This document shows positions 1 to 64,000 of a stretch of 64,000 nt of DNA, piece by piece (the first letter of the stretch is position 1; each line of letters opens with the position of its first letter). Where the stretch lies: assembly GCA_028716045.1 (NCBI GenBank), contig JAQUQO010000001.1, positions 256,942 through 320,941 on the forward strand. The letters run 5' to 3'. This DNA comes from Patescibacteria group bacterium. GTDB lineage: Bacteria > Patescibacteriota > Patescibacteriia > JAQUQO01. The notes below the pieces were generated by a model. The model worked only from the letters and a program-made list of their open reading frames with translations, was not told the origin of the DNA and did no database searches. The position numbers and the translations under genes were made by a program.

Positions 1-193
1 TCAAACAGTGCCCGAGGCCTGTCTGGATTTAAGCGGATTTTTAGTTGATAAATATCTGGCGGAGATGCCGATGGACCCCGAGAATGGTTCCGCCGCCCAA
101 ACCGGCTACTACATCTATCGCGCTACCGACAGCAATCGCATTGAAGTCGGCGCCTGCGACACCAATTCCGGAGTGATAAAAGTGAAGAGGTAA
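1..193 (+). CDS. hypothetical protein, C-terminal fragment; the frame is open to the window edge with GTG at 8
   Basis: In-frame codons continue upstream of position 8 without a stop. The 61-aa tail ends ...GYYIYRATD...; no recognisable family. Confidence 0.25.
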   Translation, partial: QTVPEACLDLSGFLVDKYLAEMPMDPENGSAAQTGYYIYRATDSNRIEVGACDTNSGVIKVKR

Positions 194-198
194 AATAT

Positions 199-816
199 AT
201 GGAAAATACAATTACTACAATACAAGCAGCGCCTAATCAATATGAGATAATGTTAAATAATTATGCGGCAATTGTTGAAAAAACTAATCAACAAATGAGT
301 TATTGGTTTGACCCTTATATTCTTATAATTGCTTCATTAACTGCTTTATTTACAGTAGGAACGATAGTAGCCGCCGTTGTTATATATTGGAATAGCAGAG
401 AAGGTAAAAGAAAATTAGACGATATTATTCGAAGTCAAAAAAAAGAGATAGAAGATAGAAATGAACGAGAAGATCAGCTCTCTAAAGAGAGAGAAAAAAA
501 AGCGAAAAAATATGAGGAATCTACCAATGATTTAATACAAGAATATCAGAAGAAGTTAAAAAATTTAGACTCGCTAAAAGATAAAAAAGAAAGAAAAGGA
601 ATTGAAAAAATTATTGACGAATTAAATAAAAGTAAGGCATCCCTTGGTTCTTATGCAATTCCGCAAGCGAGAGAGCAGGGTATTTTCGATCGCGTCCGTA
701 CTTGTTCCAGTTGTGGTAAGCCATTTCAATATATAGATTGGTTTTTAACAACCCAAATAGGTCTTGTTAATAAAACCGTTGATTGCCCGCATTGTGGTGC
801 TACGAACCTTGTTTAA
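199..816 (+). CDS. membrane-anchored coiled-coil protein with C-terminal 4-Cys zinc ribbon (hypothetical)
   Basis: One N-terminal TM helix (ILIIASLTALFTVGTIVAAVVIY), a K/E-rich coiled-coil middle, and a C-terminal CSSCG...CPHCG motif. Confidence 0.5.
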   Translation: MENTITTIQAAPNQYEIMLNNYAAIVEKTNQQMSYWFDPYILIIASLTALFTVGTIVAAVVIYWNSREGKRKLDDIIRSQKKEIEDRNEREDQLSKEREKKAKKYEESTNDLIQEYQKKLKNLDSLKDKKERKGIEKIIDELNKSKASLGSYAIPQAREQGIFDRVRTCSSCGKPFQYIDWFLTTQIGLVNKTVDCPHCGATNLV

Positions 817-990
817 ATTAAGTATTAATTTTGGGGGATACTTATTTCTTTGACTATTATATTAGTTTGACAGGGGGCAGTATAGATTTACCTTAACCCT
901 TACCCTCCCTCCCCAAATTCCATATAATATAAATAAGTTATTGAGTTTATAGTTCTTTTAACCAGAAAATGAGAAAGGAGAATAGATAAA

Positions 991-1173
991 ATGGCAACGG
1001 ATACAAAGGAAAAAGGCAAGGTTCATTTGGACTACAATCTTTCCCAACCACCTTCGCCGGAAGAGTTAGATTATGGCCGCAAAGTGTTTGAAAGCGAAGA
1101 AGGAGAGCCCCTTCCTCCGAGTCCCAAATTCCGAAAATTAAAAGAGGAGGCGGAAAAGCGGAAGCAGCGATAA
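991..1173 (+). CDS. small acidic/proline-rich hypothetical protein (60 aa)
   Basis: Strong SD (GAGAAAGGAGAA) 8 nt upstream of the ATG. A hairpin plus T-run terminator follows at about 1198-1230. Confidence 0.35.
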   Translation: MATDTKEKGKVHLDYNLSQPPSPEELDYGRKVFESEEGEPLPPSPKFRKLKEEAEKRKQR

Positions 1174-1197
1174 ACTGAAGTTTAGCAGCGCACTAAA

Positions 1198-1230
1198 CAA
1201 ACGACTCTAAAGTAAGGGTCGTTTTTTGTT
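1198..1230 (+). terminator. intrinsic terminator after the small ORF
   Basis: Stem AAACGAC...GTCGTTT followed by TTTTTTGTTTT. Confidence 0.45.
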
Positions 1231-1374
1231 TTAGTTAGAGAGGATATTGACAGGTGCTTTTTGTTGCTAAAATATTTTTCTTGGGGTAAAATAAGTGAAT
1301 GTCTTTTGCGAGCGAGAAAGGTATTTTGCGACTCTTTTTATCCACAGTTCGGGGCTTGACCCGAATCTGGGGAG

Positions 1375-1426
1375 ACACAATATCTTGTGGTATAATAATT
1401 AAACTCACTCCTACATATAGTGTATG
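1375..1426 (+). promoter_or_regulatory. nrdJ promoter region: extended -10 (TGgTATAAT at 1388-1396) flanked by two NrdR-box-like palindromes
   Basis: ACACAATATCTTGTGG (1375-1390) and CTACATATAGTGTATG (1411-1426) sit about 32 bp apart, centre to centre. Both resemble the acaCwAtATaTwGtgt NrdR box. Assignment is by eye only. Confidence 0.3.
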
Positions 1427-3217
1427 CCAAATATCAATGTCACCAATCGTGACACCCTAAAATTTAACTTGGGCGGAGAAGAAAGGGTTTTGGAATTCAC
1501 CCCGAGCGCCTGGACGGTTTTGGAGAAGCGTTATTTAAGGAAAGACGAAAACGGCAATGTGATTGAGACCCCGCTGGATATGTTCAGGCGGGTGGCCAAT
1601 AATATCGCCATGGCGGATAAGTTTTACGGCGCCACGGACGAAGAAGTGGCCAAAACCGAAGAGGAATTTTTCAAAATGATGGTTAATTTAGAGTTTTTAT
1701 CAGGCATGGCCTTGAGAAATGCGGGGCGAAAACTCCAACAATTGTCGGCTTGTTATGTTTTGCCCATAGAGGACTCCATGGAATCCATTTATACCACCCT
1801 GAAAAACGCCGCTTTTTTGCATAAAACCGGCGCGGGCATCGGTTATGACTTTTCCAAACTTCGCCCGCGCGATGATGTGGTCAAAAGCACCGGCGGGCGT
1901 TCCTGCGGACCAGTCGGGTTTATGAAACTTTTTGAATATTCCTGCGCTACCATTGTTTATAACGCCGCCACCCGCCGGCCGGGCAATATGGGTATTTTGA
2001 GAGTGGACCATCCGGATATTGAAGAGTTTATCACTACCAAAAGGGATAACTCCGAGCTTCCTAATTTTAATCTTTCCGTGGCCGTGACCGATAAATTCAT
2101 GGAGGCCGTCAAAAATAACGACACCTATGATTTAATAGCTCCTCATAACGGTAAAGTCGTCAAAACCCTGAAAGCCCGGCAGGTTTTTGACCAGCTGGTG
2201 GACAGCGCCTGGGCTTCGGCCGAGCCGGGGATAGTTTTCATTGATGAAATCAATCGCCATAACCCCACGCCTCACGTAGCAAGAATTGACGCGACCAATC
2301 AATGCGGCGAACAGCCCCTGCTTGCTTATGAGGCCTGTAATTTGGGGTCTATTATATTATCCAGATTCGTCACTAGCGGTAAAGATGGCAAGAAAGAAGT
2401 GGATTGGGAGCGTTTGGCCGGCGTTGTCCGGGCGGCGGTCCATTTTTTGGATAATACTATTGATGTTAATAATTATCCTTTGCCGCAGATTACGGAAATG
2501 GTTAAAAACAACCGCAAAATCGGGCTGGGAGTAATGGGTTTTGCGGACCTCTTGATTGAACTCGGTATTTCCTACAATTCCGAGGAGGCCCTGCAGGTTT
2601 CCGAAAAGGTGATGCGTTTTATCAATGAAGTCGGGCATCAGGCGTCGGCCGATTTAGCCAAGGGCCGGGGTTCTTTCCCTAATTTTAAGGGAAGTATTTG
2701 GGAAAAAGAGGGCTATAAAATGATGCGCAACGCCACGGTGACGACTATCGCGCCCAACGGCACCACCAGTATTTTCGCCAATTGTTCGTCGGGCATTGAG
2801 CCGTTATTTTCTTTGGTGTATATCAGAAAAAATATTTTAGATAAGGACCAGGAATTTTTGGAGATTAATCCGGTTTTTGAAAAAGTTGCCAAAGACAATT
2901 GGTTTTATTCCAAAGAGCTGATGGAGGAAATAGCCGTCAAGGGGAGTATCCAGGATATCGAGGGCATTCCCGAGGAAATTAAAAAAGTTTTCGTCACCGC
3001 GCACGATATTCCTCCTGAACAGCATATCCGCGTTCAGGCGACTTTTCAGAAATATACGGATAACGCGGTTTCTAAGACGGTGAACTTGCCCAATAAAGCC
3101 GAGCGGCAGGAAGTGGAGAACATTTTTAGATTGGCTTATGAGCTTGGCTGTAAAGGTGCGACTATTTATCGCGACGGCAGCCGTGAAGCGCAAGTTTTGA
3201 ATTTGAAAAAGGCCTAA
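1424..3217 (+). CDS. nrdJ: class II (adenosylcobalamin-dependent) ribonucleotide reductase, catalytic-core-only copy (597 aa)
   Basis: LSACYVLPIEDS (radical-site Cys), TNQCGEQPLLAYEAC (thiyl Cys, Glu, and Cys at +11), SIAPNGTTS and YRDGSR motifs are present. It lacks the C-terminal redox tail that only the downstream gene carries. Confidence 0.85.
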   Translation: MPNINVTNRDTLKFNLGGEERVLEFTPSAWTVLEKRYLRKDENGNVIETPLDMFRRVANNIAMADKFYGATDEEVAKTEEEFFKMMVNLEFLSGMALRNAGRKLQQLSACYVLPIEDSMESIYTTLKNAAFLHKTGAGIGYDFSKLRPRDDVVKSTGGRSCGPVGFMKLFEYSCATIVYNAATRRPGNMGILRVDHPDIEEFITTKRDNSELPNFNLSVAVTDKFMEAVKNNDTYDLIAPHNGKVVKTLKARQVFDQLVDSAWASAEPGIVFIDEINRHNPTPHVARIDATNQCGEQPLLAYEACNLGSIILSRFVTSGKDGKKEVDWERLAGVVRAAVHFLDNTIDVNNYPLPQITEMVKNNRKIGLGVMGFADLLIELGISYNSEEALQVSEKVMRFINEVGHQASADLAKGRGSFPNFKGSIWEKEGYKMMRNATVTTIAPNGTTSIFANCSSGIEPLFSLVYIRKNILDKDQEFLEINPVFEKVAKDNWFYSKELMEEIAVKGSIQDIEGIPEEIKKVFVTAHDIPPEQHIRVQATFQKYTDNAVSKTVNLPNKAERQEVENIFRLAYELGCKGATIYRDGSREAQVLNLKKA

Positions 3218-3242
3218 ATTATAATTTTATTTATATATTTTT

Positions 3243-6200
3243 ATGACCAAAGAAGAGCTGCTTTCAAAAAAGCCCGAATTTTCTCCGAGTGCTTTGGAAG
3301 TGATAAAAAAACGCTATTTAAGGCAGGATGAAAATGGCGAGCCGATAGAAACTCCGGAAGAAATGTTTTATCGGGTGGCTGCTTTTATCGCCAGCGCCGA
3401 TAAAAATTACGCCGGAGAAAATTCCGAGAGGTCAATTGAGCAGTTTTACGAGATTTTGGTCAATTTAGAATTCCTTCCGGGAGGCAGGGTTCTTTTTGAA
3501 GCCGGAAATAATCATACCGGGCAAATGTCTTCTTGTTTCGTGATTCCGGTGGAAGACAGCATGGAAGCTATTTTTGACAGTTTGAAAGCGGCCGCTTTAG
3601 TCCAGCAGAATAACGGCGGAACGGGTTTTAATTTTTCCCGCATCCGACCCAAGGGGGATACGGTCAAAGGCGTGCCGGGCATTGCCGCCGGTCCGGTTCA
3701 TTATTTACGCACTTATGATACGGCTTTAAGCCGCGTGCTTCAGGGCAGCAAGAGGCACGGAGCCAATATGGGCATTCTGAATGTCACTCATCCGGACATT
3801 GAAGAATTTATTGAGCTTAAAGACAATGGCTCTACTATTAAAAATTTCAATATCTCCGTGGGCGTCACCAATGGTTTTATGGAGCGGGTGCGCAACGACG
3901 AAGAATATGAACTGATTAATCCGCGGACCGGCAAAACGGTGAAAAATTTGCGGGCGCGGGATATTTTCAACAAAATAACCAAGCGGGCTTGGGAATGCGC
4001 CGACCCCGGGATTATTTTTTTGGATAGAATGGAAGAAGGGAATAACAATCCGCATCTCGGAAAAATTGAAGCGACCAATCCCTGCGGTGAACAGCCGCTC
4101 CTGCCTTACGAATCCTGTAATCTCGGTTCGGTGGTGCTTCCCAATCATTCTGCCAACGGGGACGTTGACTGGATAAAAATGGAACGCACTATCAGGCGGG
4201 CGGTTCATTTTATGGACAATATGATTGATTTGAATAAATTTCCGCTTCCGGTCATCAGGGAAAATGTTTCCAAAACCAGAAAAATCGGTTTGGGAGCCAT
4301 GGGTTTTGCCCAGTTGCTTTTTAAGCTCGGCATTCCTTATAACTCCGAAGAATCCGTGGCGCTGATTGAAAAGATAATGAAGTTTATTTATGAAATCGCC
4401 AAAGACGAATCCATCAAAATGGCGGAAACGCGCGGAGTTTTTCCGGCTTGGCGGGGCAGCAAATGGGAAAAGATGGGAATTAAAATCCGCAACAGCCATT
4501 TAACCAGCATCGCTCCCAACGGAACAATCAGTTTGGTGGCCAGCACTTCCTCGGGGATTGAGCCGGTATTTTCTTTGGCCACCGTGCGTCGCATGTTTTA
4601 TGAAGACAATAGTGACGGCGGCGGGCGGGTAGTGAATATTATTGACCCGGTTTTTGAGCGCGTCGCCAAAGAACGGGGATTTTACTCTGATAAATTATTG
4701 GAAAAAATTGCCGAAGAAGGAACGCTTAAAGACATTCCGGAAATCCCCGCGGATGTCAAGAAAATTTTTACCACGGCCCACGATGTTACCTTTGACTGGC
4801 ATATTAAAATTCAGGCGGCGGCGCAAAAATATACCGACGCGGCTGTTTCCAAAACCATTAATTTCCCGCGTTATGCCAGCGTTGACGATGTTCGCCGCGC
4901 CTACATTTTAGCTTATGAACTTGGCTGTAAGGGCGTGACTATTTATCGCGATGGCAGTAAAGAGTTTCAGGTTTTAAATCTAAAAGAAAAAGCGGAGGTT
5001 GAAGAAGCTAAGCCAGAGCCGGTGCCGACCAATGATGACTGCATAGAGCTTGAGCCGGTCAGCAAAAAAGCCGTGGAAGAAATTCATGTGCCTACTAAAA
5101 TCCCCCTGACTCCCAACGCCCTGACTGTTTTAGAAAAAAGAGCTTTGATAAAAAATAAGGACGGGCAGGTGATTGAAACCCCCGAAGAACTTTTTCGGCG
5201 GGTGTCCAAGTGGGTGGCGAGCGCGGAAAAGACTTATGGCGCCACGCCGGAAGAAATTTTTAATTTGGAAGAAAAGTTTTACGAAATTCAGTCGCAATTA
5301 CGGTTTTTGTCCGGTCAAGCCCTGCGTAACAGCGGCCACGGACGCTATACGCTTTCCGCCTGTTTTGTTTTGCCGATTTACGATTCCATAGAAAGTATTA
5401 CTGATGCTATCAAGGAAAATGTCATTATTCATAAATCCACCGGCGGGACGGGTTTTAATTATTCGCGTTTACGAGCCAAAGGTTCGCAAGTGGGAGAGGC
5501 GGGACCGGTGGCCGCCGGTCCGGTCACTTTTATGAAAGCGGTTAATCTCACGCAGGGGACCATTCAGACCAAAGGCGGGCGTCAGCAGGGGAGCATGGCT
5601 ATTTTAAATGTTAATCATCCGGATATTGAGGAATTTATAAAAGTTAAAGACGAGCAGGGGGAGCTGGAACATATGAATATCTCCGTAGGGATTACCAAGG
5701 AGTTTATGGAGGCGGTTAAGGAAGACAAGGATTTTAATCTTACCAATCCGGCTGACGGCCGGACGGTTAAAACGGTGAGAGCTAAGAAAATTTTTGACAG
5801 TATCGTGGAGCACGCCTGGAGGAGTGGCGACCCGGGTTTGATTCTGCTTGACAGAATAGAAGAGGATAATCCCACGCCTACATTGGGGAAACTTGATACT
5901 ACTAATCCTTGCGGAGAGCAACCGCTTCTGCCGTATGAAACCTGTAATTTGGGTTCAATTATTTTATCCAATCATATTACCGACGAGGGACTGATTGATT
6001 GGGAAAAACTGCGCGAAACCGTGCGCTATGCCGTTCATTTTCTGGACAACACTATTGATATTAATGTTTTCCCTTTGAAAAAAATAGAAGAAGCCACCCG
6101 GGCCAATAGAAAAATCGGCTTGGGAGTGATGGGCTTTGCCGATATGCTTATAAAATTGGGGATTCCTTATAATTCCGATGAAGCGGTAGCCAAAGCGGAA

Positions 6201-7613
6201 GAAATAATGTCTTTTATCAATAAAGAAGCGCATGGTTATTCCGAAGAATTGGGGAGTAAGAAGGGTTCTTTCCCGAATTTTGATATTAGTTCCTGGAAAA
6301 ACAAAAAGGGATATCTGGCGATGCGCAACGCCACGGTCACGACTATCGCTCCGACCGGTTATACGAGTATTGTGGCCAGTTGTTCCTCGGGCATTGAGCC
6401 GGTTTTTGCCTTAGCTTTCAAACGGCAGAATTCCATGGGCGGAGTGGACCAATTTGAAGTTCATTCGCTTTTTGAAGAGGTTGCCAAAAAACGGGGGTTC
6501 TACTCGGAAAGCTTGATGGAGAGAATTATGGAAGAAGGCGGTGTAAAGAATTTGAAAGAGGTCCCGGAAGACATTAAAAAAGTTTTTGTTTGCGCTCACG
6601 ATATTTCTCCGGAATGGGATTTGCGCATTCAGGCGGCTTTTCAAAAATATACGGATAACGCGGTTTCTAAAACCATTAATTTTCCGGCCAACGCCGCTAC
6701 CGAGGATATCGCGCGGGTTTATCTTTTGGCGTATGAAAAGGGCTGCAAGGGAATTACGATTTACCGCGATGGCAGTCGCAGTCAGGTTTTGACGACCGGC
6801 AAAAAAGGCGAGCCAAAAGAAGAAAGGGGAATCAGTATTTCCAATGTCAGCGTGCCGGGGTTTTCTCCGGCTCCGCGTCCGCGACCCGAATGTGTGCAGG
6901 GATTTACTTATAAAATCAAGACCGGTTATGGGACTTTGTTTGTAACCGTTAATAACGATGAAGAAGGCAAACCATTTGAAGTATTTGCCAACATCGGCAA
7001 AACCGGCGGATTTTTTTCCGCCAAATCAGAATCCATTTGCCGGTTAATTTCTTTGGCCTTGCGTTCGCAGATTGACGTTAAAATAGTAATTGAACAATTA
7101 AAGGGTATCCGCGGACCGATGCCTAGTTGGTCTAACGGCAAAATGATTCTTTCCATCCCCGACGCCATCTCGCAAGTTTTAGAAGAACATGTTTCCAAAT
7201 CCCAGCAAAAACTTGATTTGAAGTTTAGCCAGGAGAGTAAAGAAAAAACCCCAATGGCGGATTACAGCGTGGAGGACAAAATTGAAGAAGTGAAAGAATC
7301 AATAAGAGAGAACATTAAAACAACGGAAGAGAAAAAGGAGATGGCCAGCGAGTCGCCGTCTGAACCGTTAAATCAGGCAACTTTGGTTAAGGAAACAAAG
7401 GAAACCGTGATAATAGAATCCGAACCGATAACTCCCGTCACTCTTCATGGTTCTGGCCATGGAATTGTGGCGCAGACGGAAGTGAAAACCAAAACTCGCG
7501 TGGCTATCGCCGATTTTGGCGTGGCTCCGCAATGTCCGGATTGCGGCAATATCTTGGAGCTGGGGGAAGGATGTATGATGTGCCGCGTCTGCGGTTATTC
7601 CAAATGCGGATAA
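3243..7613 (+). CDS. nrdJ: class II ribonucleotide reductase with two tandem catalytic domains plus a C-terminal domain and Cys-rich tail (1456 aa)
   Basis: Domain A (aa 1-585: SSCFVIPVEDS, TNPCGEQPLLPYESC) is followed by an acidic/Pro linker. Domain B (aa 600-1175: LSACFVLPIYDS, TNPCGEQPLLPYETC) comes next. The C-terminal GYGTLFVTVNNDEEGKPFEVF domain ends in CPDCG...CMMCRVCG. It starts 25 nt after the previous nrdJ in a different frame. Confidence 0.85.
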   Translation: MTKEELLSKKPEFSPSALEVIKKRYLRQDENGEPIETPEEMFYRVAAFIASADKNYAGENSERSIEQFYEILVNLEFLPGGRVLFEAGNNHTGQMSSCFVIPVEDSMEAIFDSLKAAALVQQNNGGTGFNFSRIRPKGDTVKGVPGIAAGPVHYLRTYDTALSRVLQGSKRHGANMGILNVTHPDIEEFIELKDNGSTIKNFNISVGVTNGFMERVRNDEEYELINPRTGKTVKNLRARDIFNKITKRAWECADPGIIFLDRMEEGNNNPHLGKIEATNPCGEQPLLPYESCNLGSVVLPNHSANGDVDWIKMERTIRRAVHFMDNMIDLNKFPLPVIRENVSKTRKIGLGAMGFAQLLFKLGIPYNSEESVALIEKIMKFIYEIAKDESIKMAETRGVFPAWRGSKWEKMGIKIRNSHLTSIAPNGTISLVASTSSGIEPVFSLATVRRMFYEDNSDGGGRVVNIIDPVFERVAKERGFYSDKLLEKIAEEGTLKDIPEIPADVKKIFTTAHDVTFDWHIKIQAAAQKYTDAAVSKTINFPRYASVDDVRRAYILAYELGCKGVTIYRDGSKEFQVLNLKEKAEVEEAKPEPVPTNDDCIELEPVSKKAVEEIHVPTKIPLTPNALTVLEKRALIKNKDGQVIETPEELFRRVSKWVASAEKTYGATPEEIFNLEEKFYEIQSQLRFLSGQALRNSGHGRYTLSACFVLPIYDSIESITDAIKENVIIHKSTGGTGFNYSRLRAKGSQVGEAGPVAAGPVTFMKAVNLTQGTIQTKGGRQQGSMAILNVNHPDIEEFIKVKDEQGELEHMNISVGITKEFMEAVKEDKDFNLTNPADGRTVKTVRAKKIFDSIVEHAWRSGDPGLILLDRIEEDNPTPTLGKLDTTNPCGEQPLLPYETCNLGSIILSNHITDEGLIDWEKLRETVRYAVHFLDNTIDINVFPLKKIEEATRANRKIGLGVMGFADMLIKLGIPYNSDEAVAKAEEIMSFINKEAHGYSEELGSKKGSFPNFDISSWKNKKGYLAMRNATVTTIAPTGYTSIVASCSSGIEPVFALAFKRQNSMGGVDQFEVHSLFEEVAKKRGFYSESLMERIMEEGGVKNLKEVPEDIKKVFVCAHDISPEWDLRIQAAFQKYTDNAVSKTINFPANAATEDIARVYLLAYEKGCKGITIYRDGSRSQVLTTGKKGEPKEERGISISNVSVPGFSPAPRPRPECVQGFTYKIKTGYGTLFVTVNNDEEGKPFEVFANIGKTGGFFSAKSESICRLISLALRSQIDVKIVIEQLKGIRGPMPSWSNGKMILSIPDAISQVLEEHVSKSQQKLDLKFSQESKEKTPMADYSVEDKIEEVKESIRENIKTTEEKKEMASESPSEPLNQATLVKETKETVIIESEPITPVTLHGSGHGIVAQTEVKTKTRVAIADFGVAPQCPDCGNILELGEGCMMCRVCGYSKCG

Positions 7614-7620
7614 TTATAAG

Positions 7621-7644
7621 GGCGGGCGCGAGCCCGCCTCTTTT
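7621..7644 (+). terminator. GC hairpin with a short T-run between nrdJ and cobO (partial terminator or attenuator)
   Basis: GGCGGGC-GCGA-GCCCGCC then TCTTTT. The cobO ATG follows at 7650. Confidence 0.35.
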
Positions 7645-7649
7645 AAACT

Positions 7650-8186
7650 ATGGCAACAGGCAAAGGATACATTCAAGTTTATACCGGCAAGGGCAAGGGG
7701 AAGACCACAGCTTCTCTGGGCCTGCTTATTCGCGCTTTAGGCAGGGGCCGAAAGGTGGCAGTGGTCTATTTTGACAAGGGCGGGGAGAATTACGGTGAGC
7801 GCGAAATTTTGCGGAAATTGGGCGTGGAATATTTTGCTACCGGTCTGGACCGCGTTAATCCCCGGACGCGGGAATTTCGTTTTGGAGTTTTGCCGGAAGA
7901 CATTAAAGAAGCGGAACGCGGTTTGAAAATCGCCGAAGATTTATTTACTAAAAATTACAACCTGATAATTCTAGACGAGCTTGGTTTAGCGGCAAATTTA
8001 AAAATGCTGCCAGTCGCGGATATTATAAAATTGTTAGATAAAAAACCGGAGCATCTGGAACTGGTTATCACCGGCCGTGATTGCCCGCAAGAAATTTTAG
8101 ATAGCGCGGATTTGATTACCGAGATGAAATTAATTAAACATTATTTTTATCAGGGCGTGCCGGCGAGAGAGGGGATAGAATATTAA
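7650..8186 (+). CDS. cobO: cob(I)yrinic acid a,c-diamide / cob(I)alamin adenosyltransferase (CobA/CobO/BtuR family)
   Basis: The P-loop YTGKGKGKTTASLG and the C-terminal ILDELGLA...LELVITGRDCPQEILDSADLITEMKLIKHYF collinearly match CobA/BtuR. Confidence 0.85.
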   Translation: MATGKGYIQVYTGKGKGKTTASLGLLIRALGRGRKVAVVYFDKGGENYGEREILRKLGVEYFATGLDRVNPRTREFRFGVLPEDIKEAERGLKIAEDLFTKNYNLIILDELGLAANLKMLPVADIIKLLDKKPEHLELVITGRDCPQEILDSADLITEMKLIKHYFYQGVPAREGIEY

Positions 8187-8230
8187 ATAAATGTAAACCC
8201 CTCGTGGCGGGTTTTTTATTATTATATATT

Positions 8231-8260
8231 CGCAGAGACAATTCATGAATTGTCTCTGCG
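8231..8260. repeat. 30-bp perfect palindrome CGCAGAGACAATTCA|TGAATTGTCTCTGCG
   Basis: Verified base by base. Its centre lies about 62 bp upstream of the predicted TSS of the downstream promoter. Confidence 0.9.
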
Positions 8261-8271
8261 AGTTCGGGGTC

Positions 8272-8300
8272 TTGACAATATCGTTAAAATATGATAGAGT
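8272..8300 (+). promoter_or_regulatory. sigma70-like promoter (TTGACA-17-TAGAGT)
   Basis: -35 TTGACA 8272-8277, 17-nt spacer, -10 TAGAGT 8295-8300. The upstream context AGTTCGGGGtCTTGAC is shared with the nrdJ promoter region. Confidence 0.5.
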
Positions 8301-8304
8301 ATAT

Positions 8305-8485
8305 TCATATAAAGAAAGTCGCCTAGCGGACTTTCAATAATTGGCAAACAGCTAGGCTCCGCTTAAGACGATTCCCGGTCTGGCGGAGAAAACAGGGATA
8401 TCCCTAATAAAGTGAAAAATGTTCCGCTGTTAGGGAGAAAAAACGGACATTCCCCGGGCGCATCTGCCGCTCGGGGTTTTTATTT
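8305..8485 (+). ncRNA. candidate ORF-free structured transcript of about 180 nt (unknown family)
   Basis: It runs from the promoter at 8272-8300 to a hairpin plus T-run at 8452-8485. No ORF of 60 aa or more is present on either strand. Several internal stems (CCTAGC/GCTAGG, CTCCGC/GCGGAG, AGGGATATCCCT) are visible. Confidence 0.3.
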
Positions 8486-8570
8486 AATTTAAAATGTAGA
8501 GACGCGCCATGGCGGGGTCTCTGTAGACAATAGAAGAATAGCTAATTAAAGCCATTTTTACGTTAAGCCC

Positions 8571-8599
8571 TTGACAAAACCGTCAGAATGTGCTATAAT
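8571..8599 (+). promoter_or_regulatory. consensus sigma70 promoter TTGACA-17-TATAAT (copy 1 of a duplicated module)
   Basis: TTGACA 8571-8576, spacer AAACCGTCAGAATGTGC, TATAAT 8594-8599. It drives a long structured 5'UTR and the small ORF at 8771. Confidence 0.6.
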
Positions 8600-8770
8600 A
8601 GTTTGTTACAATAAAACATAGAGAGAGATAGAAAACAGGCATTTTGTTGTCTTGGACTATAGCAATAATTCTCTCAAAGATAGCAAAATGTCTGTTTTAT
8701 TAAGTAAAGCAAGGTTAGTGAATAGAGTTGTTTGAAAATTAAATAACATAAAAATAAAGGAGGAGTTGGA

Positions 8771-9064
8771 ATGAAAAAGGTAGTAAAAATAATTGGTGTT
8801 TTCGTTTTTATTTCCGCTGTAATAGGAGCAATGTTTACATTCAATTTTATAAAAGAAGAAAATGTTGTCTGTAGCTTCGAACTGGAAATTTGCGATGATT
8901 GCGACGGTGGTATTAATAAAAATATAAACTGTGTTTATTACAACACGGCAAAAAATCCGGCGGAGTATTATCCTATTTGGCTCTATAAGCCAGATTGTTT
9001 TGTGAAGATAGGAGTTGACGACGATGGTAATCTCTACACAGAATACACTTCATGTCCGGAATAA
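8771..9064 (+). CDS. small secreted/membrane-anchored cysteine-rich protein (97 aa)
   Basis: Strong SD AAGGAGGAG. The N-terminal hydrophobic segment is IIGVFVFISAVIGAMFTF and the mature part carries 7 Cys. A terminator follows at 9097-9134. Confidence 0.45.
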   Translation: MKKVVKIIGVFVFISAVIGAMFTFNFIKEENVVCSFELEICDDCDGGINKNINCVYYNTAKNPAEYYPIWLYKPDCFVKIGVDDDGNLYTEYTSCPE

Positions 9065-9096
9065 TGTTTTAGGTTATATTTTACAGAGTAATTTTA

Positions 9097-9134
9097 CCCC
9101 GCAGAGCTAATCGTAGCTTTACGGGGTTTTTTAT
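9097..9134 (+). terminator. intrinsic terminator
   Basis: CCCCG...CGGGG stem followed by TTTTTTATTTT. Confidence 0.55.
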
Positions 9135-9194
9135 TTTAAAAACTTCTTTTTATGTTGAGCCCTTGACCCTTTGACGCTTAAAGCGCCCGGGGTC

Positions 9195-9223
9195 TTGACA
9201 AAACCATCAGAATGTGCTATAAT
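9195..9223 (+). promoter_or_regulatory. consensus sigma70 promoter TTGACA-17-TATAAT (copy 2 of the duplicated module)
   Basis: TTGACAAAACCaTCAGAATGTGCTATAAT differs by one base from the copy at 8571-8599. About 20 bp of upstream flank (TTTTAyGTTrAGCCCTTGAC) is also repeated. Confidence 0.6.
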
Positions 9224-9441
9224 GTATTATTACGATAAAAAGTCGTTTTAGATAGTGATTTTATAGGCGTTTGTGCCTATATTATTCATAAAATCGTAAT
9301 AATCTTAAAAAGGAGGAAAAGATGAGGCACTTTTACCCATCTTCGGAAGTTCACTGGAACAGTGAACATTGAACAGATTCGCACCTGTCCCCATAGGAGT
9401 CACCTGCCTTAAGTGGTGAGCCTTAGGAAAGCAGATTCCGG

Positions 9442-9471
9442 GCGAGAGTTTAAAAAAACTCTCGCTTTTTT
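9442..9471 (+). terminator. intrinsic terminator ending the promoter-2 transcript
   Basis: GCGAGAGT-TTAAAAAA-ACTCTCGC followed by TTTTTT. Confidence 0.5.
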
Positions 9472-10150
9472 AATTAAATTTTTCAAAATGAATGTCCTTG
9501 GTTTCTACGCCGTTTTCTTTGAGAATGGCCACACAATCATTGACCATATCGGGTTGGCCGCAGATGTAAAATTTTTTATTTTTATAATTTTTCAACTTTG
9601 CCAAATGTTCCGTCACTCGGCCCGTGGCTCCCGGCCAAGCGGAAGTCGGTCGGGTGAGGGTAGGGGTATAGGAAAAATTGGGATATTTTTTCTTTAATTC
9701 TTCAAGCTCATCCGTAAGAAAAATATCTTCTTCATAGCGTCGCCCTAAAAAAAGATGAATAGGTTTTTTACTCCCGTTTTGTAAGAGTTCTTTAATCATG
9801 CACCGCAGTGGAGAAAGTCCGGCGCCGGTGGCCGCGAAAATATATTCCGGCGCTTCTTCTAAAATAAAAGAACCGAAGGGTCCTTTAAATTCCAGCTCCT
9901 CACCCTCTTTAATGGCGGCGAAATATCCCGAGGCCTTGCCGTTGGGGATAAGTTGAATGCAGAGGCGGATTTGATTTTCTTCGGGCGTGGAAAATAAAGA
10001 GTAGGCGCGATAAATGTCATGTTGGGGAATTTTCACGAGAATATATTGGCCGGCCTGGAAATTTATTTTTTCTTGCGGTTGCAAATATAAAGAGAGAACT
10101 TGCGGCGCCAGTTTTTCTATTTTGGTAATTTTAGCTTTATAATCCGGCAT
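9470..10150 (-). CDS. ferredoxin-NADP reductase-like FAD/NAD(P)-binding oxidoreductase
   Basis: RAYSL and GxxS/T FAD-binding region; GPFGSF; AATGAGLSPL NAD(P)-binding motif; CGQPDM C-terminal motif. Confidence 0.7.
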   Translation of the reverse strand: MPDYKAKITKIEKLAPQVLSLYLQPQEKINFQAGQYILVKIPQHDIYRAYSLFSTPEENQIRLCIQLIPNGKASGYFAAIKEGEELEFKGPFGSFILEEAPEYIFAATGAGLSPLRCMIKELLQNGSKKPIHLFLGRRYEEDIFLTDELEELKKKYPNFSYTPTLTRPTSAWPGATGRVTEHLAKLKNYKNKKFYICGQPDMVNDCVAILKENGVETKDIHFEKFN

Positions 10151-10160
10151 AATTTTTGAT

Positions 10161-10211
10161 TTGACAGTTATTTTAAGCTATGATATATTTATATCATACT
10201 AAATTAGTATG
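10161..10211 (+). promoter_or_regulatory. iscR promoter (TTGACA-17-TATATT) with an overlapping palindromic operator CATACTA-AAT-TAGTATG (10195-10211)
   Basis: The palindrome with 7-bp arms lies at the TSS/+1 region, consistent with Rrf2/IscR autoregulation. The same region is divergent to the FNR-like gene. Confidence 0.4.
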
Positions 10212-10226
10212 AATTAGTCAAGTTTT

Positions 10227-10625
10227 ATGTTTACGATAAATAGACAATCTGATTATGGCCTGCGGTTAATGGTGGAATTGGCTAAAAATAAAGATAAAAA
10301 GCCGGTTTCTTTGCGGAAATTTGCGGAGAAATACGGTATTTCTTTTCTTTTTCTTCAGCGGCTCGCCGGAAAGCTCCGTCAGGCAAAATTAATCCGGTCA
10401 ATGCGCGGCTCCGGCGGCGGTTATATTTTAACAAAAAAACCGGCTCAAATAAAGCTCGGGGATATTTTTCGGGCGTTGGAGGGCAAGGTGGCGGTGATGC
10501 GCTGTCTGAAGGGCGGCAAGTCCTGCCCGGCAATTTCCGCTTGTTCAACCAAAAAAATTTTATTCCGTCTGAATTGCGATATTAACAAAGCTTTAAATAA
10601 AATAAAATTAAGCGATTTTAAATAA
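10227..10625 (+). CDS. iscR: Rrf2-family transcriptional regulator (IscR-like, 3-Cys Fe-S ligands)
   Basis: N-terminal SDYGLRLMVELA and RGSGGGYIL; a CxxxxxxCxxxxxC cluster-ligand pattern; located directly upstream of iscS-iscU. Confidence 0.8.
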   Translation: MFTINRQSDYGLRLMVELAKNKDKKPVSLRKFAEKYGISFLFLQRLAGKLRQAKLIRSMRGSGGGYILTKKPAQIKLGDIFRALEGKVAVMRCLKGGKSCPAISACSTKKILFRLNCDINKALNKIKLSDFK

Positions 10626-10626
10626 T

Positions 10627-11853
10627 ATGAAAACAAAAAAAGAGATTTATTTGGACCATGCGGCCACCACCTATCTTTTGCCGGAAGTGGAAAAGGCGAT
10701 GGCGCCGTATTGGCAAAAAAATTACGGCAATCCTTCCAGCTTGCATTCCAAGGGCAGGGGAGCACTCGTCGCTCTTGATGGAGCGCGCGAAAAAATTGCC
10801 AAAATTTTTAATTGCCGCGGCTCGGAAATAATTTTCACGGGTGGGGGGACGGAGAGCGATAATTTGGCAATTTTTGGCGTGGCGCGCGAGCATCAGAAAA
10901 AAGGCAAACATATTATCACCTCCAAAATAGAACATCATGCTGTTTTGCATAGCGTGGAAGCATTAAGAAAAGAGGGCTGGGAAATTACTTACATTGGAGT
11001 TGATAAAGATGGCTTGGTTAATCCCGAAGATGTTTATAGGGCGATTCGCCCGGAAACGGTTCTTGTTTCCATAATGTATGCCAACAATGAAATCGGAACC
11101 ATTGAGACGATTGCCGATATTGGTCGGGCAATTTTAAAATACCGTAAAGAGCATAATACGGTTTACCCGTATTTTCACACTGACGCCTGCCAAGCGGCTG
11201 GCGCTTTGGATTTGGATGTGGGAAAACTTCATGTTGATTTAATGACTATCAACGGCAGTAAGATTTATGGGCCCAAGGGCGTGGGAGTTTTGTATAAGAA
11301 AAAAATAGTTAAGATTAAGCCCTTGATTTACGGCGGAGCGCAGGAATTCGGATTGCGCGCCGGCACGGAAAATATCCCGGGGATTGTCGGAGTGGCTATC
11401 GCTTTGGAATTGGCGCAAAAAAATAAAGACAAGGAAAATGAGCGTCTGATAAAATTGCGCGATGAGTTGATTGCCGGAATTGAAAAATCTATTCCCAATG
11501 TCAAATTAAACGGCCATCGCGAGCAGCGCTTGCCCAATAACGCCAATATAACTATTTTAGGCATTGAAGGCGAGGCCTTGCTTTTATATCTTGATAATGA
11601 AGGAATTTATGTTTCCACTGGTTCGGCTTGCACTTCCACAAATTTGGACCCTTCGCACGTGATTGTGGCCTTGGGATTGCCATATGAATACGCCCATGGC
11701 AGTGTGCGTTTTACTTTGGGCAAGAGGACGACGGAGGAGGATATTGAAGATGTTTTGAGAATTTTGCCCGGGTTGGTGGAGAAAGTCCGCGCTATGTCGC
11801 CGATAAAAGCGTGTAGTTTAGTTAAGGGCAAGCTGGCGCAGATTAAAAAATAG
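10627..11853 (+). CDS. iscS: cysteine desulfurase (class V aminotransferase)
   Basis: DHAATTYLLPEV, the PLP lysine context SKIYGPKGVG, and active-site STGSAC. Confidence 0.9.
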   Translation: MKTKKEIYLDHAATTYLLPEVEKAMAPYWQKNYGNPSSLHSKGRGALVALDGAREKIAKIFNCRGSEIIFTGGGTESDNLAIFGVAREHQKKGKHIITSKIEHHAVLHSVEALRKEGWEITYIGVDKDGLVNPEDVYRAIRPETVLVSIMYANNEIGTIETIADIGRAILKYRKEHNTVYPYFHTDACQAAGALDLDVGKLHVDLMTINGSKIYGPKGVGVLYKKKIVKIKPLIYGGAQEFGLRAGTENIPGIVGVAIALELAQKNKDKENERLIKLRDELIAGIEKSIPNVKLNGHREQRLPNNANITILGIEGEALLLYLDNEGIYVSTGSACTSTNLDPSHVIVALGLPYEYAHGSVRFTLGKRTTEEDIEDVLRILPGLVEKVRAMSPIKACSLVKGKLAQIKK

Positions 11854-11865
11854 AAATTATAAATT

Positions 11866-12534
11866 ATGAAAAAATTATCAAAAAAATCATATAAATTACC
11901 AAAGTCCTGCGATGGAGTGGAGCGCACTGGCGAAGAATGGCTTTATTCGCCCAAAGTTAAGGACCACTTTTTTAATCCGCGCAATATCTTGAGGCCTGAA
12001 GAAGAAAAAAAATACAAGGCCGATGGCGTGGGCTATGTCGGCAGTCCGGCTTGCGGAGACGTGATGAAAGTTTTAATTCAAGTTGACCCCAAAAAAGACA
12101 CCATCACTGATTGCCGTTGGCAGACCTTTGGTTGCGGCAGCGCTATTGCTTCCACTTCCATGATGTCGCAAATAGTGAAGGGGATGAAATTGGATAAAGC
12201 CTTAAAACTTACGCCCAATGATATAATTGACGCTTTAGGCGGTTTGCCGGCGCGAAAAATTCACTGTTCGGTTTTGGGGGACAAAGCGTTGCGGCAGGCG
12301 ATTAACGATTATTTCCGTAAGAGCGGACAATTGGCGCGTGTGGAAGTCGGCAATTATCGGGTTTTGGACAAGGTTTTAAAAATCACTGACCGTGATATAG
12401 AAGAAGCGGTGCTGGAAGGGGCTGATACTTTGGAAAAAGTACAGGCCAAAACCAAAGTTGGCACTGGCGACCCAGGTTCTCTGCCGGAAGTGGAGAAACT
12501 CGTCAGTTTTTACGTGCAGAAGTATTACGGATAA
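11866..12534 (+). CDS. iscU: Fe-S cluster assembly scaffold, IscU/NifU N-terminal domain with a C-terminal extension
   Basis: GSPACGD, GCGSAIASTS and HCSVLGDKALRQA match the IscU signature. Confidence 0.8.
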   Translation: MKKLSKKSYKLPKSCDGVERTGEEWLYSPKVKDHFFNPRNILRPEEEKKYKADGVGYVGSPACGDVMKVLIQVDPKKDTITDCRWQTFGCGSAIASTSMMSQIVKGMKLDKALKLTPNDIIDALGGLPARKIHCSVLGDKALRQAINDYFRKSGQLARVEVGNYRVLDKVLKITDRDIEEAVLEGADTLEKVQAKTKVGTGDPGSLPEVEKLVSFYVQKYYG

Positions 12535-12538
12535 TTTT

Positions 12539-12567
12539 TTGACTAATAAGAACGCATTTGCTATAAT
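12539..12567 (+). promoter_or_regulatory. consensus sigma70 promoter TTGACT-17-TATAAT
   Basis: TTGACT 12539-12544, 17-nt spacer, TATAAT 12562-12567. Confidence 0.55.
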
Positions 12568-12573
12568 AATTTT

Positions 12574-12705
12574 GCGAAGTCCGAGCGAGACAGTACTCTG
12601 GCCTTATGTTGAAAAGTATTCTTTCGGTTTTAAATAAAAATTTCGCCGGACTTACGTAATTCCCCTCCCAAGTGGCCTCCCTAAACGTAGGGAGGCCTTT
12701 CTTTT
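12574..12705 (+). ncRNA. candidate sRNA of about 130 nt, or a terminator-containing leader of rsmI (unknown family)
   Basis: A strong promoter and a perfect terminator hairpin GGCCTCCCT-AAACG-TAGGGAGGCC plus T-run (12674-12708) bracket it. No + strand ORF is present. The rsmI ATG lies 35 nt downstream. Confidence 0.3.
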
Positions 12706-12708
12706 TAT
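12674..12708 (+). terminator. intrinsic terminator
   Basis: 9-bp perfect stem plus TTTCTTTTT. Confidence 0.65.
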
Positions 12709-12742
12709 CCATTTTTATGGTATTTTTAAATAATCCTTATTT

Positions 12743-13417
12743 ATGGGAACTTTATACATAGTCGCCACGCCAATCGGAAATTTGGAGGATATCACGCATC
12801 GCGCTGTCAGGATTTTGGGCGAGGCGGATTTGATTTTGTGCGAGGATACTAGACAGACAAAAAAGCTTTTGGACCATTACAATATCAGAACAAAAACGCA
12901 GAGTTATCATCAGCATAGCAAGCTTTCCAAGCTGGATTTTATCGTTGAAGAATTAAGGCGCGGCAAAAATATCGCGTTGGTGAGCGATGCTGGCACGCCG
13001 GGGATTTCCGACCCGGGGAATAAATTGGTTGAATATGTCGTGGAGAAATTGCCAGACACGAAAATTGTTCCCATTCCCGGGGGTTCGGCAGTCATCGCGG
13101 CGCTATCTATTTCCGGTTTTCCGACAGATAGATTCAAGTTTTTGGGATTTTTGCCGCACAAGAAGGGGAGAGAGACATTGTTTAAAGAAATTGCTGTGGC
13201 GAAAGAGACGGTGGCTTTTTACGAATCAACCCACCGGATTTTAAAAACATTGGAGCAATTGAAAAATTTTTTAGATAAAAATAGACAAATCGTTGTTTGC
13301 CGCGAGCTTACCAAAATGTTTGAGAGTATTTATCGCGGCGATATTGAAAAAGTTTTAGCGGAACTTTTAAAAGATTCAATCAAGGGAGAATTCACAGTCG
13401 TGGTGCGGGGAAAATAA
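12743..13417 (+). CDS. rsmI: 16S rRNA (cytidine1402-2'-O)-methyltransferase
   Basis: LYIVATPIGNLEDITHRA...CEDTR matches the tetrapyrrole-methylase-fold RsmI signature. Confidence 0.85.
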   Translation: MGTLYIVATPIGNLEDITHRAVRILGEADLILCEDTRQTKKLLDHYNIRTKTQSYHQHSKLSKLDFIVEELRRGKNIALVSDAGTPGISDPGNKLVEYVVEKLPDTKIVPIPGGSAVIAALSISGFPTDRFKFLGFLPHKKGRETLFKEIAVAKETVAFYESTHRILKTLEQLKNFLDKNRQIVVCRELTKMFESIYRGDIEKVLAELLKDSIKGEFTVVVRGK

Positions 13418-13418
13418 A

Positions 13419-13456
13419 AATCCCCGCAAACGTGGTGCGGGGATTTTGTTTTTTAG
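13419..13456. terminator. bidirectional terminator
   Basis: ATCCCCGCA-AACGTGG-TGCGGGGAT is flanked by an A-run and a T-run. Confidence 0.6.
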
Positions 13457-13471
13457 CTTTGGGATTTTTTC

Positions 13472-13780
13472 TTATGGTCCGTTCCTGACGACGGTTGCCA
13501 GAGAAGGCTCTTCTTCGGTATTTTCCTTTTTTTGTACTTTCGTTTTTTCCTCTTCTTTTGGCGGGGGAAACAGAGAATTGAGATTGTTTAACAGGTTATC
13601 GCGTTCCGTTTCGTTTAGCCCCTTTGTGGATATTTCCACATAGGATAGGTCGGATTGATCCGGTATGGGCTGTATTAAAGTAGTTACGCCCCCTTTTAGC
13701 AATCGAAGAGGAGCCAGAAGTTGTTCAATCTTACGTAGTATTTCTGCGGGTACGTTGGATTTTATCCATTTTTCTTCCAT
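13472..13780 (-). CDS. hypothetical protein (102 aa)
   Basis: SD AAAAGGAGAAAAA; its own promoter with an unusual operator array upstream. Confidence 0.4.
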   Translation of the reverse strand: MEEKWIKSNVPAEILRKIEQLLAPLRLLKGGVTTLIQPIPDQSDLSYVEISTKGLNETERDNLLNNLNSLFPPPKEEEKTKVQKKENTEEEPSLATVVRNGP

Positions 13781-13834
13781 TTTTTCTCCTTTTTATTTAT
13801 TTGATTAATTTGTTAAAATCCATATTGTCTTTAA

Positions 13835-13923
13835 TTTATACCATATTTTATAATATTTGTCAAGACCAGTCGGTCGCGACCGACTGGTCAAGTCCCGTCA
13901 GTTTACAACTGACTGGTCAAGCC
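13835..13923 (-). promoter_or_regulatory. promoter (TTGACA-17-TATAAA, - strand) with three TTGACCAGTC(A/G)G-type repeats including a 22-bp perfect palindrome CCAGTCGGTCGCGACCGACTGG (13866-13887)
   Basis: Two direct copies of GACTGGTCAAG lie at 13882-13892 and 13911-13921. An inverted partner overlaps the -35 element. Confidence 0.45.
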
Positions 13924-14053
13924 CCCCAAAAAAATATCAAAGAAAAAAGCGCGAAAATTAAGCTTTAGAAGTATAGGTCTACCGGTGTGTTAATAAATTC
14001 AGCTTAATTTCCGCGCGAAGAACTATCGTTTACAATAATACAGCAATTGATTT

Positions 14054-15634
14054 ATGTCAAATAAAAAAGGAAAATTTTATATCACCACGCCGATTTATTA
14101 TGTCAACGCCAATCCGCACATTGGCCATACTTATACCACGGTCGCGGCTGATGTTTTGGCGCGTTATCATCGGTTGATTGGCGATAAGACCTTCTTTTTG
14201 ACAGGCACCGATGAGCATGGCACGAAAATTGAAGAGAAAGCCAAGGAAGCGGGATTGTCGCCGCAAAAATTTGTTGACGGCGTGGCGGCGCAATTTGAAC
14301 TGGCTTGGGATAATCTTAATATCTCCCACGACCGATTTATCCGCACTACCGAAGCGGAGCATATGGCGGCCGTGCAAAACGCGCTTCAATATATGTACGA
14401 CAAAGGAGATATTTATCCTGGAAAATATGAGGGGCTATATTGCCGCGGTTGCGAGCAGTTTAAAAATGAGAAGGATTTAATTGATGGCAAATGTCCTGAC
14501 CATAAAACGAAACCAGAATGGATGAGCGAGGAGTGCTATATGTTCAAGCTCTCTAAATATCAGAAAGAGCTTTTGAAAAAGATAGAAAGCGACGAATTTA
14601 AAATTTCACCCAAAGAAAGAAAAAATGAAGTTATAAGTTTTTATAAAAACGAGGGGCTTAAAGACGTGGCTTTTTCCCGCAAGAACGTTAAATGGGGTAT
14701 ACCGCTTCCATGGGATAAAAGCCAGACGACCTATGTTTGGGCTGACGCGTTTTTGAATTATTTGACAGGGTTAGATTGGGAGGGTTCGGGTAAAAAATCA
14801 CCGGAATTTTGGCCCCCAGATGTCCAACTGATGAGCAAGGATATTTTGAGGGTACACGCCACAATTTGGCCGGCGATGCTTTTATCTCTTGGTTTGGAAT
14901 TGCCAAAAGAACTTTTTATTCACGGCTTTTTCTTGGTTGATGGGCAAAAGATGTCCAAATCGCTCGGCAACGTGATTGCGCCGGAAGATTTGGTTAAAAA
15001 ATACGGCGTGGATGCCACGCGCTATCTCTTGATGAGCGCTACTTCTTTTGGCAGTGACGGGGATATTGGTTGGGAATTTTTTGATGAGAAATACACGGCG
15101 GATTTGGCAAACGGGTTGGGAAATTTGGTGGCAAGGGCGACGGCGTTATTTGAGAAAATGGAAGAGGCGGGGATGAGATTAAAAAATAACAATCAATTAC
15201 CTGAAGTATGGGGTGATTTTACGTGTATATTTGATATAGATAATACTTGGGAATCTTATAAAAGAAAGATGGGGGAGATAGCCCTAGACAGAGCCCCCCT
15301 TTATCTAATTTCAGGTAAAATTAATGATAAAGAAGTTCAGAGTATGATTGCTTTTTTGGATAATTATATTTCCACAACCAAACCTTGGGAGTTGATAAAA
15401 AATAAAGACGAACGAACTGAAGTTGTGATGTATAATGTTTTAGAAAGGACCCGTCATATCGCTCTCATGATTTACCCCTTTATGCCCGAGACGGCGGATA
15501 AAATTTTGGAGCAGTTGGGACAGTCGAAAGTTGAGGAAATCAAAGATTTTAAAAGGGCGATGGAGTGGGGCGGTCTTAAAGAAAACGCCAAAATCAAAAA
15601 AGGCGAAATTCTTTTTCCAAGATTAGATAAATAA
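14054..15634 (+). CDS. metG: methionyl-tRNA synthetase
   Basis: HIGH motif (NANPHIGHTYT); KMSKS motif (KMSKSLGN); a Zn-binding CxxC...C region. Confidence 0.9.
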   Translation: MSNKKGKFYITTPIYYVNANPHIGHTYTTVAADVLARYHRLIGDKTFFLTGTDEHGTKIEEKAKEAGLSPQKFVDGVAAQFELAWDNLNISHDRFIRTTEAEHMAAVQNALQYMYDKGDIYPGKYEGLYCRGCEQFKNEKDLIDGKCPDHKTKPEWMSEECYMFKLSKYQKELLKKIESDEFKISPKERKNEVISFYKNEGLKDVAFSRKNVKWGIPLPWDKSQTTYVWADAFLNYLTGLDWEGSGKKSPEFWPPDVQLMSKDILRVHATIWPAMLLSLGLELPKELFIHGFFLVDGQKMSKSLGNVIAPEDLVKKYGVDATRYLLMSATSFGSDGDIGWEFFDEKYTADLANGLGNLVARATALFEKMEEAGMRLKNNNQLPEVWGDFTCIFDIDNTWESYKRKMGEIALDRAPLYLISGKINDKEVQSMIAFLDNYISTTKPWELIKNKDERTEVVMYNVLERTRHIALMIYPFMPETADKILEQLGQSKVEEIKDFKRAMEWGGLKENAKIKKGEILFPRLDK

Positions 15635-15696
15635 GAAATAGAAATTAGGAATCATAATTCCTAATTCATAACTCATAATTCATAATTTAAATTTTT

Positions 15697-16203
15697 ATGA
15701 TTTTATTTGACCTCGTTCTCCTTATCATTTTAGGTGGGTTTATATTATTCGGCCTTTGGTTTGGGTTAATTCATACACTCGGCGCGTTAGTCGGAGTCAT
15801 CGCCGGTTCGTGGGTGGCGACTCATTATTATGAAGTTGTTGCCAATCAGCTTGGCTGGCTTGTCGGCTCAAGTAATTGGGCAAAAATCATAATTTTTATA
15901 ATGATTTTTATTATAGTAACCCGCCTCGTCGGTTTAGCTTTTTATTTATTGGAAAAAGTTTTTAACATTATTTCCATCATTCCATTTTTAAAAACCATCA
16001 ATCGTTTGGCTGGAGGGATATTTGGAGCGCTGGAAGGGATGCTGGTTTTGGGAACCATTCTTTATGTGGCCAGTAAGTATAATCTTGGCGTTTTAACAGA
16101 GCAGATGGCTCGGTCGGAAATCGCCCCGTATCTTTTATTGGTCACAACAATCTTGTGGCCGCTTTTTCCGGAATTGTTAAAAAAGATAAAATCCGTCATC
16201 TAA
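15697..16203 (+). CDS. cvpA: CvpA-family membrane protein
   Basis: Four TM helices with N-terminal MILFDLVLLIILGGF typical of CvpA. Confidence 0.55.
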   Translation: MILFDLVLLIILGGFILFGLWFGLIHTLGALVGVIAGSWVATHYYEVVANQLGWLVGSSNWAKIIIFIMIFIIVTRLVGLAFYLLEKVFNIISIIPFLKTINRLAGGIFGALEGMLVLGTILYVASKYNLGVLTEQMARSEIAPYLLLVTTILWPLFPELLKKIKSVI

Positions 16204-16227
16204 TTTTATCTATTAGTCATTCGCCGT

Positions 16228-17070
16228 ATGTTAATTGATACCCATTGCCACGTTAATTTCAACGCTTACAAAAATGACGCTGATGAAGTGATTAAGCGCA
16301 GTTTGGCTAATGACACTTGGTTGATAAATGTCGGTTCGCAAAGCACGACCAGCGGGCGGGCGGTTGAATATGCCCAAGAGTTTAAAGAGGGAGTTTACGC
16401 GGCAGTAGCGCTGCATCCCATTCATCTTTTTAGGACCGAGATTGATGAAGCGGAAATTAGTTTTAAATTTTCTGTCCGCGGCGAAGCGTTTGATTATAAT
16501 TTTTATAAAAAATTAGCGGAAGATAAAAAGACCGTGGCCATAGGGGAAACGGGGCTTGATTATTACCATTGGCCAGAAGGTTACAGTAAGGAGGAAGTCA
16601 GAAAAAATCAGCGGGAAGTTTTTGAAAAACATTTGGATTTGGCAGAAGAAATGGAGTTACCGGCGATTATCCATTGCCGCGAAGCGCATGATGATATTAT
16701 GGAAATTTTAAAACGTAGATACGAGAGGGAGAAGTTAAAAGAAAGGGGAGTACTCCATTGTTTTTCGGGCGACTTGAAGCTGGCTCGCGAATATATTGAA
16801 TTAGGATTTTTAATTAGCTTTACGGGGCTTATCACTTTTGTAAAAGATTGGGACAAAGTTATTGCCGGATTGCCCTTGGAAAAATTGATGGTGGAAACCG
16901 ACGCGCCTTATTTGACGCCGGAGCCGTTTCGCGGAAAACGTAACGAACCGCTTTACGTAAAATACGTGGCGGAAAAAATCGCCAAACTGAAAGGATTGGA
17001 ATTTGAAGAAGTGGCGGAGGCGACTTGGCAAAACGCTTTGAGGTTGTTTTCTAAAATAAAAACCGCCTGA
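16228..17070 (+). CDS. tatD: TatD-family metal-dependent hydrolase (DNase)
   Basis: N-terminal MLIDTHCHVNF; GETGLDY; HCR; a C-terminal D.P...P pattern. Confidence 0.85.
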   Translation: MLIDTHCHVNFNAYKNDADEVIKRSLANDTWLINVGSQSTTSGRAVEYAQEFKEGVYAAVALHPIHLFRTEIDEAEISFKFSVRGEAFDYNFYKKLAEDKKTVAIGETGLDYYHWPEGYSKEEVRKNQREVFEKHLDLAEEMELPAIIHCREAHDDIMEILKRRYEREKLKERGVLHCFSGDLKLAREYIELGFLISFTGLITFVKDWDKVIAGLPLEKLMVETDAPYLTPEPFRGKRNEPLYVKYVAEKIAKLKGLEFEEVAEATWQNALRLFSKIKTA

Positions 17071-17328
17071 CTATTTTTTGTCAGACGGGCTTTCTTTGCA
17101 GATTTTTACGTAGATTTCTGTGACTTTTTCGGGATTTATCACTCCGGTTGTTTTGCGGATAGGGAATTCAAAACTGGCCGTTCCAATGTCTTCTTCAAAT
17201 CCGGCCAGTTTCATCTTTTCATCCGTTCCCGGAGGACATTTGGTTGGGATGACCACTATTCGCGGTCCGCTCGCACAGGAAGCGATAAATAAACCGATAC
17301 TAATAAAGAGTAACACCAGTCGGGTCAT
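17071..17328 (-). CDS. small lipoprotein (85 aa; start chosen at the internal Met with SD)
   Basis: Signal peptide MTRLVLLFISIGLFIASC with a lipobox; SD AAAGGAG 7 nt upstream. Confidence 0.4.
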   Translation of the reverse strand: MTRLVLLFISIGLFIASCASGPRIVVIPTKCPPGTDEKMKLAGFEEDIGTASFEFPIRKTTGVINPEKVTEIYVKICKESPSDKK

Positions 17329-17551
17329 TAGGGGTCTCCTTTTTGCAAATAATACTGCCGGCATCGGTAAAACTTTCCGACTTGAATCCAATGGGACAAA
17401 AGAATGTGCAAATAAGTTCATTTTTCCCCGCAGATTCCCTTACGGCACACACATTTTCATTACCGCCGTTATAAGTGTAAGTAATAGTTTTTGGGGCTGC
17501 GCAGGCCGAGAAAAACGTCATCATTAACATCAGAAAGAACAAGTTTTTCAT
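17300..17551 (-). CDS. small lipoprotein (83 aa)
   Basis: Signal peptide MKNLFFLMLMMTFFSAC with a lipobox; it sits in tandem with the previous lipoprotein. Confidence 0.4.
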   Translation of the reverse strand: MKNLFFLMLMMTFFSACAAPKTITYTYNGGNENVCAVRESAGKNELICTFFCPIGFKSESFTDAGSIICKKETPNDPTGVTLY

Positions 17552-17607
17552 TTTACCTCCTTTGTTTTAAAATGAAGAGTAGTGTATAATATAACAGATT
17601 TAATCAT

Positions 17608-18654
17608 TTGTCAAGTTTTATGGAAATAGTGTTGGTAATAATCGGCGTTTTTGTGTTAGTTGCCATTGGCTGGCTGATTTTGGAGTTTAAAAAGAAAGAG
17701 GCCAAAGATAATGGTCAGGATAATGCCATGGAAACCTTAAATAAGGAATTGCAAAATATCAGGAGTGAGTTTCGCGGGTCTTTGGAAAAAAATTTGGAAT
17801 TTATCCAGCGCCAGACCGGCCAGAGCCATCGGATAATTTCCGAGGTTACGGAAAAATTAACCAAAATTGACGAGACTAATAGGCAGGTCGTGGGGTTCGC
17901 TGAACAATTGCAAAGTTTAGAGGATATTTTAAAAAATCCCAAACAGCGCGGTATTTTGGGCGAATATTTTTTAGAAACGATTTTGAAAAACGTGTTACCC
18001 CCGCAATCTTATGAAATGCAGTATAAATTTAAAGATGGCGTGATTGTGGACGCGGTTATTTTCGTTCAAAATAAAATCATTCCCATTGATTCCAAGTTTT
18101 CCTTGGAAAATTACAATAAAATTTTGGCCGAAAAAGACGCCGCGCGAAAAGAAGGATACGAAAAGGTGTTTAAGGAGGATTTGAAAAAAAGAATTGATGA
18201 AACTTCAAAATACATTCGTCCAAACGAAAAAACCATGGACTTCGCTTTTATGTTTATTCCCTCGGAAGGGGTCTATTACGATTTATTGATTAATCAGGTC
18301 GGGGCGGTCAAAGTCAATACGCGGGATTTAATTGAGTATGCTTTTAAAGAAAAGCACGTGATTATTGTTTCGCCCACCAGTTTTTTTGCTTATCTCCAAA
18401 CCGTGCTTCAGGGTTTGCGCGCACTCCAGATTGAAGAGTCGGCCAAAGAAATCCGTGAGCACGTGGAAGACCTGCAAAAACATTTATTGAGTTATGAAAG
18501 CTATCTACAAAAGCTTGGCAATAATTTGGGGACGACAGTGAATATGTACAACTCGGCGTATAAAGAATTTAAAAAGGTTGACAAAGACGTGACGAAAATA
18601 ACCGGCAAGAATTCAAAAATAGAGCCGATAGAATTGGATAAGCCAAATATATAA
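17608..18654 (+). CDS. rmuC: DNA recombination protein RmuC
   Basis: N-terminal TM, a coiled-coil middle, and a conserved C-terminal RmuC nuclease-like region (MFIPSEGVYYDL, IIVSPTSFFAYL). Confidence 0.8.
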   Translation: MSSFMEIVLVIIGVFVLVAIGWLILEFKKKEAKDNGQDNAMETLNKELQNIRSEFRGSLEKNLEFIQRQTGQSHRIISEVTEKLTKIDETNRQVVGFAEQLQSLEDILKNPKQRGILGEYFLETILKNVLPPQSYEMQYKFKDGVIVDAVIFVQNKIIPIDSKFSLENYNKILAEKDAARKEGYEKVFKEDLKKRIDETSKYIRPNEKTMDFAFMFIPSEGVYYDLLINQVGAVKVNTRDLIEYAFKEKHVIIVSPTSFFAYLQTVLQGLRALQIEESAKEIREHVEDLQKHLLSYESYLQKLGNNLGTTVNMYNSAYKEFKKVDKDVTKITGKNSKIEPIELDKPNI

Positions 18655-18658
18655 AATA

Positions 18659-18695
18659 AAAAAGAGCGCTGACGTTCCAGAGCTCTTTTTTGTTT
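18659..18695. terminator. bidirectional terminator
   Basis: AAAAAGAGCGCT-GACGTTCC-AGAGCTCTTTTTT. Confidence 0.55.
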
Positions 18696-18724
18696 GAGGA
18701 AATTTTTTATTGTTTTTTGTGAAG

Positions 18725-18919
18725 TCACTTGTGGAAAATAGCAGATATTTTACGGGAAATTACATATATTACACCAACAATTCCTCCGATTATTCCACCG
18801 ACAGTAGGTCCCAAAGAAATAGAGAGAAATAATCCATCTAAAAATACAGATTTGAAAATAAACCCGTCGTCAGTTAGGTGGTCCGCTAATCCCACTCCTG
18901 CCCAGAGAAAGCAAAGCAT
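18725..18919 (-). CDS. small membrane protein (64 aa, GxxxG-rich)
   Basis: Preferred over the overlapping low-complexity + ORF. Its ATG is preceded by GGGAAG. Confidence 0.25.
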   Translation of the reverse strand: MLCFLWAGVGLADHLTDDGFIFKSVFLDGLFLSISLGPTVGGIIGGIVGVIYVISRKISAIFHK

Positions 18920-19233
18920 GCTTCCCAAGAAAGCTCCGCATATAGCAAAGAAAAATATTTTTCCGAGCTTTTTAGCTCTCCTTGTTAAAGTTCATTTTAA
19001 GCATTATAACTGTTTTAAATATATTAATAATTAGTGTTTTTGTCAAGAGCGTCTCGGGTTTTATGTTTCTTCCAAATTTAGCTTTAAAAAATTTGCCACC
19101 GTTGACGAATTTGATAAAAGGGGCTAACATTATATAAATACTTTGTACCTGTGGACAACTAATAGGGAAGTATCGCAAGTATTTCCGAGAGAGTAAAGAG
19201 AGAGGGGGGCGTTTTGTTTTATTCAAAATTTTT

Positions 19234-19527
19234 ATGAGCCAATTGGAAAATAAAAAACCAGTTAATGAAACCGCTTGGTGGCAACCGCATTTAGTTCTTT
19301 TTTTTGAACTTTCCGGCTGGATTGTTGTTCCTATAATCGCGGCAGTGTATCTTGGGCGCTGGCTAGATGTCAGATATAATTCCGAACCATGGTTATTTTT
19401 GGTTTCCGTTGGCGTGGCTTTCGTGATTTCCATGTTCGGCATTGTTTCTAAGACCATCAAATCGATGAATAAAATAACTGAAGAAAATAAAAAAGATGAG
19501 CATCCAGACGGAACAAAAAAGCCATAG
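19234..19527 (+). CDS. atpZ: AtpZ/AtpI-like small membrane protein preceding the ATP synthase operon
   Basis: Two TM helices and an LGRWLD motif; it sits immediately upstream of atpB. Confidence 0.5.
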   Translation: MSQLENKKPVNETAWWQPHLVLFFELSGWIVVPIIAAVYLGRWLDVRYNSEPWLFLVSVGVAFVISMFGIVSKTIKSMNKITEENKKDEHPDGTKKP

Positions 19528-20410
19528 TGGAGATTTAGCCGGTGACCATGCGGTTGGTTCGTCCGATTTGAGTGGAGGAGGGGAGCCGGTAGAAACTCAG
19601 GGAGAAGTAAAGCATGAAACGACTCTTTTCGCCGAGCCCATTTTTAACGTCGGCGGTTTCACCGTCACCAATTCTCTGCTAAATAGCTGGTTTGTGGTGG
19701 CGCTCATTGTAATTTTGGCGGTTTTAATCAGGCGAAAAATTTCTCTCGTGCCGCACGGACTTCAAAATATTATGGAAATAATAATTGAAGAAGCGCTAAA
19801 GCTTTTCGATTCCGTCACAGGAGATAGAAAAAAATCTTTGTTATTCGCGCCCATCGTTTTTTGTTTGTTTGTTTTCATTCTTTTAAATAATTGGCTCGGT
19901 CTTTTGCCGGGCATCGGGTCTTTGGGTTTTGTAGAAACTCACGGCGGAGAAAATATTTTTATTCCCTTGTTTCGCGGCGCCACGGCCGATTTAAATACTA
20001 CTCTGGCCCTGGCTTTGGCGGCGGTTATTGGTTCGCACATCGTGGGAATAATTTTTATCGGCGTTTGGAATTATTTTAATAAGTTCATTAATTTGAAAGG
20101 TCTGGCGGAAATTCCCAAAAAGATTTTTAAGGACCCGACCATTATTATAGTGAATCCGATTAAGTTTTTTGTCGGGGTAGTGGAAATAATTTCCGAAATT
20201 GCCAAAGTGGCTTCGTTGTCCTTTCGTCTTTTTGGTAATATTTTCGCGGGGGAAGTGCTTCTGGCTTCCATGGCTGTGCTGTTTGCTTATATTCTTCCGA
20301 TTCCTTTTATGTTTTTGGAAATAATCGTGGGAATTATCCAGGCCCTGATTTTTGCCATGCTGACACTGGTATATTTTACGATTGCCACTTCTGCTCACGA
20401 GGAACACTAA
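19496..20410 (+). CDS. atpB: F0F1 ATP synthase subunit a
   Basis: LSFRLFGNIFAGE (with the essential Arg) and a multi-TM topology. The first ATG overlaps atpZ by 32 nt, so the true start is uncertain. Confidence 0.85.
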   Translation: MSIQTEQKSHSGDLAGDHAVGSSDLSGGGEPVETQGEVKHETTLFAEPIFNVGGFTVTNSLLNSWFVVALIVILAVLIRRKISLVPHGLQNIMEIIIEEALKLFDSVTGDRKKSLLFAPIVFCLFVFILLNNWLGLLPGIGSLGFVETHGGENIFIPLFRGATADLNTTLALALAAVIGSHIVGIIFIGVWNYFNKFINLKGLAEIPKKIFKDPTIIIVNPIKFFVGVVEIISEIAKVASLSFRLFGNIFAGEVLLASMAVLFAYILPIPFMFLEIIVGIIQALIFAMLTLVYFTIATSAHEEH

Positions 20411-20451
20411 TTAAGTTTTTAAATAATAACAGTTACGCCGAGGTTAAATAA

Positions 20452-20706
<255 letters not shown>

Positions 20707-20769
20707 TAGGTTCGCGAACAGGGGGAAATTTCCCCCTGTGGCGAGTTTATTATTTAATGGTTAAATTAT

Positions 20770-21270
20770 ATGGACGAACTTATCAAAAATTTTCACATCA
20801 ATTGGCAGCTGCTGGCAGCGCAGATTGTTAATTTTGCCATAGTAGTCGGAGTTTTGTGGTTTTTCGCTTTAAAGCCGCTTATCAAGAAGATGAATGAGCG
20901 CACATCTTACATTGAAAAAAGTCTGGAGGACGCCAAGCAGGTTGAGGCCAATTTAGCCAAAGCCGAGGAACTTAAAAAAGAGCGACTGGCTGATGCCACG
21001 AGGGAGGCTGAAAGAATTATCAAGGAAGCGAAAAAAGTGATTGAGCGCGAAAAGCAAGAGGCCTTGGGAAAAACAAAAAACGAGGCGGAGAAAGTGGTGG
21101 CCGAGGCCAAAGAGCAAATTGTCGTTGAAAAAGAAAAAGCCGAAAAAGAAATCAGGGGCAAAGTTTCCGAACTGGTGATTTTAGCCGTAGAGAAAATTTT
21201 AAAGGAAAATGTCAGTAAAAGTATGGACGAGAAAAAGATTGCCGAAACAATAGAATCTTTGGAAAAATAA
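20770..21270 (+). CDS. atpF: F0F1 ATP synthase subunit b
   Basis: N-terminal TM followed by a long charged helix. Confidence 0.8.
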   Translation: MDELIKNFHINWQLLAAQIVNFAIVVGVLWFFALKPLIKKMNERTSYIEKSLEDAKQVEANLAKAEELKKERLADATREAERIIKEAKKVIEREKQEALGKTKNEAEKVVAEAKEQIVVEKEKAEKEIRGKVSELVILAVEKILKENVSKSMDEKKIAETIESLEK

Positions 21271-21274
21271 AAAT

Positions 21275-21673
21275 ATGAGATATTCACCAAAACAATACGC
21301 TGCCGTTTTTTATGACTTAACCAAAGATAAAAAAGGCAAGGAGTTGGGGGAAAATATCCGTAATTTTTTAATGTTTTTATCCAAGCACAATGATTTTAAA
21401 AAACTCCCCGCGATAATTGCCGAGTTTACGAAGTTGAGCGATAAAAGAAACGGCCTTGTAAGAGCTGAAGTTGCGACAGCGAGAGCGCTTTCCGCAAAAA
21501 ATAGGGCCGGTATTATTAAGGGTATTAAAAAAACGACCGGCAACCGCGAAGTTTTACTTCAAGAAAAAAGGGATGATTTACTTCTTGGCGGAGTCAGGAT
21601 TTTGGCGGGAGACAAACTTTTAGACGGAAGTTTTAAAAATAAGATTCTATCTTTAAGAAAAAAATTGAGTTAA
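21275..21673 (+). CDS. atpH: F0F1 ATP synthase subunit delta (short form)
   Basis: C-terminal LLGGVRILAGDKLLDGSFKNKILSL matches the OSCP/delta signature. Confidence 0.7.
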   Translation: MRYSPKQYAAVFYDLTKDKKGKELGENIRNFLMFLSKHNDFKKLPAIIAEFTKLSDKRNGLVRAEVATARALSAKNRAGIIKGIKKTTGNREVLLQEKRDDLLLGGVRILAGDKLLDGSFKNKILSLRKKLS

Positions 21674-21697
21674 ATAGTTAAAATTTAAATAAAATAT

Positions 21698-23215
21698 ATG
21701 TCCAATAACACAGACGCGATAATTAACAGTTTAAAGAAACAAATTGCCGATTTTAAATTTGAAGAAAGGGTTCAGAATGTCGGCAAGGTGTTGAAAGTCG
21801 CCGATGGCGTGGCGACGGTTTCCGGCCTTAGCGAAGCGATGTCCGGGGAACTTTTGGAATTTTCGGGAGACATTTTTGGCGTGGCTCTAAATTTGGAGGA
21901 GGACCAAATCGGCGCTATTATTCTCGGCGATTATTTAAAAATTAAAGAAGGCGACCTGGTGAAGAATACCGGAAGAATTCTGGAGGTACCAGTGGGGGAG
22001 AAGCTCGTCGGCCGCGTGGTCAATGTTTTGGGCCAGCCGATTGATGGTAAGGGAGACATAAAAGAAAGCGCTTTTTATCCGGTGGAGAAAATCGCTCCGC
22101 GTGTTATCACCAGAAAATCAGTGGACACGCCCCTGCACACCGGTCTTAAAGTCATTGATTCAATGTTCCCGATAGGTCGCGGCCAGCGCGAGCTCATTAT
22201 CGGGGACCGTCAAACCGGTAAGACCGCCATTGTCATAGATACAATTATTGCTCAATTAAATGAACCAAAGGAAAAACGTCCCGTTTGCATTTATGTGGCC
22301 ATCGGTCAAAAAGAGTCAAAAGTCGCTAAAATCGTGGCGGAACTTCAGGCGCGAGGAGCGATGGAACACACAATCGTGGTGGTGGCCGGCGCTTCGAAAT
22401 CGGCTTCCTTATCTTATCTCGCTCCTTACGCCGGTTGCGCTATGGGCGAATATTTTATGGACAAGGGCAAGGATGCTCTTATTATTTACGATGATTTATC
22501 TAAACACGCTTGGGCTTACCGCCAAGTTTCACTTTTGCTCCGCCGTCCGCCGGGACGCGAGGCCTACCCGGGAGATGTTTTTTATCTTCATTCCCGTTTG
22601 TTGGAGCGCGCGGCGAGAATGTCGGAAGCGGAGGGTGGCGGTTCTTTGACCGCTCTGCCGATTATTGAAACCCAATCCGGCGATGTCTCGGCTTATATTC
22701 CCACTAATGTAATTTCCATTACCGATGGCCAGATTTATCTGGAAGCGGATTTGTTTTATCAGGGCATTCGTCCGGCCGTGAACGTCGGTTTGTCCGTGTC
22801 GCGCGTGGGTTCAGCAGCGCAAACCAAGGCCATGAAAAAAGTGGCTGGCAAATTAAAATTGGCTGCGGCCCAATATCGCGAGCTGGCGGCTTTTGCGCAA
22901 TTTAGTTCCGACTTGGACGCAGAGACTAAATCCCGTATTGAGAGAGGCAAAAGAATTGAAGAAATTTTAAAGCAAGGTCAGTATTTGCCGATGCCATTTT
23001 ATAAACAAGTTTGCATGCTTTACGCGGCTAATAATGGTTATGTAGATGATGTTGCGGTGGAATCTTTAAAAGATTTTGAGGAGAAATTTTTGTCTTTTAT
23101 GGAAAATCAGAGAGCCAGTATTCTTAAAACTATAAAAGAAGGGAAAGTTTTAGATGAAAAAATTGAAACGGAGTTAAAAAAGGCTCTGGTTGATTTTAAA
23201 AATAGCTACAAATAA
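21698..23215 (+). CDS. atpA: F0F1 ATP synthase subunit alpha
   Basis: GDRQTGKT P-loop plus full-length alpha-subunit motifs. Confidence 0.95.
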
Positions 23216-23227
23216 AATTTTACCATC

Positions 23228-24148
23228 ATGGCGCAGTCAGGCAAAGAAATAAAACGCCGGATAAAATCGGTTAAAAATACCAAGCAAATAACTAAAGCCA
23301 TGGAGATGGTTTCGGCTGTCAAAATGCGCCGGAGCCAGGAGGTGGCGCTGGCGGCCAGGCCTTACGCTTTGAAGGCCCTGGAAATTTTAACGCACTTGAG
23401 CGGCAAGATAGACCGGTCAGAACATCCGCTTTTGGAAGAACGAGCGGAGGGCGAGACATATCTAGCGGTTATTTCCACCGATAAAGGTTTATGCGGAGGA
23501 TTGAATGCCAATCTTTTCCGTCGCCTGGCCGAATTTTTAAAACAGCAAAAGGAGAAAGTAAAAATTATCGCCGTGGGCAGAAAAGCGCGCGAATGGGCGG
23601 GACGGTTGAGCTTGGATATCATTGCCGACTTTACCGGTTTTGGCGATAAAACCGACGTGATAGAAGTTCTGCCGTTAGCGCGAATGTTGATGCGCGATTA
23701 TTACGATAAAAAATACGGCCAGGCAGTTTTCGCTTATACTAATTTTATTTCCACTTTAAAACAAGAGACGGTTCTTCGCCATGTCTTGCCGATTAAAAAG
23801 GAAATGTTGGAAGCAGTGGTACAAGAAATTACGCCGGCTAGGGGCAAATATGCCGACGCGGGCAAATTTACGAAAGAAGAATCCGGCGGGGAATACATTT
23901 TCGAACCGTCACCAGACGAAGTTTTAAAAGTGATACTGCCTAAGCTTATAGAAATTCAGGTATATAGCATAATTTTGGAAGCTAACGCTTCGGAACATAG
24001 CGCCAGAATGGTGGCTATGAAAAACGCTTCCGAAGCCGCCAAAGATATGATTGAAGAATTGAGTTTAAGTTATAATAAATTCCGCCAGGCGAGCATTACC
24101 AGAGAGATTGCCGAAGTCAGCGCCGGAGCGGCCGCTTTGGAAAAATAA
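23228..24148 (+). CDS. atpG: F0F1 ATP synthase subunit gamma
   Basis: N-terminal IKRRIKSVKNTKQITKAMEMVSAVKMRR and C-terminal ITREIAEVSAGA. Confidence 0.9.
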   Translation: MAQSGKEIKRRIKSVKNTKQITKAMEMVSAVKMRRSQEVALAARPYALKALEILTHLSGKIDRSEHPLLEERAEGETYLAVISTDKGLCGGLNANLFRRLAEFLKQQKEKVKIIAVGRKAREWAGRLSLDIIADFTGFGDKTDVIEVLPLARMLMRDYYDKKYGQAVFAYTNFISTLKQETVLRHVLPIKKEMLEAVVQEITPARGKYADAGKFTKEESGGEYIFEPSPDEVLKVILPKLIEIQVYSIILEANASEHSARMVAMKNASEAAKDMIEELSLSYNKFRQASITREIAEVSAGAAALEK

Positions 24149-24156
24149 TTTAATAA

Positions 24157-25563
<1,407 letters not shown>

Positions 25564-25608
25564 CGTAGCAGATGGCTTATGACTAATAGTCGAGAGAAGA
25601 GAATATCT

Positions 25609-26040
25609 ATGGCAAAGAAAATATTTTTAGAAATTACAACTTTAGAAAAGACACTTTACTCCGGCGAAGTGGACCAGGTTAGCATTCCCACAAAAATGGG
25701 AGAAATTACGATTTTACCCGGACATATCGCCCTCGTGAGCGCTCTTTCTTCAGGAGAGCTTAAAGCGCTGGCCGGTAATGACGTTGTATCTTTCGCTGTT
25801 GTCGGCGGTTTTGCCGAAATAACCAGAGAAAGAGTTATTATTATGGCTGATACCGCCGATTTGCCGGAAGATTTAGAGGAAGAAAAAATCACCGCCGCTA
25901 GGGGAAAAGTTGAGGAATTGATTAAAAAATATCCCAAGGAGAGTCAGGAATATTCGGTGCTTTCCGAAAGATTGGAAAATGAATTGGCGAAATTAAAACT
26001 CATTGAGCAATTAAAGGGTAAAAAGAGAAAGAAAGTTTAA
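25609..26040 (+). CDS. atpC: F0F1 ATP synthase subunit epsilon (start moved to the internal Met after the SD)
   Basis: N-terminal beta-sandwich motifs (ILPGHIAL) and a C-terminal helical hairpin. Confidence 0.8.
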   Translation: MAKKIFLEITTLEKTLYSGEVDQVSIPTKMGEITILPGHIALVSALSSGELKALAGNDVVSFAVVGGFAEITRERVIIMADTADLPEDLEEEKITAARGKVEELIKKYPKESQEYSVLSERLENELAKLKLIEQLKGKKRKKV

Positions 26041-26057
26041 CAAATGTAAATTATAAT

Positions 26058-26453
26058 ATGTCTCACTCGATTGAAAACCTATTGATTGTTTGTATGGATT
26101 TTCGTTTGCCAAAAATTCATGTTGATTGGGCGGAAAAAATATTGGGAAACAAAAATTACGATTTAGTTGCTTTGGCCGGTTCGCAAAAAGCGATTTTAGA
26201 CGAAGATACAAGAGCGGCAGTTTTTAAGCAGATTGAAACCTCTGTTAATCTCCACGGAATAAAAACGATAAATATTATTGCCCACGAAGATTGCGGTGCT
26301 TACGGCGGCAGCAAGGCCTTTTCGAGCTGGGGAGAGGAAAGGCAAAAATATGTTGAGGATTTGGCCAAAGCAGAAAAATTGGTAAAAGAAAAATTTGAGG
26401 TTGAAGTTAAAAAATATATTCTTCTTTTGAATGGTAAAGTAGAGTTAGTTTAA
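26058..26453 (+). CDS. small beta-carbonic-anhydrase-like protein (131 aa; CxDxR and HxDCGA motifs)
   Basis: CMDFR at aa 12-16 and HEDCGA at aa 86-91 reproduce the three Zn ligands and the Asp-Arg dyad of beta-class CAs. The protein is shorter than canonical beta-CAs. Confidence 0.4.
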   Translation: MSHSIENLLIVCMDFRLPKIHVDWAEKILGNKNYDLVALAGSQKAILDEDTRAAVFKQIETSVNLHGIKTINIIAHEDCGAYGGSKAFSSWGEERQKYVEDLAKAEKLVKEKFEVEVKKYILLLNGKVELV

Positions 26454-26854
26454 AATAGTATTTTAATAAAATAAAAAACCGGCCTTAATTTAGGTCGGTT
26501 TTTTCAATTCTTTTCTGACGCCACTATCCCTTAGGGATTTTATAGCTGGTTTTGGTTTTTTTGATTTTAACGATTTCGAGCATAATCACACTATTTTTCT
26601 CTTCGATTTTTAAGGATAATCCTCCATGCAACGATTTCCTTAAAATTTCGTCTCTGATGGCAGTAAGTTTTACAATACCCAGTCCATCGCAGGTACAGAG
26701 TATTTCTTTTTCGATTTCATCTTTGTCATTTAGGCTAAAGTGTAAATCTTTTTTACTCTTGCCCCCTTCTTCTCTCCATAAGGGCCGAGATAAAATCTTG
26801 ACCCTTTTTATTTTTCTGGAAAATCTTTGTCTTTTCTGCTAAAATAAACCCAAT

Positions 26855-29779
26855 ATGGAAGATATTTTAGCTAGATTAAATAAAGAGCAAAAAGAGGCGG
26901 TTACCTATGATGGTGGGCCGCTTTTGATTGTGGCGGGCGCGGGAACGGGCAAAACCACAGTGATTACAAGCCGTATTGCTTGGCTTATCAATGAGGCTAA
27001 AGCCAAACCGGAAGAAATCTTGGCTTTGACTTTTACTGATAAAGCGGCGGGGGAAATGGAGGAACGGGTAGACCGGCTGTTGCCCTATGGCTACGTAGAT
27101 TTATGGATTTCCACTTTTCATAGTTTTGCCGAGAGGATTTTAAAACAGCACGCCATTGATATTGGGTTACCGAACGATTTTAAATTGTTAAACAAAACGG
27201 AACAATGGCTGTTGGTGCGGCAGAATTTGGACAAATTTGATTTGGATTATTATCGCCCTTTGGGTAATCCCACAAAATTTATTCACGCTCTTTTAAAGCA
27301 TTTCTCCCGCGCCAAGGACGAAGTGGTCAGCCCGGTGGATTATTTGAAATACGCTGAGAACATTGAGCTCGATAAAGACAGTAAAGACCAGGGTGAAGAG
27401 CGCAGCCGTCTTTTAGAAATCGCCAATGCTTATCATATTTACGAACGCCTGCTTTTGGAAAATAACGCTTTGGATTTTGGCGATTTGATTAATTATACTT
27501 TAAAATTATTCAGGGAGCGCAAAGCTATTTTAGAAAAATACCAAAAGCAGTTTAAATATATTTTGGTTGATGAATTTCAGGACACGAATTGGGCGCAGTA
27601 TGAACTGGTTAAACTTCTGGCGCGAGAAAATCTGGCGGTGGTGGGAGATGACGATCAGTCTATTTATAAATTCCGCGGAGCCTCGGTAAGTAATATTATG
27701 CAGTTCAAAAGCGATTTCCCTGCCGCCAAAGAAGTTGTTTTGACGAATAATTATCGTTCCGCGCAGAATATCTTGGATTTGTCTTATGGTTTTATCAAAC
27801 AAAACAATCCCAATCGTCTGGAGGCGAGTTTGGGTATTGATAAAAAGTTAAAAGCCAACATTAAAGAGAGTGGTTTAATAGAACATTATCACGGGCGGGA
27901 TTTGGATGAGGAGGTGAAATGGATTATTAAAAAAATCGTGGAATTAAAAAATAACAATAAACATTTGTCGTGGAGCGATTTCGCCGTTTTAGTCCGCGCC
28001 AATGACAGCGCCAATATTTTTATCAGGGAAATGATAAAAACCAGAATTCCTTACCAATTCGTGGCGATGCGCGGTCTTTACGGCAAGCCGATTATTCTGG
28101 ATTGCCTCGCTTATTTTAAATTATTGGATAATTATCACGAAAGTCCGGCGCTGTGGAGGATTTTAAATTTGCCGTTTTTTGACATAGATGCCGCCGATCT
28201 CGTGGAACTTAATTTTGAAGCCCAAAAGAAATCCGAGTCGCTTTTTGAAGTTCTAAAAAGAGCATCCGGTATCAATTCTCTCCAACCGGCCACCGCGGGG
28301 AAATTATCCAAAGTTTTGAATTTAATTGCCAAACATTCGTCGTTAGTCAAAGAGAAAAGAGTCAGCGAGATGTTCATTTTATTTTTAAAAGAAAGCGGTT
28401 ATTTGGAATATCTGAACCACAGCGGCCAGACGGCGGGGGAGGAAGAGCGCAGCCGCGAAGCGCTTGGTTATCTTCAGCAATTTTATAAAAAAATTACCGT
28501 CTTTGAAGCGGATTTTCCCGACCCGAAATTGAAAGATTTTGAAAAATTTTTAGAATTAGAAATGGAGAGTGGGGAAGAGGGCGAACTCAACTTTGACCCG
28601 GATGCCGGTCCGGAGATGGTAAAAATTATGACCGTGCATAGCGCTAAAGGTTTGGAATTTGAATATGTTTTTATTCCTAATCTTGTTGACAGAAAATTTC
28701 CAACCACGGAACGCCAAGACCCGATTGAATTGCCGGACGCACTGGTTAAAGAGAAAATACCGGAAGGGGATATGCATTTGGAAGAGGAGCGTCGTCTTTT
28801 TTATGTGGCGATGACCAGGGCTAAAAAGGGGTTATATTTTACTTCCGCGTTGGATTATGGCGGAGCAAGAAAAAAGAAGTTATCGCGGTTTCTGATAGAA
28901 CTCAGGTACAAGGAAAAAGAGGTGAGGGAAAAAGAAGCCGACAATTTTGCGGAAGACGAAAAAACCGCCGGTGATGTAAAAAAGCACAAATATATTTTAC
29001 CCGGCAAATTCAGTTTTACCCAGTTGGCGGCTTTTCAGAATTGCCCTTTGCAGTATAAATTTGCTCATATTTTACGGATTCCGGTTTTAGGCAAAGCGCA
29101 ATTTAGTTTTGGCAAAACTATGCACGCGACCTTGGAAAAATTTTTGAAATTATTTATGGAAAGGAGCGGCGCGAAACAGAAGGATTTGTTTAGCGATAGC
29201 AAAGCCAGCGGTGCTAAATCCTTGCCCGACAAAGAAGAATTATTAAAAATATACCAAGAAGAATGGGACGACTCTTGGTATAATGGCAAAGCCGAAAAAG
29301 AAAAATATCGTAAAATAGGCGAAGAGATACTAACCGACTTTCATCGCATTTTAACGGAGAAAAATCCCAGGATAAAATTTTTAGAACAACCTTTTAATAT
29401 AAAGTTTGGGGATTTCACATTAAAGGGGCAAATTGACAGGATTGACGAGGTTGAAGGCGGAGTGGAAATTATTGATTATAAAACCGGCCAGCCCAAAGAA
29501 AAACTGGAAGCAAACGATAAAAGGCAGTTGCTAATTTATCAGATAGCCGCGGAAGAAGTTTTAAAATTAAAACCCCAGAAACTCACTTATTATTATTTAA
29601 ACGCCAACAAGGAGATGTCATTCGTCGGCACTGAAAAAGATTTAATAAAAACCCGCGAAGAAATAATTTCCGAGATTGAAAAAATCAAGAAGAGCGATTT
29701 TTCTCCGACTCCGGAATTGCATACTTGTAAGTATTGCGATTTTAAAGATATTTGCGAATTTAAAGCCAATGGAGCGTAA
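26855..29779 (+). CDS. UvrD/PcrA-like SF1 helicase fused to a C-terminal PD-(D/E)xK (Cas4/AddB-like, Cys-cluster) nuclease domain
   Basis: N-terminal AGAGTGKT Walker A with UvrD motifs through VHSAKGLEFEYVFIP. The C-terminal region has QIDRIDE...IIDYKTG and a CKYCDFKDIC cysteine cluster. Confidence 0.85.
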   Translation: MEDILARLNKEQKEAVTYDGGPLLIVAGAGTGKTTVITSRIAWLINEAKAKPEEILALTFTDKAAGEMEERVDRLLPYGYVDLWISTFHSFAERILKQHAIDIGLPNDFKLLNKTEQWLLVRQNLDKFDLDYYRPLGNPTKFIHALLKHFSRAKDEVVSPVDYLKYAENIELDKDSKDQGEERSRLLEIANAYHIYERLLLENNALDFGDLINYTLKLFRERKAILEKYQKQFKYILVDEFQDTNWAQYELVKLLARENLAVVGDDDQSIYKFRGASVSNIMQFKSDFPAAKEVVLTNNYRSAQNILDLSYGFIKQNNPNRLEASLGIDKKLKANIKESGLIEHYHGRDLDEEVKWIIKKIVELKNNNKHLSWSDFAVLVRANDSANIFIREMIKTRIPYQFVAMRGLYGKPIILDCLAYFKLLDNYHESPALWRILNLPFFDIDAADLVELNFEAQKKSESLFEVLKRASGINSLQPATAGKLSKVLNLIAKHSSLVKEKRVSEMFILFLKESGYLEYLNHSGQTAGEEERSREALGYLQQFYKKITVFEADFPDPKLKDFEKFLELEMESGEEGELNFDPDAGPEMVKIMTVHSAKGLEFEYVFIPNLVDRKFPTTERQDPIELPDALVKEKIPEGDMHLEEERRLFYVAMTRAKKGLYFTSALDYGGARKKKLSRFLIELRYKEKEVREKEADNFAEDEKTAGDVKKHKYILPGKFSFTQLAAFQNCPLQYKFAHILRIPVLGKAQFSFGKTMHATLEKFLKLFMERSGAKQKDLFSDSKASGAKSLPDKEELLKIYQEEWDDSWYNGKAEKEKYRKIGEEILTDFHRILTEKNPRIKFLEQPFNIKFGDFTLKGQIDRIDEVEGGVEIIDYKTGQPKEKLEANDKRQLLIYQIAAEEVLKLKPQKLTYYYLNANKEMSFVGTEKDLIKTREEIISEIEKIKKSDFSPTPELHTCKYCDFKDICEFKANGA

Positions 29780-29812
29780 TTCTTATAATTTGGAACTTGT
29801 AACTTATAACTT

Positions 29813-30109
29813 ATGTCTTTCGAATCCCTGGGAAACATTTTGAGGGGGTCAGCAAAAAAATCGAGCTTTCGCAAAGGCGTTGAGGCGGCTTTGGTTATTG
29901 AGAAATTTCATCAGATTATAAAAGATATTTGGGGAGATAAAATAGTGGGGGAGGCGAAAGCCTTGCATTTGAAAAATAAAAAATTAACCGTGGCCTGTAT
30001 GAGTTCGGTGGCGGCGCAGGAAATAAGGTTAAGGGAGAAAGAAATTTTAGCGGCAATCAATAATAAGTTGGGTTATCAAGCGGTGGAAAGGATGAGGTAT
30101 CGGTTGTAA
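29813..30109 (+). CDS. dciA: DciA-like (DUF721) protein
   Basis: Its size and the pattern SLGNIL...W...VG..A..L..K..KLTVAC.SSV.AQEI match DUF721 proteins, which are often found near replication genes. Confidence 0.5.
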   Translation: MSFESLGNILRGSAKKSSFRKGVEAALVIEKFHQIIKDIWGDKIVGEAKALHLKNKKLTVACMSSVAAQEIRLREKEILAAINNKLGYQAVERMRYRL

Positions 30110-30124
30110 ATTTAATAGTAATAA

Positions 30125-30172
30125 TTCTACGCCGCCATGCCTGTCCGTTCAATTGGAGGAGGCGGCGTAGAA
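30125..30172 (+). terminator. long-stem hairpin after dciA-like (TTCTACGCCGCC / GGCGGCGTAGAA, 12-bp stem)
   Basis: A 12-bp perfect stem and a 24-nt loop, followed by GTATTTTC. Confidence 0.45.
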
Positions 30173-30249
30173 GTATTTTCTACCCTGCCCGTGGCAGGGG
30201 TTCTAGAAAATAAAAAAGCCCCCGTATTTCGCGGAAGCTTTTAAGAATT

Positions 30250-30936
30250 TTATTTAGCCAGCATAAATTTTTTAATTCGCGACCAACATTTTAGTGAGGC
30301 TATGATTTTGCCCGGGTAGTCCTCGTATTTAGAATACAGCTCTACTGATATAAGGGAGAGGATTCCTACAAAAATTCCCACCGTCGCACCGATTATAGCC
30401 GTGATTGAAAAAAATAGTCCCGTTAATACCCCGGATATTAATCCGGCCACGCTTCCCAACATTAGGATGTAGGGTAAAGCAAAAAAGAGAAAAAATGTTT
30501 TTATGGTTTTGGTAGAAATAGGTTTTTTTTCAATCCCCGTAGACACAGCGAAACAAAAAGCAGCTATTAAGAGAGATACAGTAAAAATATAAGTAATGGC
30601 GCCTTTACTCAAGATGAAACCCACTACGCAACCTATAATCGTCGCAAGAAACACCGAAAGCATAAACATATCCCCATCCTTATATTTTTCTACTTTATAA
30701 GCTAGGTGGGCCATAAAGATAAAGGTAGCGGGGCAAAGAATCCCGATAAGAAGATCTGCGATTCTTGGTATCCCAAAGGGAAATTTGTAGTAAGTATGGT
30801 CTTCTGTAAGTCGTATATCATCAGCAACCGGCATTGCCCCTGTCCACAGATAATAAATAGCCCAAAAGGCGAGAATTAAACCAGTAAATAGTAGCGACCA
30901 CCTCACCATCAGTTTTTTTGTGCGAATAATATCCAT
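30250..30936 (-). CDS. polytopic membrane protein (hypothetical)
   Basis: Six to seven predicted TM helices. Confidence 0.5.
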   Translation of the reverse strand: MDIIRTKKLMVRWSLLFTGLILAFWAIYYLWTGAMPVADDIRLTEDHTYYKFPFGIPRIADLLIGILCPATFIFMAHLAYKVEKYKDGDMFMLSVFLATIIGCVVGFILSKGAITYIFTVSLLIAAFCFAVSTGIEKKPISTKTIKTFFLFFALPYILMLGSVAGLISGVLTGLFFSITAIIGATVGIFVGILSLISVELYSKYEDYPGKIIASLKCWSRIKKFMLAK

Positions 30937-31099
30937 TTTTTTTATCCTTTCTTATGCGGAGTAGTTAATTGTCAAAGAAATTAAACTGATTTTAGTATAT
31001 TAGTTTTTTGTGGTTTAGTCAATTATTTAAGATTCTTGTGGTTTGACTAATCTTGCCGTTTTGCTATTATAAAAGCATAATTTATTTATCTTCTTTAAC

Positions 31100-31480
31100 A
31101 TGACTCTTAATAAATACCTTATTTTAATGGCTTTGGCCACTTTAGTTTGTTGGGGAGCGTGGATTGTGGTTATTAATAATATAGACCCGACGGAAACGGG
31201 ATTTTTGGGCTTCTTCTTTTTCTATTTCAGCTTATTTTTGGCAATTACCGGAACCCTGTCAGTCGTCGGATTTTTTATTCGCAAATTGATTCTTAAAGAA
31301 GAATTGGCTTTTCGCCACGTGGCCGTGGCTTTCCGCCAGGCGGTATTATTTGCCATTTTGATTATCGGTTCACTTATTCTTCAGAACCATAACCTTTTAA
31401 CTTGGTGGAATATAATTTTGTTTATTCTGGCATTGACGGTTTTAGAATTCTTCTTTATATCTTTTAAAAAGGCAAATTAA
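31100..31480 (+). CDS. small membrane protein (hypothetical, 4 TM)
   Basis: Hydrophobic segments throughout. Confidence 0.4.
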   Translation: MTLNKYLILMALATLVCWGAWIVVINNIDPTETGFLGFFFFYFSLFLAITGTLSVVGFFIRKLILKEELAFRHVAVAFRQAVLFAILIIGSLILQNHNLLTWWNIILFILALTVLEFFFISFKKAN

Positions 31481-31485
31481 TTTTT

Positions 31486-32736
31486 ATGAGACAGTCCCAG
31501 CTTTTTACTAAAACAATAAAAAACATACCAGCCGAAGAAAAGAGCGTCAACGCTCAATTTTTAATCAAAGGAGGTTTTATAGACAAGGTCATGAGCGGTG
31601 TTTATACTTTTCTTCCTTTGGGCTGGAGAGTGATAAATAAAATAGAGAACATTGTGCGCGAGGAAATAAATTTTATCGGCGGACAGGAAGTTTCTATGCC
31701 CGCGCTTCAACCAAAAGAAAATTGGGAGCTTACCAATCGTTGGGACAATTTTGACGCTCTAATTAAAGTGGAGATAGGGGAGGATAGTAAATTTTCCTTA
31801 GGTCCGACTCACGAAGAAATTGTTACGCCCTTGGTTAAAAAATTCGCTTCTTCATATAAAGATTTGCCGGTTTATGTTTATCAGATACAGACGAAATTCA
31901 GGAATGAAGCCAGGCCGAAATCGGGGCTTTTACGCGGGCGGGAATTCATAATGAAGGATTTATATTCTTTCCATACTTCAGAAGAAGATTTGGATAAATA
32001 TTATACCAGAGCTGAAGCCGCTTATGAAAAAATTTACAAACGTTTGAACCTCGGCGGTATCACTTATAAAACATTTGCTTCCGGCGGAGCTTTTTCTAAA
32101 TACTCTCATGAATATCAGACGGTCTCGCCGAATGGGGAAGACACTATTTATATTTGTGATAAGTGTCGCATCGCAGTTAATAAGGAACTTATAGAGAGCG
32201 AAGAGGGGGGCGGTTCGAAATGCCCCGAATGCGGCAATAAAGATTTAAAAGAAGAAAAAGCCATTGAGGTTGGCAACATTTTTAAATTAAAAACCAAATT
32301 TACCGAATGTTTTAATTATAAATACGCGGATGAAGATGGAAAGTTAAAACCCGTGATTATGGGTTGCTACGGTATCGGCATTTCACGTCTCATGGGGGCT
32401 TTAGTAGAAGTTTTTCATGATGATAAAGGTATAATTTGGCCGGAAGCAGTCGCCCCCTTCAGGGCCCATCTTCTGATTTTAGGCGACGATAAAGCGGTTG
32501 CCAAAAAAGCGGAAGTATTGTATAATAAGCTACTTGATAATGGGATAGAAGTTTTATTTGACGACCGAGAGGAATCAGCCGGAGTCAAATTCGCCGATGC
32601 GGATTTAATCGGTATTCCTTATCGTTTAGTAATAAGTCCCAAAACTTTAGATAAGGGAAGTGTAGAATTAAAAAAGAGAGATCAAGAAAGAATGGAATTA
32701 GTTAAAATTAGTGAAATATTGAAGTTGATAAAATAA
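31486..32736 (+). CDS. proS: prolyl-tRNA synthetase, short form lacking the INS editing domain, with an inserted CxxC...CxxC zinc ribbon
   Basis: The N-terminus MRQSQLFTKTIKNIPAEE...GGFIDKV.SGVYTFLPLGWRV is collinear with bacterial ProS. Class II motifs and a C-terminal anticodon-binding domain are present. The insertion reads CDKCR...CPECG. Confidence 0.8.
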   Translation: MRQSQLFTKTIKNIPAEEKSVNAQFLIKGGFIDKVMSGVYTFLPLGWRVINKIENIVREEINFIGGQEVSMPALQPKENWELTNRWDNFDALIKVEIGEDSKFSLGPTHEEIVTPLVKKFASSYKDLPVYVYQIQTKFRNEARPKSGLLRGREFIMKDLYSFHTSEEDLDKYYTRAEAAYEKIYKRLNLGGITYKTFASGGAFSKYSHEYQTVSPNGEDTIYICDKCRIAVNKELIESEEGGGSKCPECGNKDLKEEKAIEVGNIFKLKTKFTECFNYKYADEDGKLKPVIMGCYGIGISRLMGALVEVFHDDKGIIWPEAVAPFRAHLLILGDDKAVAKKAEVLYNKLLDNGIEVLFDDREESAGVKFADADLIGIPYRLVISPKTLDKGSVELKKRDQERMELVKISEILKLIK

Positions 32737-32745
32737 GGGAAAAAT

Positions 32746-33303
32746 ATGATTATGAAGAATCTATTTTTAGGAGTATTGATTATTGGTGTGGTTATTTTTT
32801 TAGGTGCCGGATGCATTAAAGTAGACAGACAAGATTCTATTGGAGAGATTTCCGGACAGCGAGAGGAAGTTAATTTAGATATTGCACAAGTACCCATAGG
32901 ATTTAATAAATATGTTAACGAGACACTGGGGGTAAGTTTTTTGTATCCCGAAGAGTTCAACAAAATAGAAGTAGATTTTTCAGAACAAGACGCCATGGAT
33001 TTTATTATTTATTTGACTAAGCCAGGATTAATAGAGGATTATCCGGGGGGTATGTTGGAAATTAGTGTTGATAACAAACCATATTTTTCTTCGCTTGACG
33101 AAGACCTAAAAGTCGAGGGAGCTGAAAAAGTAAATTATGGTGGCAGAGAAGGCGTTTTGGTGTCTATACTCGGAGAAGTTGGCGGTTGGGGATTTTCCAC
33201 TGAAATTAAAGAGAGAATTGTCACATTTGCTGATGTAGCCGATTTAGATAAAAATACATATGAAGTTATCATTTCTTCGTTCAAAATAAGAAATTTAGAG
33301 TAG
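32746..33303 (+). CDS. lipoprotein (hypothetical)
   Basis: Signal peptide with an LGAGC lipobox. Confidence 0.45.
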   Translation: MIMKNLFLGVLIIGVVIFLGAGCIKVDRQDSIGEISGQREEVNLDIAQVPIGFNKYVNETLGVSFLYPEEFNKIEVDFSEQDAMDFIIYLTKPGLIEDYPGGMLEISVDNKPYFSSLDEDLKVEGAEKVNYGGREGVLVSILGEVGGWGFSTEIKERIVTFADVADLDKNTYEVIISSFKIRNLE

Positions 33304-33320
33304 GATTTATTTAATGAATT

Positions 33321-34382
33321 ATGAGAATTTTAGATAAAATTTTAGGGAGGTTTTCCAAGGATTTGGGCATTGATTTAGGGACAGCTAATACTTTGGTGTA
33401 TGTGAAAGACAAGGGGATTGTTATTAACGAGCCGTCGGTTGTAGCTGTCAATATAAAGAATGACCAAATTTTAGCCGTGGGTAATGAGGCTAAAAAAATG
33501 GTCGGCAAAACGCCGGCGCATATTATGGCTTGCCGTCCGCTGGTGGAAGGAGTTATTTCTGATTTTGAAGTGACGGAAAAAATGCTTAAATATTTTTTTC
33601 AGCGTGTTCACGAAGAAACTTCGGCTTTTTTACCGCGCCCGCGGGTTGTTATTGCTATTCCTTTAGATATTACTGAAGTGGAAAGAAAGGCGGTTGAAGA
33701 TGCCACTATTTCCGCCGGAGCCAGAGAGGTGTTTTTAATTGAGCAAGCCATGGCGGCTTCTATTGGCGCCCGTTTGCCCATTGAAGAGGCTACTGGCAAT
33801 ATGGTTGTTGATATGGGCGGCGGGACAACGCAAATTTCCGTTATTTCCCTAGGTGGTATTGTGACCTGGAAAACCATAAAAATTGCCGGAGATGTGATGA
33901 ACAAAGATATTGTTCAGTATGCGAGAGATAATTTTAATTTGCTTTTAGGGGAAAGAGTGGCTGAAGAAATAAAAATAAAGGTGGGGTCAGCTGCGCCCTT
34001 AGACGAGCCGTTGGAGGCCAAAATGCGCGGGCGGGATTTAATTACCGGATTACCCAGAGAAGTCATTGTTACCGATGAGCAGATTAGGAATGCTTTAAAA
34101 CGTTCCGTAAATCAAATAGTGGAAAATGTTAAGGCAACGCTGGAGGTCACCCCGCCGGAACTGGTGGCGGATATTTATGAGAAAGGGATGTTGCTTACCG
34201 GCGGTGGAGCTTTGCTTAAAAATTTAGACAAAGTGCTTTCGGAACGCACCGAGGTTCCAGTGAGGGTAGCCGATGACCCACTTACTTGCGTGGTCCGCGG
34301 TACCGGGATACTTTTGGAAAATTTTGAATTATTAAAAGAGGTGATGGTGCCATCGTCACAGGATTCATCTCGCCCAAGATAA
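33321..34382 (+). CDS. mreB: rod shape-determining protein MreB
   Basis: DLGIDLGTANTLVYV and actin-fold phosphate motifs. Confidence 0.95.
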   Translation: MRILDKILGRFSKDLGIDLGTANTLVYVKDKGIVINEPSVVAVNIKNDQILAVGNEAKKMVGKTPAHIMACRPLVEGVISDFEVTEKMLKYFFQRVHEETSAFLPRPRVVIAIPLDITEVERKAVEDATISAGAREVFLIEQAMAASIGARLPIEEATGNMVVDMGGGTTQISVISLGGIVTWKTIKIAGDVMNKDIVQYARDNFNLLLGERVAEEIKIKVGSAAPLDEPLEAKMRGRDLITGLPREVIVTDEQIRNALKRSVNQIVENVKATLEVTPPELVADIYEKGMLLTGGGALLKNLDKVLSERTEVPVRVADDPLTCVVRGTGILLENFELLKEVMVPSSQDSSRPR

Positions 34383-34394
34383 ATATTATAAACA

Positions 34395-35201
34395 ATGCAA
34401 CGTTCTCGGTCTAAATATTATTTTATTTTTGTAGCAGTATTATTACTGCTCGTTTTTTTGTATTACATCGGCGGATTGCATTTTATCGGAGGAGCAATTA
34501 CTAAAACTTTGAATCCGTTGCTAGGGGAATTTTATTCCGGAGGTAATTGGTTAGAGAATTTTTATTCAGATAAAACCGGAAATAGGGCCGAAATCAGCTC
34601 TTTATTGGCAAAAAATAAGGAATTAGGAGAAAATTATAGTAAGCTTTTAAAAGAAAATGCCGAACTTAAAGTTTTGGTTAATGAAAACGAATCGCTAAAA
34701 AAAGAATTAAAATTTTCCGAAGAGAGAAAATATCGCATTATTCCCGGTCGAGTGATTAGCCGTAATCTATTTTTACCTAATACTCTGATAATAGACAAGG
34801 GCGAAGAGGATGGTCTTCGCAAGGGATTGGCGGTGGTGGCTGACGAGGGAGTTATTATCGGCAAAATAATAAAAATCGAAAAAAGCATTTCAACTATTTT
34901 GCTTTTAACGGATGTTCAGAGTAAATTGGCGGTTATGAGTTTAGACGACCAAGGAATCAATGGAATGGTTAGCGGAGAGTATGGCCTTAGTTTAAAAATG
35001 GAGCTGATACCTAAAGACAAAGAATTGCGTTCCGAGGGGATTGTGGTGACTTCGGGGATAGAAACCGATATTCCCCCAGGACTTTTAGTGGGGCGTATTA
35101 GTCAAATTACTAATTTAAGCGGAGAACTTTTCCAGAGTGCTGTTCTTTCTCCATTGACTAACTATCATAATATAAAATTTGTCTTAGTGTTATTGCCCTA
35201 G
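34395..35201 (+). CDS. mreC: rod shape-determining protein MreC
   Basis: N-terminal TM, a coiled coil, a beta-rich C-terminal domain (GLLVGRI) and synteny. Confidence 0.8.
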   Translation: MQRSRSKYYFIFVAVLLLLVFLYYIGGLHFIGGAITKTLNPLLGEFYSGGNWLENFYSDKTGNRAEISSLLAKNKELGENYSKLLKENAELKVLVNENESLKKELKFSEERKYRIIPGRVISRNLFLPNTLIIDKGEEDGLRKGLAVVADEGVIIGKIIKIEKSISTILLLTDVQSKLAVMSLDDQGINGMVSGEYGLSLKMELIPKDKELRSEGIVVTSGIETDIPPGLLVGRISQITNLSGELFQSAVLSPLTNYHNIKFVLVLLP

Positions 35202-35204
35202 TTT

Positions 35205-35732
35205 ATGAAAAAATTTCTTTTACTTTTTTTAGGGGCGATTTTTTCAGTAATTTTGCAAAGTGGTTTTTTAAATTCTTTAGGCGCGCCGCTCAACAATATT
35301 AATTTAGTTTTATGTTTAGTCATTTTTTTGGTAATAATTTTTGATTATCGCGTCGGTTTACTTTTTGGGGTTCTCGCCGGAATTTTTTTAGACATTTATT
35401 CTCCTTTATTTTTCGGTTTATCCACGGTCATTTTTTTACTCATCGCTCTCGGTGTCAATTTTCTTTTTAGCAATTTTTTTACCAATAAATCCCTTTATTC
35501 CTTGATCGTTTTGGGCGGGGTTTCCATCTTGTTTTACGAGTTTTTTCTTTATTTATTAGTTTTTCTGGCGTTTTATTTTGGTGTTTTAGAGTTTCGCATT
35601 TTTTTGGATTATTTTTGGTTTAAAAAGTTAATCAGTGAGATTTTACTGAATATTTTGGTTTTAATTCTGATGTTTTTTATTGTGAAGAGCGGGAGCAAAA
35701 GATTAAGAGCAGTTTTTATTTTTAATGATTGA
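35205..35732 (+). CDS. mreD: MreD-like membrane protein
   Basis: Polytopic small membrane protein positioned between mreC and PBP2. Confidence 0.55.
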   Translation: MKKFLLLFLGAIFSVILQSGFLNSLGAPLNNINLVLCLVIFLVIIFDYRVGLLFGVLAGIFLDIYSPLFFGLSTVIFLLIALGVNFLFSNFFTNKSLYSLIVLGGVSILFYEFFLYLLVFLAFYFGVLEFRIFLDYFWFKKLISEILLNILVLILMFFIVKSGSKRLRAVFIFND

Positions 35733-35751
35733 TTTAAGTTGATTTTTAAAT

Positions 35752-37704
35752 ATGTTTATAAGGGATAATAATCCTTTTACTTTCGGCGATAATGAGAAGA
35801 GTTTGGCGGTAAGAAGACGAGAATGGACGCCGGATTCTTTTTTAAATTTGGCTAAAACTGGCAAAGGAGAAGATTTTTTAGGCAAATCAATCGACGACAA
35901 GATATTGGGAAAAATTTTTTTAGTTATCGCCCTGTTTCTTTTTTTATTATTTTCAAGAGCTTTTTATTTACAGATTATAAGGGGCGGGGAATATCGTGAT
36001 TTTGCCGAAGGCAACAGGATTCGCATTAAAGTAACTCCGCCTCCGCGGGGTTTGATTTATGACAGGGGAGGGGAGGCCTTTGTAAAAAACGTCGGGAGTT
36101 TTAATCTAGTAGTAGTACCTTCCGATTTACCCAAGAAAGAAGAAGATAAGGAAGCATTATTTGATAATTTTTCCGAAGAGTATGGCATTGCTAAAGAGCA
36201 AATTAAAAGTTTGCTTGAAGGGGTGCCCAGTTTTTCTTATCAGCCGATTCTATTAAAAGAAAATATCAGCCGGGAAGAGGCCCTGAAGATTCTAATTCAA
36301 AGTGAAAATTTGCCGGGGTTTAGCGTTGACGTTGGCATTCGTCGCGAATATATTATAAACGGCGAGGAAAGTTCTAAAAATTCTCTGGCTCATATCATCG
36401 GGTATGAAGGTAAAATAACCAGGGATGAACTGGCTCTTTATGGCGACGATTATTATTTAAATGACCGTTTGGGTAAATCGGGGTTAGAGCTTTCTTATGA
36501 AAATTTACTCCGCGGCCAGCATGGGGAAAAAAAGGTGGAAGTTGACGTCCGCGGCAGGGAAATAAAAGTTTTGGCGGAGGTTAAACCGGAATTTGGGAGG
36601 AATATCAAACTTTCCATAGACAAAGAATTACAGAAAAAAACAGAAGAATTATTAGCTCGTTATTTAAAGAGCAACAATAAGAAAAGGGGCGCGGTTATAA
36701 TTGAAGACCCAAATAGCGGAGAAATTTTATCAATGGTGAGTTTGCCGACTTTTAATAATAATGATTTTTCCGAAGGCATTAGTCAGGAAATTTATACGGG
36801 CCTTATTAATGACGAATCTCAGCCCCTATTTAATCGGGCTATAAAAGGGGAATATCCTTCGGGGTCAATTTTTAAGCCCATTGTGGCTTTGGCCGCCCTG
36901 GAAGAGGGGATAATCAATCAACGCACAAGTTTTCTCTCCGTCGGAGGTATTAATGTTTATCAATGGTTTTTCCCGGATTGGAAAGCCGGCGGACATGGAT
37001 GGACTAATGTGACGCGCGCTTTAGCTGAATCAATTAATACCTTTTTTTATATTATCGGCGGGGGCTATAAAGATTTTGAGGGCTTGGGTATTTATAAAAT
37101 AGTTGAATATGCTAAAAAATTTAATCTAGGCGAGGGGTTAGGGGTTGATTTACCCGGTGAGGCCTTTGGATTTTTACCGACTCCGGAATGGAAAGAAAAA
37201 GCCAAGGGTGAAGAGTGGTACATAGGCGACACTTATCATTTAGCTATCGGGCAGGGAGATATTTTAGTGACCCCTCTGCAGGCGGTTTCTTGGATTTCGG
37301 TTTTTGCCAATGGCGGCACGTTATATCGCCCGTATTTAGTTAAAGAAATTTTAAATGAAAAAAATGAAGTCGTAGAAGAGGTTAAACCGGAAATTATCAA
37401 TAGCAATTTCGCTTTTCCGCAAAATATAGATATTATCAGGTCTGGTCTTCGACAAGCAGTCGTTTCCGGCAGCGCTAAGGGTTTACTTGATTTACCCATC
37501 ACCTCTGCCGGGAAAACGGGAACGGCGCAATGGCATAGTAAAAAGCAACCGCATTCTTGGTTCGTGGGGTTCGCTCCATATAATAATCCCAAAGTTGCCA
37601 TTGTGGTTTTAATTGAGGAGGGCGGTGAGGGGAGTGGCGTGGCCTTAGCTGTGGCCCACGATATCTTGGGATGGTATTTTGGAAACAAAGAAAAGGAGCT
37701 GTGA
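35752..37704 (+). CDS. mrdA: penicillin-binding protein 2 (transpeptidase)
   Basis: SGSIFKP (SxxK), the SxN region and KTGTA motifs. An N-terminal TM is present. Confidence 0.85.
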   Translation: MFIRDNNPFTFGDNEKSLAVRRREWTPDSFLNLAKTGKGEDFLGKSIDDKILGKIFLVIALFLFLLFSRAFYLQIIRGGEYRDFAEGNRIRIKVTPPPRGLIYDRGGEAFVKNVGSFNLVVVPSDLPKKEEDKEALFDNFSEEYGIAKEQIKSLLEGVPSFSYQPILLKENISREEALKILIQSENLPGFSVDVGIRREYIINGEESSKNSLAHIIGYEGKITRDELALYGDDYYLNDRLGKSGLELSYENLLRGQHGEKKVEVDVRGREIKVLAEVKPEFGRNIKLSIDKELQKKTEELLARYLKSNNKKRGAVIIEDPNSGEILSMVSLPTFNNNDFSEGISQEIYTGLINDESQPLFNRAIKGEYPSGSIFKPIVALAALEEGIINQRTSFLSVGGINVYQWFFPDWKAGGHGWTNVTRALAESINTFFYIIGGGYKDFEGLGIYKIVEYAKKFNLGEGLGVDLPGEAFGFLPTPEWKEKAKGEEWYIGDTYHLAIGQGDILVTPLQAVSWISVFANGGTLYRPYLVKEILNEKNEVVEEVKPEIINSNFAFPQNIDIIRSGLRQAVVSGSAKGLLDLPITSAGKTGTAQWHSKKQPHSWFVGFAPYNNPKVAIVVLIEEGGEGSGVALAVAHDILGWYFGNKEKEL

Positions 37705-37783
37705 ATAAAATAGACTTGACAGCATGTTTTTAAACTTGTATCTTTATACCTATGTTTAGTAATTTTGTATAATAAAACAGAAT

Positions 37784-38248
37784 ATGAGAATTAATAAAGT
37801 GAATTATGTGACCAGAGAGGGGCTGGAGAAGTTAAAAGAAGAATTAACTCATCGAAAGACGGTTTTACGCCGGCAAATAGCCGACCGTATTGACAGGGCC
37901 AAAGAACTCGGAGATTTATCGGAAAACGCAGAATATGCGGAAGCCAAGGATGAGCAGGCTTTTAATGAAGGCCGAATAATAGAATTAGAAGAAATGGTGA
38001 TGACCGCCTCTTTAATTACTGAAGGAGAGAGGGGCATGGTAAATGTTGGCTCTACTATAGTAGTGGAAAGTCCATTGGGTAAAAAAGAATTTACCATTAC
38101 CGGAGCATCTGAAGCCGACCCTTTGAAAGGTTTAATTTCTAATGAGTCGCCCCTGGGCAGGGCTTTTTTGGGTAGAAAAAAGGATGAGGAAGTGGAAATT
38201 AAGGTTCCGGCCGGAGTAGTAAAATATAAAATTTTAAAAATCAAATAG
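37784..38248 (+). CDS. greA: transcription elongation factor GreA
   Basis: Coiled-coil N-terminal domain with the acidic tip; C-terminal FKBP-like domain. Confidence 0.9.
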   Translation: MRINKVNYVTREGLEKLKEELTHRKTVLRRQIADRIDRAKELGDLSENAEYAEAKDEQAFNEGRIIELEEMVMTASLITEGERGMVNVGSTIVVESPLGKKEFTITGASEADPLKGLISNESPLGRAFLGRKKDEEVEIKVPAGVVKYKILKIK

Positions 38249-38818
38249 GCATCTGATTTTTAAGGATATTTAAATTGAGTGAAAATTTCAAAATAAGAAC
38301 GGCCGAACTTTATAGTTCGGCCGTTTGAGATAGGATAGCTAAAATAAGCATAAAAAATTTGATTTAAGGGAAAAGAGACCTCGAGATTTATGCTTATTTT
38401 AGGGGCGGGACGATCAAAAGACCATTAAATAATTTTAGTATAATTCGTTTAATTTATCAAGAGAGCGCGGATAAAGAAAGGCGCTCCTTAGATAAGAAGC
38501 GCCTTCTGCGGACACAGTTTGAGCCGAAATTAAATTTTATCACTTAATTCACTCTTAAATTAAAAGGTAGTCAGTCGGCTCATTTTTGAACTATGTCCGC
38601 TAGACCTTGACCCCCGAGAATATCGGGGCGGTCCGAAATAAATTTAAGGGGGGAATGTAGTATTAATATATCTTTACTATGATTATTTGTCAATGCCCCA
38701 TATGCGCCCACAAATATCTTCCGCCAACTGGGAGTTGAAGGCGGGGTTTTTTGTTTTGACTTTTTCCTAAAAGTGTTTTAAAATAAATACAAGCTTTTTA
38801 ATACAAAAGTTATTATTT

Positions 38819-40315
38819 ATGCCTAAAAATAGCCAAGAAAAAGACTTTGATATTATTGAAGAAGAGCGCGATAGAAGAAGCAGATTAGCGGGGGTAATAA
38901 AGAGTGGTGTAGACCCTTATCCGAGCAAAGTCGGCAGAGATTTTACGTGCGGTAAGGCAAAAGAGGATTTTAATAAATTAGTTAAAAATAAAAAACCGAT
39001 TACAGTTGTCGGGCGTCTTAAAATTATTAGAAAACATGGCGGTTCAAGTTTTGGGGTGATGGGCGATGAGAGCGCTGACCTTCAAATTTTTTTAAGGAAA
39101 GATGTTTTGGGCAAGCAATATGATATTTGGAATAATCTAGTTGATATTGGAGATTTTTTAGAACTCAAGGGGATAATGTTTGCCACTAAAACCGGAGAAA
39201 AAACATTGGAGGTGCAACATTTACGGATTATAACCAAAAGCCTTTTACCCTTGCCGGAGAAATTTCACGGTCTTACCGATACGGAGAAGCGTTATCGGCG
39301 GAGATATTTGGATTTAATTGCCAATGAGAATGTCAAAAATATTTTTAGATTACGCAGTTTGATAGTCAAAGAAATTAGGAATTTCTTTGATAAGGAAGGA
39401 TTTATGGAGGTGGAAACGCCAATTCTACAGCCCATCGCCGGCGGTGCCGTTGCCCGACCATTTGTCACACATCATAACGCCTTAGACACGGATTTATATT
39501 TGCGTATAGCGCCAGAACTGTATTTAAAAAGATTGATTGTGGGGGGGTATGAAAAAATTTACGAGATAGCCCGGTGTTTTCGCAACGAAGGCATTGACCA
39601 CGCCCATAATCCGGAATTCACGCAGATTGAGTTTTACGAGGCCTATGCCGATTATAATGATTTAATGGAATTAACCGAAAAATTATTTAAATATCTAATA
39701 CCGAAAGCCGTCGGCGGGGGAATGACCTTGGAATTTGAGGGCAGTAAGATTGATTTTACTCCTTCTTATCCAAGATTATCATTCCGTCAAGCCGTTAAAG
39801 ATTGCGCTGGCGTGGATATTGAGGAATATCCCGAAACGACGGCTTTGGCTAAAGAGGCAAAAAAGCTAGGAGCAGAAATAGAACAATATTTTGACCGTGG
39901 CAAAATTTTAGACGAGCTTTTTAAGACCTTCGTCCGCCCCAAAATAATTCAGCCGACTTTTATTACCGACCATCCGGTGGAATTATCCCCTTTGGCCAAA
40001 AAAATTTATGATAACCCCAGTTATACGGAGAGATTTCAGCTTTTGGCCGGTAATGTTGAACTGGCCAATGGGTACTCCGAGTTAAATGACCCACTTGACC
40101 AAGAAGAAAGATTTAAACGGCAAGTTGAGATGAAGACTGCTGGTGATGAAGAAGCCCATCCTTTTGATGAAGATTTTATTAATGCCTTAAAACATGGTTT
40201 GCCCCCAACCGCCGGTTTTGGCATGGGCATAGACCGCCTCACAGCTTTACTGACTGACTCACATAATCTAAAAGAGGTTATACTTTTCCCCACTCTAAGG
40301 CCGGAGAAAAAATAA
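38819..40315 (+). CDS. lysS: lysyl-tRNA synthetase (class II)
   Basis: N-terminal OB fold; motif 2 FRNEGIDHAHNPEFT; motif 3 GMGIDRL. Confidence 0.9.
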   Translation: MPKNSQEKDFDIIEEERDRRSRLAGVIKSGVDPYPSKVGRDFTCGKAKEDFNKLVKNKKPITVVGRLKIIRKHGGSSFGVMGDESADLQIFLRKDVLGKQYDIWNNLVDIGDFLELKGIMFATKTGEKTLEVQHLRIITKSLLPLPEKFHGLTDTEKRYRRRYLDLIANENVKNIFRLRSLIVKEIRNFFDKEGFMEVETPILQPIAGGAVARPFVTHHNALDTDLYLRIAPELYLKRLIVGGYEKIYEIARCFRNEGIDHAHNPEFTQIEFYEAYADYNDLMELTEKLFKYLIPKAVGGGMTLEFEGSKIDFTPSYPRLSFRQAVKDCAGVDIEEYPETTALAKEAKKLGAEIEQYFDRGKILDELFKTFVRPKIIQPTFITDHPVELSPLAKKIYDNPSYTERFQLLAGNVELANGYSELNDPLDQEERFKRQVEMKTAGDEEAHPFDEDFINALKHGLPPTAGFGMGIDRLTALLTDSHNLKEVILFPTLRPEKK

Positions 40316-40345
40316 AATTTTTATTAATTTTTTTAATATCTTCTT

Positions 40346-41395
40346 ATGGAGGGTTTAATAAATTTTTCTTTTCTAAACGCTATCTACTACGGCAATAGTG
40401 TGAGGCAATACTTGATATTTTTGTTAGTATTTCTTATTGTTGTTCTCATCTCGCGGATAGTTTATTATTTATTGCGCTATCCTCTCGGTAGATTTGTGGA
40501 AAGGACTAAAAATTTAACCGACGATCAAATTTTAGAGATTATTAAGTGGCCTTTTGTTTTTTTTATCATTATTATTGGATTAAAAATTTCGTTTGATTTC
40601 CTGTATTTGCCGGATTATTTTAGGGATTACGTGGATAGCGTTATTTTGACCTTGGTAATTCTTAATATAATTTGGTTGGGGTTGAAATTTTTTGATTTAT
40701 TGGTTATTTGGTATCTTTATCCTTTGATAAAATCAAGCCCCAATAGGCTTGATGACCAATTAGTCAGTCTGATTCAGCGTTTTATTAAAATAATTGTTGT
40801 TGTTTTGGGGCTATTCTTTGCCCTTGAAAATTTTGGAATTAACGCGCGGTCTCTTCTTACCGGACTGGGTATTGGCGGTTTGGCCGTAGCTTTGGCGGCC
40901 AAGGATACTTTGTCAAATTTATTTGGCTCTTTAGCCGTTTTAAGCGATAAGCCCTTTAAGGTCGGCGACATTGTAAAATTTAAAAATTACGAAGGAGTGG
41001 TCAAGGAAGTCGGTTTGCGCAGTTCCAGAATAATCACTTTTGATACCACGGAAATAGTTATTCCCAATTCTTTATTGGCCAACGAGATTATAGAAAACAT
41101 TTCCAAGCGCCGGGCGGTAAAGAAAGAAATAATATTACATTTTGATAAGGGAACAAAATGGAAAAAATTAGAAATAGCTAAAAAGGTGGTTGATAATATT
41201 TTATTGAATGAAGAGGGCGTGCTTGATGAATATCACACCGCTTTGGTCAGTTTTCCCTTAAGCGGTCCGGAAATGAAAGTTGTTTACTGGGTAAAATATA
41301 ATGGCGATTATGAAAAGTATTTGGAGATAAGGCATCGATTGCATTCTAAAATTAAGCAGGCGTTGGAGGATGGAAAAATTGAGTTAGCCGGTTAA
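40346..41395 (+). CDS. mechanosensitive ion channel, MscS family
   Basis: TM helices followed by GIGGLAVALAAKDTLSNLFG and the beta-domain VGDIVKF. Confidence 0.8.
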   Translation: MEGLINFSFLNAIYYGNSVRQYLIFLLVFLIVVLISRIVYYLLRYPLGRFVERTKNLTDDQILEIIKWPFVFFIIIIGLKISFDFLYLPDYFRDYVDSVILTLVILNIIWLGLKFFDLLVIWYLYPLIKSSPNRLDDQLVSLIQRFIKIIVVVLGLFFALENFGINARSLLTGLGIGGLAVALAAKDTLSNLFGSLAVLSDKPFKVGDIVKFKNYEGVVKEVGLRSSRIITFDTTEIVIPNSLLANEIIENISKRRAVKKEIILHFDKGTKWKKLEIAKKVVDNILLNEEGVLDEYHTALVSFPLSGPEMKVVYWVKYNGDYEKYLEIRHRLHSKIKQALEDGKIELAG

Positions 41396-41413
41396 TTTTA
41401 AATAATTTTCAAT

Positions 41414-42724
41414 ATGCTGGAAATTAAATTTATCAGGGAGAATACAGAAAAAATCAGGGAGGCGATAAAAAATAAGGGGGTGGATTTAGAAATAGAAGAG
41501 TTATTAGAGATGGATGATAAAAGAAAAGAGATTGTAAAGCGTCTTGATGTCTTGCGTTCTAAGAGGAATGAACTCGCTCACGCCGGAAAAAACGGCAAAC
41601 CTTCAGAGGAATTGATTAAAGAGGGGAGAACAGTGAAGGGGGAAATAGGGGAGTTAGAGAAGGAATTGGAAATTATAGAAAAACAGTATTTAGATCTGAT
41701 GGCCAAAGTGCCGATGGTGCCCTCGTCCGATACCCCTATCGGTAAAGATGAAAGTGAAAATGTAGAGTGTGGCAGGTGGGGGAAAATAAAAGAATTTAAA
41801 TTTAAGCCCAAAACCCATATTGAGTTGGGGCGTGATTTAGATATTTTGGATTTAGAAAGAGGAGTAAAAGTGGCGGGTTATAGGGGTTATTATCTAAAGA
41901 ACGAGGGAGCATTATTAGTTATGGCTTTAATGTTTTACGCTTTTAAAAAAATGGCTGGCAAGGGTTATCTTTCAATGATTCCGCCGACACTTATAAAAGA
42001 ATTTGCCTTGTTCGGCAGCGGTTATTTTAAGGGCCGGCAATATAACAGCGAAACGGATGAAATATACGAGGTGGCTACTCCGGACAAAGAAGAAAGCGGA
42101 GTAATCAGCAAGGAAAGAAAATTTTTAGTCGGGACTTCCGAGCCGTCGCTTTTAGCTTATTATTCCAATGAAGTTTTAAAGGAAACTGATTTACCTAAGA
42201 AATTTTGCGGATTCAGCCAGTGTTATCGCAGTGAAATAGGGAGTTATGGCAGAGATAATAAAGGTATTTATCGTGTCCATGAGTTTATGAAAGTGGAACA
42301 GGTGGTTATTTGTAGGGCGGATATTGCCGAAGCGGAAAAATTTCAGCAGGAAATGCTGGCTCTTACCAAAGAGATGCACGAAGAATTGGGCCTTCCTTAT
42401 CGGCAGGTCCAAATTTGCACCGGGGATATGGGCGCGGGTAAGTACAAAATGTTTGACCTTGAGGCCTGGATGCCGGGGTTAGAGCGCTACGGCGAGACGG
42501 GATCAGCCAGTAATTTTCTTGATTGGCAAGCCCGAAGGTTGAATGTAAAATATATTGATAAAAACGGAGAAAAAAAGTTTGTCTATATGCTTAATAATAC
42601 AGCCCTTCCCAGTCCGAGAATTTTTATTTCTATTCTTGAAAATTATCAGCAAAAAGATGGCTCAGTAAAAATTCCTAAAGTGTTAAGGCCATATCTCGGG
42701 TTTAAAGTTATCAAGAAAAAATAA
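41414..42724 (+). CDS. serS: seryl-tRNA synthetase
   Basis: N-terminal coiled-coil arm and class II motifs (FRSE, GSASNF). Confidence 0.9.
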   Translation: MLEIKFIRENTEKIREAIKNKGVDLEIEELLEMDDKRKEIVKRLDVLRSKRNELAHAGKNGKPSEELIKEGRTVKGEIGELEKELEIIEKQYLDLMAKVPMVPSSDTPIGKDESENVECGRWGKIKEFKFKPKTHIELGRDLDILDLERGVKVAGYRGYYLKNEGALLVMALMFYAFKKMAGKGYLSMIPPTLIKEFALFGSGYFKGRQYNSETDEIYEVATPDKEESGVISKERKFLVGTSEPSLLAYYSNEVLKETDLPKKFCGFSQCYRSEIGSYGRDNKGIYRVHEFMKVEQVVICRADIAEAEKFQQEMLALTKEMHEELGLPYRQVQICTGDMGAGKYKMFDLEAWMPGLERYGETGSASNFLDWQARRLNVKYIDKNGEKKFVYMLNNTALPSPRIFISILENYQQKDGSVKIPKVLRPYLGFKVIKKK

Positions 42725-42726
42725 TT

Positions 42727-43884
42727 ATGGATGCCAAGATAGCTAAATGTAAAACTTGGGTAGAGGTGGACGGGCTGACTTTAAAAAATAATATAAAGGA
42801 GTTGAGTAGAATCTTAACCCCCGCTACTCAGATGATGGCAGTAGTTAAAGCTAATGCTTACGGTCATGGTCTTACGGAGGTGAGTAAAATTTGTGTTCAG
42901 TCGGGTGTGCAATGGCTGGGGGTGGATTCAATAGAGGAGGGGATTATCCTGCGGAAAGAGGGCATCAAGTCCTTTATTTTAATTTTAGGCTATACCGTGC
43001 TTGAATGTTTATCGGAAATTTTTGAAAATGACCTTGATTTAGTTGTCTATAATAAAGAAACCGTGGAAGAATTGGGTAGGTTGAGTGAGATATGCGATAA
43101 AACGGCCAACCTCCACATTAAGTTAGAAACAGGGACTAATCGCCAAGGCGTGGGTTTGGAAAATCTTTTAGATTTTGTGAATTTAATAAAAAAATATCCT
43201 AAACTTAATATTAGAGGGATTTACACTCATTTTGCCAACATTGAGGACACCACTAATCACAGTTACGCCGAAGAGCAACTAAAAAAATTTAAGCAAGCCA
43301 TAAATTTTTTAGAAGATTTAAACATAATTATTCCCTTAAAGCATACGGCCTGCAGCGCCGCGGCCATACTTTTTCCGGATACCCATTTTAATTTAGCGCG
43401 ATTTGGTGTTAGTTTATATGGTTTTTGGCCTTCTCGGGAGACGATTGTTTCTGCCCAAGAGAATGGTCGGGATATTAAATTAAAACCTTGTCTGTGCTGG
43501 AAAACCAGAATTGCCCAAATTAAAGCTCTAAAATCCGGAACTCCGGTGGGGTATGGCTTAACGGAAAAAATCTTAAGAGATGGTAAGGTAGCAGTTTTGC
43601 CGGTGGGTTATTCGGATGGTTTAGACCGCGGATTATCAAGTGTCGGGAATGTTCTTGTCAGGGGCGAGCGTTGTAAAATTTTAGGCAGAATATGTATGAA
43701 TATGTGTGTTGTGGATATAACTCATGTCACCGGCGCTGAAGTTGAGGACGAAGTCGTGTTATTAGGGTCGCAGGGCAGGGAAGTTATTACGGCGGAAGAA
43801 GTAGCTGGAAAATTAAACACGATTCATTATGAGATTCTATCCAGAATCAATCCAATGATACCGCGTTTTTATTCGGATATTTAA
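42727..43884 (+). CDS. alr: alanine racemase
   Basis: PLP-lysine motif AVVKANAYGHG and the C-terminal beta domain. Confidence 0.9.
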   Translation: MDAKIAKCKTWVEVDGLTLKNNIKELSRILTPATQMMAVVKANAYGHGLTEVSKICVQSGVQWLGVDSIEEGIILRKEGIKSFILILGYTVLECLSEIFENDLDLVVYNKETVEELGRLSEICDKTANLHIKLETGTNRQGVGLENLLDFVNLIKKYPKLNIRGIYTHFANIEDTTNHSYAEEQLKKFKQAINFLEDLNIIIPLKHTACSAAAILFPDTHFNLARFGVSLYGFWPSRETIVSAQENGRDIKLKPCLCWKTRIAQIKALKSGTPVGYGLTEKILRDGKVAVLPVGYSDGLDRGLSSVGNVLVRGERCKILGRICMNMCVVDITHVTGAEVEDEVVLLGSQGREVITAEEVAGKLNTIHYEILSRINPMIPRFYSDI

Positions 43885-43893
43885 GCTTAAGAT

Positions 43894-44874
43894 ATGTTTA
43901 GCTGGAAAAAAAAGTTTTCTCCACGTCGGCATTACAACAAGGGCTATAATTTTTATAGGCACCGGTCTTTTTTGCCCTCGGGCGGAATTGTCAGAAGAAA
44001 GACGGGGGGACACGTTAGATTATATTTTAGCAGGGTTGTTTTGATGGTTTTTTTAGCCGTTTTAGTGTATGTGATGTATTATTTTTTCTATTCGCCGAAT
44101 TTTAAACTAACAGAAATTGAAATCAGGGGGCGGGAAAATATCTCCGAATTTGCTTTAAAAAATATCGTCGAGGAACAATTTGACCATTCTCGATTTTTGA
44201 TATTTAGGCAGGATAATATTTTTATGTTTAGCAAGGGGTTGGCCCGTAAAAACATTAAAAATAGTTACGTTTTGGATGAATTAATTATAGATAAGCAGTA
44301 TCCGCACAAAATATCCATAAGCATTAAAGAGAAGGTTTCAACCGTGGTCTGGGTAACTAAAAAAGAAAACGTTGATAGATATTATTATTTAGATTTAAAC
44401 GGCGTGGTGCTTGGCGAAATGCCAATATTGGAGGTGGAAAAAATATATACTGATAAAAAAATAGTGGCAGATGAAAAGGAAAAAGCGATAGAAGTGGAAA
44501 ATGACAGCGGAGGGGTAGCTTCTCAAGAGCAGGGGAGTATTATTTTACCCCTGATATATGATTTAAGTAATAGCGAAGTTAAAATTAAAGAGCAGGTTTT
44601 GGATGGCAAGGCCATCACTTTTATTATAGAATTGTCTCAAAAATTTGCCGCAGCTTTTCCCAATATAAAAGTTAAACATTTTGCGACACCAGAATTAATG
44701 ACTACCAGGGTGCACATAATAACAGAAAAGGGGTGGGCTGTGTATTTTGAGTCCGCTAAAAATCTTGACGCGCAATTGCAAAATTTAAAATTGGTATTAG
44801 AGGGTAAAATAAAAGACCCTTCAAAGATTCAATATATTGATTTACGTTTTGACGATAGGGTCTATTATAAATAA
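43894..44874 (+). CDS. ftsQ: FtsQ/DivIB-like cell division protein (POTRA)
   Basis: Basic N-terminus, one TM, then a POTRA-like FKLTEIEIRG region. Confidence 0.55.
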   Translation: MFSWKKKFSPRRHYNKGYNFYRHRSFLPSGGIVRRKTGGHVRLYFSRVVLMVFLAVLVYVMYYFFYSPNFKLTEIEIRGRENISEFALKNIVEEQFDHSRFLIFRQDNIFMFSKGLARKNIKNSYVLDELIIDKQYPHKISISIKEKVSTVVWVTKKENVDRYYYLDLNGVVLGEMPILEVEKIYTDKKIVADEKEKAIEVENDSGGVASQEQGSIILPLIYDLSNSEVKIKEQVLDGKAITFIIELSQKFAAAFPNIKVKHFATPELMTTRVHIITEKGWAVYFESAKNLDAQLQNLKLVLEGKIKDPSKIQYIDLRFDDRVYYK

Positions 44875-44900
44875 TCCCGCCAAGGCGGGATTATTTTTCG
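44875..44900. terminator. bidirectional terminator
   Basis: CCCGCC-AAG-GCGGG followed by ATTATTTTT. Confidence 0.55.
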
Positions 44901-45118
44901 GCATCTAATTTGAATTTTTCGAGGAATTCGCTTTTTTTAAAACGATGTTCTACGCTTCGTACTGTTACTCCTACTATTTGGCAAAATACCATTTCTTCAT
45001 TAGCATCCAGAATTTTTACCCTTTGCCCATGTTTATCTATCCAGATTTGCTTCTTTTCAATTTTAATAGCGGATTCCGTTTTTTCTTTCCTATTTAGTGA
45101 TTTTTCAAATATATTCAT
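44891..45118 (-). CDS. hypothetical small protein (75 aa)
   Basis: First gene of a - strand island of small ORFs; no recognisable family. Confidence 0.35.
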   Translation of the reverse strand: MNIFEKSLNRKEKTESAIKIEKKQIWIDKHGQRVKILDANEEMVFCQIVGVTVRSVEHRFKKSEFLEKFKLDAEK

Positions 45119-45322
45119 ATTTGGATGATTATTTATATTTAGAGATTAATTAAGCATATCTTAAAAATGCGCTTTTGTCAATGTTTAGGATATAAGCGTC
45201 GTATAAGATATATTGTGCGACGCAACATATTATTTAAAATAGAGCTTCCCTGCTTATTTATAGATACCCTATAATAAAAAGACCCGTAAATTATAATACG
45301 GGTCTTTGTTGTTACTCAATGT

Positions 45323-45778
45323 TTACTTCCTGGGTTTAGGGATATAAAGTTTAACTACGCCATCGTCAATTAAACTTTCGTTTACATCAATCCATTCCCC
45401 TTTTTCGTTTTTTACATATAATCTTCCTACCCATCTTCCATATTTGTCTTTGGTTGGCAGTTTTACCATTCGCACTTCTTTGGCCGTATCTACAAGATAC
45501 CATTTTAGTCGTTTTTGCGCTTTGAGGGCGGCTTCTTTGTCTTTTTTGATTTCCGGCGCGTCAATTCCGTGTAGGCGTACTCTTTGATTTTGAAGAATAA
45601 TGTCAAAACCCGGTTCAATATCGGCCCGGATTGTGTCGCCATCAATGACATATGTTACTTTAATCGTTACTGAACCTATTAATTCTTTTGGGTCTTTGAT
45701 TTTCTGTGGTTTGGCGTCCCCTACTAAAGGTAGAGAGATAAAGATAATTAAGACGATAAAAAGAGCAAGTTTTTTCAT
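45323..45778 (-). CDS. nuc: secreted thermonuclease (SNase / micrococcal nuclease family)
   Basis: Signal peptide, then VIDGDTI...RVRLHGIDAPE and the GRWVGRLYV core. Confidence 0.8.
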   Translation of the reverse strand: MKKLALFIVLIIFISLPLVGDAKPQKIKDPKELIGSVTIKVTYVIDGDTIRADIEPGFDIILQNQRVRLHGIDAPEIKKDKEAALKAQKRLKWYLVDTAKEVRMVKLPTKDKYGRWVGRLYVKNEKGEWIDVNESLIDDGVVKLYIPKPRK

Positions 45779-45937
45779 TTTAACCTCCTTTGTATGTGTT
45801 TGAGATGTTTATTTTAGCACATTTTTTATCGTTGTCAAATTGAAAGTATTTTTATATAAAAAACACGATCCGATGAATCGTGTTTTAAATTTTTTTATTT
45901 CCGCGCCGAGATGATTGTTTTACCCCCACTCCCCTCT

Positions 45938-46117
45938 TCACCTGCCGAACAATCGCTCGGAAATCTGTTTTGTTTCTGGCGATAATTTTTTTGGCGTGAC
46001 ATAAGGAGATATCGGAGGGCAAAAGCCGTCGGGGGATAAATTCTTGCTAAAGTTAAGACTCTCTTTCGCGCTTTTTTCGAGTTCTTCCAATTTATCAACT
46101 ATTTCTTGTGCGTTCAT
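45938..46117 (-). CDS. small hypothetical protein (59 aa)
   Basis: Strong SD AAAGGGGGT 6 nt upstream. A terminator hairpin plus T-run follows on the - strand. It replaces an overlapping Arg-rich 67-aa ORF in another frame. Confidence 0.3.
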   Translation of the reverse strand: MNAQEIVDKLEELEKSAKESLNFSKNLSPDGFCPPISPYVTPKKLSPETKQISERLFGR

Positions 46118-46320
46118 TTTTTAACCCCCTTTATCTTTTGGGTTTTTAAATTTTCAAAAAACGTTTTATTTATTAAAATTATTTTTCTATATCTTTATAT
46201 TTATCTTTCTTGCTTTCTTTTGCTCTTTCTATGATTTTTAAAATTATCGCCGCAACCAGGGAAACCAAAAAAATACCGTAAACAGCGATTATAGCAATGG
46301 CGAGTATTTTTAATACCATA

Positions 46321-46635
46321 TTAGCTTAATTTTACAGCTGTGCCGTAAACAAGAATTTCCACTGTGCCGGCCGTAACGCCCGAGGTGTTAAAACGGACGT
46401 TGACAATGGCGTTAGCCCCGAGTTTTTGCGCTTCCTCAATCATTCTGTCAATTGCCTGTTCCCTGCTTTGGCTCAAAAGAGCGGTATATTCAGTCACTTC
46501 TCCGCCGACGATATTTTTAGCCAAGGCCATAATATCGCGGCCGATATTACGGGCGCGAACAGTATTTCCTCTGACCAGCCCCAGGTTTTGGATAATTGTT
46601 TTTCCAGTAATTTGTTCTGTTGTTGAAATAAGCAT
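46321..46635 (-). CDS. YbjQ/DUF74-family protein
   Basis: Family-typical GANAIVNVRF and TAGTVEILVYGTAV. Confidence 0.75.
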   Translation of the reverse strand: MLISTTEQITGKTIIQNLGLVRGNTVRARNIGRDIMALAKNIVGGEVTEYTALLSQSREQAIDRMIEEAQKLGANAIVNVRFNTSGVTAGTVEILVYGTAVKLS

Positions 46636-46680
46636 ATTTTGTTGTTATTTGTTTGTATTTTAGCATAATATAAAAAATAA

Positions 46681-46706
46681 AAAAAGGCGCGTTTTGGCGC
46701 CTTTTT
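46681..46706. terminator. bidirectional terminator AAAAAGGCGCGTTTTGGCGCCTTTTT (copy 1)
   Basis: An identical 26-mer is repeated at 47426-47453. Confidence 0.6.
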
Positions 46707-46709
46707 AGT

Positions 46710-47327
46710 TTAGCAGGTTCCAGTGAATAACCCCCCGCCGGCCTTTTTTATCGGTAATGATGGTATTTTGTGATTCCACTCAACATATACCATTAACTCT
46801 GCACTAGCTTTTTCTTTTTCTTCCGTTGCTTTAGCAATAAAATAATCAAGAACATTGGTGCGATTTTCGGGTGGTAGAGCTTCGTAAAATCTTAATATCC
46901 AGTAAGCGGCTATATACTTTCGTGCCGCGTTTTCTCCGTTAAGCCATTTCAGCCATTTGAGATATTTTTTGGGAGGCTTTTTATCGGATTTAGAGAAGTA
47001 ATATTTTCTAAGATCCGACAGGGTTTTTGTAATATTTTTGACACAGACTGATTCGCGGCGAGCCATCTCTTTCAAAAGCTTAGAATCTTTAAATTCGCGC
47101 TTTTCGGTATTGTTTAATGAATTGTAGTGCCCTTTTAGTATATCAATTATTTCAAGCACGAAACAATCCGTGAGTCGCCCATCCTTAAATTTCCAGAAAG
47201 AGAAAGGCACAATACGAAGAGCGTCTTTTATTTCTTCTCCGTTGTAGGCAGCGTTCAGGATATGGAGAGTGAAATAACCGTGTTTTAAACTCCTCGTTTC
47301 TTTTATTTTTCTTTTCTTTTTTCCCAT
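46710..47327 (-). CDS. hypothetical protein, paralog A of a tandemly duplicated family (205 aa)
   Basis: About 60-70% identity to the next gene (shared DCF.LE.I, YNSLN, FKDSKLLKEMARR, PPKKYLKWL.WLN and RKYIAAYWILR blocks). Its own promoter TTGACA-17-TAAGAAT lies on the - strand at 47374-47403. Confidence 0.5.
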   Translation of the reverse strand: MGKKKRKIKETRSLKHGYFTLHILNAAYNGEEIKDALRIVPFSFWKFKDGRLTDCFVLEIIDILKGHYNSLNNTEKREFKDSKLLKEMARRESVCVKNITKTLSDLRKYYFSKSDKKPPKKYLKWLKWLNGENAARKYIAAYWILRFYEALPPENRTNVLDYFIAKATEEKEKASAELMVYVEWNHKIPSLPIKKAGGGLFTGTC

Positions 47328-47425
47328 TTCTACTCCTTTTTTTGGTTGTTAAATAACAAATAAGATATCATGTATTCTTATCATTTTCTCGTATTTTTGT
47401 CAAGAGCCCCCTTTTGGGACGGAAT

Positions 47426-47453
47426 AAAAAAAGGCGCGTTTTGGCGCCTTTTT
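47426..47453. terminator. bidirectional terminator (copy 2, identical to 46681-46706)
   Basis: AAAAAAGGCGCGTTTTGGCGCCTTTTT. Confidence 0.6.
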
Positions 47454-47463
47454 GGAGCTGATT

Positions 47464-48102
47464 TTAAGAAGGGAATAAATCCCCTCCCGCTTCTCCTGTC
47501 GGCAGGGGGTCGCGATGTCTTCTATCCCCGTAAACGTCGATTGTTGTACTATAATCTTCCTCGGCATTGACATTACGAAGTGATTTTTCCCGCTGCTCTC
47601 TTACTTTCGTAATAAAAAATTCAAGATTGTTGGGCCGGTTTTCCGGCGGGAGAGCTTCAAAATGCCTTAATATCCAGTAAGCGGCTATATACTTTCGCGA
47701 GGGATTTTTTCTGTTAAGCCAACGAAGCCATTTAAGATATTTTTTTGGCGGTCGTACGTTGGCTTCAAGCAAATAGTATTTTCGGATTTCTGATAACGTT
47801 TTTAGAATACCTTGAATGCAGATTGGTTGGCGGCGGGCCATTTCTTTCAAAAGTTTAGAATCTTTAAATTGGCACTTTTCGGCGCTATTTAACGAATTGT
47901 AGTATTTCGCTAGCTCACTGATTGCCTCTAACGTGAAACAATCCGCAAGTGGTCCGTCAAATTCCCAAAAACGCCAATCGGAAACGCGGGAGTCGCCCCC
48001 TTTTCCATTGTAAGCATCTTCTACGAGATGAAAAATAAGATAACTTCTCTTTACACCTCTTGAACCTCCCCTAACCCTTGTTTTTTTATTCTCTTTCTCC
48101 AT
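47464..48102 (-). CDS. hypothetical protein, paralog B of the duplicated family (212 aa)
   Basis: See paralog A. Its promoter TTGACA-17-TAAAAA lies on the - strand at 48151-48179, and the 5'UTR motif TTATTTAACAAC is conserved. Confidence 0.5.
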   Translation of the reverse strand: MEKENKKTRVRGGSRGVKRSYLIFHLVEDAYNGKGGDSRVSDWRFWEFDGPLADCFTLEAISELAKYYNSLNSAEKCQFKDSKLLKEMARRQPICIQGILKTLSEIRKYYLLEANVRPPKKYLKWLRWLNRKNPSRKYIAAYWILRHFEALPPENRPNNLEFFITKVREQREKSLRNVNAEEDYSTTIDVYGDRRHRDPLPTGEAGGDLFPS

Positions 48103-48267
48103 TTCTTATTCTCCAATTAGTTGTTAAATAACAAATATACTGTTCATATATTTTTATCATTTTCTCGTATTTTTGTCAAGAGCGATGTCTCCCTATTGAC
48201 TAATTTTAGTAAAAAAAGTAAAGTGAGGGCAAAATGAACCGGTTCTTTTATATTAGGAGGGTTAAAT

Positions 48268-48630
48268 ATGAGGAAAGATTTAAAAACCAAGGTAACGCTC
48301 GTGAAACACGGCTCTTATTCGTCAGAAAGCAAGTATGACATTACGCAACATAAGTATGGATGCGCTGATTGTGAAGAGGTTCCGCAAGGGTATGCGGAAC
48401 TATTGGAAATTAAGAATCCGCCGGCCGGCAGAGAAGGAGCCGTTATTCATATCTGTATAGATGGAGCCGGCAGCAGAATTTTTGCTTTTCGGACAATAGC
48501 TGAAGCCAGGGCGGCATGGGAGCTGAAATGTCACGAACTTCTTAAAAAAGATATTAATTTTAAGGGAGTCAAGGGGTTTGCGAAAAGCATTAAATACACC
48601 CGTAAAGAGCCGTGGTTTTATCAGAATTAG
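48268..48630 (+). CDS. hypothetical protein (120 aa)
   Basis: Promoter TTGACT-17-TAAAGT at 48196-48224, strong SD AGGAGGG, and a terminator at about 48640-48672. Confidence 0.45.
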   Translation: MRKDLKTKVTLVKHGSYSSESKYDITQHKYGCADCEEVPQGYAELLEIKNPPAGREGAVIHICIDGAGSRIFAFRTIAEARAAWELKCHELLKKDINFKGVKGFAKSIKYTRKEPWFYQN

Positions 48631-48689
48631 CTAAACTATAAAATAGGGATGGATTTATCCCTATTTTTTATTAGCATTAAGTACGAAAT

Positions 48690-48716
48690 AAAAAAGACGT
48701 CAGCTGACGTCTTTTG
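48690..48716. terminator. bidirectional terminator with a perfect palindrome AGACGTCAGCTGACGTCT
   Basis: Flanked by an A-run and a T-run. Confidence 0.55.
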
Positions 48717-48722
48717 GCGGAG

Positions 48723-49007
48723 TTATTGAGTTTTGAGTTTTTTCTCTATGGACTCCTTTTTCTCTTCGGCCGCTTTTATAAATTTTTCGATTCCTCCGCA
48801 AACTGGTTTTTTGGTTTCATAATAGTGAAGCAGGGCGTTTATGCATACCAATCTTTTCTTACTCTCACCATTTCTCCAGAAATAATATTCTACGGGGATA
48901 TCACAGACGATTTCTTTTTCAAGCTCTTTGTCTAAGGGCATTTTGTGGTCCACGAAAAATGCCCGCAAGACGCAGAAGAATTTAACCTTAATATCTATTT
49001 TGTTCAT
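48723..49007 (-). CDS. hypothetical Cys-containing small protein (94 aa from the Met after the SD)
   Basis: SD GGAGGG precedes the ATG at 49007. The 5'UTR shares TAACAAtTAgTTGGAG with paralog B. Confidence 0.4.
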   Translation of the reverse strand: MNKIDIKVKFFCVLRAFFVDHKMPLDKELEKEIVCDIPVEYYFWRNGESKKRLVCINALLHYYETKKPVCGGIEKFIKAAEEKKESIEKKLKTQ

Positions 49008-49071
49008 TTTACCCTCCAACTAATTGTTAAAGTTCTTTTTAAAAGAGACGCTTTTCGGCGCCTCCTATTAT

Positions 49072-50331
49072 TTAAAAATTTATCAAATAATCCATGGGAT
49101 TAACCGGTATCCCATCCAATCTTACCTCAAAATGTAAATGCGGTCCAGTGGTCAGCCGCCCGGCACCTAAGGTTCCCGGAGCGCCGCCCGTGTAAGCAAC
49201 GATTTGGCCGCGCGTCACATATTCGTCCTCGGTGACGGCAAAAGCCGAAACGTGCCCGTAAACCGTGGAAATTCCGCCGGAATGGATAATCATCAGATAA
49301 TTATAACCAAAACCGTTTTCCCTGACTCTGGCGATATATCCGGGCGCCGGTGCGCGTATTGCTGTGCCCTGTGAGGCCCTTAAATCAACCGCCGGATGCT
49401 CAAAAATATAGCGGAAGGGGTAGTCGGGGTCGTGGAAGGTGGCGGTGATGCCGTTAAAAGGTATCGGCCAGGAAAGTATCGCCTGCTCCCCTTCTTTGAA
49501 ATTTATGTCGCTGGCTTCTAATTTTTGTCTAATGGTTTTTTCAAGTGAAGCGATGTCGGAACTTACGGCCTGTTGTTCGCGGCGTAATTGGGATAATAAT
49601 TCTTGAAATTTCGCTTCGGACTTTTTAGTGTTTTCCAAAACTAATTCTTTACTTAAGATTTCTCCCTGCAGACGGCTCTGCTCCTCGCTTAAAGCGAGTT
49701 TTAATTTTTCCAGGTCCTTTTGTTGTGATTCCAGACGGATTTTTTTCTCATCCAACTCCTTTTTTAGCGTTACGACCTTACCTAAAACATCGCGCAGGTT
49801 TGTCTGCATATTTTCCAGATATTTTAGCTGGTCAAAAAAATCAGAAAAAGAATCATTCAGCAAGAAAACTCGCAGATAACCGATATCGTCATTTTTTCTG
49901 ATAAGTTGAAGGTAGTCAGTTAGAGTTTTTTTGCGATTGGCGATATCTTTTTCTTTATCCCCTATCTCTAAATTGGTGCCAGCTATTTCCAGCTTAACCT
50001 GGTCCATCTCCGCTTCCGTTGTTTCTATGTCAATTTTCGTTTTGGCGATTTGATTTTCCACTAAATTTATCTGATTGGCTAAGTTTATCGCCTCTGACCT
50101 CTTTTGAGAGATGAGTTTTTCGTATTGTTTGGATTGGTCTTTCAATTTGTCTATTTCGTCCTTTTTGGATTGTATTTGGTCGTTGATATTTAAAACTTCA
50201 TCCCTGATGTCGTCTTTTGCTGTTTCCGCCAAGATATTTTTTATAAAACCCGGCGAGAGAAAAAAAATACTAACTATAAAAAAAATAGTTAGCAGGCGGA
50301 AAGTATTTGTTTTTTGTGTTTTTGTCTTCAT
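49072..50331 (-). CDS. M23-family peptidase with an N-terminal TM and a long coiled coil (EnvC-like)
   Basis: C-terminal HSGG...YGH...GxxGxxTGPHLHFE matches the LytM/M23 signature. Confidence 0.8.
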   Translation of the reverse strand: MKTKTQKTNTFRLLTIFFIVSIFFLSPGFIKNILAETAKDDIRDEVLNINDQIQSKKDEIDKLKDQSKQYEKLISQKRSEAINLANQINLVENQIAKTKIDIETTEAEMDQVKLEIAGTNLEIGDKEKDIANRKKTLTDYLQLIRKNDDIGYLRVFLLNDSFSDFFDQLKYLENMQTNLRDVLGKVVTLKKELDEKKIRLESQQKDLEKLKLALSEEQSRLQGEILSKELVLENTKKSEAKFQELLSQLRREQQAVSSDIASLEKTIRQKLEASDINFKEGEQAILSWPIPFNGITATFHDPDYPFRYIFEHPAVDLRASQGTAIRAPAPGYIARVRENGFGYNYLMIIHSGGISTVYGHVSAFAVTEDEYVTRGQIVAYTGGAPGTLGAGRLTTGPHLHFEVRLDGIPVNPMDYLINF

Positions 50332-50471
50332 TAATTTATTTTAACACGGTTTAGCTGAAATAACCAAATTTTTGCCAATATTTATAAGTTATGGGACTAT
50401 CCTTTTTTAAATTTTGAGCGATATTTGCGGGAGTTAAATCTTTAAATCTACCAAAGTAGTATTTCCATATT

Positions 50472-51962
50472 TTATTTTAAAGTATTTATTGCGTCATTTA
50501 TTCTTTTTAACGTTTTTTCTTTTCCTAAAATAGCGGCAATGTCAAAGGGCCCGGGCGAGGCCTTACGGCCGCAAAGGGCGACGCGCAGTGGCCAAAGCAC
50601 CGCCCCCCTATCCTCCCCGCAAATTCCCAGCAGTATTTTTTCCAACTTTTTCGGCTCAAAATCTTTTTCTTTTAGTTCAGAAAGGATTTTATAAACATTT
50701 TTCAGATTAGCGCTGGTAGCTTCTTTATCGCTTTTCTTCCAGATTAGTATTTCCGGTTCGTATTTAATGGAATCAAAAAAGAAATAATTGGTAGCTTCGT
50801 CAATGTCTTTTAATTTTTTAATTCTCCCTTGCTCCAGCGCCACGATTTTTTCCAGATATTCAGAGTCAATCAGTTCTTTGGTGTCAGTTATTTCAAATTT
50901 TGAACCAGCTCTTTGAATCAGGCGGCCCTCCGCAAGAAAAGGGACGCAGAGTTTAGTGAGTTCTTTGATTGATTTTTGTTTAATATAATAACTATTAAAC
51001 CAATCCAATTTTTCAACATTAAAAATCGCGCCGGTTTTATGCGTTTTTTCTATGGAAAATTCTTTTATCAAATCTTTGAGCGAAAAAATTTCCCGTTCAT
51101 CCCCCGGATTCCAGCCCAAGAAAGCCATAAAATTCACCAAGGCCTCTGGCAGATAACCATTTTCCCGATATTCTAAAATTGAAGTGGCACCGTGCCTTTT
51201 AGACATTTTAGATTTATCGGACCCTAGAATCAGGGGCAGATGGCCGTAAACAGGCGGCGTGAGTCCGAGCGCTTCAAAAATCAAAAGCTGTTTGGGTGTG
51301 TTGGAAATATGGTCTTCCCCGCGGATGACGTGGCTGATTTCCATAGTATAATCATCAATCACCACGGCAAAATTATAGAGCGGGGTGTTGAGGTCTTTGG
51401 CAATTGTTATATCCCCAATTAAGTCAGTATCAAATTCTATTTCGCCGCGGATAAGGTCGTTAAATTTTATTTTTTTTGATTCAACTTTAAAACGGATAAT
51501 CGGTTTGCGCCCTTCGCTTTCAAATTTTCTCTTTTGTTCTTCTGTCAGATGGCGGCATCGTCCGGAATATCTCGGAGCAATCCCCTGTTTCTCCATCTCG
51601 GCGCGTTCTTTATCCAATTCTTCCTCGGTACAATAGCAATAATAAGCCGTGCCATTATCCAAAAGTTTTTTTAGATAGTCAGAGTAAATTTCTGTTCGTT
51701 GACTTTGAAAATATGGTCCGTATTTACCGCTTTTTTCCGGCCCCTCGTCCCATTCTATTTCCAGCCACCTTAATCCTTCTATTATATTTTTAGTATATTG
51801 TTCGCCAGACCTTTCCAAGTCGGTATCTTCAATACGCACGATAAAATCACCCTTATTTTTTTTAGCGAATAAATAATTAAACAAAGCGGAGCGGGCTGTT
51901 CCAATATGCAGATTGCCGGTCGGCGACGGGGCGATTCTCACTCGTATTTTAGGCTTTGACAT
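50472..51962 (-). CDS. gltX: glutamyl-tRNA synthetase
   Basis: HIGH (PSPTGNLHIGTAR) and KMSKR motifs. Confidence 0.9.
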   Translation of the reverse strand: MSKPKIRVRIAPSPTGNLHIGTARSALFNYLFAKKNKGDFIVRIEDTDLERSGEQYTKNIIEGLRWLEIEWDEGPEKSGKYGPYFQSQRTEIYSDYLKKLLDNGTAYYCYCTEEELDKERAEMEKQGIAPRYSGRCRHLTEEQKRKFESEGRKPIIRFKVESKKIKFNDLIRGEIEFDTDLIGDITIAKDLNTPLYNFAVVIDDYTMEISHVIRGEDHISNTPKQLLIFEALGLTPPVYGHLPLILGSDKSKMSKRHGATSILEYRENGYLPEALVNFMAFLGWNPGDEREIFSLKDLIKEFSIEKTHKTGAIFNVEKLDWFNSYYIKQKSIKELTKLCVPFLAEGRLIQRAGSKFEITDTKELIDSEYLEKIVALEQGRIKKLKDIDEATNYFFFDSIKYEPEILIWKKSDKEATSANLKNVYKILSELKEKDFEPKKLEKILLGICGEDRGAVLWPLRVALCGRKASPGPFDIAAILGKEKTLKRINDAINTLK

Positions 51963-52024
51963 TAAAGTGGAGTTAAGTTATAATTACCTAAATTATATAA
52001 AAATTAGCGATTTTAGTCAAAAGT

Positions 52025-52333
52025 ATGGATAAAAATGGATGGGAATCATCGTTAGACCCTAAAAAAGAAGAGGAAAAGAAGGCGTATATTGATACTATTC
52101 GGCAGAGGTCCAAAGAATTATTATCTCAAATTCCCGATGAACAGTTAGAATTTATTTTAAATATATTACAGGGCGGCAAAACTATTAAAGAGATTGAAAA
52201 AGACAAAGATATTGAGGCGGAATTCATGACGCGGTTTAATTTAAGGGATGATAAAAATTTTAGGCAAATTGCCAATATCATTTCTACTTTAAAATTTGCC
52301 AATCGCGAAGACGAGAGATTAAATAAAATATAA
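52025..52333 (+). CDS. hypothetical protein (102 aa)
   Basis: A bidirectional terminator follows at 52346-52380. Confidence 0.4.
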   Translation: MDKNGWESSLDPKKEEEKKAYIDTIRQRSKELLSQIPDEQLEFILNILQGGKTIKEIEKDKDIEAEFMTRFNLRDDKNFRQIANIISTLKFANREDERLNKI

Positions 52334-52381
52334 ATAAAACAAAAATCCCGAACCCATTTTGGCGGAGCGGGATTTTTTATT

Positions 52382-53131
52382 TTATCTTTTTGTCAAAACC
52401 AGCCAGCTAAATTTTATCACCGCGTTATAAATCCTCTTCCAGCGCCAAGGTTCTAAAATTAAACGCCACAGCCATTCCAATCCGATTATTCTTAAAAATT
52501 TCGGTGCGCGCTTTATTTGCCCGGAAATAAAGTCAAAACTACCCCCTACTCCCATAGCAAACTTGACGCTTGGCAGTTTAGCCAAATTTTTATCAATCCA
52601 TTTTTCCTGTTTAACTTGTCCCAGGGCTACCAACAGGACATCCGGCCCAAAGTTGTTTATTTTTTCTAGTTCCAAATTCTTAATTTCCAATTCCTGATTT
52701 TCAACAATTATCTCACTATCCCCTATTATTTTTAGATTCGGGCATTTATTTTTTAAAATTTCCGCTGTTTTTTCTGCCGCCCTATCTTTCCCGCCCAAAA
52801 GATAGATTGAACAATTATTTTGTTCACATAGCGTTGCAATATCCCAAATCAAATCTACCCCGGGGATTCTTTCGGGCAGAGGTCGTTTTAGAAATTTAAA
52901 GGCGAGAATTAAACCAAAACCATCAGGAATAGAGAGGGCGCATTTATTTAGAAGATTTTTAAATTTCTCATCTTTTTGCGCCGCTACAATAAATTCCGGA
53001 TTTACCGTGACAATTTGGTGCTGTTCCGGCAAATGTAAAAAAATTTCCAGTTTTTCCAGAACTTGTTTTTTATCTAAGTTATCTATGGTAACTCCCAAAA
53101 TATCTATTTTCATATTTCTATAAAGTATCAT
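52382..53131 (-). CDS. WecB/TagA/CpsF-family glycosyltransferase
   Basis: Conserved IPDGFGL, YLLGG and GxGxSFD regions. Confidence 0.8.
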   Translation of the reverse strand: MILYRNMKIDILGVTIDNLDKKQVLEKLEIFLHLPEQHQIVTVNPEFIVAAQKDEKFKNLLNKCALSIPDGFGLILAFKFLKRPLPERIPGVDLIWDIATLCEQNNCSIYLLGGKDRAAEKTAEILKNKCPNLKIIGDSEIIVENQELEIKNLELEKINNFGPDVLLVALGQVKQEKWIDKNLAKLPSVKFAMGVGGSFDFISGQIKRAPKFLRIIGLEWLWRLILEPWRWKRIYNAVIKFSWLVLTKR

Positions 53132-53200
53132 TTTTAATCCAAAAAATCAAATAAAAAATCCCGTTTGGATTTTGTCCAAAAACGGGATTAAGTTTTAAAA

Positions 53201-54181
53201 TTACTGTTCGAATGTCATGTTGTTGATGTGGCTTACCGATTCGCCGGTGTTTACAGCCCTGATCGTTTCGGCCAGGATTTGGTCAACACTGATTTTTTTA
53301 AATTTTTTTAGCATTTTTTCTTCGGGAAGAACGAGAGTGTCGGTAAAAACTATTTCTTTGATGGCGGAGTTTTCAATGCGTTCCACCGCTTTACCGGAAA
53401 GCAGGGCGTGAGTAGCGCAGGCGTAAATTTCCTTGGCCCCTCTTGCTTTTATCGCTGCCGCGCCTTGAGTTATCGTGCCAGCCGTGTCAATCATATCGTC
53501 AGCAATAATGCAGATTTTGCCGTCAACTTCGCCAATAATATTCATCACTTCGGACTCATTTTCCTCGATGCGCCTTTTATCAATAATAATCAGTCGGCAC
53601 TTGAAATAGGTGGCAAAATCATCTCGAGCGCGTCGCGTTGCCCCTGTGTCGGGAGCCACAATAACAAGATCTTCTTGCAGGTTGTGTCCTTTTGCCAGAA
53701 GTTTTTTTTCAAAGTAATTAATCAGTATGTTTTTAGCGTAGACGTGATTGACCGGGATAGGGAAGTAGCCCTCAATGGCGCTGTTATGCAGGTCAATCGT
53801 AATAACTTGTTCCACCTTGAGGCTGGCGCTTTTGATAAGCATGGCCACCAAACTTGCTGAAATCGGCGTGCGAGGTTCTATTTTACGATCTTGCCTGGCA
53901 TAGCCGAAGTAAGGAATTACCGGGATAATCCTTCCGGCCCCGGCGCGGGAAACAGTATCAATCATAAAAAGTAGTTCCAGGATATTTTCTGCCGGCGGGT
54001 TGGTGCTTTGGATAATAAAAACATCATTATCGCGAACATTGTTTCGAACATTTTTAATCTTTATTTCCCCGTCAGAAAATCTGCCAACTTCCATTTCACC
54101 CAATTTTTCGCCTAATCTCGCCGCTACCCTTTCGGCCAGTGGACGATTGGAATTGCCGGTAAAAATTATTCTCTTTCTCAT
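53201..54181 (-). CDS. prs: ribose-phosphate pyrophosphokinase
   Basis: Full-length PRPP synthetase with the PRPP-binding loop DDMIDTAGT. The start was moved to the Met after SD AAGGAGG. Confidence 0.9.
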   Translation of the reverse strand: MRKRIIFTGNSNRPLAERVAARLGEKLGEMEVGRFSDGEIKIKNVRNNVRDNDVFIIQSTNPPAENILELLFMIDTVSRAGAGRIIPVIPYFGYARQDRKIEPRTPISASLVAMLIKSASLKVEQVITIDLHNSAIEGYFPIPVNHVYAKNILINYFEKKLLAKGHNLQEDLVIVAPDTGATRRARDDFATYFKCRLIIIDKRRIEENESEVMNIIGEVDGKICIIADDMIDTAGTITQGAAAIKARGAKEIYACATHALLSGKAVERIENSAIKEIVFTDTLVLPEEKMLKKFKKISVDQILAETIRAVNTGESVSHINNMTFEQ

Positions 54182-54334
54182 TTTTATACCTCCTTTTAAG
54201 GTTATCAAGGTTCAGATTTAGTTCATTTAAACATTTTCTAAATAAATTGTCAACTATTGAGGGTGAATTTTATCCCGCCTTATTGACAATATAACAAAAT
54301 ATGCTATTATTAAATAATAAATAACCCAATTATT

Positions 54335-54775
54335 ATGGATTCAAAATTTTTTGGAGGGGTGTCAAAATTTGAGAAAGGAATAAAAGAGAAAGAAGCGAAA
54401 GAAGCCGAAAGACAGAAAAGAATAGAAGAATTTCAGGAAGAAGCCAAAAAAAGTATATTACAGTGGTTAACTTCAAATGTACCTGATTGGCCAAAAAAAT
54501 TTCAAGAAAGTTTAGATTTTAGGATTGACCACAATCCTTTGTTTAAAGAACTATTATCCGAATTTAATGAGTGGTATAATGATAAGTGGGCAGATGACCC
54601 TATGGGTTTCAAAAAAACCTTTTTGGAAGCGACATTTTTAGAAAATATCATCAAGGGATTTAAGAAAGAAGTGGAAAAAAAACGGGAAGCTGAAGAGGAG
54701 CAAGAAATAAAAAAAAGAAAGAACAATATCGGGGGAAATGTGATTATGAAGATTGGAAAAATAAGGATTGAATAA
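54335..54775 (+). CDS. K/E-rich hypothetical protein (146 aa)
   Basis: Its own promoter TTGACA-16-TATTAT at 54281-54309 and a terminator at 54788-54816. Confidence 0.4.
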   Translation: MDSKFFGGVSKFEKGIKEKEAKEAERQKRIEEFQEEAKKSILQWLTSNVPDWPKKFQESLDFRIDHNPLFKELLSEFNEWYNDKWADDPMGFKKTFLEATFLENIIKGFKKEVEKKREAEEEQEIKKRKNNIGGNVIMKIGKIRIE

Positions 54776-54847
54776 TAGTTACATCTCAAAAAGAAGGGCA
54801 CTATTCCCTTCTTTTTGATTTCCGGTTTTATTTAATTTTTATAACGT

Positions 54848-54876
54848 TTGACAGATTTTTAGAAGTTAATTATACT
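54848..54876 (+). promoter_or_regulatory. clpB promoter TTGACA-17-TATACT
   Basis: -35 at 54848-54853 and -10 at 54871-54876. Confidence 0.55.
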
Positions 54877-54880
54877 GGAA

Positions 54881-54907
54881 TTAGCACTCAAAGTAAGAGA
54901 GTGCTAA
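54881..54907 (+). promoter_or_regulatory. CIRCE element (HrcA operator) TTAGCACTC-N9-GAGTGCTAA
   Basis: Perfect 9-bp inverted repeat with a 9-nt spacer. It overlaps the predicted TSS of clpB. Confidence 0.85.
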
Positions 54908-54929
54908 TATAATTCTTTAATTACTTGAT

Positions 54930-57560
54930 ATGTTACCTTTTAATAATTTTACCGTCAAAGCCCAAGAGGCCCTGCAACGCGCTTCCCAGATTGCCGTGGA
55001 AAGCGGGCAACAGCAAATTAGCGACCTTCACCTGCTTCTTTCTCTGGCGGGGCAAGATGGCGGAGTTATTGTTTCTATTTTAGAAAAATTAAATGTCAAT
55101 CAGAAAACCCTGGAAGAGCGGGCTTGGAGGGAGTTGGAGTCGCTTCTTCAACCGCGGCTGCCCATGGGCGGAATTGCCCAGCTTTACATTACTCCGGAAT
55201 TTCGAGATGTTTTGGAAAAGGCTTCAAAAGAAGCGGAGAAAATGAAGGACGAATATATTTCCACCGAGCATTTGCTTTTAGCCATGCTTTCCGTTAAATC
55301 AAAATCACGTTTGCTTTTAGAACAATTCGGGCTTACTTATGATAGTGTTTTGCGGATTTTGAAAGAAGTTCGCGGCAGTCAGCGCATTACTGACCCGGAA
55401 CCGGAAAGCAAGTATCAGGCGCTGGAAAAATACAGTGTTAATCTGACTGACCTCGCCCGCAAGGAAAAGCTTGACCCGGTAATCGGGCGTGATAAAGAAA
55501 TCCGCCGTTTAATGCAGGTTCTTTCCCGCCGCACCAAAAACAACCCGGTGCTTATCGGTGAACCCGGGACCGGTAAAACGGCGATTGTGGAAGGTCTGGC
55601 CCAGCGCATTGTTGACGGAGATGTGCCGGAAAGCATCAAGGATAAAGAATTGATTTCTCTGGATATTGGTTCTTTAGTTGCCGGAACTAAATTTCGCGGA
55701 GAATTTGAAGACCGCTTGAAAGCCGTGCTTAAAGAGATTAAAGCGGCGGCCGGTAAAACAATTCTTTTTATTGATGAACTTCACACGATTGTCGGGGCGG
55801 GCGGCGCGGAAGGAGCGATTGACGCTTCTAATATGTTGAAGCCGGCTTTGGCGCGCGGTGAATTGCGGGCCATTGGCGCGACAACAATCAAAGAATATCA
55901 AAGGCATATCGAAAAAGACGCGGCTTTGGAAAGGCGCTTCCAGCCGGTTTTGGTAAGCGAACCAACCCCCGAAGACACTATCAGTATTTTGCGCGGCATT
56001 AAAGAAAAATATGAAGTCCATCACGGAGTTAAGATTACTGACAACGCCCTTTTGGCAGCCGTGGAACTTTCCAAAAGATATATTACCGAAAGATTTCTGC
56101 CGGATAAAGCCATTGACCTTGTTGATGAAGCAACTTCTGCTTTGCGCATGGAGATAGATTCCATGCCCGAAGAATTGGATAAATTTAAAAGACGGCAACG
56201 GCAGTTGGAAATTGAACGGGAGGCCTTGCGTAAAGAAAAAGATGACCCGGACGCCAAAGAACGATTAAAAAAATTAAATAAGGAAATATCTAAAATTAAA
56301 GAAGAGTCCAGCGAGTTGGAAATCCATTGGAAAGCGGAAAAAGAAGCGCTTACCAAAATGCACGAATCCAAAGCAGAGATAGATAAATTAAAAAGTCAGT
56401 CGGAAAAATTGGAACGCGAGGGGCATTTGCAGGAAGTGGCGGAAATTCGCTATGGCCGCATACCTAATTTGGAAAAGGAAATAAAAAAACAAGAAAACAG
56501 ATTGACGGAGATTCAGAAAACTAATCGTATGCTCAAAGAAGAGGTTGATGAAGAAGATATTGCCGAAGTGGTGGCGCGGTGGACGGGCATTCCCGTGGCC
56601 AAGATTTTAGAGTCGGAAAGCGGAAAATTGGCCAAAATGGAGGAGGGGCTGCAAAAGCGCGTAATAGGCCAAGAAGAGGCAATTGAGGCCGTAGCGAACG
56701 CTGTGAGGCGTTCCAGGGCCGGTATTGCGGAGGAATCACGTCCCATCGGGTCGTTTATCTTTATGGGGCCTACGGGGGTGGGTAAAACCGAGCTGGCGCG
56801 GGCTTTGGCCGAATTTATGTTTAACGATGAAAATGCCTTAGTGCGGCTGGATATGTCCGAGTATATGGAAAAACATTCTACCGCCAAGATGATTGGTTCT
56901 CCCCCGGGATATGTTGGCTATGAAGAGGGCGGACAGCTTACGGAAATTATCCGCCGCCGGCCCTACGCCGTTATCTTATTTGATGAAATAGAGAAAGCCC
57001 ATCCGGATGTTTTTAATATGCTACTCCAGATTTTAGACGATGGCCGGATTACTGACAGCAAGGGGCGCGTGGTGAATTTCAAAAACACGGTTATCATCAT
57101 GACTTCCAATATCGGGAGCGAACTGATTTTGGAAACCGGCCGCGGCGGGGTTATTGGTTTTGGTGATAAGGCGGAAAGAAAAAGCCCCGAGAAAATAATG
57201 CGCGACAAAATAATGAAGATGTTGCAGGAAAGATTCAAACCGGAATTTTTAAACAGAGTTGATGAAATCATTATATTTCATTCTCTGAAACCGAAGGAGC
57301 TGGCGCGTATTGTTGAATTGCAGGTTAAAAAAGTACATGACAGATTATTGGAAAAGAAAATTAAGTTAAAAATTTCCGATAAAGTCAAAGACCTGCTGGC
57401 CAAAAAGGGCTATGATCCCCTCTTCGGCGCCCGACCGTTAAAACGCATTATCCAGCAGTTGATTTTAGACCCCTTAGCGCTTAAAATTATCAACAAAGAA
57501 TTTAAAGAAGGAGAAACGGTGAGCGTTGACGCTCGCGACGGCAAGATAGTGTTTAAGTAA
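54930..57560 (+). CDS. clpB: chaperone ClpB (two AAA+ modules with a middle coiled coil)
   Basis: Clp N-domain; Walker A in both modules ([18 protein letters not shown]); an M-domain coiled coil. Confidence 0.95.
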
Positions 57561-57642
57561 TCTTGTAACTTATAACTCAAAACTTGTAGCTTAAATAAAA
57601 AAAGAACGTTGTAATAAGCGTTCTTTCTGTTAAAAAGAAGGG

Positions 57643-57801
57643 TTATTTGTCTGTAGCTTTTATCCCTTCATACATCATTTCCCTGATTCGTTTTAATTCT
57701 TGTTGCGCTTTCTTTTCTCTTTGCCGGCATTTATGGGCCATATAAAAAAATATGCCTATTTGCAAAAGAGCAAGCGCTTGTACTATAGTGCTGTGTTTCA
57801 T
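57643..57801 (-). CDS. small membrane protein (52 aa)
   Basis: SD AGGAGGTG 5 nt upstream of the ATG and one hydrophobic helix. Not in the ORF track because it is under 60 aa. Confidence 0.25.
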   Translation of the reverse strand: MKHSTIVQALALLQIGIFFYMAHKCRQREKKAQQELKRIREMMYEGIKATDK

Positions 57802-57850
57802 TCCGCACCTCCTAAACTTATTTATGTCAATTCAATTTTAAAAGTTCAAT

Positions 57851-59287
57851 TTAAATTTTTTCTTTTATCATCATTCTAGCTTTGCGGGTTTTAATTGATT
57901 TCAACCAGGCGGGGTCGGGTTTTTTTCGGCTTCTTTCTATGATTATTTCCACCTTGTCTCCGGACAATAATTTATAATCGTCAGACACTAATTCATCATT
58001 TACTTTAGCCCGCGCGTATTTATGCCCCAATTCAGTGTGTATGGCATAGGCAAAATCCACGGGCGTGGCGTTTTCTGGCAGATTAATAATGTCGCCCTTT
58101 GGCGTAAAAACAAAAATTCTTTTTTGAAAGATGTCGGTTTTTAAGGAATCTATATTTTCAAAGAATTTTGTTTTTTCTTTAATCTCCTTTTGAATTTTAG
58201 AAAATTCCCTTAGCCAGGCAATGTGTTTTTTCTTATTTTCCTGACCCTCCCCCTGCTCTCTATAAAACCAATGCGAAGCCAGACCATATTCATCTTCTTC
58301 GTGCATTGTTTTGGTGCGGATTTGAAACTCAACCGTTTTTCCGTCTTCGCAAAAAACCGTGGTATGAAGAGATTGATAGCCATTCGGCTTGGGTTGAGAA
58401 ATATAATCTTTAATCCTTCCTTTTACCGGTTTCCAGCGATGGTGTAGTATACCGAGAGCTGAATAACAGTCACTTTCCGATTCCACGATGATACGCGAAG
58501 CAAAGATGTCGTAGATATTATTAGGATTCCAATTTCTGGCGGCTAACTTTTTATAAACCCCGTAAAGACCTTTTTTGCGGCTGTGAATTTCTGCCACTCT
58601 GATGCCGCCCTTGACCAAATCTTTGCTAACTATTTTTCTTATTTTCTCCAGATAACCTTCTTTGGTCGCGTAAACATTTTTTACCAAGTTCAATGTTTTT
58701 TCGTAATCCTCGGGATAAACATACTTAAACGATAAATCTTCCAATTGCTGGCGAATTACATCCATCCCGAGACGATTGGCAATCGGGGCATAAATTTCCA
58801 GACTTTCTATCGCCAGGCGTTTTTGTTTATTTTCCGGCAGAAAGCTTAGTGATTTTAAGTTGTCAATTCTATCAGCAAATTTAATAAAAATAATCCGCAC
58901 GTCATCCGCTACGGAAATAAACATCTGGCGCAAGTTTTCCGCGTATTTTTTTTCTCCGCGATACCTCAAACTGTCCAGCTTCATCTCCCCCTCAACCATC
59001 TTGGCTACATCTCGGCTAAAATTTGTTTCTATGTCAGCGATAGTGTATTTAGTGTATTCCGGGACATCATGAAGTAGCCCAGCGACGACAAAATTAATAG
59101 GCAATTTCCATTCGGCAAGATGAAGAGCGGTATTTACGGAATGGTTTATTTGGGGTTCTCCGGAAAAGCGTTTATTATCTTGATGGGCCATTTCCGCAAA
59201 ATTGTAGGCCCTTTCCACTAACTCAACATTTACCTTGGGATAATTTTGAGATAACAGTTGTCTAATTTTTTCAATATTTTTAAACAT
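57851..59287 (-). CDS. rel: bifunctional (p)ppGpp synthetase/hydrolase, short Rel/SpoT form (HD + synthetase + TGS)
   Basis: HD hydrolase motifs (HDVPE); synthetase motifs SRKKGLYGVYKK, DIFASR, GYQSLHT and EFQIRTKTMHE; TGS domain VFTPKGD. Confidence 0.85.
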   Translation of the reverse strand: MFKNIEKIRQLLSQNYPKVNVELVERAYNFAEMAHQDNKRFSGEPQINHSVNTALHLAEWKLPINFVVAGLLHDVPEYTKYTIADIETNFSRDVAKMVEGEMKLDSLRYRGEKKYAENLRQMFISVADDVRIIFIKFADRIDNLKSLSFLPENKQKRLAIESLEIYAPIANRLGMDVIRQQLEDLSFKYVYPEDYEKTLNLVKNVYATKEGYLEKIRKIVSKDLVKGGIRVAEIHSRKKGLYGVYKKLAARNWNPNNIYDIFASRIIVESESDCYSALGILHHRWKPVKGRIKDYISQPKPNGYQSLHTTVFCEDGKTVEFQIRTKTMHEEDEYGLASHWFYREQGEGQENKKKHIAWLREFSKIQKEIKEKTKFFENIDSLKTDIFQKRIFVFTPKGDIINLPENATPVDFAYAIHTELGHKYARAKVNDELVSDDYKLLSGDKVEIIIERSRKKPDPAWLKSIKTRKARMMIKEKI

Positions 59288-59292
59288 GTATG

Positions 59293-59344
59293 TAAAATAA
59301 AAAACGTCCTTTTAGTAAAAGTTTATAACTTTTACTAAAAGGAC
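59293..59344 (-). terminator. perfect 18-bp-arm hairpin (GTCCTTTTAGTAAAAGTT-TAT-AACTTTTACTAAAAGGAC) followed on the - strand by GTTTTTTATTTT
   Basis: The hairpin (59306-59344) includes the stop codon of the upstream gene. The U-tract ends 5 nt before the rel ATG. Confidence 0.6.
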
Positions 59345-60639
59345 GCAAGTTCGGCAGATGAAGGGGGCGCGGGTTTAAATTTCTTGTTTCTCTCCTCAAA
59401 TCGTTGCTTGATGTAACTGAATATTTGTTCTTGCACCTTTTTTTTATTCCAGTTTATACCAAACAATTCTTTGGGAAAAAGCTGGGAGAAGAGACCATTT
59501 TTAGCAGCATACCACCGCGCATGATAGAGAGTGTGATTTTCCGGGGCAATAGAATTGCAAATGTTGTAGAGATGTTCTACGGGCAGATGTTGAATCTCGC
59601 GGTATTTACCGTCAATAAAGGCAAATTGGCTTTCAATTATCAAATTTTTAGCAGAAAACTTGTTTAAGCTGGGGACGTTTTTAACTCCTTCGGTAATTTC
59701 CCATAGTTTTTTTTGGACAAATTCCTCACCTCTTTTCATATCTTCCAGGGAAAAGTAAGCAAGGCGTATGCCGTAACGATCTGGGAGAAATTCGGGGTTT
59801 AGTTCTTTGTTTCGCAACATCCTGCCTATAGTTGACATATAACCTTTTTTTCTGCTGGCCAACAATGCCTTAACCTTTTTCTCAGATGAATCATCTATGT
59901 TTAGGGTGACTATCTCAACGTCTTCTGCTTCGTAGCACATATTTGCTGGGATATTCTTGCCATTTAGAAAATCTTCAGAAGAAATCATGGAAACGCATTT
60001 CCATTGATTTAGCGGGTCATAGAAAATAAACCACTTCTCTTTTTTGATATTAGAAAAAATCCCCTTACTCACTAAATAAGTTTTAATAGCTTCTTCCTGC
60101 TCTTCATCTTGTTTTTGCCATTCTCGAAGCGGTGTTTTCCAGTCCTTGTATTTAGCGCCTATAAGGAAGTATTTTCTGACTAATTCTATGGTCCGTAAAA
60201 TTTCAAATTCTTCCCTTGAAAATATTTCCTTATTCTCATTGGCAAGTTCTATTTCTTTCCACTGCTTAAAGAGTTCCAGCATTCCAATAATAACCGTTGA
60301 CCCCAGAAGCGGTTTTAGAGAATCTTGTATAGAGGGTGGTAGATATTCAGTCATCAATTCAGAAACGTCTTTTTTAACCTTACTTAGCACATACCCTATA
60401 CCCAGAATAAATTCGTTTAGTTCGGCTGTTTCGCCTGACGAAGAAATACCTTCCCTTAAAATGTCAGCTAGTCGTTGATTGGGGGCGGTTCCCGTATCCA
60501 CACTCCCGTCGCTTTTTTTGCCGGTAGAAATATAATCTTTATTTCTACGCCATTTTTCCAGTTTTTGAACAAAAATATTGTCTTTTTTGAGATTCTGCAG
60601 CGCTTTGGCACTGCAGAATGCTTTCTTCTGCTGTGCCAT
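59335..60639 (-). CDS. divergent RelA/SpoT-homologue (RSH) synthetase-domain protein with an N-terminal region of about 250 aa of unknown function
   Basis: The C-terminal half carries SRKKGYMSTIGRMLRNK (GR.K...SI..KM.RK block), PDRYGIRLAYFSLED (D..G.R..YF..DD block) and REIQHL (ExQ). The typical GYRSLH loop is lacking. Confidence 0.6.
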   Translation of the reverse strand: MAQQKKAFCSAKALQNLKKDNIFVQKLEKWRRNKDYISTGKKSDGSVDTGTAPNQRLADILREGISSSGETAELNEFILGIGYVLSKVKKDVSELMTEYLPPSIQDSLKPLLGSTVIIGMLELFKQWKEIELANENKEIFSREEFEILRTIELVRKYFLIGAKYKDWKTPLREWQKQDEEQEEAIKTYLVSKGIFSNIKKEKWFIFYDPLNQWKCVSMISSEDFLNGKNIPANMCYEAEDVEIVTLNIDDSSEKKVKALLASRKKGYMSTIGRMLRNKELNPEFLPDRYGIRLAYFSLEDMKRGEEFVQKKLWEITEGVKNVPSLNKFSAKNLIIESQFAFIDGKYREIQHLPVEHLYNICNSIAPENHTLYHARWYAAKNGLFSQLFPKELFGINWNKKKVQEQIFSYIKQRFEERNKKFKPAPPSSAELASF

Positions 60640-60804
60640 GTTTTTACTCCTTAAGTTGTTAAAGACCTTTATATTAAACCCTTTTGGGTATATTGTATAT
60701 TAAATAAATACTACCGTTTTGTCAAGAAGTTTATTTATTTTTTTAGCCTTGCGATATTAACGTTTTTTTTATATAATAAAAAGGCAATTAATAAAATCAA
60801 AATT

Positions 60805-62253
60805 ATGGCTAAGGCAACAAAAAATATATTTATAATTACGGTGATTTTTAGCATGTTCTTCCTGCCCTTATCCCCTATTCTTGCCGTTACCTTTAACCCC
60901 GATTATATTTTATCCGATTATGAGTTTACTGACAAAGATGCTTATAGCGGGCCGCAGGCGATTGAGTTTTTCATCAAATCCAAAGGCGGAGCAGTGGCTG
61001 ATTACAAAATGCTTGTTGATGGCCAGTTAAAAACCACCTCGGAGTTGATTTATGAGTCCGCGCAGGTAAATAACATTAGTCCTAAATTTTTATTAACTTT
61101 ACTTCAGAAAGAATCAGGTTTAGTCACCGCTTCTACATTCACGAGTGATGATTTAGATTGGGCCATGGGAGCGGGCATTTGTGATAGTTGCTCCAAAGAC
61201 GACCCGGAAATTATTTTAAAATATAAAGGTTTTGATAAACAGATACGTTGGGCGGCGGAGCTTAATCGTTGGTATTTAGATGAAATCGCTAAAAACGGAA
61301 AAACTTTTACCGGTTGGGGTCCGGGGGTGACTAAAAAAACTTTAGATGGGATAAAGGTTGTCCCTGCCAATTCCGCCACCGCCGCTCTTTATACCTATAA
61401 CCCTTGGGTTGGAAAGTATGGCGGCGGGACTTCAAAATATGGAGCCAATTCCCTTCTCTGGAAAAGATGGACCGAATGGTTTACTAAATTTTATCCCGAC
61501 GGCTCATTACTAAAAGATAAAGAGGAAGCCGGAGTTTGGCTGATACAAAATGGCTTAAGGCGGCCTTTTTTCTCAAAGTCCGCCCTGCTTTCTCGCTATA
61601 GTTTAGAGAAAGTGATTGAAGTCGCCAAAAATGATTTACTAAAATACGAAATCGGCAAACCAATAAAATTTTCTAATTATTCTCTTTTGCGTTCTCCCCG
61701 CGGAACGGTTTATTTGTTGGTTGACGATATTTTACGCGGCATTGCCTCGCGCGAGGCGTTTAGGGCAATCGGTTTTAACTCCGAAGAAATTATTGACGTA
61801 GAACAGGAAGAATTGGCGCAATACATCGAAGGTGCGCCCATAACCGCAGAAAGCGTCTACCCCACAGGGGCTTTATTACAAAATAAAAAAACCGGAGGAG
61901 TTTATTATGTGGAAAACGGGGTTAAGCATCCTATTTGGGCCAAAGAAATTTTAAAAAGTAATTTTAAAAACAAAAAAATTGTCGCCGTCTCGGCTGAAGA
62001 GTTAGGAAAATACCCCGATAGCGAACCTCTGAAATTTAAAGAAGGAGAGCTAGTGAAATCCGCCGTTTCCCCGTCGGTTTATGTTATTTCTAATGGTTTG
62101 AAACGTCCCATTCCTTCAGCTGAAATTTTTGAAGGGCTTGGGTATAAATGGGGGCAGGTAATAATTACGAATGAGAAAGCCTTGGAAGCGCATTCTTTTG
62201 GCGAACCAGTACGTTTGACTTCCGGAGAAGTTGAAATAGCCATTAATAAATAA
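60805..62253 (+). CDS. secreted protein with four C-terminal repeats of about 45 aa and a possible lysozyme/transglycosylase-like N-terminal region (hypothetical)
   Basis: A signal peptide is present. The repeats are V(Y/W)(L/Y)(L/V/I)..G(L/V)(K/R).P. Promoter TTGCGA-17-TATAAT lies upstream. Confidence 0.5.
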   Translation: MAKATKNIFIITVIFSMFFLPLSPILAVTFNPDYILSDYEFTDKDAYSGPQAIEFFIKSKGGAVADYKMLVDGQLKTTSELIYESAQVNNISPKFLLTLLQKESGLVTASTFTSDDLDWAMGAGICDSCSKDDPEIILKYKGFDKQIRWAAELNRWYLDEIAKNGKTFTGWGPGVTKKTLDGIKVVPANSATAALYTYNPWVGKYGGGTSKYGANSLLWKRWTEWFTKFYPDGSLLKDKEEAGVWLIQNGLRRPFFSKSALLSRYSLEKVIEVAKNDLLKYEIGKPIKFSNYSLLRSPRGTVYLLVDDILRGIASREAFRAIGFNSEEIIDVEQEELAQYIEGAPITAESVYPTGALLQNKKTGGVYYVENGVKHPIWAKEILKSNFKNKKIVAVSAEELGKYPDSEPLKFKEGELVKSAVSPSVYVISNGLKRPIPSAEIFEGLGYKWGQVIITNEKALEAHSFGEPVRLTSGEVEIAINK

Positions 62254-62257
62254 CCCT

Positions 62258-63043
62258 ATGTTGGTATTTGCCGCTTTTACTCCCCATACTCCCCTTTTGA
62301 TTCCTAATATCGGCAAGGAGAATTTAGCTCATTTAGGAAAGACAATTAAGGCGATGGAGAGTTTGAATAAAGAATTGATTGAGGCCAAGCCAGAAACGAT
62401 TATTGTTTTTTCCGGACACCATTCGTTTCTTTCGGACCATTTTATAATTAATTTAAACACTAAGTATCGCGGAGATTTTCAAGAATTCAGTGATTTGACC
62501 ACAGCAGTTTGCTTTAATGGTGACGTTGTTTTAATTAATGAAGTAAGGGATAAAATCGAAGACGAGGTTCCCTTGGTGCTTAAAACAGAAAATAATTTGG
62601 AATACGGGACTATTGCCCCGCTTTTTTATCTAACAAAAAATTTACCCGGGATAAAAGTAGTTCCATTTTCTTATTCCTTAGCCGACAAAGAAACGCATTT
62701 CAAGCTGGGGAAATTATTAAAAGAGGTTATTTGGGAAAGTGAAAAACGCATTGCGGTGATAGCGGCGGGCGATTTATCTCATACTTTGACCAAGAATTCG
62801 CCGGGCAGTTATTCTAAAAAAGGCTCTCTCTATGACCAGTTACTTATAGATTTTTTGAAAAGCAAAGACATAAAAGGGCTTTTAGATATTGATAACGAAA
62901 TTATTGAAGAAGCGAAAGAATGTTCCTTTCGTTCATTATTAATGCTTCTCGGGATTATTCACGAGATGAACTATGAAGTTAATATTATTTCTTACGAACA
63001 TCCGTTTGGCGTAGGATATTTAACGGTAAAATTTAAAATCTAA
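62258..63043 (+). CDS. LigB/DODA-family (class III extradiol dioxygenase-like) protein
   Basis: N-terminal AAFTPHTPLL and VFSGHHS, which are candidate metal-ligand His. Size is about 260 aa. Confidence 0.45.
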   Translation: MLVFAAFTPHTPLLIPNIGKENLAHLGKTIKAMESLNKELIEAKPETIIVFSGHHSFLSDHFIINLNTKYRGDFQEFSDLTTAVCFNGDVVLINEVRDKIEDEVPLVLKTENNLEYGTIAPLFYLTKNLPGIKVVPFSYSLADKETHFKLGKLLKEVIWESEKRIAVIAAGDLSHTLTKNSPGSYSKKGSLYDQLLIDFLKSKDIKGLLDIDNEIIEEAKECSFRSLLMLLGIIHEMNYEVNIISYEHPFGVGYLTVKFKI

Positions 63044-64000
63044 TGAGAATATTATTTATAGGTCCAAAAGCTATCCCCTTGGCCGGGATAAGCGGGGGCG
63101 TAGAAAAACACATTGAAGAATTGGGCGCTCGTTTGGCGGAGAGGGGGCATGAAGTTATCGCTTATGTGCGCCCTCGTTTTTATGTTAAAAAAATCAGTGA
63201 ATATCGCGGCATAAAGTTGGTTTATATTCCATCTATATCCACAAAAAATTTAGATACGATTACTTACAGTTTTTTGGCCACCATTCGGGCTTTATTTCAA
63301 AAAGCGGACGTAATTCATTACCACGGCGTGGGGCCGTCCACGCTGGCGTTTATCCCGCGTATTTTTAAACCAAAGACAAAAGTGATTATTACTTTCCATA
63401 GTCAGGATAAATTCCACAAGAAATGGGGCTGGTTTGCCCGTCTGTATCTTTCCTGGGGAGAATTTACCGCTTGCGCTTTTCCCCACCAAACCATTGCCGT
63501 TTCTCATGTCATACAGAAATATTGCCAGAAAAAATTTAAAAAATATCCCGTTTATATTCCTAATGGAGTAATTCCCCAGCCGCCGCCGAATAGTGACAAA
63601 ATAAAAAAATGGGGGTTAGAAAAAGATAGTTATATTTTGACGGTGGCTCGTTTGATAGAGCACAAGGGAATTCATCATCTTTTGAAAGCTTATAATGAAT
63701 TAAATGTTGATAAAAAATTGGTTATAGTCGGCGCGGCAAGCTATACCGACGATTATTTTAAATATCTGCGGGAGCTCGCCGAAAATAACAGTAATATTAT
63801 TTTTACCGGTTTTCAAAGCGGAGAAGATTTAGCACAGCTATTTGGTAATGCCTATATTTATGTTCATCCGTCAGAATTTGAAGGATTATCCCTTACTATT
63901 TTAGAGGCAATGAGTTACGGACGCTGTGTTTTAATGAGTGACATTCCGGAAAATTTGGAACTGATTGACCACAGTGGAGTGAGCTTTAAAAATAAAGACG
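63043..64000 (+). CDS. GT4-family glycosyltransferase (partial; continues beyond the window)
   Basis: N-terminal GGVEKHIEEL and a C-terminal E..G.S..EAM region. The ATG overlaps the previous stop (TAATG). No stop occurs within the window. Confidence 0.75.
   Translation, partial: MRILFIGPKAIPLAGISGGVEKHIEELGARLAERGHEVIAYVRPRFYVKKISEYRGIKLVYIPSISTKNLDTITYSFLATIRALFQKADVIHYHGVGPSTLAFIPRIFKPKTKVIITFHSQDKFHKKWGWFARLYLSWGEFTACAFPHQTIAVSHVIQKYCQKKFKKYPVYIPNGVIPQPPPNSDKIKKWGLEKDSYILTVARLIEHKGIHHLLKAYNELNVDKKLVIVGAASYTDDYFKYLRELAENNSNIIFTGFQSGEDLAQLFGNAYIYVHPSEFEGLSLTILEAMSYGRCVLMSDIPENLELIDHSGVSFKNKD

Follow-up and report, generated by a model that had tools for sequence, protein, structure and literature searches.

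Does a locus that encodes three class II ribonucleotide reductase (NrdJ) cores and only one Cys-rich tail specify one enzyme system, two independent enzymes, or an assembly error? We addressed this question for a Patescibacteria group bacterium (GCA_028716045.1, contig JAQUQO010000001.1). All coordinates refer to the window, the whole 64,000-nt stretch of DNA that was analysed.

Organization of the nrdJ locus

The genes described here lie on the + strand. The nrdJ unit is bounded on its 5' side by a terminator-like hairpin at the close of the upstream gene (1199..1224, +; a stem of 10 pairs and then a T-run). The first gene, nrdJ-A (ORF1, 1424..3217), encodes a stand-alone NrdJ core of 597 aa. 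The second, nrdJ-BC (ORF2, 3243..7613), encodes a 1456-aa fusion of two cores, a TSCPD/IscU-like domain and a six-Cys zinc-finger tail. A stop codon and an AT-rich 25-nt spacer (3218..3242, +) separate the two genes, and the reading frame changes across the spacer. Within ORF2, core B spans residues 1-575 (3243..4967, +; delimited with Pfam, pLDDT mostly >90) and core C residues 618-1190 (5094..6812, +; Pfam and AlphaFold2). Between them lies a disordered linker rich in acidic, Lys and Pro residues (576-617; 4968..5093, +). Core C is followed by the TSCPD domain (residues 1222-1316; 6906..7190, +; 72.7 bits, cut-off 22.8), a low-complexity tether of ~114 aa recognized in the sequence (7191..7532, +) and the tail with the stop codon (7533..7613, +), which holds C1431, C1434, C1444, C1447, C1450 and C1455. 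Downstream is cobO/btuR (7650..8186, +; PF02572, 185 bits), encoding the ATP:corrinoid adenosyltransferase that makes AdoCbl, with a terminator-like site 3' of it (8195-8214). A promoter-like site was also found internally (3197-3225), at the end of nrdJ-A and in the spacer. We are inclined, as part of the reading favoured below, to regard nrdJ-A, nrdJ-BC and cobO as one operon.

Pfam domains Ribonuc_red_lgN and Ribonuc_red_lgC were each found once in ORF1 and twice in ORF2, and TSCPD only in ORF2. With the NCBIfam model TIGR02504 (NrdJ_Z; cut-off 400), ORF1 scored 681 bits and ORF2 1311 bits. ORF1 ends with ...YRDGSREAQVLNLKKA, directly past the last barrel strand, and has neither a TSCPD domain nor a C-terminal Cys pair; TSCPD and the six-Cys tail are thus carried only by the fusion, after the third core. 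An earlier, sequence-only reading of this locus had proposed this arrangement of three full-length cores with a C-terminal domain and Cys cluster after the third alone, and it agrees with our results. Its ORF coordinates and lengths were exact, and the motifs that it quoted all occur in the translations: LSACYV, MSSCFV and LSACFV, the finger loops TNQCGEQPLLAYEAC, TNPCGEQPLLPYESC and TNPCGEQPLLPYETC, and GYGTLFVTVNNDEEGKPFEVF with CPDCG...CMMCRVCG.

The tandem layout itself is all that would suggest an artefact, be it duplication during assembly or a single triple-core gene broken up by a sequencing error (frameshift or nonsense). The cores are however only 51-53% identical in protein, and at the DNA level they share no more than short repeats of 63-83% identity. 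Both the MAG GCA_028711565.1 and a separate Logan assembly of run SRR22315508 contain these 8 kb in identical form. Furthermore, A is a separate gene in 9/9 loci from different samples and lineages, with another gene between A and B-C in three, and among the 150 best-ranking of 1.84 billion representative proteins no triple-core protein stood above the two double-core representatives. Low core identity, the identical independent assembly and the separate A genes refute an artefact, to which we give practically no weight; the split between the two genes is real, as the earlier reading had argued.

All three cores retain the catalytic residues

The catalytic residues are C110, N292, C294, E296 and C305 in core A, C98, N279, C281, E283 and C292 in core B, and C707, N888, C890, E892 and C901 (ORF2 numbering) in core C. 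The finger loop of core A, TNQCGEQPLLAYEAC (2294..2338, +), contains the Asn, the thiyl Cys, the Glu and the second Cys. A HMMER alignment to Thermotoga maritima NrdJ, combined with a column map, placed these positions on Tm C134, N320, C322, E324 and C333. The set is invariant in B and C (sets of 27 and 95 fusions) and present in the A copies of 9/9 loci. T. maritima NrdJ, a class II homodimer encoded by a single gene (PDB 1XJE, 3O0N and others), matched the query with E = 4e-113 by sequence, and Foldseek gave a target-normalised TM-score of 0.82-0.84 at 38% identity, indicating the same fold. Neither protein has the monomer-type insertion; in this locus PF21995 was not significant (17 bits against the Pfam cut-off of 27). 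Residues that bind AdoCbl were left out of the individual comparison. These results indicate that the three cores are complete NrdJ folds with the full set of radical and redox residues, and all three are apparently active, although there are no biochemical data for any member.

Across 212 columns conserved in ordinary NrdJ, A keeps 180, B 171 and C 155, which, with the similar within-clade distances given below, points to comparable constraint on the three cores. An Asp and an Arg that align with Tm D141 and R171, which we take to be specificity-site residues, are kept (D105 and R135 in B, D714 and R744 in C) and invariant in B and C. Judged from these alignments, the effector site is probably retained in B and C.

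Every core has an altered loop 2 and PNSPT loop

Specificity loop 2 and the PNSPT loop, which hardly vary at all in ordinary NrdJ, are changed in A, B and C alike. This loss is the most unusual part of the locus and was missed in the earlier reading. The PNSPT loop, which we believe touches the substrate phosphates, is 100% conserved in ordinary NrdJ, T. maritima included, and remodelled in all three cores; activity or the substrate form (NDP or NTP) could therefore differ from what is expected. Loop 2 reads KQGGTRRGAN invariantly in ordinary NrdJ, and each core has its own version: VYNAATRRPGNM in A (1955..1990, +), LQGSKRHGANM in B (nt 3735-3770, +) and QTKGGRQQGSM in C (nt 5562-5597, +). 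In T. maritima, K202 and Q203 of this loop project to the substrate (PMC3267527). Core A, with a one-residue insertion, lacks equivalents of both, and B keeps only the Gln. In C, position 202 is mostly basic but is Gln in this genome, and position 203 is not Gln. Within the B and C clades loop 2 is more conserved (B 0.84, C 0.80) than the protein average (0.70). A, B and C share two derived states, Gly in place of the PNSPT Asn and Gly at the position of Tm A210, which point to a common origin.

Such changes could mean that one or two cores have ceased to be enzymes and now have a structural or allosteric role, each as a dimer mate built into the system that supplies the specificity site, much as the dimer-mimicking insert does in monomeric Lactobacillus leichmannii RTPR. 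Catalytic subunits have commonly become fused to degenerate partners in evolution, loop 2 and PNSPT are non-canonical in all cores, and C has lost the largest number of conserved positions (155/212 kept). We nevertheless consider this improbable. Across sequences only 45-60% identical, each core retains without exception its five catalytic residues, the finger loop and most barrel motifs, and divergence rates are equal in the A, B and C groups. Were a core nothing but a scaffold, the thiyl Cys or the redox pair should have disappeared in at least some lineages, which was not seen in any.

The cores are old paralogs

Pairwise core identities are 51.4% (A-B), 53.1% (A-C) and 50.9% (B-C). In the tree B formed one clade (61/61 sequences), as did C (60/61) and A (6/7), with similar within-clade distances (0.59 for A, 0.58 for B, 0.62 for C); the A group comprises 8 sequences only. 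On this phylogenetic evidence A, B and C are old paralogs that form three orthologous groups across distant Patescibacteria, in line with the earlier proposal of an old triplication kept under selection. The further proposal that the first and third copies are closest finds support in about 2% of identity but not in the tree, where bootstrap was 2% for A+C and 15% for B+C and the closest pair stayed unresolved. A+B+C cluster only weakly in the NJ tree (44% bootstrap), and of the three cores A is the closest to ordinary NrdJ (distance 0.79).

At 90% identity, the fusion family falls into at least 120 protein clusters. We inspected eight relatives (Parcubacteria-type, Kerfeldbacteria, Dojkabacteria/WS6), and in all of them, as in the window, a stand-alone core gene lies upstream of the B-C fusion (9/9 loci). 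In one relative (L085) this copy is of the canonical type with TSCPD, not A-type. The spacer is 10-30 nt in 6/9 loci, and in three (L003, L084, L087) another gene (NUDIX or unknown) intervenes. Upstream, nrdR was found in 6/8 relatives; cobO is downstream in the window and two relatives (L001, L085).

One tail for three cores

The six tail Cys are invariant in 27 fusions. Their spacing (x2, x9, x2, x2, x4) nearly matches that of Stackebrandtia nassauensis NrdJd (x2, x9, x2, x2, x5), where the motif likewise follows a TSCPD/IscU-like domain (Loderer et al. 2017, PMC5704485), a fold described in PMC9669993. For S. nassauensis, reduction by the Cys-rich domain of an active site in a different subunit has been demonstrated (PMC5704485). 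In that enzyme the ratio of core to tail is 1:1 per polypeptide, whereas here three cores share one tail on a longer tether (median 92 aa in fusions; two sets of ordinary NrdJ have 34 and 64 aa; ~1.5-2.7 times longer). In Pseudomonas aeruginosa the core (NrdJa) and the Cys tail (NrdJb) are on separate polypeptides, so that reduction has to occur in trans, as A would require here; NrdJb however has no catalytic core, and the tail-bearing partner here has two. By analogy with these enzymes, re-reduction in trans by one long-tethered tail is probable.

It remains possible, if rather unlikely, that A works on its own as a homodimeric NrdJ, with a reductant not shared with B-C (e.g. a small thiol or thioredoxin directly), and that B-C is a second enzyme. 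The two would then lie together only as members of the NrdR regulon and would not interact. A is the most canonical core, with 180/212 columns kept and the smallest distance to ordinary NrdJ (0.79), and the intervening NUDIX and unknown genes and the promoter-like site at 3197-3225 fit such a separation. Adjacent NrdJ paralogs also occur in ordinary bacteria, as in the metagenome pairs L097 and L153, which have canonical PNSPT and KQGG..RRGANM in at least one member, and in both for L097. A however lacks any C-terminal Cys pair, and in NrdJd a paralog without a tail was found only where the genome also encodes one with a tail (PMC5704485), as in some Frankia and Alphaproteobacteria. Those paralogs are single-core, were not reported there as fused or motif-divergent, and the pair was not studied as a system. 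Moreover, A and B-C co-occur in 9/9 loci, six with gaps of 10-30 nt, A has the same derived motif changes as B and C, and the B-C tether is unusually long. The intervening genes in three loci, together with the internal promoter-like site, do suggest that no fixed A : B-C ratio is required.

The B-C pair

The B-C linker (~40 aa, pLDDT <50 at residues 576-617 in AlphaFold2) measures 15-76 aa in relatives, with a median of 30 over all 116; in 8 of them it holds a Ham1 domain and is ~220 aa long. With both cores on one chain, AlphaFold2 folded each core well but placed them relative to each other without confidence in two runs (pTM 0.58 for this protein, 0.56 for a relative with a 15-aa linker). 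Packing of B against C is thus unsupported by the only structural test available, and in a mutual-information test for contacts between B and C the phylogenetic signal dominated. The earlier idea of a covalent pseudo-dimer stands as to two cores on one chain; as to their packing it remains an inference. We think that the fused pair is probably a tethered heterodimer, which AlphaFold2 left open. L. leichmannii monomeric RTPR also builds a dimer-type specificity interface within a single chain, using a helical insertion (PF21995) and not a second full catalytic core.

Putative NrdR control

A palindrome resembling an NrdR box, ACACAATATCTTGTGG (1375..1390, no strand assigned), overlaps a promoter-like site (1372-1399). 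It has 2 mismatches to ACACWATATWTWGTGT and is the sole site in the 64 kb with ≤2 mismatches. A possible second, weaker box, CTCCTACATATAGTGT (1408..1423, no strand assigned), lies 33 bp past the first and ends at the nrdJ-A start codon; by our count it has 4 mismatches to the consensus, and it has no statistical support. NrdR-like boxes were found 5' of the nrdR-nrdJ genes in 7/9 loci. From these sites, the nrdJ operon is probably NrdR-repressed.

A proposed three-core reductase system

We favour, without regarding it as settled, a lineage-specific, AdoCbl-dependent class II reductase system of the dimeric type, encoded in one operon, with three diverged cores and a tail that acts in trans. 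Each core would reduce ribonucleotides, and differing loop 2 sequences may couple effector to substrate differently at each site. B and C would form a covalently tethered heterodimer with the usual four-helix interface between them, and A might pair with itself or dock onto B-C. The single Cys tail, on its long flexible tether, would receive electrons from a thioredoxin-like donor and re-reduce, in trans within the hetero-oligomer, the active-site disulfides of C, of B and of A, which has no tail. CobO would provide AdoCbl from scavenged corrinoid.

We found no published description of the three-core or fused layout in the literature. The sequence-only reading had called the architecture unusual, which is true with respect to characterised enzymes but not within its own group: the three-core layout is standard in a large uncultured group and not a rarity of this genome. 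A tail-bearing protein with two cores beside a stand-alone third core is a layout unlike that of any characterised NrdJ.

Domain content and catalytic residues of the three cores

Two genes on the forward strand, ORF1 (1424-3217, 597 aa) and ORF2 (3243-7613, 1456 aa), encode class II ribonucleotide reductases (RNRs) of the NrdJ family. ORF1 contains one set of the Pfam all-alpha and barrel domains of RNR (PF00317 and PF02867) and ORF2 contains two, in agreement with the sequence-only reading, which had counted three full NrdJ cores. We refer to the stand-alone core as A and to the two halves of the ORF2 fusion as B and C. HMM searches placed both ORFs above the cut-off of the NCBIfam model for AdoCbl-dependent NrdJ (TIGR02504; 681 bits for ORF1 and 1311 bits for ORF2, cut-off 400). 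ORF2 also exceeded the cut-off of NF006417 (1822 bits, cut-off 961), and ORF1 remained below it (893 bits) because the C-terminal part is absent. The best solved relative was the dimeric Thermotoga maritima NrdJ (E = 4e-113), and residues 1-1200 of ORF2, modelled with AlphaFold2 (mean pLDDT 89), matched the T. maritima structures with a target-normalised TM-score of 0.82-0.84 at 38% identity. No stretch qualified as the dimer-mimicking insertion of monomer-type enzymes (PF21995, 17 bits, cut-off 27).

The radical-site motifs quoted from the sequence alone are all present, and a HMMER alignment with a column map located them on T. maritima C134, N320, C322, E324 and C333. The corresponding residues are C110, N292, C294, E296 and C305 in core A, C98, N279, C281, E283 and C292 in core B, and C707, N888, C890, E892 and C901 in core C. 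These five residues were invariant in B and C of 95 fusions and present in 9/9 A copies. Dojkabacteria A copies keep the first Cys too, within the motif AACYV; its apparent loss there was an artefact of the regular expression used. Asp and Arg residues aligned to T. maritima D141 and R171, presumably contacts of the specificity effector, were likewise invariant in B and C. We took 212 columns with a conservation of 90% or more among ordinary NrdJ, meaning single-core enzymes from outside the three-core system; 180 were kept in A, 171 in B and 155 in C, with the losses concentrated in the loop before the first Cys and in loop 2. One or more of the cores might be non-catalytic partners, a rival explanation to be weighed on these lost columns and on the complete catalytic sets.

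A single cysteine-rich tail among three cores

ORF2 ends in six cysteines (C1431, C1434, C1444, C1447, C1450 and C1455) that were invariant in 27 fusions. They follow a TSCPD domain (ORF2 residues 1222-1316, 72.7 bits), a domain with an IscU-like fold (PMC9669993). This end meets the criterion for the NrdJ cysteine-rich domain, namely CxxC, nine residues, CxxCxxC, four to five residues and a final C after a folded TSCPD/IscU-like domain (Loderer 2017). ORF1 has no such tail, as core A stops directly past the barrel without a C-terminal Cys pair, and we detected no second TSCPD or Cys-tail gene in the 64 kb. The tail is thus confined to the third core, as had been claimed. By a crude, motif-based measure, the spacer between TSCPD domain and Cys cluster is longer in the fusions (median 92 aa) than in either of two ordinary NrdJ sets (34 and 64 aa).

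The spacing of the ORF2 tail is nearly that of the cysteine-rich domain of NrdJd from Stackebrandtia nassauensis, in which the six Cys comprise four zinc ligands and a redox pair, and which is required for turnover with TCEP (PMC5704485). In a mixture of mutants this domain reduced the active site of another subunit (PMC5704485). In Pseudomonas aeruginosa the tail is encoded separately (PMC5704485); in such split NrdJa/NrdJb systems it resides on a small protein without a catalytic core, whereas here it is fused to core C. A and B-C, which are encoded by separate genes, could instead be independent isoenzymes. This rival has to be set beside the tail-less end of A and the report that NrdJd copies without a tail are found only where the genome also encodes a tail-bearing copy (PMC5704485).

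Authenticity and history of the three cores

An artefactual origin of the three-core layout was excluded. The cores are only 51-53% identical (A-B 51.4%, A-C 53.1%, B-C 50.9%), and DNA repeats among them are limited to short stretches of 63-83% identity. The locus is also present in the MAG GCA_028711565.1 (contig JAQTRY010000001.1), and an independent Logan assembly of SRR22315508 gave 8 kb of identical sequence, so that an assembly duplication, about which the sequence-only reading had been cautious, can be set aside. That reading had also argued against a simple frameshift. A stop codon and 25 AT-rich bases do stand between ORF1 and ORF2, which are in different frames, and a stand-alone core gene lies upstream of the fusion in 8/8 relatives inspected.

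In a neighbor-joining (NJ) tree of 169 cores and 555 columns, B formed one clade for 61/61 sequences (84% bootstrap), C for 60/61 and A for 6/7. Bootstrap support for separating the three groups together from the 40 ordinary NrdJ was weak (44%). Both misplaced sequences came from one relative's locus, L085: the C core of its fusion (P0044_C) was placed with the A group and its stand-alone copy (L085_A) at a basal position. We rejected these placements as a long-branch effect on the basis of clade HMMs, which identified P0044_C as C-type and the L085 fusion as a normal B-C. The stand-alone copy at this locus (2814-4970) is of the canonical type; it keeps PNSPTLMNAG, scores best with the ordinary-NrdJ HMM, and has a TSCPD domain without the Cys cluster. 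It may show what core A was like ancestrally, or it may have replaced an A-type copy.

Mean distances among the A, B and C groups (0.93-0.98) exceeded those to ordinary NrdJ (A 0.79, B 0.85, C 0.91), indicating that all three diverged fast from a canonical ancestor, A least. Divergence inside each group was equal (0.58-0.62), and therefore none of the copies is decaying. The proposal that the copies are old and kept under selection is borne out by the clades and by this equal divergence. Derived residues common to A, B and C (Gly for the PNSPT Asn, and Gly at T. maritima A210) support, as far as sequence can, one origin for the three. The further suggestion that copies 1 and 3 (A and C) are closest holds for pairwise identity, which is highest for that pair (53.1%), but the tree left it unresolved (bootstrap 2% for A+C and 15% for B+C).

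Altered specificity elements

Ordinary RNRs use a single active site for four substrates, switched by dNTP effectors via loop 2. The canonical loop 2 (KQGGTRRGAN) and the PNSPT(L)MNAG loop before the first Cys are 90-100% conserved in 40 ordinary NrdJ; they are motifs of that subgroup and no formal definition of the family. Both were absent from all three cores. The loop before the first Cys, which we take to be the counterpart of the phosphate-binding Thr209 loop of E. coli R1, is PNSPT(L)MNAG in ordinary NrdJ (100% conserved), SGMALRNAG in A, PGGRVLFEAG in B and SGQALRNSG in C. Each core has its own version of loop 2: NAATRRPGN with a one-residue insertion in A, LQGSKRHGAN in B and QTKGGRQQGS in C. 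Within-group conservation of loop 2 was 0.69, 0.84 and 0.80, respectively, and 0.93 for KQGGTRRGAN in ordinary NrdJ, compared with a protein average of 0.70. In adjacent NrdJ pairs from other phyla (metagenome contigs L097 and L153), one or both genes carry the canonical motifs, both of them in L097, so that the motif changes are a peculiarity of the three-core system.

In T. maritima NrdJ, Q203 points at CDP or UDP in the dATP complexes and K202 points at GDP in the dTTP complex (PMC3267527). Core B keeps the Gln at the 203 position (98%) and not the Lys at 202. Core C has mostly Arg, Lys or Gln at 202 (Gln in this genome) and no Gln at 203, and core A lacks equivalents of both. It is conceivable, and in our judgement improbable, that the three cores split the labour among substrates through hard-wired or strongly biased preferences, with dNTP balance set by stoichiometry and not by allostery alone. 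Under such a division core A, with neither Lys nor Gln, may take the remaining purine, and the B-C fusion, the shared tail and common NrdR control would lead to a balanced dNTP output.

Arrangement of cores B and C

The B-C linker, predicted by AlphaFold2 to be disordered at ORF2 residues 576-617, is 15-76 aa long in relatives without an insert (median 30 over all 116), and both cores must therefore sit close. In single-chain AlphaFold2 models of B-C the cores folded well, with a pTM of 0.58 here and 0.56 in a relative with a 15-aa linker. The relative placement of B and C was not confident (pTM about 0.57), and the models are silent either way on packing. Mutual information between B and C with average product correction was dominated by phylogeny, the top pairs tracking a split into two subclades and not contacts. 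The simplest reading is that B-C corresponds to the usual NrdJ dimer, in which a four-helix interface forms the specificity site, with its two halves tethered, and it probably acts as a covalent hetero-pair.

Regulatory sites and neighbouring genes

A terminator-like hairpin (1199-1224) precedes the nrdJ unit, and an NrdR-box-like palindrome with two mismatches (1375-1390) overlaps a promoter-like site. In the NrdR regulon a promoter is expected to contain two 16-bp NrdR boxes with a distance of about 31-32 bp. A weak second NrdR-box-like site lies 33 bp downstream of the first and ends at the ATG, which leaves no room for a Shine-Dalgarno sequence. Similar sites were found upstream in 7/9 loci (this one and eight relatives), and the upstream regions, about 5.5 kb in all, account for 10 of the 15 hits in 179 kb. 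The 64-kb window itself lacks an nrdR gene; nrdR immediately precedes the A/B-C genes in 6/8 relatives.

Directly after nrdJ-BC lies cobO, encoding an ATP:corrinoid adenosyltransferase (7650-8186), followed by a terminator-like site (8195-8214); cobO has the same position in two relatives (L001 and L085). A perfect GC-rich hairpin, GGCGGGCGCGAGCCCGCC, at 7621-7638, between the nrdJ-BC stop and cobO, has no T-run on the plus strand and may act in the processing or stability of the mRNA. Rfam models revealed no cobalamin riboswitch or other RNA family in the whole window. Use of adenosylcobalamin as the radical generator is inferred and has indirect support only, from the family assignment and the adjacent adenosyltransferase gene.

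A ferredoxin-NADP-reductase-like flavoprotein (FAD_binding_6 and NAD_binding_1) is encoded on the minus strand at 9470-10150, and the same type occurs near the operon on the opposite strand in a 58%-identical relative (L168, 1350-2066, minus strand). This flavoprotein could supply electrons to corrinoid reduction or to the Cys tail. An Fe-S assembly cluster (10227-12534) comprises an Rrf2-family regulator, a cysteine desulfurase-like class-V aminotransferase and a NifU-like scaffold. The upstream ORF at 199-816 (205 aa) has a predicted coiled-coil, Lys-Glu-rich region and a C-terminal zinc-ribbon, with sub-threshold Pfam matches only.

Distribution of the architecture

A search with ORF2 recovered at least 120 protein clusters at the 90% identity level with the double-core plus TSCPD layout (1350-1670 aa), and all 120 clusters listed have two complete cores. 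Their source names are Patescibacteria, Parcubacteria, Kerfeldbacteria, 'Candidatus Ande...' and Dojkabacteria/WS6. We also looked for the same architecture in the genomes of relatives, as had been proposed, and a stand-alone NrdJ core gene (577-718 aa) was upstream of the fusion in 8/8 diverse relatives inspected. The gap between A and the fusion was 10-30 nt in 6/9 loci, and at three loci another gene (NUDIX or unknown) intervened. The layout is thus a conserved system and not a curiosity of one genome. It is not universal in Patescibacteria, as another MAG (L013) has a single NrdJ with canonical motifs.

With A as the query against 1.84 billion representative proteins, two double-core representatives headed the list, and no single protein with three cores ranked above them; the remaining multi-stretch matches are most likely intein-interrupted NrdJ. 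A profile search of genome contigs with the fusion alignment matched 80 loci, all single-core genes from other phyla and from the MAG L013, because the conserved peptides also fit ordinary NrdJ. These loci served as an outgroup and give no view of taxonomic spread in GTDB. Metagenome contigs searched with core A yielded no further A copies, essentially all matches being ordinary single-core genes (84 cores typed as ordinary).

Adjacent NrdJ gene pairs were observed on metagenome contigs from other lineages (L153/L155, 5833-10678; L097, 3568-8310; L128, 1050-7887). Some are intein-interrupted and some lack the Cys-rich tail, with canonical loops in at least one gene per pair. Tandem NrdJ paralogs are not confined to Patescibacteria.

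Eight Dojkabacteria fusions have a B-C linker of about 220 aa (P0064, P0107, P0114-P0117, P0119 and P0120, the last at 5001-9815 of locus L087). A Ham1/ITPase-family domain (PF01725) was found in this linker in 3/3 scanned (32-53 bits, cut-off 22.5), and precomputed Pfam lists it for 6/8. By this domain assignment, a putative 'house-cleaning' enzyme of the nucleotide pool sits between the two reductase cores. Other nucleotide-related genes at relatives' loci were a NUDIX hydrolase between A and B-C (L003, 5000-5878; L084, 4219-4686), dCTP deaminase/dUTPase-like genes near the operon (L001, 11964-13058; L087, 1904-2446; L168, 11103-11648) and two NDK genes (L085, 13162-14122).

Discussion

The three-core system is a known enzyme class in a new, conserved architecture with altered specificity elements. 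The best-supported interpretation is a single RNR system, probably NrdR-controlled and by inference AdoCbl-dependent, in which three active sites, inferred to be working, share one long-tethered reducing tail. Our literature searches turned up neither a class II RNR with tandem or fused catalytic cores nor a paper that connects NrdJ with these phyla; the only related arrangements described there were tandem ATP-cones and NrdJ that is split or lacks the tail. Public annotation of the fusions reads 'vitamin B12-dependent ribonucleotide reductase' only, a generic name that leaves the architecture unremarked.

RNR is, to our knowledge, the sole de novo route to DNA precursors, and its single, allosterically switched active site is textbook enzyme regulation. 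The present system is a natural experiment, with three diverged sites, a covalent hetero-pair and one tail, that could reveal how loop 2 affects effector and substrate coupling and whether a single cysteine-rich tail services several sites. It is conserved across a large uncultured radiation with tiny genomes, in which three 570-aa paralogs must pay their way, and it points to a B12 dependence, with the adjacent adenosyltransferase, that would constrain the metabolism of these symbionts.

Follow-up and report, generated by a model that had tools for sequence, protein, structure and literature searches.

A 4.2-kb islet of nine small genes flanked by conserved cell-envelope genes in an uncultured Patescibacteria genome: probably a lineage-specific variable region

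What is a 4.2-kb islet of nine small genes doing between M23 and FtsQ, two conserved cell-envelope genes, in an uncultured Patescibacteria genome? The source is a metagenome-assembled genome (MAG) of this group (CPR). A preliminary description of the window, the whole 64-kb stretch of DNA that we analysed, listed nine short ORFs between the FtsQ-like and M23 genes, and all are present where it placed them. It took them for an accessory, immunity, toxin or phage-derived island. We suggest instead, with a probability of about 0.62, that the islet is a lineage-specific variable region filling the junction between conserved housekeeping blocks. Judged from its sequence, it bears no mark of a mobile element, prophage, defence or toxin system.

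The islet was compared with 83 loci containing M23 relatives, the source genome being left out. The frame GluRS>M23> ... <FtsQ<(Alr)<SerRS, with FtsQ convergent to M23, is kept in 34 of them. The gap between M23 and FtsQ varies from 130 to 5984 bp across these 34 loci, and its contents differ. Where both genes are present and flank identity is highest, gaps are short (711 bp in L006, 130 bp in L007, 185 bp in L016 and 671 bp in L009). In the relatives' gaps, 17 loci encode a small HExxH protein, 16 a Phage_integrase/Xer-type recombinase and 12 a TM peptide; ArsR+SdpI is among the other contents. In the closest relative, L005 (M23 58% identical), the HExxH gene lies directly 3' of M23. Neither the HExxH and recombinase families nor the other gap families of the relatives were found in the 64-kb window, and 0/9 islet proteins were found in the 83 related loci. 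Hence the synteny check that had been proposed gives conserved flanks in 34 loci with unrelated gap contents, among relatives that are distant, and the islet is accessory rather than core, as had been claimed. Because the M23 proteins compared are only 37-58% identical, replacement at the junction is deduced across deep divergence and not between strains. The junction of the two convergent blocks (GluRS-M23 and FtsQ-Alr-SerRS) would tolerate gene gain and loss in the clade; the HExxH gene and Xer-type recombinase of relatives are absent here, and nine small genes in about seven units would have taken their place.

Genomic islands are reported to be common in Patescibacteria (PMC12455944). Like them, the islet is lineage-specific, has conserved flanks and many hypotheticals, a reduced coding density (77%) and a slightly lower GC. 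Unlike them, it lacks an integrase, tRNA, repeats or a clear compositional break, is only 4.2 kb long and is located at a junction of convergent terminators, not at a classical att site. Its composition is not strongly shifted (GC 0.374 vs 0.404 +/- 0.026 in same-size windows).

If the islet were a remnant of a mobile element integrated at the junction (a prophage, plasmid or Xer-integrating element), the insertion would have taken the place of the Xer-type recombinase and HExxH gene previously resident there, and the mobility genes would since have been lost. The tyrosine recombinase at the junction in 16 related loci and the highly variable gap would agree with this, as would the short monocistronic units, the slightly low GC and the low codon scores of the two paralogs. 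The nuclease matches a phage endonuclease (phrog_452, 4e-23), YbjQ matches phrog_15412 (PHROGs), and the 75-aa basic protein orf75 (44891-45118, - strand), a singleton at 90% identity, has weak sub-threshold matches to the phage-associated DUF4222 (Pfam, E 0.003) and to phrog_285 (E 0.0036). Such an origin nevertheless seems unlikely to us. Neither an integrase nor a tRNA occurs in the window, flanking direct repeats are lacking, and so are structural and replication genes; tblastn of parB, orf120 and orf94 against 50,697 phage records gave zero matches, and scanning IMG/VR for members of the paralog family and for the palindrome of the leader was equally negative. The nuclease and YbjQ, which alone match PHROGs above threshold, belong to widespread cellular families, and the relatives' recombinase looks like an ordinary XerC/D protein, probably with a housekeeping role. 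The accessory, lineage-specific part of the preliminary description therefore stands, while its immunity, toxin and phage part finds no support in PADLOC, PHROGs or the phage searches.

Within this variable region, one gene encodes a putatively secreted SNase/thermonuclease of 151 aa (45323-45778, - strand). Its family, already named from the letters, is confirmed by Pfam (SNase, 1.2e-9, 39 bits, cutoff 21). It shares this above-threshold match with staphylococcal/micrococcal nuclease (SNase, PF00565), and the PDB alignment with staphylococcal nuclease shows an intact active site, with equivalents of D21, R35, D40, E43 and R87 kept. It differs in being only 151 aa long and in T41->A, at a position whose backbone acts as a Ca ligand. 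From solved SNases it is very divergent (best PDB E-value 0.0016), and its activity and export are predictions. The N-terminus (MKK, a hydrophobic stretch and VGDA) looks like a signal peptide on inspection. A Sec-secreted, Ca-dependent nuclease of this type would break down extracellular DNA and RNA, and this would match nucleotide scavenging in a phylum largely without de novo nucleotide synthesis. An external micrococcal nuclease has been proposed for nucleic-acid breakdown in a Saccharibacteria (CPR) genome without nucleotide synthesis (PMC6031116); the islet nuclease is likewise CPR-encoded, with a signal-peptide-like N-terminus.

A defence or toxin-immunity cluster, in which the nuclease would be the effector and its immunity or regulatory partners would come from the small ORFs or the paralogs, is another conceivable explanation. 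The nuclease does adjoin several tiny ORFs without annotation, divergence of the paralogs between identical flanks is reminiscent of immunity-gene arrays, and PADLOC gives a single weak match, to an SNase-domain, SNc-containing candidate (E 3.5e-4). We find this improbable, since the nuclease with its signal-peptide-like N-terminus is monocistronic and has no operon partner; its own promoter (45811..45838, - strand; TTGACA-16-TAAAAT with a TG extension, 11/12, the best of the region) and terminator hairpin (45278..45307, - strand; -16.8 kcal/mol, z -6.4) enclose it. The other ORFs match neither PADLOC nor toxin-antitoxin families of Pfam and NCBIfam, the gene list contains no polymorphic-toxin gene nearby, and the paralogs, with a dN/dS of about 0.24, are not diversifying as immunity arrays are expected to.

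These paralogs, to which we gave the working labels parA (46710-47327, - strand; 205 aa) and parB (47464-48102, - strand; 212 aa), had been described as a recent duplication. Their divergence refutes this: amino acid identity is 51%, nucleotide identity of the coding sequences is 62% and the Nei-Gojobori estimates are about 1.48 for dS and about 0.35 for dN. By these sequence measures they are an old pair under purifying selection. Their flanks are a different matter. The promoters are identical at 30/30 positions and the terminators at 31/31, and the palindrome of the leader is identical too; by segment, identity is 89% for promoter plus leader and 97% for the terminator, against 62% for the coding sequence. 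Three exact runs of 30-32 nt are shared, which was reached in 0/5000 column shuffles. The parA promoter (TTGACA-18-AAGAAT) and leader occupy 47335..47407 (- strand), with the perfect palindrome TTGTTA-TT-TAACAA at 47346-47359; those of parB, with the leader TTTAACAACTAATTGGAG, occupy 48111..48183 (- strand), and the palindrome is at 48121-48134. Its exact form occurs in these two leaders only, other sites having one mismatch. The terminators lie at 46676..46706 (parA, - strand; -13.9 kcal/mol) and 47423..47453 (parB, - strand; -14.0 kcal/mol, z -4.2). A repeated leader motif had been noticed earlier and is real: TTATTTAACAAC is exact in parA and parB, and TTTAACAAyTArTTGGAG is common to parB and orf94. 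This mosaic of conserved flanks and diverged coding sequences is the sole real curiosity of the islet.

Several suggestions can be made regarding its meaning. The pair would be two old tandem copies of an orphan, basic (pI 9.7 for parA), predicted helical protein, each driven by an identical promoter, palindromic leader and terminator. From the symmetry of the sequence, a single dimeric DNA-binding factor, possibly the paralogs' own product, probably controls both copies. Strong constraint or patchy gene conversion may maintain the identical flanks. The AF2 model of parB is all-helical, at a pLDDT (45.8) too low to use. In multigene families such as the Mycoplasma vsp/vlp variable lipoprotein genes, the members keep their 5' regulatory regions while the coding sequences diverge. 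The similarity consists in the tandem arrangement, a promoter and leader much better conserved than the genes they precede and a host with a reduced genome. However, the parA and parB proteins have no signal peptide, lipobox or repeats, neither a homopolymer tract nor an invertible element is present in their promoter, dN/dS stays below 1 and there are only two, possibly three, copies.

Searches for relatives of the paralogs among 5.8e9 sequences, and by full HMMER among 1.84e9 representatives, returned only the query itself and its partner. For orf120 (48268-48630, + strand; 120 aa, divergent from parB), the search of 5.8e9 proteins gave a self match only, and the AF2 model (pLDDT 50.6) is again too low to use. 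Like ORFan (taxonomically restricted) families, parA/parB and orf120 thus lack detectable relatives in billions of proteins while having coding signatures. Unlike a very young de novo ORFan, the paralog family consists of an old pair kept under purifying selection; a dS of about 1.5 argues against so young a gene. Along with orf120, orf75 and orf94 would be further small orphan proteins, the latter two by absence of a family match. None of the seven ORFs other than the nuclease and YbjQ reaches threshold in Pfam, PHROGs, NCBIfam or PADLOC, in agreement with the earlier impression that only those two have recognisable families.

YbjQ (46321-46635, - strand; 104 aa) was correctly assigned to YbjQ/DUF74 (Pfam YbjQ_1, 5e-37, 127 bits, full length). 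Directly behind it, with the junction TAAtATG, comes tm46 (46179-46319, - strand), a 46-aa single-pass membrane peptide that appears translationally coupled to YbjQ. Since no terminator separates YbjQ from tm46 and orf59 (45938-46117, - strand; 59 aa, strong SD AAAGGGGG), the three look operonic; YbjQ, the coupled peptide and perhaps orf59 would form one operon, ending at a hairpin at 45860..45886 (- strand; -13.0 kcal/mol, z -4.8). A sister strain (L086, 93% nt identity), the sole close relative in the comparison, carries YbjQ-tm46-orf59-SNase, with coverage of just 1.16 kb. Synonymous and non-synonymous changes number 16 and 2 in YbjQ, 3 and 0 in tm46, and 2 and 5 in orf59; pN/pS of the nuclease is 0.27. 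At this distance YbjQ, tm46 and the nuclease are under purifying selection. The Logan contig L085 breaks at the parA terminator (46676..46706).

Hairpins appear to delimit about seven transcription units in the islet. Eight are stable (-12 to -18 kcal/mol, z -2.7 to -6.4) and terminator-like sites number 16 vs 5.8 +/- 3.3 expected, so that the hairpin terminators of the preliminary description are borne out and indeed dense; the neighbouring 20 kb, made up of housekeeping genes, has only about 3-4 strong ones. A bidirectional hairpin at 44865..44890 (+ strand -17.7 kcal/mol, z -5.6; - strand -15.1 kcal/mol, z -4.0) is common to the convergent FtsQ-like gene (+) and orf75 (-). One promoter per gene, on the other hand, was an overstatement: well-placed matches of at least 10/12 exist only for orf75 (TTGACA-17-TATGCT at 45153..45181, - strand; 10/12, 35 nt 5' of the ATG), the nuclease, parA and parB, and promoter-like sites overall show no excess (17 vs 13.3 +/- 3.2 by chance). 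YbjQ has just an extended -10, read by eye. The candidate promoter of orf120 (TTGACT-17-TAAAGT, 48196..48224, + strand) matches at 9/12 and stands back-to-back with that of parB; a hairpin at 48637..48670 (+ strand; -18.4 kcal/mol, z -4.2) terminates the gene.

Under a codon model trained on housekeeping genes of the window, 9/9 ORFs have a positive log-likelihood in their own frame and a negative one in the five others. Scores are lower for parA, parB and orf59 (0.07-0.12; orf59 0.10) than for the rest (0.20-0.47; orf75 0.26, orf120 0.22, tm46 0.39); with the slightly low GC, this could reflect foreign origin. The coding status of orf59, missing from the NCBI annotation yet called in Logan, is the weakest of the nine. 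That orf59, orf75, orf94 and orf120 are not genes, and that most of the DNA is spacer carrying regulatory hairpins or else encodes small RNAs, is very improbable. In favour of this reading, homologs and family matches are absent, orf59 has its annotation gap and its excess of non-synonymous changes, and no Shine-Dalgarno was found upstream of orf75 and YbjQ. Against it, every small ORF is positive in its frame only, orf59, orf94 and orf120 (AGGAGGG) have a strong, correctly spaced SD, a stable hairpin closes each unit, orf59 is intact in the sister strain next to a heavily diverged downstream non-coding stretch, and an Rfam search gave zero family matches.

The last gene, orf94 (48723-49007, - strand; 94 aa with 4 Cys), is a singleton at 90% identity and may be a relative, now decayed, of the paralogs' C-terminal half (Smith-Waterman z 4.2 vs parA and 0.7 vs parB; hhalign E 0.14). 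It has its own terminator hairpin (48692..48715, - strand; -12.4 kcal/mol, z -5.1). In the 64 nt (49008-49071) separating it from M23 no promoter was found, and its transcription probably needs read-through of a weak terminator-like hairpin 3' of M23 (49040..49067, - strand; -12.6 kcal/mol, z -2.7, short T tail), which is 68% similar to the paralog terminator. Its leader motif, TTTAACAATTAGTTGGAG (49014..49031, - strand), is identical to the parB leader at 16/18 positions, a match for which 0.12 chance occurrences are expected per window.

The window derives from GCA_028711565.1 (contig JAQTRY010000001.1), a metagenome-assembled genome of the Patescibacteria (CPR). The islet, nine small ORFs in 4197 bp, lies between the FtsQ-like gene (43894-44874, + strand, with a POTRA_1 domain just over the Pfam threshold) and the M23 peptidase gene (49072-50331, - strand). 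We compared this junction with 83 loci besides that of the source genome, found in genome and metagenome collections through M23 relatives that are 37-58% identical. The frame GluRS>M23> ... <FtsQ<(Alr/Ddl)<SerRS is widely kept: 34 related loci have an FtsQ gene that converges on M23, and over these 34 the gap between the two genes varies from 130 to 5984 bp. Short gaps are seen where the flanks are best conserved (711 bp in locus L006, 130 bp in L007, 185 bp in L016 and 671 bp in L009). Searches of the related loci with tblastn, phmmer and a profile of the two paralogs parA and parB recovered none of the nine islet proteins. Since the gap is variable and no islet gene is held in common, the junction is, as far as these comparisons go, a spot of gene turnover, and no other of the related loci examined has the content seen in the window. 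The preliminary description had called the islet accessory and not core, and had named synteny between ftsQ and M23 as a check; the conserved frame around an unshared gene set bears this out.

In the relatives the gap is filled with other families, all of them absent throughout the 64-kb window by tblastn. A protein of ~130-147 aa with an HExxH motif lies directly after M23 in 17 loci, the closest relative, L005, included. An XerC/D-type tyrosine recombinase adjoins FtsQ in 16 (Phage_integrase 4e-33), a membrane peptide of 46-52 aa is found in 12, and further families are ArsR+SdpI, pilin-like proteins and T4SS-pilin/M15-peptidase paralogs. The HExxH protein (L005 1692-2063, L033 11191-11634 and 15 further loci; motif in ...LAHEAAHHQKPPY...) has no Pfam match and may represent a small uncharacterised metalloprotease-like family associated with M23 in the clade. 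In L040, L043 (12819-14051) and L064 the gap is occupied by three paralogs in tandem, of 330-410 aa, which combine T4SS_pilin and Peptidase_M15_4 domains. The only SNase-like match in the related loci is in L048, ~1454 aa into a - strand frame and differently positioned relative to M23, and is weak (phmmer E 0.0025).

Close relatives are limited to one contig of 1156 bp, from a sister strain (SRR22315509, 93% nucleotide identity). It has the same order as the window of YbjQ (46321-46635), tm46, which encodes a 46-aa membrane peptide (46179-46319), the 59-aa orf59 and the SNase gene (151 aa, 45323-45778), all on the - strand, so the islet is stable, at least in part, at the level of strain or species. 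Changes are for the most part synonymous, save in orf59: synonymous and non-synonymous differences number 16 and 2 in YbjQ and 3 and 0 in tm46, and pN/pS of the SNase gene is 0.27.

We prefer, with a probability of roughly 0.6, to read the region as a variable islet of an ordinary, lineage-specific sort that occupies a conserved convergent junction. It would comprise a predicted secreted nuclease, a YbjQ-membrane-peptide operon, an old and co-regulated pair of orphan paralogs and three putative orphan small proteins. Hypothetical genes and variable regions of small size are known to abound in CPR genomes, and for the most part the islet changes nothing in that picture. The junction itself is a clean example, across a Patescibacteria clade, of a conserved convergent junction acting as a turnover spot. 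Genomic islands have been reported as frequent in Patescibacteria (PMC12455944).

A decayed mobile element at this junction is an unlikely alternative. The GC content of the islet is 0.374, against 0.404 +/- 0.026 in windows of the same size (rank 6 of 120), and repeats do span it, but these are weak (65-77% identity) and none is convincing as a flanking repeat. No Phage_integrase match was found among the islet ORFs, tblastn with the Xer-type genes of the relatives matched nothing in the window, and its 64 kb lack tRNA and tmRNA genes. A replication terminus was considered for the same place and rejected. Long ORFs from ~10 kb to 44.9 kb are all on the + strand with a GC skew of +0.1 to +0.27, the islet is located at the first strand switch of the window, and gene orientation is mixed after it. 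The skew tracks gene strand: the local maximum of its cumulative curve at ~44.5-45 kb, like the switch, follows gene orientation, and the skew is positive again at the + strand genes of 54-58 kb. A candidate dif site at 45202-45239, between the SNase terminator and the promoter of the 75-aa orf75 (44891-45118, - strand), was likewise discarded; it is an imperfect 21-nt palindrome (ATATTGTGCG-A-CGCAACATAT) in which the ATAA/TTAT inner symmetry of dif is, by eye, missing.

The islet has a single unusual feature: regulatory blocks are conserved exactly around a saturated coding sequence in the paralogs parA (205 aa, 46710-47327, - strand) and parB (212 aa, 47464-48102, - strand). The pair had been described as recently duplicated, which is wrong: the proteins are 51% identical, and Nei-Gojobori estimates are pS 0.65, dS ~1.48 (saturated), dN ~0.35 and dN/dS ~0.24. 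Since these pS and dS values are far above the pS of ~0.2 between the sister strain and the window, the duplication must long predate the strain split. By their sequences both are real, selected genes. Homology spans a complete unit of ~750-775 bp, from GCTCTTGACA through the end of the terminator, and the two units are head-to-tail and colinear, with promoter, leader, CDS and terminator all homologous, as befits a tandem duplication of any age. Identity is 89% in promoter and leader and 97% in the terminator, but 62% in the CDS. There are exact runs of 30 nt in the promoter (the 17-18 nt spacer included), of 31 nt in the terminator (the loop included) and of 32 nt within the CDS, where RKYIAAYWILR is encoded; none was matched in 5000 column shuffles. 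Both leaders contain the perfect palindrome TTGTTA-TT-TAACAA, exact copies of which occur in the 64 kb at these two sites only. Its distance from the predicted transcription start, ~10-20 nt on the downstream side, is typical of an operator, and we infer that it is a putative one.

The identical blocks could reflect either strong constraint through shared regulation or patchy gene conversion. An identical promoter, operator-like palindrome and terminator around a saturated CDS pose a small but testable puzzle, whether gene conversion or regulatory constraint is at work in reduced genomes. A bolder suggestion, to which we give little credence, can be made. The pair, perhaps joined by orf94 as a third copy in decay, might form a cassette-like family confined to this CPR lineage, whose product would be a putative DNA-binding protein that autoregulates through the palindromic leader; recombination or conversion would keep promoter, operator, terminator and the internal block of 32 nt identical, the remainder of the CDS diverging to saturation. 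Both proteins are basic (pI 9.5-9.7) and hydrophilic, which is compatible with nucleic-acid binding and does not count as evidence for it. If correct, the suggestion would amount to a self-contained module of small size, regulatory or contingency in nature, with no described counterpart in Patescibacteria.

The case for orf94 (94 aa, 48723-49007, - strand) being such a decayed copy is a hint and not established. Its leader shares TTTAACAAyTArTTGGAG with that of parB at 16 of 18 positions (chance expectation 0.12 per window), and the hairpin preceding it is 68% similar to the paralog terminator. Against the C-terminal half of parA its product aligns weakly (z 4.2, 0/500 shuffles), a result unreproduced with parB (z 0.7); hhalign gives E 0.14. 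Apart from this orf94-parA alignment, no homology was found among the orphan ORFs.

An assembly artefact is an unlikely source of the tandem pair, both copies being present in two NCBI assemblies and the array being entered from both sides by Logan contigs of two other runs. The latter stop at 46705, within the terminator, and ~435 nt into parB, in the 32-nt block; exact repeats of at least 31 nt make short-read Logan contigs end there. The 31-32-nt repeats (46676-46706, 47423-47453 and ~47665-47700) coincide with the ends of Logan contigs L085, L090 and L091. Assemblies at k=31 break at such repeats, and this is why Logan-derived protein sets lack parA and parB.

Searched against 5.8e9 clustered proteins, parB matched only itself and parA, and a full HMMER read of 1.84e9 representatives with the paralog profile returned family members only. 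The family is old, duplicated and under purifying selection, and yet absent from ~15 billion catalogued proteins. A large protein search with orf120 (120 aa, 48268-48630, + strand) gave a self match only, and clustering at 90% identity leaves orf94, orf75 and SNase as singletons. The AlphaFold models of parB (from a two-sequence paralog alignment; all-helical, pLDDT 45.8) and of orf120 (pLDDT 50.6) are unusable for fold search. Sequence searches of the PDB with the paralog profile, orf120, orf94 and orf75 yielded only noise (E at least 0.1).

SNase and YbjQ had been named as the sole recognisable families, and this stands. SNase (PF00565) scores 39 bits against a Pfam cutoff of 21 (E 1.2e-9) and matches the PHROGs endonuclease family phrog_452 at 4e-23; YbjQ_1/DUF74 (PF01906) scores 127 bits against 23 and covers residues 1-103 of 103. 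The other seven ORFs have nothing significant in Pfam, PHROGs, PADLOC or NCBIfam, orf75 having sub-threshold matches to DUF4222 and phrog_285. For YbjQ_1 the literature searched assigns no function. In an alignment of SNase to 1rkn_A, of the Ca-binding and catalytic residues the equivalents of D21, R35, D40, E43 and R87 (S. aureus numbering) are kept, and the residue at the position of T41 is Ala; T41 of staphylococcal nuclease ligates Ca by its backbone carbonyl. By inspection, the N-terminus reads MKK, a 16-residue hydrophobic stretch and then VGDA|K, with the same pattern in the sister strain, and looks like a putative Sec signal peptide. A predicted secreted nuclease might plausibly serve nucleotide scavenging, which would agree with the accepted picture. 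In other CPR bacteria a nuclease has been proposed for this role (PMC6031116).

That the nuclease and its neighbours form a defence or toxin-immunity cluster is very unlikely, and the toxin, immunity or phage origin proposed earlier found no support. PADLOC reports a weak SNc domain match (E 3.5e-4) with no partner, no defence or toxin-antitoxin family was matched in Pfam or NCBIfam, and neither the phage database, searched with parB, orf120 and orf94, nor IMG/VR, scanned for the paralog family and the leader palindrome, gave a match; nor was an integrase or tRNA found.

Least probable is a partly non-coding islet: under a codon model for which 28 long genes of the window served as training set, all nine ORFs, which are present as first listed in a largely right description, score positively in their own frame and negatively in the other five, even if parA, parB and orf59 score lowest (0.07-0.12 vs 0.20-0.47 in housekeeping genes). 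Coding density is 77%, and an Rfam scan of the region gave sub-threshold chance matches only. The coding status of orf59 (45938-46117) is uncertain, a strong SD standing against 2 synonymous and 5 non-synonymous changes relative to the sister strain; it is absent from the NCBI annotation, yet called in Logan assemblies.

The islet had also been said to be modular, each gene having its own promoter and terminator. Modular is a fair word, but a promoter for every gene is not borne out. Eight hairpins (-12 to -18 kcal/mol, z -2.7 to -6.4 on folding) follow FtsQ/orf75 (common and bidirectional), SNase, orf59, parA, parB, orf120, orf94 and, weakly, M23. Terminator-like sites number 16, about three times the 5.8 +/- 3.3 of shuffles, and their density is much higher than in the adjoining 20 kb of operonic housekeeping genes. 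Promoter-like sites in the islet as a whole are not enriched (17 vs 13.3 +/- 3.2), but four of the five matches of at least 10/12 are on the - strand, immediately upstream of orf75, SNase, parA and parB. YbjQ has only an extended -10, by eye; its stop overlaps the start of tm46 (TAAtATG), and no hairpin separates tm46 from orf59. orf94, whose start is 64 nt after M23 with a weak hairpin in between, lacks a promoter. Hairpin positions and promoter matches together lead us to read about seven predicted transcription units: orf94 (by read-through from M23), orf120, parB, parA, YbjQ-tm46-orf59, SNase and orf75. Divergent back-to-back promoters are a typical arrangement of regulator-target pairs. 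At 48103-48267 the promoters of parB and orf120 (the latter a 9/12 match) stand back-to-back, their -35 boxes 17 nt apart (TTGTCAAGAGCGATGTCTCCCTATTGACT).

Follow-up and report, generated by a model that had tools for sequence, protein, structure and literature searches.

Profile and predicted-fold comparisons place a rel-linked family of Patescibacteria hypothetical proteins among divergent homologues of RSH synthetases

Stress signalling in bacteria centres on RSH enzymes, whose divergent branches have repeatedly brought new chemistry to light, namely (pp)pApp synthesis and tRNA 3'-pyrophosphorylation. The long RSHs (Rel, RelA and SpoT) include B. subtilis Rel (8acu), M. tuberculosis Rel (5xnx) and RelSeq (1vj7). 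The small alarmone synthetases RelQ (SAS1) and RelP (SAS2; 5ded, 5dec, 6ewz and 6fgk) consist of a single synthetase (SYNTH) domain of about 200-260 aa, carry no hydrolase in the same protein and are chromosomal, occurring alongside a bifunctional Rel; to our knowledge, their genes are not strictly linked to rel. Growth control in Patescibacteria is very poorly understood. The toxic small alarmone synthetases (toxSAS: FaRel, FaRel2, PhRel2 and CapRel) and Tas1 are described in PMC7229694 and 10.1101/2021.04.30.441581. CPR lineages are not mentioned in the main text of the toxSAS classification paper, and no description of the protein family reported below was found in the literature on alarmones, ppGpp or RelA in Patescibacteria or CPR.

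The window, that is, the whole stretch of DNA analysed, comprises 64,000 nt from a Patescibacteria bacterium. The gene under study encodes a protein of 434 aa, here called protein X, and lies directly upstream of rel.

57851..59287, minus strand: rel, a compact long RSH of 478 aa with HD_4, RelA_SpoT and TGS domains (Pfam, TIGR00691).
59293..59346, minus strand: terminator- or attenuator-like hairpin with a perfect 20-bp stem and a 3-nt loop, followed by TTTTTTATTTT (terminator scan).
59335..60639, minus strand: coding sequence of protein X, 434 aa plus stop codon (open reading frame list).
60647..60652, minus strand: AAGGAG Shine-Dalgarno sequence of X, 8 nt 5' of the ATG (from the sequence).
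60697..60725, minus strand: promoter-like TTGACA-17-TAATAT upstream of X (consensus scan, 10/12 matches; a pattern match only).

These coordinates agreed exactly with the open reading frame given in a preliminary description of this DNA, made from the letters alone. Its statement that X directly precedes a compact Rel with an intact HD hydrolase was also borne out, rel being located 47 nt downstream with both hydrolase and synthetase motifs intact. The residues found to be invariant in a 40-sequence Rel alignment were H49, H73-D74, R237, K239, D260, Y304, H308, E320 and Q322. A compact Rel that ends after TGS is the norm in Patescibacteria, and these proteins are without the usual ribosome-sensing C-terminal domains found in other long RSHs. 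Protein X itself matched exactly to the NCBI entry 'hypothetical protein PHD51_01430' from a Patescibacteria MAG, and its N-terminus and length were kept among homologues. No riboswitch or other known RNA was detected with Rfam near X and rel or elsewhere within the window.

As a single protein, X had one Pfam match only, to RelA_SpoT (PF04607), at 12.4 bits and E=0.2 over residues 262-319, which is below the cut-off of 27 bits; no Pfam match to HD_4/HD or TGS was found. An exhaustive search extended the family to about 74 representatives (50% identity clusters) of about 370-460 aa, with a mean column identity of 15%, and every named member was annotated 'hypothetical protein'. PF04607 was matched by 19 of the 74 members (best 5.1e-7) and was the sole family matched by more than one of them. 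One member, P0038, exceeded the Pfam cut-off (30.4 vs 27 bits, profile positions 2-99 of 113) and was tied to X by the family profile with E=3.4e-10. The PF04607 search that the preliminary description had named as a check was therefore sub-threshold for the single sequence and significant at the family level only.

When the family profile was compared with PDB sequences, the seven best matches were all RSH enzymes. The Rel and RelA matches ranged from E=2.6e-5 to 0.014, led by B. subtilis Rel (2.6e-5, 26 bits) and M. tuberculosis Rel (1.3e-4), while RelA, RelP (E=0.066) and a RelQ-like protein ranked below the long Rel proteins. A profile of only three sequences gave chance matches alone in the same database (IL-10 receptor). 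Direct comparison with hhalign aligned full-length X to Rel over 119 columns with E=4.6e-5, and the C-terminal half of X to the Rel synthetase domain with 91.6% probability and E=8.2e-7. As a control, the C-terminal family profile was run against the 281 open reading frames in the window, where it matched X and the adjacent Rel only (Rel E=5.8e-6). Taken together with the predicted fold described below, these profile comparisons show the C-terminal half of X to be a highly divergent but genuine homologue of RSH synthetase domains, in agreement with the RelA/SpoT assignment of the preliminary description. The family was also shown to be small, to belong to Patescibacteria and to be overlooked by standard annotation. 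A word-indexed search with the 74-sequence profile recovered no more than 5 proteins, and among GTDB representative genomes one family alignment gave no match and another matched two genomes. As the family is rare, X is not a general requirement of Patescibacteria Rel. An origin of X by recent tandem duplication of the adjoining rel was considered and rejected: the C-terminal profile scored Patescibacteria Rel (20-24 bits) no better than B. subtilis Rel (26 bits), so the split between X and Rel is ancient.

The AF2 model built from the 74-sequence alignment had a pLDDT of 91.7 and a pTM of 0.91, whereas a three-sequence alignment gave a pLDDT of 42.5 and an unusable model. The model divides the protein into three parts.

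60067..60639, minus strand: all-helical N-terminal domain, residues 1-191 (AF2 secondary structure).
59890..60066, minus strand: three long beta strands (195-208, 214-220 and 235-247) before the core, residues 192-250 (AF2, pLDDT about 90-98).
59440..59889, minus strand: divergent RSH synthetase (SYNTH)-like nucleotidyltransferase core, residues 251-400 (hhalign, PDB profile, Foldseek, sub-threshold PF04607).

The predicted core runs strand (R263, K265), helix, strand (D287..R292), helix, loop (N326), strand, strand (E348, Q350) and helices (Y372), which is an alpha/beta nucleotidyltransferase with the strand-helix order of RSH enzymes. In a Foldseek search of the model against the PDB, the top 41 or so matches were all RSH enzymes, with probabilities of 0.9-1.0, so that the predicted fold keeps the nucleotidyltransferase core expected from the preliminary assignment. 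The low TM-scores (no higher than 0.43 when normalised to SAS targets) and the rmsd of 7-10 A indicate that the core of X is strongly remodelled. RelQ and RelP were matched over about 174 columns with probabilities of 0.9-0.99 and TM 0.35-0.43 normalised to SAS; CapRel was a weak match (E about 0.1). In a viral structure library, entries named RelA/SpoT or Tas1 ranked 3rd, 4th, 6th and 10th.

For the N-terminal 250 aa, which the preliminary description had left without an obvious family, Pfam, NCBIfam and the PDB likewise gave no match. The conserved residues of this part in the closer subgroup were N21, F23, W30, D91, P101, F145 and R149. The numbering of X, at some 400 aa, is roughly colinear with the N-terminal half of Rel. 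This colinearity in the HMMER and PDB matches, along with Foldseek alignments of about 400 columns to long RSHs, prompted the idea that X is a whole diverged Rel N-terminal half with a pseudo-HD domain. The idea was not supported: residues 1-250 compared with Rel HD at 0.1% hhalign probability, HMM searches between the X N-terminus and Rel HD were negative in both directions, and the Foldseek TM-scores were no higher than the synthetase domain alone would explain. With TM about 0.25-0.33 over those columns, a structural relic of HD is conceivable.

Five motifs of the core could be paired with those of RSH enzymes. Conservation is given as counts among the 74 family representatives.

59806..59853, minus strand: R263-K-K265-GYMS-TIG-R273-ML-R276-NK, the RSH R-x-K...K/R ATP-phosphate-binding strand and helix (hhalign to Rel R237/K239); R263 72/74, K265 74/74, K/R273 70/74.
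59755..59781, minus strand: D287-RYG-I-R292-LAY, the RSH D-x-x-G-x-R with the equivalent of the catalytic Mg-binding Asp (hhalign to Rel D260/R265); D287 74/74, G/A290 73/74, R/K292 55/74.
59650..59664, minus strand: N326-K-F328-S-A, a G-loop remnant (hhalign to Rel N302-G-Y304-Q-S306), in the family N-x-[H/F/Y]-[S/A]-[S/A]; N 68/74, H/F/Y 62/74, the next S/A 68/74.
59581..59598, minus strand: E348-I-Q350-H-L-P, the RSH E-x-Q-x-R-T with the equivalent of the catalytic Glu (hhalign to Rel E320/Q322); E348 71/74, Q350 67/74.
59512..59541, minus strand: E367-N-H369-T-L-Y372-H-A-R375-W, the counterpart of the RSH H-x-x-Y helix that follows the catalytic strand (hhalign to Rel H339/Y342); Y372 74/74, H369 58/74, N368 61/74, R375 58/74.

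The three motif blocks that had been read by eye as those of an RSH synthetase were therefore among those paired by hhalign, and the catalytic Asp and Glu noted there are D287 and E348, aligned to D260 and E320 of Rel. The loop that had been called unrecognisable required a partial correction. The canonical guanine-binding signature G-Y-x-S-x-H is indeed absent from the X family, but a remnant that keeps the Asn and an aromatic residue or His at the Tyr position can be aligned with Rel. At the Arg-Thr of E-x-Q-x-R-T the family has variable hydrophobic residues or Pro instead, and X itself reads EIQHLP. Loss of the G-loop lowers any claim that X is a (p)ppGpp synthetase; it does not lower the claim of homology. 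The catalytic and ATP-binding positions are almost invariant, and judging from these residues X is apparently still active. The C-terminal domain is basic, with a median pI of 9.4 in the family and a net charge of +12 in the window, compared with a pI of 8.5 for the Rel synthetase domain. In toxSAS, a basic catalytic domain or basic patch goes with a tRNA acceptor (preprint 10.1101/2021.04.30.441581).

Of the described systems, the long RSHs were the best matches to X by both sequence profile and fold. The two share the motif order R-x-K...K/R, D-x-x-G-x-R, N-x-aromatic loop, E-x-Q and H-x-x-Y at an identity of about 12-18%. They differ in that X has no detectable HD, no TGS or other C-terminal domains and neither the G-loop nor the Arg-Thr in canonical form, and in that X has the three extra beta strands and a conserved C-terminal F-P...W segment. 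With RelQ and RelP, X shares a synthetase without a hydrolase in the same protein and a chromosomal location alongside a bifunctional Rel. Its sequence-profile matches to them were weaker than to the long RSHs, its G-loop differs and, unlike them, it is strictly linked to rel; at twice their length, with a 250-aa N-terminal extension, X falls outside the single-domain definition of an SAS. The likeness to toxSAS and Tas1 lies in a divergent RSH synthetase with non-canonical acceptor recognition, an adjoining hydrolase-domain gene and the basic catalytic domain.

In the closer part of the family, X was followed by rel on the same strand in all nine contigs with downstream sequence (the window, L001, L002, L005, L008, L011, L012, L014 and L015). 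The pair usually lies within a housekeeping block, L31-X-rel-RF1-PrmC, and the flanking genes encode ribosomal protein L31, RF1, PrmC, EF-Ts, S2 and ClpB. The order of this block was kept across X orthologues only 24-28% identical, which argues for vertical inheritance and against a mobile module; from this gene order, X would be a chromosomal partner of Rel and not a mobile toxin. A distant subgroup showed no adjoining rel, its gene order being NDK-X-NUDIX in L003 and NDK-X in L006. Identity between orthologues was 38-44% for X, 60-75% for Rel and 72-82% for the two genes on the other side; the fast divergence of X may reflect relaxed constraint or, alternatively, evolution driven by conflict.

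The intergenic hairpin overlaps the stop codon of X and stops 17 nt short of the rel ATG. It was the strongest in 20 kb by terminator scan, with a dG of -26.5 kcal/mol and z=-6.6. When each locus was folded separately, an equivalent hairpin and T-run were found in L001, L002, L008, L011, L012, L013, L014 and L015. Since X has its own promoter-like site, Shine-Dalgarno sequence and terminator-like hairpin, the ratio of X to Rel probably depends on partial termination or on a separate start for rel.

On balance, these data are best explained, with moderate confidence, by a Rel-linked pyrophosphokinase with an altered acceptor site and an alarmone-type product, a reading drawn from sequence comparison, the predicted fold and gene order. 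X would be an active pyrophosphokinase that moves the beta,gamma-pyrophosphate of ATP to the 3'-OH of an acceptor containing a purine nucleoside. This acceptor may differ from GDP/GTP, since the guanine-recognition loop has been rebuilt apart from the aromatic residue or His at the base-stacking Tyr position. The product would probably be a hydrolysable alarmone-type nucleotide, removed by the hydrolase encoded alongside, that is, by Rel HD here and by the NUDIX enzyme in the NDK-X-NUDIX subgroup. The N-terminal domain may act as a regulatory or sensor module. A more far-reaching version can be put forward tentatively and is somewhat doubtful as a whole: X may found a Patescibacteria-specific branch of RSH pyrophosphokinases with a non-GDP/GTP acceptor (adenine nucleotides or another 3'-OH), making a second, non-(p)ppGpp signal in normal physiology that is sensed through the new N-terminal domain and erased by Rel HD or NUDIX. 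If so, nucleotide signalling in these ultra-small symbionts would depend on two synthetases, in a circuit that has no described counterpart. Within genome-reduced Patescibacteria, X combines a kept catalytic machinery with a changed acceptor loop, a newly gained domain and a locked position next to rel. An active X would provide a testable handle on starvation or host-contact signalling in this group, and maybe a new acceptor specificity; were X merely a second (p)ppGpp synthetase, the assignment would still help to annotate about 74 clusters of sequences.

Of the two functional readings offered in the preliminary description, a housekeeping two-enzyme module is thus favoured over a toxSAS-like system. 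In the latter, X would arrest growth by making (pp)pApp or pyrophosphorylating tRNA CCA ends, with Rel HD or NUDIX as the antidote. A divergent stand-alone synthetase followed by a hydrolase-bearing gene in two contexts (rel and NUDIX) would fit such a toxin-antitoxin or defence pair, as would the rapid divergence of X relative to its neighbours, the basic synthetase-like domain, given the basic patch that marks tRNA-targeting toxSAS (10.1101/2021.04.30.441581), and the presence of CapRel and Tas1 among the weaker fold matches. This reading is nevertheless very unlikely. X and rel sit in the L31-X-rel-RF1-PrmC block and not in a mobile bicistronic module, the partner is the standard full-length Rel of the lineage and not a small dedicated antitoxin, and the strong hairpin would separate an upstream 'toxin' from a downstream 'antidote', so that the antidote would be under-expressed. 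No PADLOC defence model matches X, long RSHs and housekeeping SAS match it best in both sequence and fold, with CapRel 37th, and its N-terminal extension is unrelated to known toxSAS architectures.

A non-catalytic role, with X as a pseudo-enzyme that binds nucleotides or Rel and modulates the compact Rel, appears decidedly unlikely. The strict adjacency to rel in 9/9 contigs, the missing canonical G-loop and Arg-Thr, the rapid divergence and a Rel that stops after TGS are all compatible with it. However, it is exactly the catalytic and ATP-binding positions that are near-invariant despite the low column identity, as purifying selection on catalysis predicts, and binding alone would give a protein no need to keep Asp287, Glu348 and Gln350 all at once; in the distant subgroup, moreover, there is no adjoining rel. 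In one further explanation, X is a non-toxic pyrophosphokinase whose acceptor is macromolecular or otherwise not an alarmone, such as the 3' end of an RNA, a substrate associated with the ribosome or some other small molecule, and the link to rel is only syntenic or regulatory. This is unlikely: although the rebuilt acceptor loop, the basic catalytic domain, the translation-gene neighbours L31 and RF1/PrmC and the modelled N-terminal domain with its beta extension, which could form a substrate-binding platform, are in line with it, X has no RNA-binding domain recognisable in Pfam or NCBIfam, and its recurrence beside genes for nucleotide pyrophosphohydrolases and NDK points to chemistry on small nucleotides. 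Retention of an aromatic residue where the base would stack does not discriminate here, being compatible with a nucleotide or nucleoside 3'-OH acceptor of either kind.

The gene under study, X, was found exactly as the preliminary description had given it, a 434-aa ORF on the minus strand at 59335-60639. An exact database match identified its product as a 'hypothetical protein' of a Patescibacteria MAG. The neighbouring Rel contains HD_4, RelA_SpoT and TGS domains (Pfam) and passed the TIGR00691 threshold. In the ORF list of the window, clpB lies beyond rel in convergent orientation, and a 482-aa protein and a LigB/Memo-type protein are encoded divergently on the other flank of X. The features of the locus were as follows:

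Promoter-like site of X: TTGACA-17-TAATAT (by pattern)
Shine-Dalgarno sequence of X: AAGGAG, 8 nt ahead of the ATG (by sequence)
59335-60639, minus strand: X ORF, 434 aa, ATG start
59293-59346, minus strand: terminator-like hairpin (stem-loop 59346-59304, then TTTTTTATTTT), perfect 20-bp stem, 3-nt loop, T-run
57851-59287, minus strand: rel, 478 aa, beginning 47 nt downstream of X

As a single sequence, X scored 12.4 bits against Pfam RelA_SpoT (PF04607; cut-off 27, E=0.2, residues 262-319), which is sub-threshold, and had no match in NCBIfam, in PADLOC or among the sequences of the PDB. When 5.8 billion clusters were searched with a word index, only two homologs came up, at 38-40% identity. 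With a three-sequence profile, an exhaustive HMMER search returned 74 cluster representatives (E<=1e-3), nearly all of 370-460 aa, with the C-terminal ~160 residues as common core. The PF04607 check proposed beforehand therefore failed for X alone but was positive at family level: RelA_SpoT was matched by 19 of the 74 members at E<1, no other Pfam family was matched by more than one, and P0038, a protein joined to X by the family profile (E=3.4e-10), cleared the Pfam threshold with 30.4 bits, its match covering positions 2-99 of the 113 in the profile.

When the 74-sequence profile was searched against all PDB sequences, the seven best matches were RSH (RelA/SpoT) enzymes. E-values were 2.6e-5 for B. 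subtilis Rel, 1.3e-4 for M. tuberculosis Rel, 1e-3 for mycobacterial RelA, 0.014 for E. coli RelA and 0.066 for RelP. Profile-profile comparison with 40 Patescibacteria Rel sequences gave 119 aligned columns spanning the whole synthetase core (E=4.6e-5) and, with the halves split, hhalign matched the C-terminal half of X to the synthetase domain of Rel with 91.6% probability (E=8.2e-7). As an in-window control, the C-terminal profile was run against 281 ORFs (>=60 aa) and retrieved X and the adjacent Rel only (Rel E=5.8e-6). The PDB matches, hhalign and the control agree that X is the divergent RSH synthetase-domain protein it had been taken for, a distant homolog of that domain. The X family is part of the well-known RSH superfamily, and every member with a source name is annotated 'hypothetical protein'. 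A literature search found no description of an RSH-type protein with the X architecture and no study of alarmone enzymes in Patescibacteria.

Mean column identity among the 74 sequences is only 15%. Conservation at individual positions (X numbering) was as follows:

K265, D287, Y372: each 74/74
G/A290: 73/74
R263: 72/74
E348: 71/74
K/R273: 70/74
N326: 68/74
Q350: 67/74

In the hhalign alignment, conserved X positions pair with Rel R237, K239, D260, N302, E320, Q322 and Y342. As established for the RSH family, these residues of the synthetases bind the ATP phosphates or serve in Mg binding and catalysis. The catalytic Asp and Glu noted beforehand are present as D287 and E348, aligned to Rel D260 and E320. 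Near-invariance of catalytic positions at such low overall identity indicates that the catalytic machinery has been kept by selection, which argues for X being an active enzyme. That X is a pseudo-enzyme with a purely regulatory role is unlikely, since the invariant residues are precisely the catalytic ones.

The G-loop had been reported as unrecognisable. Its G-Y-x-S-x-H motif is indeed absent from the family, but N-x-[H/F/Y]-[S/A]-[S/A] aligns in its place, with an aromatic residue or His (62/74) at the position of the base-stacking Tyr. The E-x-Q-x-R-T motif has likewise lost its Arg-Thr. These alignments show a rebuilt acceptor loop alongside conserved catalytic residues. In the toxic small alarmone synthetase (toxSAS) FaRel2, the Tyr equivalent to this aromatic/His keeps the 3' adenosine of tRNA in place, and the RNA is guided by a basic patch (10.1101/2021.04.30.441581). 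The catalytic half of the X family is basic (median pI 9.4 vs 8.5 in the Rel synthetase domain), but this is a weak indicator as to the acceptor. The family gains in interest if the acceptor turns out to be new.

AlphaFold2 gave a pLDDT of 42.5 with a three-sequence alignment and 91.7 (pTM 0.91) with the 74-sequence alignment. The N-terminal half was modelled as:

Residues 1-191: all-helical part
Residues 195-247: three long strands

The core continues as strand (R263, K265), helix, strand (D287-R292), helix, loop (N326), two strands (E348, Q350) and helices (H369, Y372), the order found in RSH synthetase domains. The N-terminal part, previously described as lacking an obvious family, showed no similarity in Pfam, NCBIfam or PDB. 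Since residue numbering of X and Rel is colinear in the HMMER/PDB alignments and Foldseek alignments to long RSHs cover ~400 columns, a decayed hydrolase (HD) domain was tested; this was unsupported (hhalign probability 0.1%, HMM searches negative in both directions). The N-terminal domain is for now an orphan.

The two close homologs have a window-like neighbourhood, with LigB/Memo and a ~485-aa protein divergent, then X, then rel. In three loci with X 24-28% identical to that of the window (L008, L011, L012), a PP2C gene lies upstream on the opposite strand, and L31, X, rel, RF1, PMT_2 and PrmC follow on one strand. A GTDB scan found this block in two further genomes, L014 (a Candidatus Magasanikbacteria MAG) and L015. 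In another contig, L005, X is followed by a gene whose product begins with an HD_4 domain. The reported position of X directly upstream of rel thus holds in all contigs having downstream sequence (9/9). L015 (CAYOXC010000001.1) is named 'uncultured Gammaproteobacteria bacterium', but carries EF-Ts/S2/PP2C and the L31-to-PrmC block as in Patescibacteria contigs; the label is probably wrong.

In a remote subgroup (P0075, P0058; 18-20% identity), the upstream gene codes for a nucleoside diphosphate kinase; in locus L003 (5296-8161) the X-family gene lies between this gene and a downstream NUDIX hydrolase gene. Taking the rel and NUDIX contexts together, X therefore occurs twice beside an enzyme that can cleave nucleotide pyrophosphates. 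The remote loci (L003, L004, L006) have L32/NusB/RNase III divergent and no adjoining rel, and the L003 NUDIX protein gave generic Nudix-box matches only (YtkD, MutT, NAD diphosphatase).

X diverges fastest in its neighbourhood (38-44% identity vs 60-75% for Rel and 72-82% for the other two neighbours). All 120 best Patescibacteria matches to Rel were of the compact HD-synthetase-TGS form (476-536 aa), so this form is not peculiar to the X locus. The X-rel linkage is vertical, in a subset of Patescibacteria.

The hairpin between X and rel (dG -26.5, z -6.6) is stronger than every other terminator-like site in the final 20 kb of the window. The X stop codon lies inside its 5' arm and it ends 17 nt ahead of the rel ATG. 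No Rfam family matched this region. Immediately ahead of rel, equivalent hairpins with a GC clamp and a T-run also occur in L001, L002, L008, L011, L012, L013, L014 and L015. In several loci the loop contains promoter-like hexamers (TTAAAA-N17-TATAAT in L011/L014, TTGAAA-N17-TGATATGCT in L008/L012), and the terminator may thus have a promoter nested in it. The arrangement suggests either such a promoter or an attenuator setting the X:Rel ratio; whichever holds, the two genes do not form a simple bicistron with tight coupling.

We propose that X would act as an ATP-dependent 3'-pyrophosphokinase with a regulatory N-terminal domain, and that its alarmone-type product would be removed by the HD domain of Rel or by the NUDIX enzyme. 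Of the two roles raised in the preliminary description, a housekeeping module or a toxSAS-like system, the latter is disfavoured. Fast evolution of X and its basic catalytic domain would suit a toxSAS, but the synteny is housekeeping, the partner is a Rel of the form normal in Patescibacteria, a terminator-like hairpin separates the two genes, and X lacks any defence-model match in PADLOC.

Rel itself matched the PADLOC candidate-system model PDC-S33 across its synthetase region (E=1.9e-15), most likely reflecting the common RSH domain rather than a defence role. A second compact Rel, P0157 (478 aa; HD_4, RelA_SpoT and TGS; 53% identical to the window Rel), was recorded outside the window, apparently on the same 927,681-bp contig, and its coding sequence is absent from the window (tblastn). 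The genome probably carries two Rel paralogs in addition to X.

The 482-aa protein (60805-62253, plus strand) has an N-terminal signal-peptide or transmembrane-like segment and no family in Pfam or NCBIfam. Its identity among three related genomes is 73-82%, far above that of X, and the LigB/Memo-type gene (62258-63043) always comes next after it. Across the whole 64-kb window, no tRNA genes were found and no Rfam family reached the gathering threshold. GC skew was positive to ~44 kb and near zero or negative at 46-54 kb, a shift that coincides with a switch of the dominant coding strand.
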